Of a DNA stretch of 64,000 nt, positions 1 to 64,000 are shown piece after piece; position 1 is the first letter of the stretch, and each line of letters opens with the position of its first letter. A program made the position numbers and the translations under genes. The stretch covers positions 136,650,001 through 136,714,000 of the forward strand of contig NC_086097.1 of assembly GCF_963921235.1 (NCBI RefSeq). The letters run 5' to 3'. Origin of the DNA: Mobula hypostoma (lineage: Eukaryota). Below the pieces are notes generated by a model. That model saw only the letters and a program-made list of their open reading frames with translations. It ran no database searches and was not told the DNA's origin.

Positions 1-1505
1 ATTAGTCAGTATGGCTTCGTGTGTGGTAGGTGCTGTCTGACCAGTCTTAAGTTTTTTGAGGAAGTTGCCAGGAAAGTTGATGAAGGCAAAGCAATGGATG
101 TTGTCTACATGGCAAAGCATTTGCCAAGGTCCCTCACAGGAGGTTGGTCAAGAAGGTTCAGTCACTTGGCATTCAAGGTGAGGTGGTAAATTGGATTAGA
201 CACGGCTTTGTGAGAGAAGCCAGAGAGTGGTAGTAGATGGTTGTCTCTCTGACTACAGGCCTTTGACTAGTGGAGTCCCACAGGGATCAGTGCTGGGTCC
301 ATTGTTGTTTGTCATCTATATCAACAATCTAGATGATTATATGGTTAACTGGATCAGCAAATATGTGATGACACCTACATTGGGGCTGTAGTGGACAGTG
401 AGGAAGGCTGACTGTGAGATCTGATCCAGCTGGAAACATGGCAGATGGAATTTAATGCAGACAAGTGCAAGTGTTGCTCCTCAGTAGGGCCACCCAGGGT
501 AGGTCTTGCACAGTGAACGGTACGGCACTGAAGAGTGCGGTAGAACAAAAAGATCTGGGCATACAGCTCCATAAGTCATTGAAAGTGGTGTCACAGGTAG
601 ATAGGACTATAAAGAATGCTTTTGGCACATTGGCCTTCATAAATCAAAGTACTGAGTACAGGAGATGGGGTGTTATGCTGAAGTTGAATAATTTGGAGTA
701 TTGTGTGCAGTTTTGATTACCAGCCTACAGGAAAGATGTAAGTAGTAGTATCCAAGAATCTTCCAGGAACGGTGCCTCAGAAAAGGGGAGTCCATTATTA
801 AGGACCCCCATCACCCAGGACATCATCTCAGCATCACTGTCAGGAGGGAGGTGCACACTCAGCGACTCAGGAGTCGCTTCTTCCCCTCTGCCATCTGATT
901 TCTAAATGGATATTGAACCCATGAACACCATCTCACTTTCTTTTTATTATTTCTGTTTTGCACTATTTTCAATTTAACTATTTAATATACATATGTATTT
1001 ACTGTAATTTTTTTGTGTTTATCACATATTGCATTGTACTGCTGCTGCTAAAATAACAAATTTCACAACATACGCCAATGATATTAAACCTGATTCCGAT
1101 TCTGAACAAGGTTGAAAGCATACAGAGAAAATTTACAGGGCCATTGCCAGGTCTCTAGGACCTGTTATAAGGAAAAATTGAATAGGTAAGGACTTTATTC
1201 CTTGGAAAGTAGACGATTGAGAGGAGAATTGATGGAGGTATGCAAAATTATGAAGGGTATAGACAGGGTAAATGCATGCAGGCTTTTTCCACTGAGGTTG
1301 GGTGGAACTACAACCAGAGGTCATGGGTTAAGGCTGGAAGGTGAGAAGTTTAAGGGGAACATGAAGGGGAACTTCTTCACTCAGTGGGTTGTGAGAGTGC
1401 AGAATGAGCTGCCAGCACAAGTAGTACACACAAGTTCAATTTCAGTGTTTTATGAGAAGCTTGGATAGATACATGGATGGTAGGGATATGGTCTGGATGC
1501 AGGTC
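1..1505 (+). mobile_element. Decayed CR1 LINE (RT to 3' end), interrupted at about 742-1104
   Basis: CR1 ORF2 motifs SGVPQGSVLGP, LEYCVQF, RRLRG and NFFTQ with stops and frameshifts; same family as 28850-30023. Confidence 0.85.
742..1104 (+). mobile_element. Rex1/Babar-type LINE 3' fragment nested in CR1
   Basis: Ends in aaacctgattccgattctga tail and splits CR1 gatgtaa|acaaggttgaaag; a related tail is at 63170-63426. Confidence 0.65.
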
Positions 1506-1611
1506 AGTATTTTTTATATATTTTCACATAATTGTTATATAAAAATTCTGATATCCTCTATATTATCGGCTTTTTTCCTGGTGGGCTCAACCACAAACTG
1601 CCCCAAAAAGC

Positions 1612-3388
1612 GATCTTTTATTGAATTGACTTTACTTCCTACATCCTTCACGTACATGAGGAATAAAAATCTTTACGTTATGTCTCTGTCTACATGTGCA
1701 ATGTGCAATCATAGTAATTTATAATAAACAGAACGGTCAATGTAACATAGAATACACTTAGATCAGTGCAAGTTAATCAGTCTGATGGCCTGGTGGAAGA
1801 AGCTGTCCTGGACCCTGTTGGTCCTGGCTTTTGTGCTGCGGTACAGTTTCCCGGATGGTAGCAGCTGGAATAGATTGTGGTTGGGGTGACTCGTGTCCCC
1901 AATGATCCTACAGGACCTTTGTACACACCTGTCCTTGTAAATGTCCTGAATCATGGGAAGTTCACAACTACCGATGTGGTGGGCTGTCCACACCACTCTC
2001 TGCAGAGTCCTGCGATTTAGGGAGGCACAGTTCCCATACCAGCCAGTCACTACTACTACGTCGACTCAGGCCTAGGGGGCCGGCGTTGGGCACAATGACG
2101 GACTCTCCACTTCTCCCTCTCCCTCATCAGTGTGTTCAGTTCATCTACATTAGCCGCGCCGCTGTCTTCTAGGAGCGTGTTGACCATAGTCTTGGGAGGG
2201 CGCCCAGGGTTCATCCTCCCGTGCTTGGGCTCCCATATGATGACTAGGCTGGCAGGTAGCTCGGGGTGGCGTAGATGGTGCCTCGCTAGTTGCAGTCTTC
2301 TCGCCAGTCAGGATGCTCTCAATTGTGCCCCTGTAGAAAGTTCTTTAGTATGGGCCCCCATATCCAAACTCCCTCAACCGCCCGAGGTGAAAGAGGCGCT
2401 GTTGTGCCTTTTTCCACCACACAGCTGGTGTGTACAGACCATGTGAGGTCCTCGGTGATGTGGATGCCAAGGAACTTAAAGCTGTTTATCCTCTCAACCC
2501 CAGATCTATTGATGTCAATAGGGGTTAGCCCGTCTCCATTCCTCCTGTAATCCACAACCAGCTCCTTTATTTTTGCGACATTGAGGGAGAGGTTGTTTTC
2601 TTGACACCACTGTGTCAGAGAGATGACTTCTTCCCTGTAGGCCACCTCATTATTGTTTGAGATTAGGCCAATCAATGTAGTGTCGTCGGCAAATTTAATT
2701 AGCAGATTGGAGCTGCGGGTGGCGATACAGTCATGGGTATACAGGGAGTAAAGGAGGGGATTCAGTAAACAGCCCTGAGGGGCTCCTGTATTGAGAGTCA
2801 GAGGTTGGAGGTGAGGGAGCCCACTCTTACAACCTGCTGGCGATCCAACAGGAAGTCCAGGATCCAGCTGCACAAGGTAGGGTCAAGGCCGAGGTCTCTG
2901 AGCTCCTTGTCGAGCCTGGATGGAACTATGGTGTTGAATGCTGAACTGTAGTCCAAGAACAGCATTCTCACATAAGCATCCTCCTTCTCCCGATGTGTAA
3001 GGATGGTATGTAGAGCAGTGGCTATCGTGTCGTCTGTCAATCTGTTTTGTCGGTAGGCGAATTTTTGGGGGTCCAGTTTGGGTGGTAGCAAACTGCAGAT
3101 GTATCCCTTGACCAGCCTCTCAAAGCATTTGCTTATTATTGAGGTGAGTGTGACAGGGCACCAGTTGTTCAGGCCTGTTACCTGGGTCACACTGGGAGAG
3201 GGGGGGATTAAAAATATCAGTAAACACACCTGCCGGCTGTGCTGCGCACCTCCTGAGTACTCGCCCCCAGGGCGCTGTCCAGTCCGGCAGGATTGTAACC
3301 GTCCACATGTTGGAAACATCTGCGTCCCTCGGCCTCAGAAATGACCAGGTTGCAGGTTGTAGCGGTGGCTTTCCTCGGAGGCTCAGAG
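1612..3388 (-). mobile_element. Rex1/Babar-type LINE, 5'-truncated
   Basis: ORFs 2319-2873 and 2798-3319 contain VRMLFLDYSSAFNTI, TGAPQG and KFADDTT; C-terminal SFFHQAIRL; (TCAAT)-type tail near 1620. Confidence 0.9.
2050..2302 (-). mobile_element. RTE-clade LINE 3' end nested in Rex1, with 8-bp TSD
   Basis: Translates RRLQLARHHLRHPELPASLVIIWEPKHGRMNPGRPPKTMVNTLLEDSG...WRV; (TAG)n tail; gccagtca duplicated at 2042-2049 and 2303-2310. Confidence 0.8.
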
Positions 3389-4760
3389 TCTACAAATCCC
3401 TTCTCTTTGATCCAGCACCAACCTGATTTTCTCAATCTACCTGCATATTGAAATTCCCCATGACTGTCACAACATTGCCCTTTGACAAGCCTTTTCTGTC
3501 TCCATTTGTGTTTTGCAGCCCACACCCTGGTTACTGTTCAGAGGCTGATGTATAACTCCCATCAGGATCTTTACATTTGAAATTTCTTAACTCTACCTGC
3601 AAGGGTTCTACTTCCTCTGATCCTATGTCACTTCCAAGCATTTGATTTTGTGTTATACCCACAAAGCCACCCACATCTTTGCCCAATTGCCTGTCCTCTC
3701 GATACGATATATATTCTTGGATGTTGTGCTCCCAGCTGTGATCACCTTTCAATCATAAAAGTTGGAGTATTCTGTACAGTTCTGGTCACCGAGTTATAGG
3801 AAAGATGTCAACAAAATAGGGAGAGTACAGAGAGGATTTACTAGAATGTTACCTGGGTTTCATCACCTAAGTTACGGAGAAAGGTTGAACAAGTTGCGTC
3901 TTTATTCTTTGGAGCGTAGAAGGTTGAGGGGGAACTTGATAGAGGTGTTTAAAATTATGAGGGGGATAGGTAGAGTTGACGTGGATAGGCTTTTTCCATT
4001 GAGAGTGGGGGATATTGAAACAAGGGCAAAAGTTTAGGGGTAACATGAGGGGGAACTTCTTTACTCAGAGAGTGGTAGCTGTGTGAAACGAGCTTCCAGC
4101 AGAAGTGGTTGAGGCAGGTTCGATGTTGTCATTTAAAGTTAAATTGAACAGCTATATGGACAGAAAAGGAATGGAGGGTTATAGGCTGAGTGCAGGTCGG
4201 TGGGACTTGGTGAGAGGAAAAGTTCGGCACGCACTAGAAGGGCCGAGATGGCCTGTTTCCATGCAGTAATTGTTATATGCTTATAACTCTGTCATGCCCA
4301 CAACTGCATACCTGCCAATTTCTATCTTTGCTACAAGACCATCTACCCTATTTTGTACAGTGTGTGTTCAAATTTAACACTTCCAGTCCGGTACTCACCA
4401 TTCTTCTATAATTTGTCTTCTAATTGCCTGAAGTTAAATTTGTGTTCCTTTCTGAGTATTTTGTCTAATTCTTTATTCTGGAGACTTAAGTAATTTCTCC
4501 TGTGCTCTTCTTTCCTTTTGCTTTGTCCATACTTTTCCAAGCTGTTGAACCCAGCACCCTACTATTCATTTAAAACCCCATCAGGAGCCCCAGTTGCACA
4601 ATTCACCAGGATCCTGGTCCCAGCATGGTTTAGGTGGAGACTCCCCCCATCTGAACAGCTCCCTCCTTCCCCAATACTGGTGCCAATGATACTACTACTC
4701 CTGGTACTGAAGTGATACGTGCAGCTGTGATCTGCCTCATTGGCCCAAGCACTGCCCACT
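3389..4760 (-). mobile_element. Old CR1 fragment (ORF1/endonuclease region) split by a younger CR1
   Basis: Decayed APE-type motifs (SWEHNIQ, cf. WELNIQG; HGEF for GDF); sequence resumes after 4285. Confidence 0.6.
3758..4285 (+). mobile_element. CR1 LINE 3' fragment
   Basis: EYSVQFWSPSYRKD...LYSLERRRLRGNLIEVFKIM; 3'UTR ending ttgttatatgcttata. Confidence 0.85.
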
Positions 4761-4961
4761 CAATAACAACTGACAGAAAACAGCATCTGTGGTTTATGGC
4801 CTGACCTCTTGATTGTGATTGGACAATTATTTGTAAGAGACTACGCCATGAAGCAAAGTAGCAGAGACTGTAAGTGTACAGATCTTTGTTGCATAAAAAA
4901 CCCTGATATAATTTTAAATATTTAATTTGTGTGATATTTTATGTACTATACGTTATATTGT

Positions 4962-7797
4962 TATTAATGATTATGATATAGTTGGGATCACAGAGACATG
5001 ACTCCAGGGTGACCAGGGATGGGAGCTCAACGTTCAGGGATATTCAATATTCAGGAGGGATAGACATGAAGGAAGGGGAGGTGGGGTGGCGTTGCTGGTT
5101 AAAGAAGAGATTAACGCAATAGAAAGGAAGGACATAAGCCGGGAAGATGTGGAATCGATATGGGTAGAGCTGCGTAACACTAAGGGGCAGAAGACGCTGG
5201 TGGGAGTTGTGTACAGGCCACCAAACAGTAGTAGTGAGGTCGGAGATGGTATTAAACAGGAAATTAGAAATGTGTGCAATAAAGGAACAGCAGTTATAAT
5301 GGGTGACTTCAATCTACATGTAGATTGGGTGAACCAAATTGGTAAAGGTGCTGAGGAAGAGGATTTCTTGGAATGTATGCGGGATGGTTTTTTGAACCAA
5401 CATGTCGAGGAACCAACTAGAGAGCAGGCTATTCTGGACTGGGTTTTGAGCAATGAGGAAGGGTTAGTTAGCGATCTTGTCGTGAGAGGCCCCTTGGGTA
5501 AGAGTGACCATAATATGGTGGAATTCTTCATTAATATGGAGAGTGACATAGTTAATTCAGAAACAAAGGTTCTGAACTTAAAGAGGGGTAACTTTGAAGG
5601 TATGAGACGTGAATTAGCTAAGATAGACTGGCAAATGACACTTAAAGGATTGACGGTGGATATGCAATGGCAAGCATTTCAAGGTTGCATGGATGAACTA
5701 CAACAATTGTTCATCCCAGTTTGGCAAAAGAATAAATCAAGGAAGGTAGTGCACCTGTGGCTGACAAGAGAAATTAGGGATAGTATCAATTCCAAAGAAG
5801 TAGCATACAAATTAGCCAGAGAAAGTGGCTCACCTGAGGACTGGGAGAAATTCAGAGTTCAGCAGAGGAGGACAAAGGGCTTAATTAGGAAGGGGAAAAA
5901 AGATTATGAGAGAAAACTGGCGGGGAACATAAAAACGGACTGTAAAAGCTTTTATAGATATGTAAAAAGGAAAAGACTGGTAAAGACAAATGTAGGTCCC
6001 CTGCAGACAGAAACAGGTGAATTGATTATGGGGAGCAAGGACATGGCAGACCAATTGAATAATTACTTTGGTTCTGTCTTCACTAAGGAGGACATAAATA
6101 ATCTTCCAGAAATAGTAAGGGACAGAGGGTCCAGTGAGATGGAGGAACTGAGTGAAATACATGTTAGTAGGGAAGTGGTGTTAGGTAAATTGAAGGGATT
6201 GAAGGCAGATAAATCCCCAGGGCCAGATGGTCTGCATCCCAGAGTGCTTAAGGAAGTAGCCCAAGAAATAGTGGATGCATTAGTGATAATTTTTCAAAAC
6301 TCGTTAGATTCTGGACTAGTTCCTGAGGATTGGAGGGTGGCTAATGTAACCCCACTTTTTAAAAAAGGAGGGAGAGAGAAACCGGGGAATTATAGACCGG
6401 TTAGCCTAACGTCGGTGGTGGGGAAACTGCTGGAGTCAGTTATCAAGGATGTGATAACAGCACATTTGGAAAGTGGTGAAATGATCGGACAAAGTCAGCA
6501 TGGATTTGTGAAAGGAAAATCATGTCTGACGAATCTCATAGAATTTTTTGAGGATGTAACTAGTAGAGTGGATAGGGGAGAACCAGTGGATGTGGTATAT
6601 TTGGATTTTCAAAAGGCTTTTGACAAGGTCCCACACAGGAGATTAGTGTGCAAACTTAAAGCACACGGTATTGGGGGTAAGGTATTGGTGTGGGTGGAGA
6701 ATTGGTTAGCAGACAGGAAGCAAAGAGTGGGAATAAATGGGACCTTTTCAGAATGGCAGGCGGTGACTAGTGGGGTACCGCAAGGCTCAGTGCTGGGACC
6801 CCAGTTGTTTACAATATATATTAATGACTTGGATGAGGGAATTAAATGCAGCATCTCCAAGTTTGCGGATGACACGAAGCTGGGTGGCAGTGTTAGCAGT
6901 GAGGAGGATGCTAAGAGGATGCAGGGTGACTTGGATAGGTTGGGTGAGTGGGCAAACTCATGGCAGATGCAATTTAATGTGGATAAATGTGAAGTTATCC
7001 ACTTTGGTGGCAAAAATAGGAAAACAGATTATTATCTGAATGGTGGCCGATTAGGAAAAGGGGAGGTGCAACGAGACCTGGGTGTCATTATACACCAGTC
7101 ATTGAAAGTGGGCATGCAGGTACAGCAGGTGGTGAAAAAGGCGAATGGTATGCTGGCATTTATAGCAAGAGGATTTGAGTACAGGAGCAGGGAGGTACTA
7201 CTGCAGTTGTACAAGGCCTTGGTGAGACCACACCTGGAGTATTGTGTGCAGTTTTGGTCCCCTAATCTGAAGAAAGACATCTTTGCCATAGAGGGAGTAC
7301 AAAGAAGGTTCACCAGATTGATTCCTGGGATGGCAGGACTTTCATATGAAGAAAGACTGGATGAACTGGGCTTGTACTCGTTGGAATTTAGAAGATTGAG
7401 GGGGGATCTGATTGAAACGTATAAGATCCTAAAGGGATTGGACAGGCTAGATGCGGGAAGATTGTTCCCGATGTTGGGGAGGTCCAGAACGAGGGGTCAC
7501 AGTTTGAGGATAGAGGGGAAGCCTTTTAGGACCGAGATTAGGAAAAACTTCTTCACACAGAGAGTGGTGAATCTGTGGAATTCTCTGCCACAGGAAACTG
7601 TTGAGGCCAGTTCATTGGCTATGTTTAAGAAGGAGTTAGATATGGCCCTTGTGGCTACAGGGGTCAGGGGGTATGGAGGGAAGGCTGGGGCGGGGTTCTG
7701 AGTTGGATGATCAGCCATGATCATAATAAATGGCGGTGCAGGCTCGAAGGGCCGAATGGCCTACTCCTGCACCTATTTTCTATGTTTCTACGTTTCT
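4962..7797 (+). mobile_element. Young CR1 LINE with near-complete ORF2 (APE endonuclease + RT), 5'-truncated
   Basis: ORF 5086-7701 (871 aa) with VYRPP, GDFN, SDH, YRPVSL, YLDFQKAFD, SGVPQGSVLGP and FADD. The frame is open from 5002 after one TGG>TGA at 4999-5001; 3'UTR ends in a (tatgtttc)-type tail. Confidence 0.96.
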
Positions 7798-8839
7798 AGA
7801 ATGTAATACGTAATGTTTAATGGTATTGTTTCTTCTTGTAAAGAGACGCTGGGATGAAGTGTCTACCCACAGCCAATGGTTGCAGTCTGGCCAGCCTCCC
7901 AGTCCACTGCTGTTCCCTGTGATTCCAGCGGCAGTACACTGTCATGTTGCAGAGAGGGTGTCTGATGCCCTTGCATGCTGCAGGTAGCTTTTACACCAGG
8001 GAGGGCCAACAATCAGTGACCTCATTCATACCACTGCAGTCAGTTACCTTAGGGAGAAACGAGAGTCTATTTTAATGTTGTTAACTGTCTCTGAGTATCA
8101 GAAAAGTTTTCAAAGGCTAGTAAGGTTTGACTTGGCCAGTCTCCCTCTTCTGAGAAAGGTGCAGGCAAGTAGGAAGGAGAGCAGATGGTTGGTCAGGTAC
8201 GTTGCGTGCACGTGAGCTCGCTGTGAGCCACACCCCTGCCAGCTTGCAGAATTTCCAGGATTTGTATTGCGACTTGAACTTTAATTGAAATCTCATGTCA
8301 CGTTAGCACTACAGCGATGGGGGCGGTTTGATTTTTATTCTGCCACCTCCTGGAGGCCAGGGGCTGTGCCGGATTTGCTGATATACATTTGCCAGGTTAA
8401 ATCAATCAAGAGTATGTTAAACTGCATGTTCTGTGAATGCGAAGATCCTATGTTTCAGGAAGTGAAAATAGTCTATACAGTATTTAATTAAAAGGCATGA
8501 ACTAGATGTGCCATTTCTAATACGTTGTTGTAAAAAAGTGTTTCCCAATAAATATCTGCAAATACTGCAGTCTGCTTGTATCTCCTGTAGCCTTAGTTAA
8601 AGTAGTGGTTAATATCCTTTTTACTTCTGATAGATAATAGGGGTGAGGAGAGCATTTGATATCTATCTTGCACCATAGATTCTTCCACACAAATGCAGTC
8701 AATAATCTTCTCCTCTCACTTGCAGTTCTTTGAAATATCACCATGGACCTAATTTATTTGCATGAAAGATGCCCTTGACTTGTATAGTCACTTATTTGTG
8801 TTGAGAGTTTACTACTGTAAACATAATGCTCTTTCTGTT

Positions 8840-8998
8840 ATCCCTTACTCACTCTTCCTTCAGTTAGTCCTGACGAAGGGCCTCGGCCTGAAACATCGAC
8901 TGCACCTCTTCCTAGAGAGGCTGCCTGGCCTGCTGCGTTCACCAGCAACTTTTATGTGTGTTGCTTGAATTTCCAGCATCTGCAGAATTCCTGTTGTT
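8840..8998 (+). mobile_element. Short Penelope-derived unit with hammerhead motif, 13-bp TSD
   Basis: agtc-CTGACGA-agggcctcggcct-GAAA-catc-gact at 8866-8901; tgctctttctgtt duplicated at 8827-8839 and 8999-9011. Confidence 0.75.
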
Positions 8999-9309
8999 TG
9001 CTCTTTCTGTTGGTCCACTACCTTCAGCTTGTTCCATCCCAGCCGCCTTGCACTCATTGTAGATCTGTTCATCTAAAACTCTTATCAATCTCCTACTTTG
9101 CACCAAATTCTATTTAATTGTCACCTCCTATGCTACCAAACCTCATGGATTCCTGGTCCATAACTTTCAGGAACACACACAAAGTGCTGGAGGAACTCAC
9201 GAGGTCAGGCAGCATCTATGGGAAAGGAATAGAGAGTCAATGTTTGGGGCTGGGCTCCTTCATCAGTCCTAATGTAGGATCTCGGCCCAAAAATATCGTC
9301 TTAATTCCC

Positions 9310-10660
9310 CATTGTAAGGTGGCTGTCAAGACATTTTGCTGTAACTGCTTTAACGAGGAATTACAAAGTTTTGATCAGTATTGCAAAGAGCAAGTTTAAT
9401 GAATATTACGATTCAATCAGCAACTACTGCCTGAAGATTTTGACCAATCGATAATATCGAATAGCATTAACTGTCCTTAACAATGTTTTAGAAAACCTGA
9501 CATCTTTGTAAATTCCTTCAGGAAAGCTATTTGAATACAATATAAGCACACATCAAAGTTGCTGGTGAACGCAGCAGGCCAGGCAGCGTCTCTAGGAAGA
9601 GGTACTGTCGACGTTTTGGGCTGAGACCCTTTGTCAGGACTAACTGAAATCTCTTACTAGCTCTTCCTTCAGTTAGTCCTGACGAAGGGTCTCGGCCTGA
9701 AACATCGACTGTACCTCTTCCTAGAGATGCTGCCTGGCCTGCTGCGTTCACCAGCAACTTTGATATGTGTTGCTTGAATTTCCAGCATCTGCAGAATTCT
9801 TCGTGTTTACAATAGAAGCACTGCAGTATGCAAACGCAAAAGTTAACAATTTACGGTCCCAGTTCTGTTTATTGGAGTGACAAAGTGAAAGATCTGCTTG
9901 GATTTATAAATTCTGACGTCAATACTGGGCCATTATTATGTGTGTGTAATCACTTGGATAATAGATATTCTGATGGCTTATGAGAATAGCAAGCTTTTGA
10001 CCCTGTTGCTATTGCAAACACAACCAATATGAATTTAGAAGAGAGAACGTTGTATTTTTACAAAATACGACTAAAGTGTTGCCTCAAAAAAATTGCAGCA
10101 TTACTGTGATTTCAAATTTGTTGTTTCTGGGTAAGTTAAGACTGGTTCAATCAAGATGTTCACTGTTAAGTTGAACTACATGCCTAGAAAGGAAGAATTT
10201 GAAGAACTCTCAATTCTTGACATCGTTGCAAAATTTCAAGCTTCTAGTGCTGACTGTGAATGTGGATTCAGTCTTATGAATTCAATCAAATGTAAGTCCA
10301 GAAATGGACCAGAAGTGAAACATTTGGTTGATCTAATGAGGATTAAGACTCGTCTTTCATCTGGATGTGTAATTAATGTGGGCAGTGTTTATAGACAATT
10401 GATTTGTAATAAAGACAGACAGGGAGAAGTTTACGAAACATGAAAGATTTTCTCTGTTGTATGGCGTTTCATTGTACCCTTCAATTAATAAATAAAATCA
10501 GAAGTGTGTGATTTTTCAATCTAAATATTCATAGTATGCATATTACAAAAAAATTTAAGTGCTGCACAGTTTTCAGTCCGTGTATATATTTAAAAAAAAT
10601 TTCCAGCTCAGAGCATGGTTGCTCTGCTCAGCTATAAAAATAAATTAGAGAATACGTTGC
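9310..10660 (+). mobile_element. hAT transposon remnant (C-terminal dimerisation domain)
   Basis: ORF 10156-10443 ASSADCECGFSLMNSIKCKSRN...LMRIK fits the hAT SSA.CER.FS.M..IK...RNRL motif; boundaries approximate. Confidence 0.7.
9550..9807. mobile_element. Fold-back Penelope-derived element with two inverted hammerhead motifs, 14-bp TSD
   Basis: Inverted arms 9547-9648 and 9668-9769 with a 19-nt spacer; tacaatataagcac (9536-9549) vs tacaatagaagcac (9808-9821). Confidence 0.8.
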
Positions 10661-10874
10661 TGTGGAGGCAAAGGGATTGACATTTTGGGTCAAGTTCACA
10701 CATTAGGACTCAGGGTCTCAACCCAAAACTAGTTCTTTGCCTCCACAGATGCTACCTGACCTTAAGCTCCTCAATTTGTTTGCTTTTGTAAACAAGTGCC
10801 TCACTGGATACACGACTTTGGGGTGTTTCAATTTTTTCCTAAATATTACTCTAACTATGCATTTCTTTTTATAG

Positions 10875-11071
10875 GTTGCTTCATTCTGGTGCAGCAAGAG
10901 ACTCCCCTCAGCCAGGCGCAGAGCTATCCTTTGCCACTCGAACCGGAACTCGTCAGGGAATCGAAACTCACCTCTTCAGGGTTGAGAACAACTCCAGTCT
11001 GTCTAACTGGACCAGGCAAATCGTACAGGGCTGCCACAAAGCAGTGGAACTCATTAAAGAAGTCACAACCA
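10875..11071 (+). CDS. SNTB1: Beta-1-syntrophin internal exon (PH2 domain region)
   Basis: tttcttttttatag|G...ACCA|gtgagt; 197 nt. Encodes (R)LLHSGAARDSPQPGAELSFATRTGTRQGIETHLFRVENNSSLSNWTRQIVQGCHKAVELIKEVTT, matching the syntrophin motif SFATRTGTRQGIETHLFR. Joins the next exon in frame. Confidence 0.95.
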
Positions 11072-12239
11072 GTGAGTGTTTCCAGTGTGGGATGGGAGAT
11101 TATGCCATGAAAGTAGTATTGATTTATTATTGTCACGTATAATACAACAAAGCTTTTTATTTTGCAAGTCATCCGGAAAGATTATTTGAGTAGTACAAAG
11201 AAAACAAAATGCAGAGTATGGTGTTACATTTAACCAGAAAAGTGCAGGTCAAAAATAAGCTACACAGGTGATGATGAGGTAGATTGGAAGATCAAGAATT
11301 TATCTTTTAGTATGAGATGTCCATTCAAGAAAAAAAGCTTTACTACTTCATATAGTCAGACAGTGACAGAAGAATAAAGCATTCTAAATGATCATCATTC
11401 CTTTTTCTCCTTTTTGTACTTCTGAAGGGACTAAGATCCCTTGGGATAAATATCAAGGGTACCCAAAGCTTTATATTCAGCCCTAGTTGGTGAAAAAACG
11501 AATCAAACCCTCGCCTTCAAATTTCCAAATGATTGAATTGTACATAACTGTGGCAATCCAGTTTGAGTAGGTTGTATTTAATTCCAGGTTGTTTTGTGGC
11601 ATTTTCCATGCTGTGCAGACTGGTATTAGTTCTGTTGTGGAACTGACTCCCAAGTCCACAGTAGATGTGGGGTTGAAGGCAAAGCCAAAGAGGTGAACGA
11701 GGGTGGCGGTTGCAGGGTGGGGGTGGAGAGGAATAATGATGAAATGAGGTGGACACAAGCACCACAGTAAACAGTTGTTGTTATTAAGTGGATGGTCCAA
11801 AATGTTGCAGGACTTTGACTCGAGCCCTAATTTTAGGATTAGGCACTATGCTACTTGCTGTAAAGAGAGTGTAAGGAAATCAACTCATAACAATTTCCAT
11901 TTATTGGTATGTAATGTGATCATCTGTCTCAGAGGAGCCATGAGGTCATTAATGCAAGGAACTGTGAATATGTAGTATCATGTGGTGGACTGTGCTTGGA
12001 GATTGTGCTGAGTTTGATGGTTAAGAATGATCAGAAGTATGCGCACACATTTCATGGATTAATGATTACAGAGTTAATCCATTCAAAATGCCCAGTAATT
12101 TAACTCTTAATGACCAGTGAGGTAAGGTTTCAATGACTACAAACTTTCAATGGTTACATTGGGAGCATTTCATGAGTACTTTAGCCTTGCAGGAAGTGAA
12201 CTTGCAGAAAATACCATTATTCAAGGATTAAAACATGGA

Positions 12240-13205
12240 CAGAAATTGCAGAATCCAGGATAGTATTCCATGGAATTTATAGAAGATATAAGGTATGATT
12301 TATTTAGTATTTTTAAGAGATTTAATAGAATTTATAGAGTTTGTAAAGAGAAGCTATTTCCAGTAGTTGGGGAGTCTATGATAAGGTGGCCAGAGCATGA
12401 AAATGAGAGTGGACTCCTCAGGAGTGAGGAAGGCACTTACTTGCTCTGCAATATACAAGGTGCTAGAAATTAGGACCCAAGAGACTACAGATGCTGGAAT
12501 CTGGAGCAACAATCTACTCGGGAAACTCAATAGACCAGGCAGATTCCGTGGGGGGGAAATGGAGAGTCATTGTTTTGTATCGATTGTCCATTTCTCTCTA
12601 CAGACGCTGCCCGACCTGCTGAGTTCCTCCAGCAGTCATTTTGTTGAAGAAATTAGGAATTCTTTGCAAATTTCAATGGTTCATGATTAATTTTATATTA
12701 AAAATTTAATAATAAAAAATCTCCAGAATTATCAATGGAAAAGGAGTTCAAGGGAAAGTAAAAGAGTTTGACTGTAGGTCAAATGCTCGCTCACTAATTG
12801 TCAGTGCAGGATGGAGAAGCTGAATGTTTTCTTTCTGTTGCTGTGCTCCTAACTGGATATCCTGAATTACCTTCCTAAACCAATGAGAATGCAGCATGGA
12901 CTATAATAGAGGCATAAATAGAAAAGATGGCCAGCATCTTTTTTTCTCTCCCCACGGTCAAGGTATCGAATACTAGAAGGCATGTATTCAAGGTGATATG
13001 GGGAAGAGTTCAAATGGCAGTAGATGCCTGGAATATGCTGCCACAAATTGTGGTGTAAGCAATTATGATATAGGCATTTAGAAGGTTCTTGGATCTGCAG
13101 AAACTGGAAGGATGTGGACCATGTGCAGCCAGAAGGGAATTGGGTATCATTAGCTTGATGAGTTCAGTACACATTATGGTCAACAGATCTGTTCCTCTGT
13201 TCTAT
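12240..13205 (+). mobile_element. Heavily decayed CR1 3' fragments with an embedded Penelope-derived unit (about 12480-12645)
   Basis: EKLFPVVGES-like CR1 C-terminal remnants; cagatgctggaatctggag...cctgctgagttcctccagca unit. Confidence 0.5.
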
Positions 13206-14026
13206 AAGCATGGAAAATTCTGAAACATAATGATTAAATCTTCCTAAATTTAATTTCTGACCTTTGTTAATGTTGACCACTTTCCCCTAATATTGATAAT
13301 TAACCGCCCAAAGCAGAAACTGCTTCGGAGTGCAGTCATGTGTACATGCAGGCTTGCCAGTTGTCAAGCTTGGCTTGAGGTGCCATTCTCCACATCGAAT
13401 CAGTACTCCCTGAGGGTTGTCCTATCAGGCTAGCAGCTGAAGGAAACCACAGCACTAGGCAAGACTTACTGGAATTGCCCCTGAGGTCTGTAGAATGTAA
13501 AGCCTACGGATGATACCATTTTAACACCAAGTGGATTTTTTTTCTTGTATCAATAGAAATGACAGAATAAAACTAGAATACATCAGAGGTGAGATGGAGA
13601 AGCTGTTGATACAGTTGTCAACTTGATTCAGATTGGCATATTACTCAATAAAGGGCAGGTTTGCAACTTCTTGGCACTGTTCATTATCCAGTTCCCACAG
13701 CAGGAGGGAGGCTTGGTGTTTAATAGAAAACAGAGGTAAAATTATCTTGCTGCAAACCCAATCTTCCAGAATGCAACTAACAATCACAATTAGTTGATGA
13801 CTTTATAGTTAAGCAATGGGTGACGCACTAGTTAAAGTCCCTGTACACTTCTATCCCTCCATCAGGAAGGCCTCAAGGATCTCCATTTCTCTCTGGACAA
13901 CAGACCCAACCAACTCCCCTTCCCTCCCCCCACAACCTCCTCCGTCATGTGGAGCTGGCACTTACATTCAGCAATATCTCTTTTGGCCCCTCCCATTTTC
14001 CCCAAACCCAGTCCCAGTTTATATTG

Positions 14027-14213
14027 GCTACGTGAATCAACCCGTGTTCCAAGCCTTCACTAGTAATGCGCCTCTACTCTTTATACGCTACGTGGATCAA
14101 CCCGTGTTCCAAGCCTTCACTAGTAATGCGCCTCTACTCTTTATACGCTACGTGGATCAACCCGTGTTCCAAGCCTTCACTAGTAATGCGCCTCTACTCT
14201 TTATACGCTACGT
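14027..14213 (+). repeat. 60-bp tandem repeat x3 inside Penelope RT
   Basis: Lines 14041, 14101 and 14161 are identical over 53 nt; period 60; unit bounded by gctacgt. Confidence 0.95.
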
Positions 14214-14423
14214 TGAGGACTGCATTGGTGCTGCCTCCTCCACCCATGCTAAATTTGTTAATTTCATCAACTTTTCCTGAATCTTCCACCCCACCCTCAG
14301 ATTATTGGGTCAATCTGGCATCTCCCCCTCCCCCTCTTTGATTTTTCTCAGTCTGTCTCCAGAAATGGATTATCTATCAATATCTCTCACAAATCCTTGA
14401 TTCCCACAGATATCTGGACTATA

Positions 14424-14833
14424 TCTTCATTCGTAAGGCCAGAGATGTTGTGGGGATGGAACTGGACTCTCTGACTGTGGTGTCTGAAAAGAGGATGCTG
14501 TCTAAGTTGCATGCCATCTTGGACAATGTCTCCCATCCACTACATAATATACTGGTTGGGTACAGGAGTACATTCAGCCAGAGACTCATTCCACCGAGAT
14601 GCAACACAGAGTGTCATAGGAAGTCATTCCTGCCTGTGGCCATCAAACTTTACAACTCCTCCCTTGGAGGGTCAGACACCCTGAGCCAATAGGCTGGTCC
14701 TGGACTTACTTCCTGGCATAATTTACATATTACTATTTAATTAATTATGGTTTTATTACTATTTATTACTTATGGTGCAACTGTAATGAAAACCAGTTTC
14801 CCCCGGGATCAATAAAGTATGACTATGACTACT
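14424..14833 (+). mobile_element. Rex1-type LINE 3' end with (GACTAT)n tail, nested in Penelope
   Basis: RKSFLPVAIKLYN C-terminus; aataaagtatgactatgact tail; closely similar to 53292-53922. Confidence 0.8.
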
Positions 14834-15501
14834 ATCTCTTCCCACCGCTTCACACGTAAAATGTCATTCCCTTCTTTAAGTTCCTCTGCCACATCTGTTC
14901 TCAGGATGAGGCTTTCCATTCTAGGATTTCCTCTTATTTTTTCAAACAATGGCATTTCCCTCTACCACCACCAATGCTGCCCCCCCCTCACTCATACCTT
15001 ATCCATTTCCCACATGTCTGCCCTTGCCCTATTCCACCCTACCCCTCTTCCCCCCACCCCCAGCACAATATAATAGGATAGGGTTCCCCTTGTCCTCACC
15101 TACCACCCACAAGCTGCACCTGCTGGTCCTGGCGGCCTCCTCTACACTGGGAGACCATTTCTTCGAGCACCTTCACTCTGTCAGCTGAAACAGACAGGAT
15201 CTCCCAGTGGCCACCCATTTCGATTCCCATCATTCCACTACCCACCAGGGATAATACATAGCAGCCAATGAGCCTCTGCAGGGAGAAGGCACAAACTCCA
15301 CTCACTCGGAACCCAAGGTCAGGATTGCCAGAGCTCCGCCAGGTGTCCCACTGTGGCCCCCATTTCTAACTTGGGGTTCAGTATTTTCCTTTTACTAATT
15401 GCTGCTGCAGGTTGCATTTTCACTCAGTGCCACTCAATGCAGGCAAGTATTTTTCTTGACTGAACTACTCCTAATGCTGGTGTTATTTATGTGCCCCACA
15501 G

Positions 15502-15692
15502 CATGTACATACAGGACCCAGGAGTGCTGTCTGAAAATTCATTACGAAAATGGATTTTCTATCTTAAAAGACGCACAGGAGGGAAGCATGCAAAAGTTGA
15601 TTTGCCACTATTCCTTTGAGAAATTAAAGAACTCCTCAGATGATGGCGTGAGAATGCTCTATCTAGACTTTGGTGGAAGGGACGGGGAAATT
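15502..15692 (+). CDS. SNTB1: Beta-1-syntrophin penultimate exon (start of syntrophin-unique domain)
   Basis: ccccacag|CA...GAAATT|gtaagt; 191 nt. Encodes CTYRTQECCLKIHYENGFS...SFEKLKNSSDDGVRMLYLDFGGRDGEI. Phase 1 in and phase 0 out fit both neighbours. Confidence 0.96.
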
Positions 15693-15879
15693 GTAAGTAC
15701 TTTTCATTTCCTCTGTCTGGTACTGTAGTACAACTACAACAACTGTGTTCATATAGCATGTTTAATACAGTAAAACACCCTAAGGGCCATCATAGGAGTA
15801 ATACCAAAAAAAGGTGACATTCGTTATTGGGTTCTGATGAAAGATCATCAAACTGAAACAGTAACTGCTTCTCATAAAC

Positions 15880-16960
15880 ACAATAAATTCTGCAGAGGCT
15901 GGAAATCTTAAAGCAATGCATATGAAATGCCAAATTGCTGAAGGAACTCAACAGGTCAGGCAGCATCTACAGTTGACGTTTCAGGTTGAGATCCTCCTTC
16001 AGGATTAGAAAGGAAGTGGGAAGATGCCAGAATTTAAAAAAGTGCAGGGAGAGGAAAGGAAGACAGCTGGAAAGTGGTGGGTGAAGCCAAGTGGATCGGA
16101 AAGGTAAAGGGCTGGAGAGGAAGGAATCTGATAGAGAAGGAGAGTGGACCATGGGAGAAGGGGAAGGAGGAGGGAATCCAGGGGGAGGTGATAAGCAGAC
16201 GAGAAGAGCTACGAGGCCAGAAAGGGGAGGGGGAGGGAGAGGGAGAGGGAATTTTCTTTTACTGGAAGGAGAAATCGATATTCATGTCATCAGGTTGAAT
16301 AAGGAGTTGCATCCCCATCCTGAGGGTGGCCTCGTGGCACCAAGAGGAGGCCATCAATCGATATGTTGGAACAGGAATAGGAATTGGAATTAAAATGTTT
16401 TGCCACTGGGAAGAAGTTCCGCTTTTGGCAGATGGAGCGGAGGTGCTCGACGAAGCGGTCCCCCAATTTACAACAGGTCTCACCAATGCAGAGGAGGCTG
16501 CATCGGGAGCACCAGATACAACAGATGACCCCAGTGGATTTGCAGGCGAAGTGTTGCCTCACCTGGAAGGACTGTTTGGGGCCCTGAATGGAGATGAGGG
16601 AGGAGGTGAATGGGCAAATGTTGCACTTTGGCCGCTTGAAGGGAAGATGGGGTGAGCGTGGATGTCCGTGAAATGGAGGAGATGCAGGTGAGGGCAGCAT
16701 CAATGGTGCAGGAAGGGAAACCCCACTCCTTGCAGAAGGAGGGCATCTCTGAGATCATGGAAAGGAAAGCCTCACCCTGAGAACAGACGAAACTGAGAAA
16801 AAGGAATGGCGTTTTTGGAGACGGTGGGACGAGGTATAGTCAAGATAGCTGTGGGAATTGGTAGGTTTGTAAAAGATGTTGATCGACAGTTTGTCTCCAC
16901 AGATGAAGACAGAGATCAAGAAAGGGGAGAGAGGTGTCAGAAGTGGACCAAATGAATTTA
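15880..16960 (-). mobile_element. Penelope-like element 3' half (GIY-YIG endonuclease + terminal repeat)
   Basis: ORF 16290-16703 C..C...GVICCIWCSRCSLLCIGET..LGDRFVEHL...VAKHFN; degenerate hammerhead motif at about 15970-16006. Confidence 0.85.
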
Positions 16961-17118
16961 AGGCCCTTGTGTATTTTAAATCTTGTTGTTGTACCAGCCT
17001 GTGCAGACCAGCTGGCTGGAATATTCAATGATTCTAAAAGCAAGTAGAATCTCTTTCTATATGGCTATACTGAAGATTGTAATAACTCAGGGCTGCTCCT
17101 CTTTTGTTCCCCACCTAG

Positions 17119-17211
17119 CAACTGGACCTTCACTCGTGTCCCAAACCCGTTGTGTTCATCATCCACTCGTTCCTTTCAGCAAAGATTGCACGGCTCGGCC
17201 TGCTGGCTTGA
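17119..17211 (+). CDS. SNTB1: Beta-1-syntrophin terminal coding exon
   Basis: cttttgttccccacctag|CAA; encodes [30 protein letters not shown], the canonical syntrophin C-terminus; TGA at 17209-17211. Confidence 0.96.
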
Positions 17212-17422
17212 GGCAAGAGCGTCTACTCAGTGAAGCAGCAGCCTCCGAGGGGGCAGCCTCCGGGGGGAAGGACAGAGCTGCGAGGAGTGCAATCTTTAAT
17301 CTTTAATAGAATCAGAAAGATAGTTTATTTAATAGAGAAAAGATTTGTAACAAGTCAATTTTAAAGGCACCTTGCTGGTTTTATAACAAAACTTTGAATT
17401 CTTTTCTATCCTGTTGAGGTTT

Positions 17423-17428
17423 AATAAA
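17423..17428 (+). terminator. Candidate proximal poly(A) signal of SNTB1
   Basis: First AATAAA, about 210 nt after the stop, in AT-rich unique sequence. Actual use is unknown; the UTR may be longer. Confidence 0.35.
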
Positions 17429-17779
17429 TTTTCCAATCATTGTTGGTAGAAAATCATAATCTTCTCTAGCAAATTCACAAACTAAAGTGTGTAATGTTAT
17501 GCCTTATTCCTACTTGCCCACCGTATAAGTGAAGAAACACTCATAATTTCAGATAATGAATATTCTTTTTAATTCCACATTCTCTAAAACGGCTGTTGCC
17601 AATTAGATTTTATAAATATGTAAAATGAGATTTAAGCTAAAATCACATTATATCATTAAAAAATGTTGCAGCTACTTTGTTTCTTGATTTTATTTTGACT
17701 GGAGGGGAAATCACTTTGTGACTGGGGACTTTTACCATGGTGCTGTTTATGGTTATCTGCTTGTTTCCGCTTCTGCCAG

Positions 17780-17975
17780 TTTTGGCTGAGTCAGCTACTT
17801 CCCCTTCCAGGTAGAAGACTGTGTGGATGAGTTTCATCCAGACAAATCTCAGCAGACACTAGAGTGCTATACTGAGGGAGGTGCTAACTTTCAATTGAGA
17901 CGTTAACCCAAGAAATAGGTTCCCCTTTCCAGGGCAAATTCCACATTCAAGTTTGGATTGGAGCAGGGCATTTCA
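17780..17975 (+). mobile_element. Degenerate Deu-domain-like SINE
   Basis: gcagacactagagtgctatactgagggaggtgctaactttcaattgagacgttaac resembles the DeuSINE central domain as I recall it (not aligned). Confidence 0.4.
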
Positions 17976-18890
17976 TAGAAACATAGAAACATAGAAAATA
18001 GGTGCAGGAGTAGGCCATTCGGCCCTTCGAGCCTGCACCACCATTTATTATGATCATGGCTGATCATCCAACTCAGAACCCAGCCTTCCCTCCATACCCC
18101 CTGACCCCTGTAGCCACAAGGGCCATATCTAACTTCCTCTTAAACACAGCCAATGAACCGGCCTCAACAGTTTGCTGTGGCAGAGAATTCCACAGATTCA
18201 CCACTCTCTGTGTGAAGAAGTTTTTCCTAATCTCGGTCCTAAAAGGCTTCCCCTCTATCCTCAAACTGTGACCCCTCGTTCTGGACCTCCCCAACATCGG
18301 GAACAATCTTCCCGCATCTAGCCTGTCCAATCCCTTTAGGATCTTATACGTTTCAATCAGATCCCCCCTCAATCTTCTAAATTCCAACGAGTACAAGCCC
18401 AGTTCATCCAGTCTTTCTTCATATGAAAGACCTGCCATCCCAGGAATCAATCTGGTGAACCTTCTTTGTACTCCCTCTATGGCAAAGATGTCTTTCCTCA
18501 GATTAGGGGACCAAAACTGCACACAATACTCCAGGTGTGGTCTCACCAAGGCCTTGTACAACTGCAGTAGTACCTCCCTGCTCCTGTACTCGAATCCTCT
18601 CGCTATAAATGCCAGCATACCGTTCGCCCTTTTCACCGCCTGCTGTACCTGCATTCCCACTTTCAATGACTGGTGTATAATGACACCCAGGTCTCGTTGC
18701 ACCTCCCCTTTTCCTAATCGGCCACCATTCAGATAATAATCTGTTTTCCTATTTTTGCCACCAAAGTGGATAACTTCACATTTATCCACATTAAATTGCA
18801 TCTGCCATGAGTTTGCCCACTCACCCAACCTATCCAAGTCACCCTGCATCCTCTTGGCATCCTCCTCACTGCTAATACTGCCACCCATCT
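17975..18890 (-). mobile_element. Young CR1 3' fragment, same family as 4962-7797, inverted
   Basis: ORF 18073-18888 (271 aa) is almost identical to the C-terminus of the 871-aa ORF; catagaaa tail. Confidence 0.95.
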
Positions 18891-19429
18891 GGACATCATT
18901 GTTGATATTTCAACCATAGGACATGAGATCAGAATTAGGCCACTTGACTCATCGAGTCTGCTCTGCCATTCCACCCTGGCTGATTTATTATCCCCCTCAT
19001 CCCCATTCTCCTGCCTTTTCCCTGTAACCTTAGATTCTTGATTAGTCAGGACATCAAACAACCTCTGCTTAAATATACCCAATAACTTGGCTTCCACAGC
19101 AGTCCAGAGCAATGAATTCCACAGATTCAGCACCCTCTGGCTGAAGAAATTCCTTCTCATCTCTGTTCTAAATGGAAGTCCCTCAATTCTGAGGTTGAGC
19201 CCTCTGGTCCTAGGCTCACCTACTATGGGAAGCATCGTCTCCTCATCCACTGTATCTAGGCTTTCCAATATTTGGTAGGTTTCAAGTACAGGCCCAGAGC
19301 CATCACACACTCCTCATACATTGATTCTGGGAATGAAAGAGATAATCTCATGAACCTGCTCTGGATCCTCTCCAATGCCAGCGCATCTTTTCTTAGATAA
19401 TGGACGCAAAGCTGCTATCATTACTCCAA

Positions 19430-19845
19430 ACATGAGAAAATCTGCAGATGCTGGAAATCCAAGGCAAAATACATGGAATGCTGGTGGAACTCAGCAGGCA
19501 AGACAGCATCTTGTAGAAAAGAGTACCATCAATTTCTTGAACTTTTGGTAATTGCCCAATCCCTCCCTCCCTCATTCCCCATAACCTGCTTCCCCTCCTA
19601 TCTCCTTACCCTGCCCATCACCTCCCTCTGGTACTCCTCCCCCTTTCCTTTCTTCCATGATTTTCTACCCTCTCCTATCAGATTCCCCCTCCTCCAGCTG
19701 TTTATCTCCTTCACCAATCAACTTCCCAGCTCCTTACTTCACCCCTTCCCCTCTCCCAGTTTCACCTATCACCTGCCACGTTGTGCTTCTCCCTACCTTC
19801 TTGCTCTGACTTCTCATCTTTTTCTCCAGTCTTGATGAAGGGTCA
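19430..19845 (+). mobile_element. Penelope terminal-repeat fragment
   Basis: Inverted tctgcagatgctggaaatcc end, pyrimidine-rich body, truncated cagtcttgatgaagggtc. Confidence 0.65.
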
Positions 19846-20277
19846 TTTTATAAACCGTTTACACGGTACTCCAGGTATGGCAAATGCGTTATAAAACCTC
19901 AGCATCACATCCTTCGGGTTCATGTTTAATTATCATTCAACAATACATGAATACAGCCAAACAAAACGACCACCACCTCAACCTGCAAGTTATCCTTTAG
20001 GGAATCCTACACAAGGACTCCCACGTTCCTCTGATTTTAGAACTTACTCTCCCTTTACAAAATAGTCTACGCCTTTATGCATTCTGCCAAAGTGCATAAC
20101 CATAAGCTTCCCTCCACTATATTCCATCCACCACTTCCTTGCCCATTCTCCCAATCTGTCCAAGTCCTTCTGCAGACTCCCTGCTCCACCAACACTACCT
20201 ACCCCTCCACCTATCATTGCATTGTCTGCAAACTTGGCCCCAAAGCCATCAATTCCGTCATCCCAATTGTTGACATA

Positions 20278-22574
20278 CAGTGCCTTGAAAATGTATTCAG
20301 CTCCCACAACTACTTTCACATTTTACTGTCTCATTTTCTAAATTTAAAATGTACTGAAGCAGGATATTTTTGAGCTAATCTATAAAATGTTGTATGTCAT
20401 GTCAAATTAAAAGAAAGAACCTGTCAACAATTTACTAAAAGTTAAAAATGAAAATCGGTAGGCTGAAGAAGTATTTGTTCCCTTTTTAATTACCTGGCTA
20501 ACTTTTCTTAGGTATATTACCTTACCAACTCACCCAATTTGTTGATGTAGAAAATTGGAGGATCACCTGAATAAATATGCTGTCTCTCTGCAAGGTCCAA
20601 CAGCATGGTAGATTTTTAACAGACCAAACCAAAATGAATATATGCATCTCAGAGCTCAGTGCATTGTTAAAAAAGTGGAAAACATATGAAACCATAGCCC
20701 CCTCCTTTACTGTCTATATATCTGTGAATGTGTCACCACCCACAGCTCCAATCTGCTAATTAAATTTGCTGATGACACTACATTGATTGGCCTAATCACA
20801 AGGCAGCCTACAGAGAAGTCATCTTCACCCCTTACACAGTGGTGTCAAGAAAACAAACTCTCCCTCAGTGTCGCAAAAACAAAGGAGCTGGTTGTGGACT
20901 ACAGGAGGAATAGAGACAGGCTAACCCCTAATGACATCAATGGATTTGGGATTGAGAGGGGGAACAGCTTTAAGTTCCCCGGCATACACATCACTGAGGA
21001 TCTCACGTGATTTGTACATACCGGCTGTGTGGTGAAAAAAGCACAACAACACCTCTTTCACTTCAGACAGTTGAAGTTTGGTATGGGCCCCCAAATCCTA
21101 AGAACTTCTACAGGGGCACAATTGAGAGCATCCTGACTGGCTGCATTACTGCCTGGTATGGGAACCATACTTCCCTCAATTGCAAGATTCTGCAGAGAGT
21201 GGTGTGGACAGCCCAGCACATCTGTGGATGTGAACTCTCCACTATTCAGGACATTTACAAGGACAGGTGTGTAAAAAGGGCCTGAAGGATCATTGGGGAC
21301 CTGAGTCATCCCAAGCACAAACTGTTCCAGGAAACCGCAGCATAAAAGCCGGGACCAACAGGCCATCAGACTGATTAATTCATGCTGATACAATTATATT
21401 TCTATGCTATATTGACTGTCCTGTTGTACACACTATTTATTACAAATTACTATAAATTGCACATACAGACAGAGATGTAACGTAAAGATTTTTACTCATG
21501 TTATGTGAAGGATGTAAGTAATAAAGTCAATTCAATTCAGTACTGCCTAGGTCAGGCCACTCCTCTGAACTTAATCACCACAAAAGAATGGCACTTGTAA
21601 GAGAGGCTACTGTGACGCCAACAGTCACTCTACGTGAGCTGCAGAATTCAGCAGCTGCAACTGGAGATGAAGTTCACGGCTCCACAATCTCTAAGGTGTT
21701 GTACAAAATGGGTACATTTATGGAAGAGTGCAAGGAAGAAGCCTTAGCTTTTAAAAATAACCACATCCTTGCCCATCAAGTCTTTGCAAAGTGTGATTTT
21801 AAAGATACTGTAAAGATGTGGTCTTATGGTCAGATGATAAAGTTGAACTTTTGACCTCAACACTAAGCGGTACATGTGACGTAAATCTAATACTGTACAT
21901 CAGTCAGGTAACACCATCACTACTGTCAAGTATGGTGGCGATAGTATCATGCTATAGGGATGCTTTTCAATGGTAGGGACTGGAAAGCTGATCAGGATTG
22001 ATGGATGGGAAGATGAATGCTGCTAAATACAGAGAGATCCTGAATTAAAAACCTGCTAGCCTCTGCCAGAAAGCTTAAATTGGGGAGGAATTTCATCTTT
22101 CAGCAGGCTAACAACCCAAAGCACACTGCCAGAGCAACCATGGAGTGGCTTCAAATGAAGAAAATTGACCTTAACCCAATCAAACATCTCTGATAAGATC
22201 TTAAGATTGCTCCCCGACTAACCTGGCGCAGCTGGAGCAATTTTGCAAGGAGGAATGGGCAAATCTTGCTCCATCATGTTATGCAAAACTAATAGGGACT
22301 TATCCAAAAGGAATACTGGCTGTAGTAGCTGTGAGGGGTGGTTCAACTAGGTACTGAGCAAAGGTGGATAAATACTCTTGAAATGCTGACATTTCAATTT
22401 AGTTTTTCATGCTTTACAATTTACCCTGTTTTGGGGCTCTACTGTGAAAAAAGGAACATATGATTCACACACAAAAAAAAATCCCAGCTAAATTGATCAA
22501 AACCCCTGGCTGTTTTACTCATTTATGTAAACAGAGGGTTTGGGTTTGGGGCTGATTACTTTTATAAGGAACTG
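20278..22574 (+). mobile_element. Tc1/mariner DNA transposon, decayed, with TIRs
   Basis: TA|cagtgccttgaaaatgtattcagc ... gctgattacttttataaggaactg; transposase remnants [24 protein letters not shown] and LNPIKHL. Confidence 0.85.
20700..21540 (+). mobile_element. Rex1 LINE 3' fragment nested in Tc1
   Basis: KFADDTT, KTKELVVDYRR, IESILTGCITAWYGN; tcaattcaattca tail. Confidence 0.85.
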
Positions 22575-24919
22575 CATAACGTGAAAAGAAGCGATCCCTG
22601 AGGAACACCACTTGTCACTGGCAGCCATCCAGGATAAGCCCATTTTATTCCCACTCCTTGCCTCCCGCCAATCAGCCTATCTTCTACCTATGCTAGCACT
22701 TTTCCTGTAATACCATGGGCTCTTATCTTGTTAAGCCGCCTCATGTGCAGCACCTTGTCAAAAGCCTTCCGAAAATCCAAGTAAGCAGCATCCACTGTTT
22801 CTCCCTTGTCCAAGTTGCCTGTTAATTCCTCAAATAATTCTAACAGATTTGTCAGGCGAGATTTCCCCCTAAGGAAACCATACCGACTTTGGTCTACCTT
22901 ATCATCCACCTCCAAGTACTGCAAAACCTCATCCTTAGTAATAGCCCACTGAAGTCAGGCTAACAGGCCTATAATTTCCTTTCTTTTGCCTCCCTCCCTT
23001 CTTAAAGTGTGGAGCGTTATTAGCAATTTTCCAGTCCTCTGGAACTATTCCAGAATCTAATGATTGTTGAAATATCATTACTAAAACCTCCACAATCTCT
23101 TCAGCTGCCTCTTTCAGGGGTGTAGTCCATCTGGATCAGGTGACTTACCTACTTTCAAACATTTCAGCTTCCCAAGCACCTTCTCCTTAGTAAAAGCAAC
23201 TACACCCGTTTCTGCCACCTGACACTAATCTCTGGCATACTGCTGTTGTCTTCTGTTGTGAAGACTGATGCAAAATACTTATTAAGTTCATCTGCCATTT
23301 CTTTGTCCCCCATCACTACCTCTCCAGCATCATTCTCCAGAGGCCAGTATCCAGCTCTTGCCTCTCCTTTTACTGTATATATCTGAAAAAAAACCTTTGG
23401 TATTCTTTTTGATCTTATTCGTTTGCCTACATTCATATTTCAGCTTTTCTCTCGTTATGGTTTTTTTAGTTGCCTTCTGTTGTTTTTCAAAAGCTTCCAA
23501 ATCCTCTAACTTTCCATCATATTATATGGTTCTCTTTTGTTTTTATGCTCTTTGACTTCCCTTGTCAGCCATGGTTGCCTTATCCTTCCTCCCTTTAGAA
23601 TACTACTTTACCTTTGTGATGTATTTATCCTACACCTTCCAAACTGCCATTACTGTTCTGCTGTCATCCCTGCTTAGTGACCCCTTCCGATCAACTTTGA
23701 CCAGCTCCTCTTTCATGCCTCTGTATTTCCCTTTGCTCCACTGCAATACCAATACATCTGATTTATCTTCTCCCTCTCAAACTCCAGGATGAATTCGATT
23801 ATGATCACTGTCTCCCAAAGTTTCCTTTACCTTAAGCTCCCTAATCAAATCTGGTTCATTACAGAACACCCAATCCAGATCTCCCTTTCTCCTAGTGGCC
23901 TCAACAGCAAGTTGCTCTAAGAGGCATCTCACAGGCATTCTATAAATTCCCTCTCTTAGGATCCGGCATCAACCTGATTTTCCCAATCTACCTGCATACT
24001 GATATCACCCATGACTATTGTAGCATTCCCCTTTATCACATGCCTTTTCTATTTCCCATTGAAAGTAATATCTCACAAACTTGCTACTAAATTCGGATGC
24101 CTGTATCTTAGTTCCATCAAGATCTTTTTACCCTTGTAATTTCTTAACTCTACCCACCAGAAATCTACATCTTCAGATCCTATTTACGCATCTTATTGTA
24201 GTATGTGGGAACTTGCTTAGCATACATTGTTTACAATGTACAACTCTTCATAAAATAAGAGTACTGGATTATCACTAAAACACTTGGTTAAAAAGTCAGG
24301 GTCATGAATGTTGCTACACAATGCAGGCTATTTTAGTATTAACCAACCATTGGTCAGAAACTGCTCCAGTAATTACCATACTCATAAAGTTCTATCAAAC
24401 AAAATAACTTGAAGATTTCTTACCCCATTCTATTTGTGCTATATCCACCCCAAGTTTAGTGCCTTCAGTTTTGATCTAACCCTTCAGTTATAACCCGGGG
24501 GGTGGGGGGTGGGGACTGGTTAGAATGCAATGCAGATTACTTTATCATTTCAACAGTGGTCTGATTGCCCAAGAACATTGTTTTCACACTGCGTTTAAAA
24601 AATAGACAAGCTCTGATGAGCCAGCATTTGCAATAAATAAAGTTGGCAAGAGTTGGGTGGAGGCCAATCTGTTTTTAGTATCTTTGCTGCATAAACATTC
24701 TGCACCTCTTATCCATGAAGCTTTAATAGTGGTGAGGTTCTGAAAATCTCCAAACAAGCCACATATTTTTAGACTCTTGCTACCCTTTAGTTTAGTCAGC
24801 ACTTTTTTGTTTGGGGGGGGGGATCTAAAGATGTTATTTCTGATGATTCAAGCCACACTGTTTTGCTCCTTTTCTCTAAGTAATGGTGGAAATCAAAGAC
24901 CAGTCTAATTAATTAGTCG

Positions 24920-25125
24920 TTATCATCATCACTATGTGCTCTGTCATATTACGTAGGCGATCATGGCCTTTGAACATGATTCTTCCTGGCAAGTTTTTCC
25001 ACAGAAGTAATTTGCCAATGCCTTCTTCTGGCCAGTGTCTTTACAAGTTGGTTAACTCCAGCCATCATCAATACTCCTAAGAGGTTGTCTGCCTGGTGTC
25101 AGTGGTCGCATAACCTTGTGATACG
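24920..25125 (-). mobile_element. SINE-like repeat with (ATG)n tail
   Basis: catcatcac tail and gaagtaatttgccaatgccttc segment resembling RTE-related SINEs; recognised by eye only. Confidence 0.4.
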
Positions 25126-25949
25126 TAAGCATTAATTGGTATTTTACAAATGAATCGTATTATTTATAAAATGTATATTTCAACATGTACTTTTGATAAT
25201 ACATAGACTTCTCTTGGCTGTCATTATTCCTACTTAGGTCAGCTTCAGTTGTCATGGGTGGACTGAAGATTGAAATTGAGTAACTGTTTTCCACCAAGTA
25301 CTTGCAAACTAATGTGTCCCTGTTAATCCGAGGAGCTAGGAAGAGGCCTTTTGATACGTTTATGTAGCTGATGAGAGAACCAAATCTGTGCATCAGCTTT
25401 TGCCCTGTGTTTATCTTTACAAAAATCTACCAAATATTATTCTGTGGATATTTTGGATGTGAGGGAGGAGGCCAGGTGGGTGGGAAATGAAGGTAGTTAA
25501 GATAAGTGCTGCATAATTGTACCTCACTGTTTGCTGCTATATTTAGATCCAATTGTTCTCTGATGCAAGAACAACAACACAATTGGTACAGTACCAACTA
25601 AATCATAGACTGCATGCATATATAACAACTAGTATTTGTACAAGTGATACTAATGCAAAATGTTGCAAGGCACAATATAAACAAAACTTGATACAGGACC
25701 ACAAAGGAACAGTAAACAGGATTAAGACTGGGAAATGTTTCAAATCAAGAAAATATGATTCAATGTGTTAAATATAATTTAATATGATTCAAACTGCCCA
25801 GTACTGCATACAGAAATTCAAACAAAACATCATAGTTAGGTGAATAAATCATATTGTACTACTTTTCTTAATTCAGAATGCATAGTGGATGAAGTGGTAA
25901 TGTAATTTATATCTACCTCTTATAGAAATACATTACCTTCACACAACTC

Positions 25950-26845
25950 TGCCCCTTAAGTACTCCTTTACTCCCTGTATACCCATGACTGTATCTCCAC
26001 CCACAGCTCCAATCTGCTAATTAAATTTGCCAATGACACTACATTGATAGGCTTTATCTCAAACAATAACTAGGTGACCTACAGGGAAGAAGTCATCTCT
26101 CTGACACAGTGGGGTCAAGAAAATGACCTCTCCCTCAATGTCACAAAAACAAAGGAGCTGGTTGTGGATTACAGGAGGAATGGAGAGGGGCTAAACCCTA
26201 TTGACATCAATGGATCAGGGGTAGAGACAGTAAACAACTTCCAGTTCCTTGGCATCCACAACACCGAGGACCTCATGTGGTCTGTACATACCGGATGTGT
26301 GGTGAAAAAGGCACAACAGCGCCTCTTTCGCCTCAGATGGTTGAGTAAGTTTGGTATGGGCCAATCCTAAGAACTTTCTACAGGGGCACAATTGAGAGCA
26401 TCCTGACTGGCTGCATCACTGCCTGGTAACTGTACCTCCCTTAATCCCAGGACTCTGCAGAGAGTGGTGAGGACAGCCCAGCACATCTCTAGTTGTGAAC
26501 TTCCAATGATTCACAGCATTTACAATGACAGGTGTGTAAAAAGGGCCCATAGGATCATTGGGGACCCAAACCATCCCAACCACAATCTATTCCAGCTGCT
26601 ACCATCCGGGAAATGGTACCCCAGCATAAAGGCCAGGACCAACAGGCTCCGGGACAGCTTCTTCCACCAGGCCATCAGACTGATGAACTCACACTGATTT
26701 GAGTGTATTCTATGTTGCATTGACTGTTCTGTTTATTATAAATTACTATGATTGCACATTACACATTTAGATGGAGACGTAACGTAAAGATTTTTACTCA
26801 TGTATGTAAAGGATGTAAGAAATAAAGTCAATTCAATTCAATTCA
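25950..26845 (+). mobile_element. Rex1 LINE 3' fragment
   Basis: Same family as 1612-3388; RLRDSFFHQAIRL; (TCAAT)n tail at 26828-26845. Confidence 0.9.
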
Positions 26846-27615
26846 ACAGGGGGTATTTAACCTATTTCACATTTGGTAATAAGCAGATACAAGCATTGCA
26901 GATGCACTTTAAGATATAAACCTCTAAAAACTATAAGATAATTATTTACAAGAGAAACATAATGACTTGAAGGCCTTTTGTTGTACAAATCACCTTACCT
27001 TCACAACAACTTGTAATTTTAAAATGATCACATTTAGAACATCATTTTCATATTGGAAGCCTGAGTAGTTCAGTGTTTAAATGTGCTGTGACAATTCAAT
27101 ACATCGAACCCAACAGCTGAAAATTCCGGTCACTACAATTCTTACGTTGATGACAAAGGATTTTATTAGATTTTATAGTATTATCCAAACTGATTTATCT
27201 TAAATCAGCAACCCTTTACATGCTGTAATATAAACACTCACTAAGCCACGGGGAGCACGTATGTGTAAGGAAAAACTGTTTGATACTTCAATCACTTTGG
27301 AGTCAATGAAGTATCACAAGATTTATCCCTGCGGTGAGAGCCCACTCTCTGAGAGTTCAATCCACTAGAGTTTAGAAGAATGTGAGGTGACTTCACTGAG
27401 ACATGAGGTTCCAAGGGTCGTTTGTCAGAGCAGATTGTGGGAGGTTAGAATCGCAGACAGATAAAGAGAAACAGTGGTCCAGCCCACCAAGTATGTTCCA
27501 AGCATTGAATACCCATTTACACTAAGCAAGCCTACATTAATATTATTCTCCCCACATTCCCATTAACTCCCTCCCCCCAAGAATCTATTACTCACCTACT
27601 CACTGGGGGCAAGTT

Positions 27616-28178
27616 ACACTTTTTGGCTGCTTAATTAGGTACACCTGCTCATTAATGCAACTATCTAATCAGCCAATCATGAGGCAGCACCTCAATGAAT
27701 AAAAGCATGCAGACATGGTCAAGAGATTCAGTTGTTGTTCAGATTAAGCATCAGAATGGGGAAGAAATGTGACCTAAGTGACTTTGACCATGGAATCATC
27801 GTTGGTGCCAAATGGGGTAGTTTGAGTATTTCAGAAACTACTGATTTCCTCATATTTCATGCACAGCAGTCTCTAGAGTTTTTAGAGAATGATGCGAAAA
27901 ACAAAAAGAATCATCCAGTGAATGGCAGTTCTGTGCTCAAAAATGCTTTGCTAATGAGAGAGGTCAGAGGAGAATGGCCAGACTGGTTCAAGCTGACAGG
28001 AAGGTGACAGTAACTCTAATAACCACACATTACAACAGTGGTGTGCAGAAGGGCATCTCTGAACGCACATGTCAAACCTTGAAGTGGATGGGCTACAGCA
28101 ACAGAAGACCACGACCATACACTTAGTGGCTACTTTATAAGGTACAGGAGGTAGCTGATAGAGTGGACACTGAGTGTA
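27616..28178 (+). mobile_element. Tc1-derived non-autonomous element inserted in a SINE
   Basis: MGKKCDLSDFDHGIIVGAKWGSLSISET (Tc1 N-terminal HTH); degenerate TIR ending gtggacactgagtgta; SINE sequence flanks both sides. Confidence 0.7.
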
Positions 28179-28647
28179 AAGCAGCTAATTAGCCGACCAA
28201 CTTGTATGTCTTTGGGACATGGAGGAAACCAGTGTCCCCAGTGGAAATGCAGTCACGAAGGAAACATGCAAATCCCATACCGACAATACCCAAGGTCAGA
28301 ATTGAACCTAAGCCTCCGGCTCTGCAAAGCAGCGCTCTAGTAGCTGTGTCGCTGTTATCACTTGATTCAAGTATTTTCAACAATGATAGTAGCAGATTTT
28401 TTTTTAGATCAGAAAATATGATAATTAGGCAGGTAAGTGGATAATGTACAGAAACATGTTATACTTTGAACAACAGAGCAAACTCAAAGGGGCTATGACC
28501 TACTCTGCTAATTTTATTCCTTCTCAATTGCAAAATTCTACATTTTTTTCACTGCTAGAAAAGAACTTGCTATCACGCACTTTCAACAAACTATAGGTAG
28601 CTATTATAACTTTGGTAACCTTGTAAAGCAACTATAGCTCAATGTAA

Positions 28648-31600
28648 GATTCAAGATAGTTTAATGTCCTTCCTTGTAATGTCATTTCATTCTTTTAAGA
28701 ATGAAATAATCCAGATTAGCACTAAAAAAAAAGATAATGAACACAATGATAATAGCAAAAATATCACAGAATAAATTGAAACACATAAAATAGCTTATAT
28801 ACATAAATTGATTGACTGTATGTCCATAAAGTAACGTTAGGCTGTAAAAAAGGCAAGGCAGTGGATGTTGTCTACGTGGACCTTAGTAAGGCATAGTCAA
28901 GAAGGTTCGGTCACTCGGCATTCAGGACAAGATAGTAAATTGGATTAGACATGGCTTTGTGGGAGAAGCCAGAGAGTGGTAGTAGAGGGTTGCCTCTCTG
29001 ACTGGAGGCTTGTGACTAGTGGTGTGCCACAGGGGTTGGTGCTGGGTCCTTTGTTGTTTGTCATCTATATCAACAATCTAGATGATAATGTGGTTAACTT
29101 GATCAGCAAGGTTGCAGAGGACACTAAGATTGGGGGTGTAGTGGACAGTGAGGAAGACTATCATGGTTTGCAGAGGGATCTGCATCAGCTGGAAAACTGG
29201 ACTGAAAATGGCAGATGGAATTTAATGCAGACGTGCGAGGTGTTGCATTTCGGTAGGACTAACCAGGGTAGGTCTTACACAGTGAATGGTAGGGCACAGA
29301 GGAGTGCGGTAGAAGAAAGAAATCAGGGAATACAGATCCATAATTCTTTAAAAGTGGCGTCACAGGTAGATAGAGTCCTAAAGAAAGCTTTTGGCACATG
29401 GGCCTTCATAAATCAATGTACTGAGTACAAAAGATGAGATGTTATGTTGAAGTTGTATAATATGTTGAAAAGGCCTAATGTGGAGTGTTGTGTTCAGTTT
29501 TGGTCACTTATCTACAGGAAAGGTGTAAGCAAGGCTGAAAGAGTGCAGACAAAATTTACAAGGATGTTGCCGGGTCTGGAGGACCTAAGTCATGAGGAAA
29601 GATTGAATAGGTTAGGACTGTATTCTTTAGAATGTAGAAGATTGGCGAGAAGATTTGATAGAGGTATACAAGATTATGAGGGGTATAGATAGGGTAAACG
29701 CGAACAGGCTTTTTCCACTGAGGTTGGGTGGGACTACAGCCAGAGGTCATGGCTTAAAGGTGAAAGGTGAGAAGTTTAAGAGGAACATGAGAGGAAACTT
29801 CCTCACTCAGAGGGTCATAAGAGCGTAGAATGAGCTGCCAGCACAAGAGATGCATGCAAGCTCGATTTCAATGTTTAAGACAAGTTTATATAGGTACAGG
29901 ATAGTAGGGAGATGGAGGGCTATGGTCCAAAGCAATTCGTTGGGAATGGGTGGTTTAAATGGTTTCATCATGACCTAATGGGCCGATGGGCCTGTTTCTG
30001 TACTGTACTTTTCCATGACTATGAAGTGGCTGACAGAAGATAATAAAATAGTGGAGGAGTTAGAAGGTGGGAGGTGTTGATCAGCCTTGCTGCTTGGGGA
30101 AAGTAACTGCTCTTTGGTCTGATGTTCCTGGTATGGATGCTGCACAGCCTCCTCCCTAATAAGAGTGGGACAACCAGTCCGTGAGAGAGTGTGTGGGATC
30201 CTTCATGATGTTACTGGCCCTTTCCCGGCACCTTTCTGTATACATATCCTTGGTGGCGGGTAGGCTGGAGCCAGTGATGCATTGGGTAGATTTGACTACC
30301 CGTGTTCGAGACTTCCTGTCCATCGCAGTGCTGTTTCTGCTCCAAGCTGTAATGCAGCTTGTTAGGATGCTCTCTTAAGCCTCCGCAGAAAGCAGAGGCA
30401 TTAGTGAGCTTTCTCAACTGTGTCGCATGTGTTCTGGGACCATCAGAGCCTGTGTGTGACGTGGACTCCTAGGAGTCTGAAACTAGCTGCAGCTTCCACT
30501 GCTGTGCTGCCGATGCAAAGGGGGGTGTGAGTGTTGTGAGTTCTCCTGAAGTTGATAACTATCTCCTCTGTCTTGTTGGCATTAAGGAAGAGGTTATTTG
30601 CCTGGAGCTCATCCACTTCCTCTCTGCAGTTCATCTCATCTCTTTGATGATGAGCCTCCCCACTGTTGTGTCATCGGCTAACTTGACGATGTGATTGCTT
30701 GGGTGTTTGGCCGTGCAGTCATGTGTGAGCAGGAGGGTCAACAAACAGCCCAGGGTGGGGGGTGGGGGGGAGGCACCCATATTGAGGACGATGAGAAGGA
30801 AGGAGCGGTTGTGCATCCTGACTATCTGAGGTCTGTTTGTTAATTAGTCCAACACCCAGATGCACAGTGTTGTATTTAGACTGAGGAGTAGGAGTTTGTT
30901 CACTAAGGTCTACGGCATGTCATAGAGCAGCTCTGTCGATGAGCATATTAGCAAGTGTCCAATATACCAGGAATGGAGATTTGGTATCAGCCATTATCAG
31001 CCATTCAAAGCATTTCATGCTGATTGATGTCAGTGCTGCTCGACAGTGGTCGTTTAGTTCTGAAAGTGTAGAGTTCTTTGGTACAGAATTGATGGTGGCT
31101 GATTTGAAGCATGTGGGGACAGCAGCCTGGATGAGTGAAGTGTTGAAGATGTCCATGAAGACATCAGTGAGCTGGTGTGCACTTTCCCCCGAGTACCACC
31201 CTGGGACGTTGTCTTACCTGGCCGCCTTATGCGGGTTTACTCTCTGCAGGGTCCTTCATGTCCACTGCTGTTACAGACAGTGCGGCTGCTTACCTGGGAG
31301 AGGGACAGCTTTCATGGCCAGCACTGTATTACATGCCTCTAAGTATGAATAAAGTTGCCTGGAGCTTTGGGGAGGGAGGTGTCACTGGTACAGCCGACAA
31401 TGTTTTTCCTTGTGTAGTCAGTAATGCCCTTGATGCCCAGTCACATAAGCCGGGTATCATTATCAGACAGGTGTTCCTGAATGAAGCCGAAAATGAGGCT
31501 TTCCCTGGCAGCTCTGAGCTGTTCTATCACTGGACTTGAAGGCAGCATCCTGGGATTTCAGTAGGGAGTGTACTGCGGGATTCAGCCATAGCTTCTGGTT

Positions 31601-32100
31601 GGGCTGTGAGAGGTACCAACGTCATCTACACACTGGCGTAGCTGATGACAGATGAGGCATATTCCTCAAAGACTGTGTCTACTCTGTGGTGGTGGCCTCC
31701 TTGAACGTCTGCCAGTTGGTCTGATCAAAGCAGTCCTGAAGCATAGAGATTGCCTCATTAGGCCATCCTCGTGACTGGTTTCTCCATTTTCAGCAGCAGT
31801 CAGTATGCTACCGTTAACATTATGGAGATGTGGTCAGAGAGGCCAAGATGAGGTCAGGGAATGGCTTGGTAAATGCCGCGTCTGTTTGTATAAACATGGT
31901 CCAGTTTGTTTGTCCCCCCAGTGGCCATGGGGATGTGTTGGTGGAATCTGAGTAAGATGTGCTGAAAGTTAACATGATTGAACTGTCTACGTCCTGCGAT
32001 TATGAAGAGACTGGGCGGATGCTTGTTTCGTAGAGAGCAGATGATACTGTAAAGCTCTCCCAGTGCATTCTTGGTGTTCGTGTTCAGGGTTGTGATGTAG
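28648..32100 (-). mobile_element. Long decayed Rex1/Babar-type LINE (APE + RT), interrupted by CR1
   Basis: LFIIAG..FNH and KLDHVY (APE); ALTSISMKCFE and VKLADDTTV (RT). Confidence 0.75.
28850..30023 (+). mobile_element. CR1 LINE 3' portion
   Basis: SGVPQGLVLGPLLF, ECCVQFWS; 3'UTR ending catgactatga. Confidence 0.85.
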
Positions 32101-32624
32101 GATAAGATCTCAGAAGCAACAGTGCAAAACTCATCATTTCTATTTAAACATGCACACAACTTTGAAATTTTGTGGCTAGTTCTCCCTCCTGAACAATATC
32201 TTAAGTGGCTCTGGAAGGCAGCTCACCACCTCCTTAGTAAGGGGTGATAGGGATGGGTAATAAATGTTCACCTGCGGTAGACACACAGCAACAATTTATA
32301 GTTATCTACACTCTGGCACTATCATTATACAAGCTGACAAGGTGATTTTAAAAGAAAAGATATAGTTTATTATTATCTAAATCCAATACCTCTTCTTTCA
32401 AGGAAATTATTGTTCTGCGCTCATCCTATTTTATAAATTATTAATCTGACACTTCCATACGTGACCATAAAATTTGCAGATTAGTGCAATTTGACAGAAA
32501 TTTGAAGAATGCCTTGGAGGTTAGAGAAGCAGTCACTAAATGACTGAATGGGTAGCTAATCGAATCACAACTAAATTAACGTTCTTCCTGAAAATGAGTA
32601 AATTTTTCACAAACAATATTGGTA

Positions 32625-33960
32625 AATTTCCAGAGGACTGGAAAATTGTAAATGTTACTCCACTCTTTAACAAGGGAGGGAGGCAAATATCAGGAAACTA
32701 TAGGCCAGTTAGCCTGACTTCAGTGGTTGGTAGGATGTTGGAGTTCATTATTAAAGATGATACTTGGAGGTACATGATAAAATAGGCCAAAGTCAGCACG
32801 GTTTCCTTAAGGGGAAATCTTGCCTGACAAATCTATTGGAATTCATCGAGGAAACAGCAGGCAAGACAGACAAACGAGTCAGTGGATGCTGTTTACTTAG
32901 ATTTTCAGAAAACCTTTGACAAGGTACCATACCTAAGGCTGCTAAACAAGATACGCTTATGTATCTGAACCCATGCCCATGGTATTACAGGAAAAATACC
33001 AGCATGAATAGAGGATTGGCTGACTCGCAGGAGGCAGAGTGGGAATAAAGGGGGCCTTTTCAGGTTGCCTGCCAGTGACTAGTGGTGCTCTGTGGGAGTT
33101 GGTGTTGGGGCGGCCTCTTTTTACATTATATGTCAATGATTTAGATGACAGAATAGGCAGAGGGCCAGGTAGGGTTGAGGAGGCAGCGAGTCTGCAGAAG
33201 GACATAGGGCAGTTTAGGAGAATGGGCGAAGAAGTGGGAAATGAAATATAGCATAGGGAAGTGCATGGGCAGGCACTATGGTAAACGGAATAAAGGCATG
33301 GACTATTTTCTAAATGGGGAAATAATTCAGAAATCAGAACTGCAAAGGTTACTTGAGAGTCCTTGTACAGATTTCCTAAAAGTTAGCTTGCAGGCTAACT
33401 CAGTGATAAGGAAGGCAAATGCAATGTTAGCGTACCTTTTGAGAGGACTAAATATAAAAGCAAGGACGTAATGCTGAGCCGTATAAGGCATTGATCAGGC
33501 CACTCTTGGGAATACTGTGAACACTTTGGGCCCCTTATCTGAGAATGTCCAAAGGAGGTTCTTGAAACTGACCCCAAGAATGAAAGAGTTAACATACAAG
33601 GAGAGTTTGATAGCTCTGGGCCTGTACTCACTGTAGTTTAGAAGAATAGGGGTTGGGGGGTGAGAGATCTCATTGAAACCTATCAAACATTGTGAGGCCT
33701 AGATGGAGTGGACGAGGAGACTATATTTCCTATAATGGGTGAGTTCAGGACCAGAGGGCTCAGCCTCTGAGTAGAGAGACGCCCATTTAGAACAGAGGAG
33801 GAATTTCTTTAGCCAGTGGATGGTGAATCTATGGAATCCTTTGCCATAAATGGCTGTGGAAGCCAGGACATTGCGTATTTTTAAAGCAGATGTGAGTAGT
33901 TTCTTGGTTACCAAGGGCATCAAAGGTTATGGAGAGAAGGTAGGAGAATGTGGTTGAATC
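32625..33960 (+). mobile_element. Decayed CR1 ORF2 fragment
   Basis: PEDWKIVNVTPLF, NYRPVSLTSVVG, RKANAMLA. Confidence 0.8.
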
Positions 33961-35420
33961 CAGTTGCAAAGGTGTTAAGCTCCAGGTCTAGAGATATGGA
34001 GATGAGTTTGCTAGGAATTATAAAATTGAAGGAGCAGCTGTAGCCAATAAACAGTAGCTTAACACATGTGCCTTTTCTGTCCAAATGCTCCAGAGACATG
34101 TGTAGAGCATGGAGGTGGCATTCTCAGTAGACCTTGCTCAGTGATAAATTGCAGTGGGTTGAGATCATCTGAGAGGCTGCAGTTAAGACTTGCCTTGACC
34201 ATCTTCTCGGAGTACTTCATGACGGTGGATGTCAGAGCCACTGATTAATAGTCATTAAGGCACATCACCTTGTTTTATGCAGGTACTGGGATGATAGTGG
34301 TCTTCTTATGGCAGTTTGGAATCTCAGATTGTAACAGGAAGAGGTTAAAATGTCTGCAAGTATCCCTGCCAGCTGATCTGCACAAGTTCTAAGGACATGG
34401 TCAGGAACACCATCCAGGCCAGTTACTTGCTATAGTTTCACTCTTCAGAAGAATGACCCGACATCTGCAACAGTGACTGTAGGTTCAGGTACATTGGAGG
34501 CTGTCAGGGTGGTGGGGGTGACATTCCAATCTCCTTCAAAGTGTGTGTAGAATGCATTCAGCTTCTCTGGAATGGATGCTCGATTGTCAGCGATGCTGCT
34601 TGACTTCATTTTGTAGCCTGTGATAGAATGTAGCACTGTCACAACTGATGGCTAGTCTGGGACTGTACAGTTTACTTTGGTCTGTATTATCCTTTGGCAC
34701 CCCGATAACTTTATGGATCTTGTATCTCAATTTTCTCTAAAGGTCAGAGTCATCTGATATGAATGCTATAGTCCTAAACTACAGTTGGAAACGGATCTCT
34801 CATTTCATTCACAATTTTAAGTTTGGGAACACCTGGAGTGTCTCCTTTGGCACATTGTCCTCAATATAATTGCAGGCAAAGTCCATGATGGTGATCACAT
34901 ACTCGTCTAGGCTGAATGCTGAGTCTTTGAACATGGACCGGTCTACGGGCAAAAAGCAGTCACTTAGAAAGCCCATCTGTTTCCTCAGACCAACCTTGTG
35001 TGATGTTCTGTACCGGACCCTCCCATTTCAACTCCTACTTGTATGCAGGGAGAAAGAGCAGTCTGATGGTTTGATTTTCTGAAGTGTGGGTAATGGCTTG
35101 GTAGGCAACTTTAATGATTGTGTACCAATGGTCAAGGGTGTTTGGGCTACTGGTGGGATGGGGGACATGTGGCAGTATCTTGGTAATATACTCTTCTTGA
35201 TAGCCTGGTGGAAGTCACCAACAATGAAGATGACAACTTTAAGATATCCTGCTTCACACTTGTCTAGGATAGGATGTAGTCTCTTGTTAGGACAGCTGAA
35301 GTGAACTCCAATGGCAAGTCATATGAGGCTCATCGCCATCAAATATTCCAGGCTGGGTGAGCAGGAATTAACCAGGACCATCACATGTGAGCACCACGAG
35401 CTGTTGATTAGAAGCTGATT
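33960..35420 (-). mobile_element. Decayed Rex1-type LINE internal fragment
   Basis: ALTSTVMKY.E and LHSITGYK...LNAFY..FE motifs on -. Confidence 0.65.
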
Positions 35421-35869
35421 AATGATATGCCATTGCAGACTTCACTTCTCTGAAATCCGGTGTGCTACTTTTAGGCAATTATTCTGGAGTGAAACCTTGC
35501 ATTAATACATAAATAAAAAGTTAATAATGTAAGGAAAACTATTCTACAATGACAAAAAGACGCAGCAGCTGTCTTCATTACATCGCAATGATTATGAAGA
35601 GAGATATATTAGATGATACATGCTACAGTTGCAATGGCAATATTATGGACATTAAAAAGACAGACTGGGTGACAAGTGAAAAATCAAGAAGAAACTGAAC
35701 AAAAGCTAAGAGTCTAAGCCAATTATTAAAGTGGCAAGGATGAAGAAAATTAATAATTTAATGAGGATATACCTACAGTCATAAATGACTTGTTTGAATA
35801 TAGTTTATGAAGTGACCTAGTGGAAATGTTGAAGGTATTTGACAAGGTAGAGAAAAACTGGTTCCTTAA

Positions 35870-36445
35870 GGGTGTAATAGCTGGGGATGGTAGTGGGAAT
35901 AAGCCCCCACTATCTATTAAATCCTCCCAATAGTGTGTGGCTCAAATAGCCTCTGACAACTAAGTTCATCTCCTGCCCTTCACATGTGGTTTAGTTACTA
36001 AGCTTGGCAGAACCATTTCTACTGACAGAGAAAAGGCAAAGGTGGGTTATTGGAACCTTAAAACCAATTGCTCCAGGCAGCTGGGGCTCTTCAGCCATGG
36101 TTGGCAGCTCATCTAGAAGGAAAGCTCTGATCTCAAACCTCCATTGCCCTGTGGCTATACCCACTCATGTGGAAGGCTTAGGGAGTAAACCCCAAGGAAT
36201 AATCTGCAGCTGGAGTCTCTAATGTAGTCCTATGTTGAGTTCAACACTGACTGGCAACTCCTGTGACTGCATTGGTGTCTAACTGTATTGGTCTCTGCTG
36301 TTCCTTTGAATTCACCAGCAACGTGGAGAGGGGAAGCCTGCTACAAAGACAACAGCCTGCTCTCCATATCATACTGTCCTGGCTTGTGTATCACATAGAC
36401 AGCTGGAATGCAACATGCATGGTCGACCCTGGCCAACAGAAGGTC
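35870..36445 (+). repeat. Dispersed non-coding repeat of about 570 bp, copy 1
   Basis: Co-linear with 41012-41575 (ctattaaat..cccaa, gggagtaaacccca, ggtcgaccctg). Confidence 0.7.
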
Positions 36446-37335
36446 TCAAAGAGAAACTATTTCCTCAGACAAAGAATTGCAGAAAGGAGGGACCTAATCT
36501 TAAAATCAGAGCCAGGCTGGGTGAGGGAGAATCACTGTAGAAATCTGGATCTGGATCTTTCCGAAAAGCTACTGGAATTGAGACTCAACTAAATATTTCA
36601 GAATAGAGTTTATGGGATTTTGTTGGCCAAGTGTATTATAAATCACGGAAACTGTGTGGGAAGAAAGAATTGATAAACTGATGTAACTGAGTAGTGCAAT
36701 AGACTCAAGGAGTCAAATATCTCCTTCCTCTTGCTTAAATCTGCAGAATTATTTTCACAGGAAAGCTAACAGTTACAGAATATAACCCCAAAACAGTATT
36801 AAAAATTATGAAAACCACACAACCAAAAGGGAATTTAACTTGATGTGTAGATCTTTGACACTGACCTTTACTTGGGCTCTTGTCAGCTGCACAATATTTT
36901 CAGTATTTAGCACTTACAGGGTCTGGTACAGAAATTTTTGGAGCCTGTCACTTCCCTTAACTTTTTCAGCTGACATCTCTCAAAACTGTGTCTTAGAAAA
37001 ACAAAAACAGATTTAACAAAGAAAAGTTTAAATAAAGCAAAATCTTAAAGTAAATTCAGCCTGTGGACTTTTACTCAGATCTGAACATAGAAATACACTA
37101 AGATTGAAATTTGAGCTAAAATGAGATATAGTTCAAAGTACATTTATTATCTAAGTATGTACACATTATATAACCTTGAGATTTGTCTCTTTACAGGCAA
37201 CTACAAAACAAAGAAATCCAAAAGAACTCATTAAAAAATAGACTGTCAAACACCCAATGTGCAGAGAGAAAAAAAAATAGCGCAAAGAATAAAAGTAAGC
37301 AAATAGCATTCAGAACCAAAGTGAGTCCAAAGACA

Positions 37336-38890
37336 TCAAAACATAAGAAATAGGAGCAGGAATAGGCCAGCTGGCCTGTCAAGCCTGCTCCACCATTCAA
37401 TAAGATCATGGCTGATCTGATCATGGACTCAACTCCACCTACCTGCCTTTTCCCCATAACCCTTAATTCCCCTACAAGTGCAAAAATCTATTCAACCTTG
37501 TCTTAAATTTATTTACTGAGGTAGCCTCTACTGCTTCATTGGGCAGAGAATTCCAGATTCACCACTCTTTGGGAAAAGCAGTTCCTCATCTCTGTCCTAA
37601 ATTTACTCCCCAAAATCTTGAGGCTATTATCCTAGTTCTAGTCTCACCTAGAAGTGGAAACAACTTTCTCGCTTCTATCTTATTAGATTAGATTATGGAG
37701 ACACGTAGTCCTTTTTTATTGTCATTTAGTATTGCATGCATTAAAAAATGATACAATATTTCCTCTGGTGCGATATCACAAAACACAGGACAGACCAAGA
37801 CCGAAAAAGCTGACAAAACCACGTAATTATAACATATAGTTACAACAGTGCAACAATACCATAACGATGAAGAAGTCCATGAGCACAGTAAAAGTTCAAA
37901 GTCTCTCAAATGTCCCACATCTCACGTAGACGGGAGAAGGAAGAAAAACTCTCCCTGCCATGCCGACCACAGTCTGACTCCGAGTCATCCGAAAACTTCG
38001 AGCTCTGATCAGCTCTCCGACACTGAGTACTGAGTGCCATCTCTGTCCGAACGATTCGACCTCAACCTCGGTCGCCAACAGCAGGCAAAGGCGGGGATTT
38101 TGAGGCCTACCCTCCGAAAGATTCCCGACCACACAGTAACGACAGCAGCGAACTATTGTTTCAGAAATTTCTCCAGATGTTCCTCTGTGCTTTCACGTCC
38201 ATTCTCCATCAAATCAGAATTGTCCACAGCCCCTATTTAACAGATATGATGTCATTTTTCACCGGAGGGCTGCGCACGCACAGGCGCGCTGCTCTCTCTC
38301 CTCCCACCTTCTTTCCCTTTCATGATTTTATGTGTTCTATATGATCTCCTCTCATCCTTCTGAATTCCAGTGAGTACAGTCCCAGGTGACTGAATCTCTC
38401 CTCATAGTCTAACCTCCTCTTCTCTGGAATCAACTTGGTGAACCTCCTCTGCACCGCCTCCAAAACCAGTATATCTTTCAAATAAGGAGACCAGAACTGC
38501 ACGTGGTATTCCAGATGCAGCCTCACCAGTATCCTGTAAAGTTGCAGCATAACCGCCCTGGTCTTAAATTCAATCCTTCTAGCAATGAAGGCCAACACTC
38601 CATTTGCCCTCTTGATAGCCTGTTGCACTGCAAACCAACCTTTTGCAATTCATGCACAAGCACTCCCAAGTTCTTCTGTACGGCAGTCTTTTATCATTTA
38701 AATAATGACCTGATCTTCTATTTTCCCTTCCAAAGTGGATGACCTTGTATTTACCAGCATTGTACTCCATCTGCCAGTTCCTTGCTCACTCACTTAACCT
38801 ATCTCTCTCTCTCTGCAGACCCTCCATATCCTCTGCACGACTTGCTTCCCCACTCAATTTAGTGTCATCAGCAAACACAGATACACCATG
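37336..38890 (-). mobile_element. CR1 3' fragment, interrupted at 37684-38305
   Basis: VFADDTKL, LEYHVQFWSP and LYSLEFRRMRGD on -; 3'UTR and tail near 37336. Confidence 0.85.
37684..38305 (-). mobile_element. CpG-rich non-coding retroposon with (TCTAA)n tail
   Basis: Splits the CR1; AATAAA then aatctaatctaa tail on -; no credible ORF. Confidence 0.65.
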
Positions 38891-40042
38891 CTTGGTTCCG
38901 TTCAGACTGTCCCCACTTCCAGACCTGAAGCCTGGAGCAGCCAAAGCAGGCCACAGCCTCAACCTCAGTTCAGCGCAGAACCAAGTAAACGTTGTGCAGC
39001 AGCTAGCAGAACAGGACTGACTGCCGCCTCTTGTCCTGATATCCTGCCTTTTCAATCCATCTGGCTCGGTGTTTAAATCATCCAAACATCAGGTCGTTAT
39101 TCACACTAGAACCTGGGACCTGTTGCATTGATACACACTGGTCTGGAACCTGCTGCCACATTTTGGCTTGTACCTGACCTTTCCAAATCAGCCAGCTGCT
39201 TAGATCAATCAAACATTGCTATAGGTTTAGCTAGACAGGCCTCGAATCTGCCTCCCTTCCACTGAACTCACCCGACTTTGCCTCAACATTGTCCTGACTT
39301 TATCTTGAACATGCCTCAACCTCACCTCACACCCATATGCTTCAATCCTCATCTTCCCTAACCCCTCCATTATTTGTGGTGATGGTTTACCATAAATTTT
39401 TACAAGAATAAGTGTTATTAATAAAGTGTTTAGTTGGATTCTTTGTTTTGTTTGCCACCAATAAGTAGTTGTTGGGCTTCACGAGTGCCATCTTAACAGT
39501 GGAAATATAGTAACAGATACAAAGTATGAATGGAACTAAATGCATGTTTCTCCAATGCTCAGTTAGCACAGATGATGACTTTACCATTTTATGTTCAGTT
39601 TGTGGGGAGGATTTTCTTTATTTCATTTCGATTTAAGACAGTCAAGAGCATTGATGACACAGTATACTGAGTGCCATTTCATCTAATGGGATGAAAGTTG
39701 TAAGGACACGAAAGTGAAAAGGGCATAGACAGGCAATAAGAAGTTAACAAAAAGCAAGTCCACTAATCTCGTACTCTCGTAATCACACTTAACACAGGTC
39801 ATCATAGTCAAAGAGCATTACAGCATGGATGCAGGCTTGTCGGCTCAACCAGTACACGCTGACCGTCTAGCCGGTACCATTTCCTGCATTCAGCTTAGAT
39901 GGAGCTCATTCCATATACTCACCATCTTCTGCATGAAGAAGTCGCTCTCAAGTCCCTTTTAAATCTTTCCTTACCTACATTGAACCTAAACAATCTAATT
40001 TTAGACTTTCCTAATCAGGGAAAAGACTGTTACTCTGTCTTT

Positions 40043-40296
40043 TGTGTATTTAATATTTCAGTAATACTTGAGTAATACTGTAAATATATTGTTTGATTAA
40101 GCATTCTTTGTTTGTTTAAATAATTCATTACGGGTTATATGTAAAAGTATGTGAATGGCAAACGTCATTACACCACCATGTCATATGTGCACACTTAACT
40201 AAACGTAAAACATACAGCGTGCATATTATTCGCAGTTCCATGTTTTTCTTTCAATTAGTTTTATGTTTTGGAGCTATAAATAACAGTGGCGATGAG
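40043..40296 (+). mobile_element. Gypsy-like 5' LTR plus primer-binding site
   Basis: tg...aataaca followed by g-TGGCGATGAG (40287-40296), a typical PBS; no gag/pol follows. Confidence 0.55.
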
Positions 40297-41011
40297 TAAG
40301 TTTTAAAAAACAAACCAAAGACAATTACTCACAACAGGATGACTAAAACTACACAGTACTCCAAGTGCGACCTCAGCAATGACTTATACAACTGCAACAT
40401 TATGATAGCTGGTGAGGAAAATATAAAGAATAGTGGTGCATTTTGAACATTTCTGAACTGATGGGTTGTTATTTACACTGGTGGGTTAAAGTAGAAAGAA
40501 CTTAATACTGCAGTTGCTGAAGGGAATGCAGGAAATGGACTAAGCACAGAAGAAATGGAAAATCTATTTAAATTTTAACACTTTGAAAGAAAATCATTCA
40601 ATTCTTTGTCAAAAAGAACTCCTGGGAAGTTTTCATGGACTCACTTATTTAACTCTTATTTATTGCAATGTTCTTAAAAATTTAAGCCTGGAACTAAATC
40701 TCTGAAACAAAGCAAGCTTTTTGTTCTTTAATTGGTTAATATATGACTAGCCAATTTCAAGTGTAGACTTAAAATTCAGAATGCTTAGCTAGAAAATGGA
40801 GTAATGAGAGAACAGAGCACTTACCAGTTGTCACTTACCTTTATGTATGCTTGCTTTTGCTCTGACTCCTCCAACACTTTCCTCTTGGGTATGTTTCATA
40901 AATGATCTGGAACTCATCAGCAACACCTCTGTATCATGTTACATGGAAACTCTCCCAACCATCATTTCTTCACCTGTCATTCAGTTCAGTGGTTTCTTAA
41001 GATTGTTATAG

Positions 41012-41575
41012 CAGGGTGGTAATGGGTTCCACTACCTATTAAATGCTCCCAGTGGTGTGCCCCAAATAGCCTCTGACAACCAAAACTAGCTCCTGACCTT
41101 CACATGTGACTTAGCTATTAAGCCCAGTGGAACCATTTCTACTGACATGAGAATGGGCAAAGGCGGGTTACTGGCACCTTAAAACTAGTAGCTTTGAGCA
41201 GATGGGGCTCATCAGCTGTAGTTGGCAGGTCATCTAACAGAAGGAAAACTCTGATCTCAAACTTCCACTGCCTTACAGCTATACCCACTCATGGGGAAGG
41301 CTTCGGGAGTAAACCCCAAGGGAAAAATCAGGAGCTGGAGTCCCCAAGGCAGTCCTACATTGAGCTTAATGCTGACTGGCAACTCCTGCAACACTGCTGG
41401 TACCAAACTGTATCAGTCTCAGCCGTTCTTTTGGGTTCATCAGATGTGTGGAGACTGGGAGCTCACTACAGGGCAACAGCTTGCTTCCATATTGTACTGC
41501 CGAGCGATGTGTATCTAGACAGCTAAGACATAATATCTATGGTCGACCCTGACTGACGGAGGCCTCACTCACTCA
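41012..41575 (+). repeat. Dispersed non-coding repeat of about 570 bp, copy 2
   Basis: Co-linear with 35870-36445; ends cctcactcactcaatca. Confidence 0.7.
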
Positions 41576-41624
41576 ATCACTTCAAGGATCCTTACTCATA
41601 AATCTTTACACAGCCTTAATCCTA

Positions 41625-42050
41625 CAACAAACACAAAATGCTGGAAGAACTCAGCAGGTCAGGCAGCATCTATGAAAATGAATAAACAGTCGACGTTTTG
41701 GCCTGAGACTGTTCGCCAGGACCGAAAAGGAAGAATAAAAAGCTGCAGGTAGGAGGAGGAGGAGCAACTGGAAGGTGGTAAGTGAAGCCAGGTGGGTGGA
41801 CCATGGGAGAAAGGAAAGAAGGAAGGGCACCGGGGAGGTGATAGGCAAGTGAGAAGAAGTAAGAGGCCAGAGTGGGGAACAGAAGATGTAAGGGGGAGGA
41901 TAAAAGGAAAAATGAAAAAAAAATTACCGGCAGGAGAAATTGTTGTTCATGCCATCAGGTTAGAGGTTACCTAGATAGTATATGAGGTGTTGCTCCTCCA
42001 CCCTGAGAGTGGCCTCATTGTGGTAAAAGAGGAGGCCATGGGTCAACATG
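41625..42050 (-). mobile_element. Penelope 3' end with degenerate hammerhead motif
   Basis: NEATLRVEEQHLI; motif ctggcga...aaaacgtcgactg on - at about 41687-41723. Confidence 0.75.
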
Positions 42051-43696
42051 GGAGTGATCCCTACGGAAAGTGGAAGGGGGGGGAAGTAAAGTTGGATGCG
42101 GAGGCTCATTAACCCTACAAAATCCCCAGGATGACATATTACCTGCTCTTTCATGGGGGCTCGAAGTCTTTTTTTTGTCATCTTAGATCTCCTTTACAAA
42201 ATACTTAGCATAAATCTGGCCTAATTAACAATTTTCCCACATCTTCAGTTGAAATCCATCCTTAACTAATACAAGCTCTGCTCAGTGTACAAATTCCTGC
42301 TCAGATAATGCTTCACAATGTAAACAATTCTACACCCGTATGTTTTCAGTTTTACTCAGCAAAAAGCTGGAGATCTTATTTTCTAATTCACATGTCAAGT
42401 ACTCTGGTAAATATAGTAGCCACCAAACTAATAGTGCTCAGTTTTCCTTAGACTTTTATTTTTATTCATTCCGAAGATGAGGTGTTTGTGGGAAAAGCCA
42501 GCACTTAAAGTCTAATGCTAATTGCCTCTGGAACCATATGATTTACCTAGACATGGAGCTAGGTATTTTTAAGTTTGCTGCTTATAAGACAAGGTTAGCA
42601 AGTTTCTGTGCTTGAATGACATTCTAGGCTTTTATGGCATTCTGCTAGGTTCAAAAACATTATTTCCGAGATTAAATCAATGTGGGAGAGAAAAACAAAT
42701 CACTTGAATATGAAAATTCTCAGTTTCCATGCCAGGATTCACTTTTCCCAATAAATAGCCCAGGGTTTGTACACTAGTCCAATTGTGTAATCACACTGCC
42801 TTCATAGCTCGATTTAAATTGGTGTATTATTGTCACATCCTGCAGTCTGTTACTGTATTGCCTTGTATTGCCTCAATGCACTGACCTGCACAGATGGGAT
42901 AAGGCACAACCATTCTATTCAGGCACACAGTGGTAACCTTCAAGTTTACTCCCAATGCAAGGTATAGTCAGAATAAAACCCAGCACATTCCAGTGATCAA
43001 AATCCAATATGGAAGATTAGTAGCAAAAACTACAGGCGATAGAGAGAAATCTATGTTACTGATCAATTAAATAGTATTGCTGCTTTGGGACACAAATTAA
43101 ATTACAAGTTCTTTGTTTCTTTAGAGAACATGGGACTAAATAATATATTACCAATTTCTCAATTAACATGTCAACAAAAAAGGACAAAATAATTACTGGT
43201 TTTACTGACAAAATGAACTAACATTTTAAAGTATACAAGGATTGAGCACATAATCCACAAGTGATACTTCCATTGATATAATGTGTACCATGACAAAAGC
43301 ATTATGTTAAGTTTTAACTATAAACAAGATCACTGCATCATTTTACAAAGCATTAGTACTTTTCTCAGTAAACTAAGTTCAGAAATAACTTCCATAAACC
43401 TTTTCTAGTAAAAACATGCCGATCTGTAAACACAAATTTATAAATTAAGCTTTTAATTCAGTTTTCAGTAGGGTTTTGGTGGAAATTAGAAAAGCTTTAA
43501 AACTACTAAGACTGAAAACTCAGCTGTGTAAAACTTATGTATCATCTACTCTCAGTAACACAACCCAAAGGCACTAGGTGTCAAGAAGCAATCTGAAGAT
43601 GATACTGGCAACAAGCTATTCCTTTTCTTTCCCATTTTCATGAAATGAAAAACATGCTTTGTTTCCTAGGTTTAATGATATAATAGCTGATTGCAT

Positions 43697-43736
43697 CTAA
43701 ACAAACACTGAATAAAAGATGATCATAAACTTTATT
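43697..43736 (-). terminator. Likely MTBP polyadenylation site
   Basis: AATAAA on - at 43731-43736, followed about 20 nt later by GU-rich cagtgtttgtttag; lies in a TE-free AT-rich block downstream of the stop. Other minus-strand AATAAA at 43830 and 44154. Confidence 0.55.
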
Positions 43737-44845
43737 CCTTTGTATGTTCATTTGCTACATTACAGGAGTATAACCAACAATAGGAAAATCACTATGTACA
43801 AGTTCATTTTGAGTAGTTACACCCAGAGCTTTATTTGCAGCAAACATGCTCAGCTTTACAACATATCCAATTCAATAATTAAAAGCAGACATTGTAACAC
43901 ATGTTCTATTGAATCAATCAGAACCCATTGATCAAAAGCTGAACAAGTCAAATGGCATAAATAAAAATAAGAGCATCCACCGAATCTTTAAGATAAACAG
44001 TTAGCAGAGGTCGACAATTGCCAAGTCAACTACAGGCTAACTACCAGGAATGATCTGCACTAATGGAGCAAACGTACAGTTGTAGGTTTAACTGATTGTA
44101 TTTAGCACCATAACAAATCATGCGAAAATCATAAGACAAGCTATTCCCAACTATTTATTGATGGAATTTTTGAAAAACATATTACTACATTAAAGCATTA
44201 TAAATGTGACTGCCCCCTATGTTTACTCTGCCTTATATGGGACTAAGTTTTTGAGGAGAGCTGTCTGTGGAATCCTGAGGTCTTGGCAAGAACATAATCA
44301 TTGCACAAACTTAAGTTTCATAAACTTTTCTAACTCAAAAAGGAAGTGATTATGGTTTTCTCCATTTTGTCATTTAAACTTCCATAAGTTCAAAGGCTCT
44401 GCTTTTTTCACCCAGATCATTTAATCATGTCCTAAACAGTTCTAAATACATGGATTTTTCAGCACACTTGCCATATGTAGTTACCTAAACCGGAAAGATG
44501 GATGTGGTTTTGACATCAATAAAATAAATCATGAAAAGAAAATATTATGAATTTTTAAATAGCCAACTCTGTAAAAACTGGATTCAAAGCTCCACTTTAT
44601 AAAAAAAAATTAAAATTTAAAACAAAAACACAGAATACAAAAATAGTATTTAATTCTCTATAATTATACCATCATCTAATTATCTTATTTCTCAGAATAA
44701 ACAGATACCAGGTGTGCAGCACACCTCCACATCACTTCCTTTGACAGACTCATGTTACTTTCAAGTGCTAAATGTCCAGATAAAGGGTGTCAGATTTAGA
44801 ATCAAGCTTCATTGGGGTTTCTTGTTTTTGCACAAACACGGGATT

Positions 44846-44884
44846 TCATTTCTTGTCAGCTTTTTCCAACACCCAGTCGATCAC
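44846..44884 (-). CDS. MTBP: MTBP terminal coding exon
   Basis: On -: tttttcctttag|GTG ATC GAC TGG GTG TTG GAA AAA GCT GAC AAG AAA TGA = VIDWVLEKADKK*, cf. MTBP C-terminal VIDWVLEK. Confidence 0.94.
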   Translation of the reverse strand: MIDWVLEKADKK

Positions 44885-45189
44885 CTAAAGGAAAAACACC
44901 AAGCACACTTGTTGTATAAGATTTGTTGCTTTCACCTGTATTATGCTGCTTTTCCAGTGCAGTCATCACAATACCCTTTAAAGAGCTTGTAAAAAAAACA
45001 AACACTGGAGCAAAGCAATGATTCGTTGTGAGAGTTTGCGAATAAAAGATAGGCTTGAGAATGTTTTGAAAGCTAGCAATACATGAAACAGTGGAGAGAG
45101 AGAGTCGGAGAGGGAGTGGCAGAAAAGGGTCTCTCACTGATGATGCAGGAGCCAGGGCAGTGGCTGTAGAATGCAGAAGTCCAAGAAAG

Positions 45190-45530
45190 GAAGCATGCAG
45201 CTGGCAGAGTACCTGCTTTGCATCTCCAGCAAAGCAGGTTCAGTCCTCATCTCTGGTGCTGTGTGGAGTTTACATGTTCTCCTTTTGGCTTTGTGCCATT
45301 CCTCTAGGAGCTCTGGCTTCTGCTCACACCCCAGAGGTATGAAGGGTGGTAGGTTGTTTGGCCCCTAGAGTGTAGAAGTGTGGTAGAATCTGGGAGTGGT
45401 TGATTGGAACAAGAAGAGAATAAAATGGCATCAATATAGGGCCAAGTGTAAATGGATGGTCAATTGTCAATGCAGCATTTGTGGGCTGAAGTGCCTGTTT
45501 CCATGTCGTATCTCTCCATGAACTCCATAA
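45190..45530 (+). mobile_element. SINE with V-domain-like core and CR1-like tail
   Basis: gctgtgtggagtttacatgttctcc core; gggctgaagtgcctgtttccatg tail. Confidence 0.55.
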
Positions 45531-45999
45531 AAGTTAGGTGGAGATAGGGTGGAGCAAATCCATGGAATCAGTTGGGCGAGAGCAAAGCACCAGTGTAATA
45601 GTGGGATAAATGCAACATGAGACTTATTAAGAATAATGGATATAGGAGCACATCCAGCCATTCAGCCCATCAAGTCTACTGTTCTGTTCGAGGAGATAAT
45701 AACTAATCTGATCTTCAACTTCGTGCTAGTTGGCCATATTCCCAACTTCCCTACAGACCAAAAATGTAGCTATCTCAGTTTTGCAATGTCTCCACCTCCC
45801 TTAGTAAGAGAATTCCAAGCATTCACCATCCTCCAAGTACACAAAGTCCTCCACATCTCAATTTCAAATGGACAGCTCTATAATCTATAACCTTGGCCCC
45901 CAGTTCTTGATTCCACTTCAAGGGAAAGCTTCCTCTCTGCATTGACCAATTAATCTTGAAGCATGTCAACATTATGAAGTGGTGTTGCTGGTTATGAAG

Positions 46000-46965
46000 A
46001 TCTTAAAGGTGTATCCTAGGACGCTGTGGGAAGCAATGGGAAAGGTTGCCAGCTGTCACAGAGCTTTTTGTATTTCACTAGCCAACAGTAATGTAATGGA
46101 TAACTGGAGGATAGCAATGGTAGGAAAATTATTGGAGGGGATTCTGAGGGATAAGATTTATTTCAGAATCAGGTTTATTATCAACGGCATGTGTCGTGAA
46201 ACTTGCAATAATTTATATTTGTGTTTGGAAAGACAGTAAATGATTAGGGAAAATCAGCATGTTTTGTCTGTGAGAATCATGTCTCACAAATTTGATTGGA
46301 CAGCGGACTATGTCTACATGAGCTTATTTAGCATGGGATCCAGTGTGAGATAGCACAACAGATATAACATTGCATTGGTGGTAGGAAGGAATTACAAAGT
46401 GGTAATGGAGGACTGTTTTTCACAATGGAGACCTGTAAACATAGGGGCGCAGCAGGGGCAGCGGAGATTGATACTGAGACTTTTTATGTTCTTACTGAGA
46501 TTATTTGGAAAAGAATGTATATGGCACAATTACTAAATTTGCAAACAGCACCAAAATTGGACAGTGAAGAAGGACGTCAAATGGAATAGTGGAGGGAAGT
46601 TAACTCAGACTCGTGTGAAGTGATACATTTCACGAGGTTAAACCAGGCCAGGATATACATAGTGAATTGCAGGGCCATGGGACGTGTTAGTGAACAGAGA
46701 CCTTGGGGTACAAGTACTTTGTTCCCTAAAAGTGCCGACACAGGTAGAAGGAATGGTGAAGAACACAGTTGGTATCTTTGCTTTCATCCATGAGTATAGT
46801 TGGGACATCATGCAACAGTTGTACAAAATTGTAAGTTAGGCCTTGATTGGAGTATTGTGTGCCATTCTGTTCTCATGCTATTGGAAAGATAAAGCTAGAG
46901 AGGGTGCAAAAAGGATACACTGGAACGCTGTCTGGACTGGAGGGCTTGAGTTTAAGATGAGATTG
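46000..46965 (+). mobile_element. Heavily decayed CR1
   Basis: VYPRTLWEA, VGKLLEGILRDKIY, ttggagtattgtgtg; appears to resume at about 50400-50460. Confidence 0.65.
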
Positions 46966-46967
46966 GA

Positions 46968-49900
46968 CATAGAACAAAGAACATAGAATAGTACAGCACA
47001 GTACAGGCCTTTCGGCCCACAATGTTTAGCCGATCCTTAAACCCTGCCTCCCATATAATCCCCCCACCTTAAATTCCTCCATATACCTGTCTAGTAGTCT
47101 CTTAAATTTCACTAGTGTATCTGCCTCCACCACTGACTCAGGCAGTGCATTCCACGCACCATCCACTCTCTGAGTAAAAAACCTTCCTCTAATATCCCCC
47201 TTGATCTTCCCACCCCCTTAGCTTAAAGCCATGTCCTCTTGTATTGAGCAGCGGTGCCCTGGGGAAGAGGTGTTGGCTGTCCACTCTATCTACTCCTCTC
47301 AATATCTTGTATACCTCTATCATGTCTCCTCTCATCCTCCTTCTCTCCAAACAGTAAAGCCTGAGCTCCCTTAATCTCTGATCATAATGCACACTCTCTA
47401 AACCAGGCAGCATCCTGGTAAATCTCCTCTGTACCCTTTCCAATGCTTCCACATCCTTCCTATAGTGAGGCGACCAGAACTGAACACAGTACTCTAAGTG
47501 TGGCCTAACCAGAGTTTTATAGAGCTGCATCATTGCCTCGCGACTCTTAAACTCTATCCCTCAACTTATGAAAACTAACATCCCATCAGCTATCTTAACT
47601 ACCCTATCTACATGTGAGGCAACTTTCAGGGATCCGTGGACACGTGCCCCCAGATCCCTCTGCTCCTCCACACTACCAAGCATCCTGCCATTTACTTTGT
47701 ACTCTGCCTTGGAGTTTGTCCTTCCAAAGTGTACCACCTCACACTTCTCCGGGTTGAACTCCATCTGCCACTTCTCAGCTCACTTCTGCATCCTATCAAT
47801 GTTTCTCTGCAATCTTCGACAATCCTCTACACTATCCACAACACCATCAACCTTTGTGTTGCCTGCAAACTTGTCAACCCACCCTTCTACCCCCACATCC
47901 AGGTCGTTAATAAAACTCATGAAAAGTAGAGGTCCCAGAACAGATCCTTGTGGGACACCACTAGTCACGATCCTCCAATCTGAATGTACTCCCTCCACCA
48001 CCACCCTCTACTTTCTGCAGGCAAGCCAATTCTGAATCCACCTGGCCAAACTTCCCTGGATCCCATGCCTTCTGACTTTCTGAATTAGCCTACTGTGTGG
48101 AACCTTGTCAAATGCCTTACTAAAATCCATGCAGATCATATCCACTGCACTACTCTCATCTATATACCTGGTCACCTCCTCAAAGAACTCTATCAGGCTT
48201 GTTAGACACGATCTGCCCTTCACAAAGCCATGCTGACTGTCCCTGATCAGACCATGATTCTCTAAATGCCCATAGATCCTATCTCTAAGAATCTTTTCCA
48301 ACAGCTTTCCCACCACCGACATAAGGCTCACTGGTCTATAATTACCCGGACTATCCCTACTACCTTTCTTTGAACAAGGGGACATCATTTGCCTCCCTCC
48401 AATCCTCTGGTACCATTCCCGTGGACAATGACGACATAAAGATCCTAGCCAGAGGCTCAAAAATCTCTTCCCTTGCCTCATGGAGCAGCCTCGGGAATAT
48501 TCCGTCAAGCCCTAGGGACTTATCCGTCCTAATGTATTTTAACAACTCCAACACCTCCTCTCCCTTAATATCAACATGCTCCAGAACATTAACCTCACTC
48601 ATATTGTCCTCACCGTCATCATGTTCCCTCTCATTGGTGAGTACCGAACAGAAGTATTCATTGAGGACCTCGCTCACTTCCACAGCCTCCAGGCACATCT
48701 TCCCATCTTTATCTCTAGTCGGTCCTACCTTCACTCCTGTCATCCTTTTGTTTCTTACATAATTGAAGAATGCCTTGGGGTTTTCCTTTACCTTACTCGC
48801 CAAGGCCTTCTCATGCCCCCTTCTTGCTCTCCTCAGCCCCTTCTTAAGCTCCTTTCTTGCTACCCTATATTCCTCAATAGACCCATCTGATCCTTGCTTC
48901 CTAAACCTCATGTATGCTGCCTTCTTCCACCTGACTAGATTTTCCACCTCACTTGTCACCCATGGTTCCTTCACCCTACCATTCTTTATCTTCCCCACCG
49001 GGACAAATTTATCCCTAACATCCTGCAAGAGATCCCTAAACATCGACCACATATCGATAGTACATTTCCCTGCAAAAACATCATCCCAATTCACATCCAC
49101 AAGTTCTAGCCTTATAGCCTCATAATTTGCCCTTCCCCAATTAAAAATTTTCCTGTCCTCTCTGATTCTATCCTTTTCCATGATAATGCTAAAGGTCAGG
49201 GAGCGGTGGTCACTGTCCCCCAGATGCTTACCCACTGAGAGATTTGAGACCTGACCCGGTTCATTACCTAGTACTAGATCTAGTATGGCATTTACCCTAA
49301 TTGGCCTGTCAACATACTGTGACAGGAATCCGTCCTGGACACACTTAACAAACTCTGCCCCGTCTGGACCATTGGAACTAATCAGATCCCAATCAATATT
49401 AGGGAAGTTAAAGGCACCCATGATAACAATCCTGTTATTTTTGCACCTTTCCAAAATCTGACTCCCAATCTGCTCCTCGGTGTCTCTGCTGCTACCAGGG
49501 GGCCTATAGAATACCCCCAATAGAGCAACTGCTCCCTTCCTGTTCCTGACTTCCACCCATACTGACTCAAAAGAGGATCATGCTACATTACCCACCCTTT
49601 CTATAGCTGTAATAGTATCCCTGACCAGTAATACCACCCCTCCTCCCCTTTTTCCGCCCTCCCTATCCCTTTTAAAGCACTGAAATCCAAGAATATTGAG
49701 AATCCATTCCTGCCCTGGTGCCAGCCAAGTCTCTGTAATGGCCACTACATCATAATTCCATGTATGTATCCAAGCTCTCAGTTCATCACCTTTGTTCTTG
49801 ATGCTTCTTGCATTGAGGTACACACATTTCAGCCCTTCTACCTTACTGTCTTTACACCGTTTATTTTGCTTCTCTTTCCTCAAAGCCTCTCTATATGTTA

Positions 49901-50400
49901 GATCTGGCTTTACTCCATGCACTTCTTTCACTGCTCTATCGCTCTGGGTTCCATCCCCCTTGCAAATTAGTTTAAACCCTCCCGAACCACGCTAGCAAAC
50001 CTACCTGCAAGGATATTGCTCCCCCTTGAGTTCAGGTGCAACCCATCCAATCTGTACAGGTCCCACCTTCCCCAGAAGAGATCCCAATGATCTAAAAATC
50101 TAAAACCCTGCTCCCTGCACCAACTCCTCAGCCACGCATTCAACTGCCATCTCCTCCAATTCTTACCATCACTGTCACGTAGCACTGGCAGCAATCCTGA
50201 GAACGCCACCCTTGAGGTCCTGTTCTTCAGCCTTTTGCCTAGTTCCTGAAACTCATACTTCAGGACCTCATCTCTCTTCCTGCCTATGTCGTTGGTATCA
50301 ATATGTATCACAACTTCTGGTTGCTTTCCCTCTCGTACTAGGATGTCGTACACCCGGTCACAGACACCTCGGACCCTGGCACCTGGGAGGCAATAAACCA
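46968..50400 (-). mobile_element. Long CR1 LINE: ORF1 SGNH-esterase C-terminus plus frameshifted ORF2
   Basis: ORF 49967-50353 (IHIDTNDIG, DGLHLN); ORF2 pieces YLNARS, VFYRPP, SDH, DFSKAFD, SGVPQG; acatagaac tail. Confidence 0.92.
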
Positions 50401-50460
50401 GAAGGATATGATGGGACTTTTACCCCGCAGTAATGAAGGCTGAAGGGTGACATTATAGAG

Positions 50461-51770
50461 CAGGGTTTCTCAACTGGAGTTCTGCAAGAGGTCACGAGAG
50501 GTTCTGCGAGAGATCATGATTGAAAAAAAAAACATCGTTTCTTTGAACTTTGCGCAACACGCAATGCTAGAGCTCGGGGTGATGGGAGGCAACTGAGCAG
50601 CCCCATTAGCAATCTCACCAGAGGTCTCTCAGCCCAGTATGGCAGTGTGCAGTAGGATCATGCTTATTTCGTTGAGTCCATTCTCAGTTTCTAACGCGAG
50701 ATAGGGGAGGTCATTGATAATTGGTGATTGCTGTATTGCATGGAGGGGATGTTGTTGATAATTGGTGAGTGCTGTATGCATGGCAGGGAGGACAGTAGGC
50801 TGATGAGGTGTATTGAATGGACTTGCCCAACTTGGGCTGTGAAGTCAGCCTCTCTCTCCCAACTTCCTTTTACGTGCCACCGATTGACTTATGGGAATGA
50901 ACAAACTGTTCTGGTGTAGCAGAAAACTGGAGGGAAATTTTCATTCTAAAGAAGGAATTTTGATTCGTCTCAACTTAGCTGCTGGCCTGCTGCTTTGCTG
51001 TAGCTGTAAGTGTTGCAGAAGGTGGATTGTGTAGATTTGAAGTGAATTGTATTCTGAAGTTTTCTATTTTTGTTACTTTCTCATTTAGTTATTATGTTAT
51101 TCTTTTTATATTTTATTAACCCCTGTGTTTTACAGATGTGTCTGATGGTACAACCTTCTGAGTCATTTCACTGCATTAGTGCAACAATGTCCGTCTTTAC
51201 AATGAAAGCTACTTATCAAAGGGTTTTACATGGAATGGTGATCCAGGTTGTCTATTCCATTGTGCCTAGACTGTGGCAAACAACTTACAAATGCAGCAAT
51301 GGCTCCAGCAAAATTGAAAAGACTCTTAACTACAAATCACAGCCATGTGACATGTAAAAGTGCTTATTATTTTAAACAGCTATTGGAATCTCAAAACAAA
51401 CAGACTAAATCCTTTGCTAATAAAGTCACAGTCAGTAAAATGGTACAGGAAGCAAGTTATTTAGTAGCAGAATTTATTGCTCAGAAATTAATTTACAACC
51501 ATTATTTAATTGAAATCCCAATCCCAGTTATTTAACAGAAACTTATTGTGGTAGCCTTACGAGTTTTTAAAATTTATGAAAGGTAAAGAAAGAGTTTAAT
51601 TTCAAGAAAGGTTAGCCAAGCTTAACTACCTGTGTTTTTTTCCAAGAAAGGTTGGCTAAAAATTCTCAACTCAAAAGAGCATTGACAATTATTTTTGGAT
51701 TATTATATCTACAACTTACTGATCATTCTAATGTACCATGAGCATTTTTACCTTGGGGTTCTCTGAGATT
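50461..51770 (+). mobile_element. hAT (Charlie/Buster, ZBED5/SCAND3-like) remnant
   Basis: cagggtttctcaac TIR-like start; PLCLDCGKQLTNAAMAPAKLKR..TNH (BED finger) and EASYLVAEFIAQK. Confidence 0.75.
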
Positions 51771-52679
51771 CTGCTTGGTACTGCAGAAGTTGAGCAGGAG
51801 AGGAAAGGGTGGGTAGTTCAAAGGTAATGTGGGGAAATAGCTCAACTAATTTCCCTTTCTCCACCCAACCTAATCTAGATCATAGCAGGTCCTGTACTTT
51901 ACACTCACGTTCCCTCTAATCCCCACACTCCATAATCCAGTGCAAATCATCAACCAATCCCAGCTGTGAATCAACTCAATGACTATACTTACACAACTAT
52001 TTGAGGTGGAGAACTCAAAACATTTACACCACCCTGGTTAAATAAATTCCTCCACTCAGTTCTAAATGGCCAAGTTCTTATTCTGAAACTTGGCCTCAAC
52101 TAATCAAACATGTATTCCCATCAATGTTTTTATGCAAAGTTATTGACATATGAGAAAAAAACAAAGCATGGCATGATGAGCTATGAGTTACACACACAAA
52201 AAAAACTTCAAACAGTACTTGAAAACACAAGAAAATAAATACTTTAAAAAACTTATATAGTATGTTATTTAATAAAGCCTGCAGCAGTCACATTTTCTGA
52301 TAACGGATGGCAGCTGAGCAAAGGAAAACTCTTCTAAAGGAAACACTTGCACAATTCTCAGCAGTAATCTGAGGAAAAGCTCTCTTAATTAATTTATTTT
52401 TAATTAGTGAATTAGAAAAAGGTTTGCTGAACTTTGCAGCAGTGTGAGCTGAAAATCTTGTTTTTAAGATCAATTTATGTTGTGTTAAATTAATTTCTCT
52501 AAAAATAATTGCAATTTTATTAATTGACACCACAGAAGTCCAATGGTTATTTTAATGTCTCAGTGGAGGCAGTTAAACTATCTTCCATTGTTAATGATGC
52601 CATGACTAATGACCTATAACTCAGTACCATTGCTGCCAAAGGGTTGATGGGATGAGTCATATTGCACAGAAAGGTGTCA

Positions 52680-53075
52680 TTTCCCAATGGCCAACCATTT
52701 TAATTCCTATCCCCAGTCCTGTTCTGACACGTTGATCCATGATCTCCTCCTCTTTTCCCACGATGAAGCCACTCTCAGTATGGAGGAGCAACACCTAAAA
52801 TTCCATGTAGGGAGCCTCCAACACATGAACAATGATTTTTCCTTCCCCCTTCTATTTCCCAGTCTGCCTCTTAACTCTTCTCCTTACCAATCTATTACCA
52901 CCCCAAGTACCACTCCATCTTCCCTTTCTCCCATGGTCCACACACTTCTCCTATCAGATTCCTTTTTCTCCGCCCCTTTATCTTTCCCACCCAGCTGGTT
53001 TCACCTATCACCTTCCAGCTTGTCCTCTTTTCCCTCTCCTTACCCTTTTTTTCTGGCATCTTCCTCCCTTCCTTA
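52680..53075 (+). mobile_element. Penelope 3' fragment
   Basis: MANHFNS...DEATLSMEEQHL followed by a pyrimidine-rich tail. Confidence 0.7.
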
Positions 53076-53291
53076 TAAACATTAAGTTTATTTATTTCTA
53101 TAGATGCTACTATAGATGTGTTGCAAGAGACCACTTGACCCATGATGTTTGTGCTGTCTGTTGTTAGAATTTAGAACAGTACAGCACAGAAACAGGCCCT
53201 TCGGTCGAGGCTGTCTGTGACGAACATGATGCTGAATTAAACTAATTCTCATCTGCCTGTAGATGATCCACATCTCGCCATTTCCTGCATA

Positions 53292-53922
53292 GAATTGACA
53301 ATAAACTGGACTGGTCAAAGAACACTGAGGCTGTCTGCAAGAAGGGTCAGAGCCGTCTCTATTTCCTGAAGAGACTGAGGTCCTTTAGCATCTTCCGGAC
53401 AATGCTGAGGATGTTCTACGAGTCTGTGGTGGCCAATGCTATCATGTTTGCTATTGTGTGCTGGGGCAGCAGGCTGAGGATAACAGACACCAACAGAATC
53501 AACAAACTCATCCGTAAGGCCAGTGATGTTATGGGGATGGAACTGGACTCTCTCACAGTGGTGTCTGAAAAGAGGATGCTGTCTAAGTTGCATGTCATCT
53601 TGGTCAATGTCTCCCATCCACTACATAATGTACTGGGTGGGCACAGGAGTACATTCAGCCAGAGACTCATTCCACCGAGATGCAACACAGAGCGTCACAG
53701 GAAGTCATTCCTGCCTGTGGCCATCAAACTTTACAACTCCTCCCTTGGAGGGTCGGACACCCTGTGTCAATAGGCTGGTCCTGGACTTATTTCATAATTT
53801 ACTGGCAGAATTTACATATTACTATTTAACTATTATGGTTCTATTACTATTTATTATTTATGGTGCAACTGTAACGAAAACCAATTTCACCCAGGATCAA
53901 TAAAGTATGACTATGACTATAC
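53292..53922 (+). mobile_element. Rex1-type LINE 3' fragment nested in an old CR1 tail
   Basis: RLYFLKRLRSF..MFYESVV, RKSFLPVAIKLYN; (GACTAT)n tail. Confidence 0.85.
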
Positions 53923-55176
53923 TCATATACCTATCTAACAGCGTCTTTAACCCCATTATTGTATCTGCTACCACCACTATCCCTAGCAGCCTATCTCAGG
54001 CATTGACCAAGACTTGCCTAGCACATTTCCTTTAAACTTTTTCTCTGCACCTTTTGTGTCTTCTAGTACTGAACATTTCTACCCCAGGAGAAAGATTCTG
54101 ATTGTCTCGCATTTTGGTATAGGTATCCAATTAATTTCATGCCATTTGCTCTTCACACAGTCCTGATGTTCTGCCCCTTTGGAAATATTTATACAATTCC
54201 CTTTCAAAAGTGACAATAACCTATTTATCTCAGAATACCAGATCTCAGCAACTCTGTGAGGTGGGAAGGCTCAGGTCTACGCATTTCACTAATATGCTGC
54301 TGACCCTAGTCTACTCTTCAACTTTGCATTATTGATATCCAATATACCATATAAATATGGGTACCATCCAGGCAGTTGATGATTGTGCAAGAATTGCTGT
54401 CTCTGTATATGTGAAAGTGATGAACATTTGAGTTGCAGCTTTATGGAAGATCTTAATAATTTAACCCATGACAAATCAAACCCCAGTGATTGTTCAAAAT
54501 GTAGTTTAAGCCAATAACTCAGAGGTGCTGTTCGGGGTCCAGATGAAAACCATTCCCTACCCCACCCCTGCAAGCAGTCATAAGTTTCTGAACAAAAACA
54601 CAACACAGCCAGCCATATCACCTAGACTAAGGATGATGTACATTTTCACCTTCACTGAGAATGTTTTAAATTGAGATTATACTTACGTGTTACCATCACA
54701 GGCAACATTAACCTCACTGTTTACAGATCGATGAGTAATTGTGACTATTTCTACAGATTAAATAACTGTTTCCATGTTCTGAAGCAGTATCACAGTACCA
54801 TGACCCCGTAATATAAATAATTTCTGATGATGTCAAAACTTTGTATACAAAACAAGCTAGCTCAGAAGTTGCTGGTTTTCCAAAAACTGGGCGTGGTGGC
54901 TCTACTTAGACCACCATTGTTAGATATGTACTTAATTAAAAGTGTTCAGAAAATGAAACTAATGCAAACTATTTGGAAGCTAAAACAAGAGATGTACTTG
55001 TTTTGCCTTAAAAGATGCTACAAAGGACAAAAGAATAGGTGACTTAAGATTAGATTTGTTTAATAAGTAGTGTGGCCATTGTATCACTATAATGGCATAG
55101 GAGCAACTTCCACTTTTAACCCAAAGTACATAGAAGTGACATTGGAAGAGATTTCACTTCATAGAAATACGCCTAC

Positions 55177-55242
55177 CTGCCGAACATTACTGTTCGCAGC
55201 TCTCTTCATTTCTTCATGAAGACCACGTGATGTTTTTAAATC
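55177..55242 (-). CDS. MTBP: MTBP penultimate exon
   Basis: On -: attatag|GAT...CGGCAG|gtaggc; 66 nt. Encodes DLKTSRGLHEEMKRAANSNVRQ, cf. MTBP DLKTSRGLFEEMKK. Confidence 0.95.
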
Positions 55243-55620
55243 CTATAATTATAGAAAGGTCAATAAGAAAGTACGTACATTTTGTAAAACAACGTATCAT
55301 TGGTTTTGTCAGTTTTATATAATGGCAGGATCAAACCATCTGAATATCAACATATTTTTTTCAGGATTTTACGTTGCTGAGAAAAATAAAGGGTAAATAA
55401 CAATACCTTGCAGACACAAATAGTGAGACTTATAACACCTAATAAGAAAAAGCTTTAAAATAAAGTGATAAATTGGTCAAAAAGCTAACAGAGGACAGAC
55501 ATACTAGATTGCAACTTAGAATGCTGAACAATAAAATTAAAGTGTATTTACGTCAGACTTCCAAAGATTCTGAGGAAAGGTAATCAATCCGAAACATTAA
55601 TTTCCTTTTTCTCTCTACCA

Positions 55621-55800
55621 GTACAACTGGAATGCTAGAAGGAAAAAGAAGCAGAGGCAGACAGAGAATGAAAATGACAGATGGAATAACATCATGGTTA
55701 GAAACAGGGGAGGCAACAACTACAATTTGGAGGGTCAGGGACCGTGATGGATGGAGAGACATGATTGCCCACGCTGAATGGCAAGACACCTGAATCAATC
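55621..55800 (+). mobile_element. RTE (BovB-like) LINE 3' end
   Basis: TGMLEGKRSRGRQRMKMTDGITSWLETGEATTTIWRVRDRDGWRDMIAHAEWQDT*; flanked by tctctacca / tctccacca. Confidence 0.7.
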
Positions 55801-56195
55801 ATCTCCACCAGGGCTATCTGATCGGCTGAGTATTAGTTGTATCAAATCTGTACATTTAGGTTGTCGGCTTTAGATTCTCTGTCTGTTAGCGAAGAAATGA
55901 AGAGCCCCTTGAACACTAAACTACGATGTAATTATCTGAACTGGAAAGAAAATGCAAAGGAGGTAGTGAATCTACTTAAATAAGAAAGATTTCATTGTGG
56001 AAGCAACCAAAGAGATTAAACAGATTAGCTTCACTTGTCACTTGTACATCAAAACATCGAAACTTGAGTGAAATGCGTTGGGTCTATAACTGACACAGTC
56101 TGAGGTGTGCTGGAGGCAGCCTGCAAGAGTCACGCAACACACATAAAAGCTGCTGGTGAACGCAGCAGGCCAGGCAGCATCTCTAGGAAGGGGTG

Positions 56196-56232
56196 CAGTC
56201 GACGTTTCAGGCTGAGACCCTTCGTCAGGACT
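56196..56232 (-). ncRNA. Minimal type I hammerhead ribozyme motif with intact core
   Basis: On -: agtc-CTGACGA-agggtctcagcct-GAAA-C-GTC-gact. Stem I agtc/gact, short stem II agg/cct, palindromic ACGT stem III. Within a unit (56134-56250) flanked by aagagtcac direct repeats. Confidence 0.65.
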
Positions 56233-56347
56233 AACTGAAGGAAGAGCTGTAAGAGTCACCATGGTTTTGGTGTCAACATAGCACTCCCATAACTTACTAA
56301 TCCTAACCAAATGTCTCTGGAGTGCGGGAGAAACCAGATCACCCGGA

Positions 56348-58879
56348 GGAAATTAGAAATGTGTGCAATAAAGGAACAGCAGTTATAATGGGTGACTTCA
56401 ATCTACATGTAGATTGGGTGAACCAAATTGGTAAGGGTGTTGAGGAAGAGGATTTCTTGGAATGTATGTGGGATGGTTTTTTGAATCAACATGTCGAGGA
56501 ACCAACTAGAGAGCAGGCTATTCTAGACTGGGTATTGAGCAATGAGGAAGGGTTAATTAGCAATCTTGTCGTGAGAGGCCCCTTGGGTAAGAGTGACCAA
56601 AATATGGTGGAATTCTTCATTAAGATGGAGAGTGACATAGTTAATTTAGAAACAAAGGTTCTGAACTTAAAGAAGGGTAACTTTGAAGGTATGAGACGTG
56701 AATTAGCTAAGACAGACTGGCAAATGACACTTAAAGGGTTGACGGTGGATATGCAATGGCAAGCATTTAAAGATCGCATGGATGAACTACAACAATTGTT
56801 CATCGCAGTTTGGCAAAAGAATAAATCAAGGAAGGTAGTGCACCCGTGGCTGACAAGGGAAATTAGGGATAGTATCAATTCCAAAGAAGAAGCGTACAAA
56901 TTAGCCAGAAAAAGTGGCTCACCTGAGGACTGGGAGAAATTCAGAGTTCAGCAGAGGAGGACGAAGGGCTTAATTAGGAAGGGGAAAAAAGATTATGAGA
57001 GAAAACTGGCACGGAACATAAAAACTGACTGTAAAAGCTTTTATAGATATGTGAAAAGAAAAAGATTGGTTAAGACAAATGTAGGTCCCCTACAGACAGA
57101 AACAGGTGAATTGATTATGGGGAGCAAGGACATGGCAAACCAATTGAATAATTACTTTGGTTCTGTCTTCACTAAGGAGGACATAAATAATCTTCCGGAA
57201 ATAGCAGGGGACAGAGGGTCCAGTGAGATGGAGCAACTGAGGGAAATACATGTTAGTAGGGAAGTGGTGTTAGGTAAATTGAAGGGATTAAAGACGGATA
57301 AATCCCCAGGGCCAGATGGTCTGCATCCTAGAGTGCTTAAGGAAGTAGCCCAAGAAATACTGGATGCATTAGTGATAATTTTTCAAAACTCTTTAGATTC
57401 TGGACTAGTTCCTGAGGTTTGGAGGGTGGCTAATGTAACCCCACTTTTTAAAAAAGGAGGGAGAGAGAAACCAGGGAATTGTAGACCGGTTAGCCTAACA
57501 TTGGTGGTGGGGAAACTGCTAGAGTCAGTTATCAAAGATGTGATAACAGCACACTTGCAAAGCGGTGAAATCATCGGACAAGGTCAGTATGGATTTGTGA
57601 AAGGAAGATCATGTCTGACGAATCTCATAGAATTTTTTGAGGATGTAACTAGTAGAAGGGATAGGGGAGAACCAGTGGATGTGGTATATTTGGATTTTCA
57701 AAAGGCTTTTGACTTTGTCCCACACAGGAGATTAGTGTGCAAACTTAAAGCACACGGTATTGGGGGTAAGGTATTGATGTGGATAGAGAATTGGTTGGCA
57801 GACAGGAAGCAAAGAGTGGGAATAAACAGGACCTTTTCAGAGTGGCAGGCAGTGACTAGTGGGGTACTGCAAGGCTCAGTGCTGGGACCCCAGTTGTTTA
57901 CAATATATATTAATGACTTGGATGAGGGAATTAAATGCAGCATCTCCAAGTTTGCGGATGACACGAAGCTGGGCGGCAGTGTTAGCTGTGAGGAGGATGC
58001 TAAGAGGATGCAGGGTGACTTGGATAGTTTAGGTAAGTGGGCAAATTCATGGCAGATGCAATTTAATGTGGATAAATGTGAAGTTATCCATTTTGGTGGC
58101 AAAAACAGGAAAACAGTATTATCTGAATGGTGGCCGATTAGGAAAAGGGGAGGTGCAACGAGACCTGGGTGTCATTATACACCAGTCATTGAAAGTGGGC
58201 ATGCAGGTACAGCAGGCGGTGAAAAAGGCGAATGGTATGCTGGCATTTATAGCAAGAGGATTCGAGTACAGGAGCAGGGAGGTACTACTGCAGTTGGACA
58301 AGGCCTTGGTGAGACCACACCTGGAGTATTGTGTGCAGTTTTGGTCCCCTAATCTGAGGAAAGACATCCTTGCCATAGAGTGAGTACAAAGAAGGTTCAC
58401 CAGATTGATTCCTGGGATGGCGGGACTTTCATATGATGAAAGACTGGATGAACTAGGCTTATACTCTTTGGAATTTAGAAGATTGACAGGGGGGATCTGA
58501 TTGAAACGTATAAAATCCTAAAGGGATTGGACAGGCTAGATGCAGGAAGATTGTTCCCGATGTTGGGGAAGTCCAGAACGAGGGGTCACAGTTTGAGGAT
58601 AAAGGGGAAGCCTTCTATGACCGAGATTAGGAAAAACTTCTTCACACAGAGAGTGGTGAATCTGTGGAATTCTCTGCCACAGGAAACAGTTGAGGCCAGT
58701 TCATTGGCTATATTTAAGAGGGAGTTAGATATGGCCCTTGTGGCTAAAGGGATCAGGGGGTATGGAGGGAAGGCTGGTACAGGGTTCTGAGTTGATGATC
58801 AGCCATGATCATACTGAATGGCGGTACAGGCTCGAAGGGCCGAATGGCTTACTCCTGCACCTATTTTCTATGTTTCTAT
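56348..58879 (+). mobile_element. Young CR1 (third copy of the 4962-7797 family), disrupted ORF2
   Basis: ORF 56322-58352 is near-identical to the 871-aa ORF until a frameshift near 58115; stop at 58381; same 3'UTR and tail. Confidence 0.95.
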
Positions 58880-59809
58880 GCTGTCAAGGGGAGAACGTAC
58901 AAACTCCTTACAGACAATGGTTGGAATCTGAACCCTGATCTTCCTATTGTTGGCACTGTAAAGCATTACACTAATCACCGTGCTACCATGCTGCTCCCTA
59001 CCGCACATTCCAGTCATTTCAAAAACCCCTTCCATTATAAGCCAAGGTCTCTCAGAGTGATTATCCAGCATCTCATCTTTTCTGGGCTGAATGCTGATCC
59101 AGTGATCCTAGCCAAGAAGATCCTGAACAATAAGGATAAAGTTCAAAATGGCGTCAAGCTGCCATCTCCATTGAGGTCATGGCTCAAACTTAGCTTTTTT
59201 TTAGGTTTGTAGGGATGGTTTTGAGGGGCGGGGGAGTAAGTTCCAAGTCAGACCTTTCATATTACTACTCCTGGGTTTAATTCCTGGAGTGACCCACCCA
59301 AATGGAAGCAGTTTCACCAGAAAGTATGCAGTTTTTCCGAGAGGTGGCTCACCTTCCCTGGGCAAATAAATATAAATAACAAACCTTTAACTTTCTAGCA
59401 ATACTCATATGTCGTGAATGGAAAAAAAATAGCAATCAACAGAAAGCACTCTTACAACATAGAAAGAGGCCCTCTGGCCTTGACGACCAAGTTACGCATC
59501 CAAGTTATTGCTCCTATCGATGAACCTGTCCAATTGTCTTTTAAATGATGTCAATGAAACCGCATCAAACAGTTCATTCCATATATGGACCACCCTCTAT
59601 GTGGAAACAATTTGCCTTTCAGGTTCTTATTAAATTTATCACCTCTTACTTTAAATCCTGTACCATATACTTCTCGATTCCTCTGCCCTGGAAAAGCTCC
59701 TGCAATTTCCTACATTCTCTTCATATAAAGCTGAAGTTTATCTTCAGATTTTGGGAAAAAAGATTCTTCTCTTTCAATAACAAATATTTTAGCAACACTC
59801 ACAAAGCAA

Positions 59810-60080
59810 CATACATAAAATGATGCAGTCAGGCAGTGTCATGGAAATGAACAAAGATCCGACGTTTATTCCACCCACCTACTTACCTTCACCTATCACC
59901 TTCTAGCTATTCTCCTTCACCTCCCCTACGCTTTTATTCCAGCGTCTTCCCCTTCCTTTCCAGCCCGAAATATCAACTGTTTGTTCATTTCCATAGATGC
60001 TGCCTGACCTGTTGAGTTCCTCCAGCATTTTGCATATGTTGCTTTGGATTTCCAGCATCTGCAGAATTTCTTGTGTTTAT
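59810..60080. mobile_element. Degenerate fold-back Penelope-derived unit
   Basis: gtcaggcag..atggaaatgaacaa mirrored by ttgttcatttccatagatgctgcctgac. Confidence 0.6.
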
Positions 60081-60664
60081 TATCTTAACAACACTGATGT
60101 TTTTTCTCTGTTATTGAATACCACAGCATCTACACTAGATGCTGAAGTTTTGAGATTTTTGTGCTTTAAAGCACAGCATATGGGTATAATGGTGATAGAT
60201 GAGTTGATTAATACAAACTCAGTGTGAAGGTTATCAGAAGGAAAATAAAAACTGTTAGAGAAACTTAGTAGGCCAAGCAGCAATTGTGGAGGGAAATGGA
60301 CAGTCAACAGTTTGGATCCAGATGAAAGGTGATGATCAGAAACATTAACTTTCTATTTAGACCATAAGATACAGAAGCAGAAGTAGGCCATTTAGCCCAT
60401 TGAGTCTGCTCCACCACTCAACCATGGGCTGATCCAATTCTTCCAGTCATCCCCACTCCCTGCCTTCTCCCCATACCCTTTGATGCCCAATCATTGGAGT
60501 TATCCATTGGTGAGTCCTCAGGTGGCTGTAGGGGCCGATCTGAGATCCACATATTCTGGTGCAGTGTGGGCCTGAGTAAGTGCTGGCTGTGTTTTTTGGT
60601 TGCTCAGTCTCTCCTTTTGTAGCTGTTACTTGTTCTCCTTGGCACAGAGGTCACTACATAGTCA

Positions 60665-61335
60665 TCCCTTTCTTATTGCTCAGTTTTATCCGTACAGCCT
60701 CAGTAGATGTGCCCTAGTCCATCCTGTATGAGCACTGCAGTGACATTTTCCCTGAGCGGTAATGCCACCCCTCCCCACTTTAACTCTTCCTGTACTGCCA
60801 TGTCTAAAACAATGAAAGTCCAGATTACTGAGCTGCCAGTTCTGTATCTGCAACAAAGTCCCACCAATGGCTACAATGTCATAGTACAGAGCCATGCTCT
60901 AAGCTCATCCGTCTTACCTACAATACTCCTTGCATTGAAATAGATGCAACTGAGAACATTATTCCCACCATGTTTAACCTTTCCATTCATGCAGGCTTAT
61001 CAACATCTTTTCCCACAATCACTCCATCTATCTGCCCTGGCACTCTGGTTCCCATCCCTCCGCAACTCTAGCTTAAACACACCCCACCCCCCACCCCCAA
61101 ATCAGCAGTAGCAAATCTTCCAACAAGGATATTAGTCCCCCTTCAGTTCAGGTGCAAATCATCCTGTCTGTACTGGTCCCACCTTCCCTGGAAGAGAGCA
61201 CAATGATCCAAAAATCTGAAGCCCTCCCTCATGTGCCATCTCCTTAGCCATGTGTTGAACTGTATGACATTTCCTATTTCTGGCCTCACTAGCACATGGC
61301 ATGGGTAGCAATCCTGAAATCAGATTCCTGGAGAT
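60665..61335 (-). mobile_element. Decayed CR1 ORF1/ORF2 junction
   Basis: ISGLLPMPCASEARNR and YDIVAI motifs on -. Confidence 0.65.
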
Positions 61336-61531
61336 CCTGTCCTTTCCTTTCCTCGATACTGCCTGACCCACTGGATTCTCTGGCAGCTTGTTTTTCGCTT
61401 CAAATTCCAGCATCTGCGATATCTAATAGCTACAGAGGACATTACATCTCCTTTCTTCTGTCATTGAAATGCTCCTTTACAACGTTTATGTTTCCATATG
61501 ATTTCCCTTCAGCTACAGGTGTACAATTATG

Positions 61532-61765
61532 CCAGCCGGTGGTGTTGTGGCATCAGGACCGGACTTTGAGGCGAATGGTCCCGGATTTGAATCCAGCTGG
61601 CCCCTTGCACACTTTCTATCCATGCTGGGATGAGTGTCGAGCCAGCAAATTAGCCTTGTCAAAAACAGACAAATGCTAAGGTAACGGCAAAAAATGCCGT
61701 CCAATGCGCCACAAGGCGTGAAAAGGAACAACCACCACGGGTGCACATTAACAACCACACACAAT
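61532..61765 (+). mobile_element. tRNA-derived SINE
   Basis: ggtggtgttgtggc (A box-like) and gatttgaatcc (B box-like); acaaccac-type tail. Confidence 0.55.
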
Positions 61766-62571
61766 CATGGAGGTTCCAAGAATCTACACATCACCAAGTG
61801 GTATCACAAATGGTAAATCGAAGCCTTCAGAATATTGCTTCAGAGGATCACAGCCAATCCTATACCAAATCTATCACTGTCTCATTATAAATTCCTGAAA
61901 TTATACTTAATGGATTAGAAAATGCCTAGTCAATGTATGGATGTGTAATATAGCAGTGTATGTGGATTGTAATCTATTTCCAGAATTTAGTCCCACTAAA
62001 GCCAGGAAACCAAATCTTAGAAGTGGAGTGAAAAGAACATTATGTTTTCTTCCTGAGACCAAGGATGAAATTCTTTTACCCCACTAATGTCTTTCTTTGG
62101 GATCATTCACTAGGTATTTTGGTACAGTATCTATATCTATTCCATCAATAAATTGTCCTCCTCCAGCTTAAACCTTCTCTTTGTATCATGAGTTACAAAC
62201 TGCAGCAAGTAATTAAAGTGGTTTCATAGCATGCACACCTGTGTTCAATTGTTAATAATAGGCATATGGTAGGCAAACTGGTATTGCCAATAAGACCACT
62301 GCAGCTGTTAGATATGCAATAAAATTAAACCAAGTGTGCATTCTGATCAATGGTGTTGTAACAAACATTATCATTAAGAGGAATGTGAAGGAATAACAAA
62401 GGCATATCCCTCCTTTGAAAGTGGAGATTTGATCATTTTAATTACCCTACAAACATCAAACAAAACCATTTCAATTGTTAACATGTGGAATAAAGGCAGA
62501 TTTAAAAAAAAATTGCAATGATTTAGAATACTTGGATAAAAACCGGGAATGTGGGATGAAAGGTAACCTAC

Positions 62572-62685
62572 CTTGAGGTAAAACAAAGATATTTTAAATA
62601 GACGCTGACTGCAAGAAACAAACGATTTATGGTTCTTTGAGATTCCATTATTCTCAAGGGTTTTTGCCACAACTTCTTTCAGCAT
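62572..62685 (-). CDS. MTBP: MDM2-binding protein exon (C-terminal domain)
   Basis: On -: tttctccttag|ATG...CTCAAG|gtaggt; 114 nt, phase 0/0. Encodes [38 protein letters not shown], cf. MTBP ILKEVV..TL...CSQRLFEISKFYLK. Confidence 0.94.
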
Positions 62686-63169
62686 CTAAGGAGAAACATG
62701 AGAATGAAAATAATTAAAGCATGCATTTCCATCCTATTCCTAAACTATTCAAAGACACCAACGATGATCATTTCTAACCCATATCAAAGCATGATTCTGA
62801 AAACTGTTCACATAGTTAGCTTATACTGCTTAAGTGTACAGTGCTATTCAGAAAGGGAATCTAATATTTAAGTACAACTTGGCAATGATGAGCACTAACT
62901 CTAAATATTTAGGGCCAGTTTTCTTCAACAGATGTCAATATAACCTAACTAAAAGTTCCAGTAAAAACAGCATTCAATTTTGCAGTTGAGATACATTATA
63001 TAGTTGTTTGGACAGCGGTTATGGGAGAGCAACATGTATGAGTTTTAATGTTAGACAAGTTAAAAGGAAGTTTCTCAACACAGAAATTAAGATTTCTTCA
63101 GCCATTTGTGATGTGACAATCATAATCAAAGGAAGGGGGTAACCTGGTGCAGATGTGATTCAACAACAA

Positions 63170-63426
63170 TTGAGGTAGTGCTAATGGGTTTGTTCATTGT
63201 TGTTCCCTTCTGCCATCAGATTACTGAATGGACAATGAACCAACCCATGAACAATATCTCATTATTTTTGCTCTCTTTTTGCACTACTTATTTAATTTAT
63301 TTTGATGAATATATTTCTTATCATAATTATTAATTATAATTTTATATATTGCACTGTAGTGCTATTGCAAAACAACAAATTTCACGACATAGTATGTCAG
63401 TGATGTTAAACCTGATTCTAATTCTG
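63170..63426 (+). mobile_element. Rex1-type 3'UTR fragment
   Basis: Co-linear with 880-1104; aaacctgattctaattctga tail. Confidence 0.6.
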
Positions 63427-63829
63427 ACGCAGGCCAGCATTTAAACTGTAGTAAAGGGCACAGTATCAGAATAAAGACTCATTCATTAAAGACTGGGACA
63501 GAAATAAGCATTTTCAATCAGAGTTTGTAGACCTTTTAAATATTCCACCTGAGGTTACAGTTGCTCAATCACTGAGCATGTTCAAGGGTAACATTTCTGA
63601 ACCCTGGGTACGAAAGAACAACATGAGAACGTGGACTTGAGTACAATATTCCATCTTAATATTGAATGATGCTGTGTTCTCCAGAAGTTCTGAGACCTGC
63701 TCGTATTCTTCCATCACAAAATCTACCGAAATCTCAAAACTGGCCTGAAGATGTCAGCATGCAAGTTCCATCAGAAGTACAAGGAATAATTACTAGGGAG
63801 CCCATCCATAAAGTGTTGTCTTCACAAAT

Positions 63830-64000
63830 CTAAGTCTTCCAAGCATAGCAGCTTGGAGTATTCAGACTGTAAGGAGTTTGTACATTCTCCCTGTGACTGT
63901 GTGGATTTCTTGTGGTTGGTCTGCTTTTCTCCCACAGTACTGGTTAGTAGGTTAATCAGTCATTTGGCTAGTGTTGAATGAGTGGGTTGCTGGGCAGCGC
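63830..64000 (+). mobile_element. SINE fragment (V-domain-like core)
   Basis: ctgtaaggagtttgtacattctccctgtgactgtgtggatttc. Confidence 0.5.

Follow-up and report, generated by a model that had tools for sequence, protein, structure and literature searches.

Truncation, a tail and an inverted partner are standard features of Penelope-like elements (PLEs) (PMC8557442, PMC3846280, PMC8969392). For the anole element PAc it is reported that both target strands are cut and extended, that two internal reverse transcriptase (RT) start sites define the tail, and that hammerhead mutants insert in vitro as before (PMC11167929). In a 2014 survey of minimal hammerheads, most occurred singly and were described as 'probably related to truncated PLEs', and pairs on opposite strands were found as well (PMC4209133). 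The same paper gives an ACGU-type palindrome as the presumed basis of the dimer helix III, and places the end of an intron of Drosophila virilis Penelope at the 5' end of helix I (PMC4209133). What defines animal retrozymes is an arrangement of tandem units that each contain a hammerhead, together with circular RNAs (PMC7229834; 10.64898/2026.07.22.740005). Their origin is traced to pLTRs in a preprint of 2026, which also notes that in most PLE insertions truncation has left a single terminal repeat (10.64898/2026.07.22.740005).

We analysed a stretch of 64,000 nt from the ray Mobula hypostoma (hereafter the window; all coordinates are positions in it). Its copy A consists of the following features:

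8827-8839, plus strand: left copy of a 13-bp target-site duplication, an exact 13-mer
8840-8999, plus strand: copy A, the last 160 nt at the 3' terminus of a PLE (end of the pLTR together with the tail), read as 5'-truncated; 93% identical to copy B over 160 nt; the loose ends of other copies are shared upstream and unique downstream
8865-8902, plus strand: hammerhead motif (minimal, type I), predicted to be cut after 8897; base A at position 8895, against G in most of the family, breaks the ACGU dimer palindrome
8965-8999, plus strand: optional 35-nt 3' tail, present in copies A and B and absent from C and D
8999-9011, plus strand: right copy of the 13-bp duplication; its first T (8999) doubles as the unit's last base

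The original prediction of a 160-bp unit with a hammerhead motif between perfect 13-bp repeats was confirmed in these rows. The flanking 13-mer occurs just twice in the 64-kb window, and none of 1500 random 160-bp intervals was flanked by exact repeats of more than 9 bp. Translations of the unit matched gene models of rays only (Mobula, Hypanus and Hemitrygon), and no description of the family was found in the literature, with Repbase and most subscription papers lying outside the search.

Three further young copies (B, C and D) lie in the window. The four are 90-94% alike and differ at 5-10 of 102 sites:

9536-9549, plus strand: left copy of the 14-bp duplication around the inverted pair C+B, 1 mismatch
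9547-9648, minus strand: copy C, the inverted, tail-less arm; its 5' end lies 19 nt inside A's start, and it overlaps B by 2 nt
9649-9808, plus strand: copy B, the arm with the tail; its 5' end coincides with A's (2-nt ambiguity)
9808-9821, plus strand: right copy of the 14-bp duplication
56125-56259, minus strand: copy D (56250-56134) with its 9-bp duplication (56259-56251 and 56133-56125); tail-less, with an intact hammerhead and the ACGU palindrome

Copies C and B form a single head-to-head insertion (9547-9808), in which a tail-bearing and an inverted tail-less arm meet in a 2-nt join and share one 14-bp duplication. A duplication of 14 bp with one mismatch was reached by 2 of 1500 null intervals, and the exact 9 bp of copy D likewise by 2/1500. 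The three predicted examples with flanking duplications were thus all recovered: copy A (13 bp), the pair C+B (14 bp) and copy D (9 bp). At the 3' side, A and B end at the equivalent of 8999, D at 8964 and C at 8960, which makes two classes 35-39 nt apart. Read as a whole, C+B is a long hairpin in which the two hammerheads are opposed. Matches to miRNA families of Rfam at 9596-9720 were far below gathering scores and were rejected as reflecting this hairpin only.

We conclude, with a probability of about 0.65, that copy A is the dead, 5'-truncated 3' terminus of a young and very abundant PLE, inserted by target-primed reverse transcription of a longer RNA. Among the observations that favour this reading are three from the window: the two 3'-end classes match the 30-40-bp tail described for PLEs (PMC8557442; PMC11167929), the pair C+B with its shorter arm and flanking duplication matches inserts described in Adineta (PMC3846280), and remnants of an older subfamily in the window range from ~85 to more than 1000 nt. 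The original prediction is supported insofar as copy A is the end of a PLE, carries a minimal hammerhead and was inserted by itself with a duplication of its own.

Such an insertion would proceed in four steps. By analogy with PAc biochemistry (PMC11167929), the GIY-YIG/RT protein of the element would nick both strands of an AT-rich target ~13 nt apart. RT, the enzyme presumed to lie behind the observed pattern of ends, would then start at one of two fixed sites ~35 nt apart, so that A and B have the tail and C and D lack it, copy A being primed at the outer site. Having copied ~160 nt, RT would halt shortly beyond the hammerhead, and the resulting cDNA would be joined to the target; microhomology of 2-5 nt is present at the junctions of B/C and D, and none at that of A. 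Finally, fill-in would leave the observed duplications of 9-14 bp. Priming from both nicks would yield a head-to-head pair, and the pattern of C+B reads like such priming at the two RT start sites.

The young copies resemble truncated insertions of EN+ PLEs in their two fixed 3'-end classes ~35 nt apart, 5' truncation, tail-less head-to-head arm, duplications of 9-14 bp and hammerhead in the terminus, and in the GIY-YIG ORF that lies upstream in the sister subfamily. They differ in being very short and very abundant, and in 5' ends that cluster just upstream of the ribozyme. On the best reading copy A is ordinary and of a kind already described, single minimal hammerheads in truncated PLEs having been reported in 2014 and the anatomy of tail and inverted arm being known.

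Other copies were sampled by aligning contigs to positions 8480-9165; the contigs came from four public runs, which represent three organisms (X1, X7, X14 and X2, of which X2 is RNA by a guess only). Among the best-supported loose ends listed, those before 8840 were short (median 11-15) and carried one common C-rich consensus in three of the four runs (X1: 183 contigs, agreement 0.64; X7: 160, 0.61; X14: 66, 0.87); it was absent from the six rows listed for X2. Behind 8999-9001, loose ends in all four runs were mostly long (median 255 in X1, X7 and X2) and mutually unlike (0.39-0.48), as for unique flanks. X2 had a second set of long, unlike ends behind 8964/8965/8971, which matches the tail-less end of copy D. 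Because other copies run upstream with one common sequence and their 3' side opens onto unique flanks, 8840 is a truncation point of a longer element. By eye, this shared sequence and the 3' UTR of a GIY-YIG remnant at 15.9-16.8 kb are colinear.

The summed contig depth in X1 was 4.0 million at 8848-8870 compared with 18.2 on the flank. Depth is not equal to copy number, but this value and the four copies in 64 kb point to a family size on the order of 100,000 copies, and the very abundant family that had been foreseen is borne out. Exact-pattern scans found no copies of the unit in viral contigs or metagenome contigs. The use of depth along the unit as a truncation profile was dropped, since depth is distorted by sister subfamilies and by the private changes of copy A. 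Sampling of 5' ends via spurious translations (2, 0 and 5 proteins) was also abandoned and none were counted; the junction in P0001 is ambiguous, and antisense translations stop near the unit's start at an apparent splice donor.

No joint skipping 8840-8999 was present among the joints listed for contigs of the four runs, so the duplication of copy A is unproven by an unoccupied allele. One contig of X7, from another organism, crosses from the left flank into the unit and covers 26 letters of it; this is below the 31-letter bar of the method and suggests, short of proof, that the organism shares the insertion. X7 had no cover on the right flank and X14 none on either.

The older sister subfamily is 70-80% identical to the unit, and its remnants in the window include the following:

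9169-9301, minus strand: head-to-head fold-back that turns at the edge of hammerhead stem I (turn placed by eye)
15875-16980, minus strand: longest remnant, with a GIY-YIG coding remnant (16628-16344), 3' UTR, decayed hammerhead and tail
19427-19845, no single strand: remnant with a 5' inversion, its 3' 85 nt on the minus strand and, on the plus strand, UTR plus one half of a hammerhead; GIY-YIG gave no match
41625-42100, minus strand: last ORF codons, UTR, decayed hammerhead and a tail-less end

The original prediction had placed GIY-YIG-bearing remnants with related ends at about 15970, 19832 and 41690. In tblastn searches with P0003, GIY-YIG coding sequence was clear at 16628-16344 (E 1.8e-36), was reduced to the last 36 ORF codons at 42040-41933, and had no match near 19832. 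At the identities given above, all three remnants belong to the older sister subfamily. A terminus downstream of a GIY-YIG ORF was seen in the older subfamily; within the 30 letters at most that the loose ends show, the young subfamily was linked to no ORF. P0003 itself matched Pfam GIY-YIG at E 0.002, under the curated cut-off, and its Atlas neighbours are GIY-YIG, HTH_animal and RVT_1. Its C-X3-C-XX-C linker, a pattern given for Neptune (PMC8557442), is a lead only. Pfam returned no family on raw frames of the remnants, and candidate duplications of the older remnants E-I, with guessed boundaries, were no better than the null. In the remnant at 19427-19873, the inverted part stops inside hammerhead stem II, and a possible 7-bp duplication (19422-19428 and 19867-19873) is within chance.

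The hammerhead of copy A comprises stem I (8865-8869/8898-8902), the core CTGACGA (8870-8876), an unpaired A (8877), stem II (8878-8881/8886-8889), GAAA (8890-8893) and CATC (8894-8897). A descriptor requiring the core and a closed stem I matched four times in the window, and three of these matches are family copies; 200 shuffles taken together gave 1 match. The loose core pattern alone is weak, with 12 matches against a shuffle mean of 6.97 and at least 12 in 4 of 100 shuffles. The fourth descriptor match, at 55566-55602, is unrelated to copy A's family; it may be a chance match or belong to another PLE family. The minimum free energy structure of the isolated 38-nt motif consists of helices I and II (-10.8 kcal/mol in copy A), but that of the whole 159-nt unit departs from the hammerhead, with a stability that is not unusual (z -1.5). 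The Rfam search of the window gave nothing at gathering score, and none of its 9 matches at E<=10 within 8700-9900 was to a hammerhead family.

The palindromic positions 15.2-16.2 are broken in copies A and B (A at 8895; ACAU, 2 of 4 dimer pairs) and form ACGU in C, in D and in most of the family. In the contigs, G makes up 66, 67, 91 and 90% of the depth at 8895 in X1, X7, X14 and X2, respectively. The hammerhead core is changed in C, and the hammerhead of D is intact. The ribozyme of copy A is predicted to be inactive, its dimer palindrome having been lost by a CpG-type change. Since the predicted cut after 8897 lies 58 nt inside the unit, neither end of copy A was made by cleavage. On the best reading, the hammerhead is a passenger in the insertion, with a predicted cut site internal to the unit. 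Like the minimal hammerheads of metazoan PLEs described by Cervera and De la Pena (2014, PMC4209133), those of the ray have a 4-5-bp helix I, an unpaired base before helix II and the palindrome at 15.2-16.2 (ACGU in C, D and most of the family), and occur both singly and as opposite-strand pairs. They differ in a helix II of 4 bp, compared with 7-8 bp in Schistosoma (PMC4209133), in a first pair that is G-U in A, B and D rather than the conserved G-C, and in the loss of the palindrome from copy A.

The 5' ends fit simple truncation less well. In three independent young insertions they fall within ~9 nt of each other (A at 0, B at -2 to 0, D at +2 to +7) and 19-28 nt upstream of stem I; copy C ends 19 nt further in (+19). 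Under exponential truncation, the probability of such a cluster is 0.027, 0.007 and 0.002 at mean lengths of 50, 100 and 200 nt (a post hoc value with n = 3). Of the four young copies in the window, none continues upstream, and the window contains 0 matches to the upstream motif. The cluster and the lack of upstream-extending young copies in the window count against a simple truncation reading. Truncation was probably biased rather than smooth, and the smooth truncation curve that the original prediction had named as evidence against itself is, from the clustered ends in the window, probably absent as well. Beyond the best-supported loose ends listed, unique-flank 5' ends across 8840-8866 could be many.

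The sense 5' end of the unit (8840-8867) resembles a 3' splice region, with a pyrimidine tract and AG at 8862-8863 and 8866-8867, directly before stem I. This splice-like region could bear on the clustering of the 5' ends.

Clustered ends in the window are also what would be seen if RT primed at the upstream pLTR tail site of a tandem transcript and copied as far as a discrete 5' end of the RNA, either a transcription start or a processed end, lying ~20-28 nt upstream of the hammerhead. The solo-pLTR inserts would then be a programmed, 'strong-stop'-like by-product of an autonomous element and not random truncations. PLE transcription is reported to start in the upstream pLTR (PMC8557442; PMC6765202), and PAc RT initiates internally on pLTR-ORF RNA and gives a shorter product from a 5'-truncated template (PMC11167929). 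However, among the listed joints with at most 40 letters between, those of tandem type begin at varied offsets (about -17, -5, 0 and +15), and we regard such run-off synthesis as unlikely. Rather unlikely, too, is its extension, by which ray PLE transcripts would have a discrete 5' end ~20-28 nt upstream of the hammerhead, internally primed run-off RT would mass-produce defined solo-pLTR inserts, and some of these would be transcribed and re-mobilised in trans as a ribozyme-bearing, SINE-like family on the order of 100,000 copies, the missing step from PLE termini to animal retrozymes.

The original prediction, a stand-alone unit that the RT/EN of Penelope mobilises in trans, amounts to an independent, non-autonomous and SINE-like family whose master copy is short. 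The clustering of 5' ends in all three independent insertions of the window and the very high abundance would suit such a family, as would two precedents: in Adineta, pLTR sequences are all that mobilisation in trans requires in cis (PMC3846280), and non-autonomous Chlamys elements exist (PMC8557442). Of the latter, MRC1 and its like are also short and non-coding and share the 3' end of an autonomous PLE; they are, however, defined families that form pLTRs and multicopy head-to-tail insertions (PMC8557442), and neither a defined 5' end nor a sequence of its own was seen for the ray unit. A master somewhat longer than 160 nt would be compatible with the proposal. Nevertheless, copies run past 8840 in three organisms, and the four young copies, for all their differences at the compared sites, show no common short-unit boundary feature; no promoter was identified in the unit. 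An independent short family is in our view distinctly improbable.

A true non-LTR retrozyme would require that tandem 160-nt units self-cleave, circularise as monomers and are reverse-transcribed. The unit shares with non-LTR retrozymes its non-coding nature, type I hammerhead, kinship to PLE pLTRs and larger duplications, and dispersed 'monomers' have been described for them (PMC7229834; 10.64898/2026.07.22.740005); a type I hammerhead and PLE kinship are also what was proposed for the animal retrozymes (10.64898/2026.07.22.740005; PMC7229834). One head-to-tail joint (9002 to 8840) was found in X1, but at a single-locus depth of 13.5 compared with millions for the unit. No abundant head-to-tail form was seen in contigs of the four runs, where such joints had single-locus depth only, and no tandem units with a hammerhead in consecutive repeats occur within the window. 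The loose 3' ends are unique flanks rather than the start of the unit, all insertions keep the PLE 3' termini and none is circularly permuted, and the motif is minimal, not canonical. The ray unit thus differs from non-LTR retrozymes in being single, in keeping PLE termini and in having no abundant tandem form among the contigs seen, and a retrozyme origin is highly implausible. The stand-alone retrozyme-like unit with ends of its own that had been predicted was accordingly not borne out: copies continue past 8840, an abundant head-to-tail form was not seen, the predicted cut is mid-unit and the dimer palindrome is broken.

The weakest explanation, a solo pLTR left by recombination or deletion in a longer insertion, is very improbable, for although solo pLTRs without a duplication were so interpreted in Adineta (PMC3846280) and recombination between two pLTRs would retain the duplication, it requires a partial-tandem precursor for each copy, leaves the two-armed insert C+B unexplained and sits poorly with four such copies in 64 kb without any internal sequence.

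With copy A read as a truncated PLE terminus, the scale of the family is the useful part: a young family of such abundance holds many thousands of records of where RT starts and stops. A tally of ends within a single assembly can address both the role of the PLE hammerhead and the origin of retrozymes from pLTRs. If the short copies did have a master lineage of their own, they would be an intermediate between PLE termini and retrozymes as proposed by the 2026 preprint (10.64898/2026.07.22.740005).

In antisense, copy A has an AG before 8992, GTGAGT after 8852 and 47 codons between them (8852-8992), with an in-frame stop in this stretch. Its translation is present exactly in two gene models of Mobula (P0004 and P0005) and for the most part in a third (P0006); all are predicted models only. 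The family is thus a possible source of an Alu-like cassette exon in antisense orientation.

In a scan of 96 of 155 candidate frames, a PH-domain exon (10855-11139, plus strand) and a syntrophin C-terminal-domain exon (15399-15725, plus strand) were identified together with an MTBP exon (62377-62685, minus strand); no upstream exon of the syntrophin gene was located in these frames. The unit probably lies in a syntrophin intron. By name and synteny, we take the convergent exon pair to fit SNTB1-MTBP.

Other elements of the window include an uninterrupted 899-codon APE-RT LINE frame at 5002-7701 (plus strand; Pfam RVT_1 and Exo_endo_phos), with two copies 95-97% identical to it (56347-58878, plus strand; 17976-18890, minus strand). 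Judged by these copies, the LINE family is recently active; it is presumably CR1-like. At 48008-50419 (minus strand), a LINE remnant has a GDSL/SGNH esterase domain upstream of its endonuclease. Three near-perfect 60-bp tandem copies lie at 14027-14216 in an apparent Penelope-like RT remnant, recognised by the motif FIRYVED and without Pfam confirmation.
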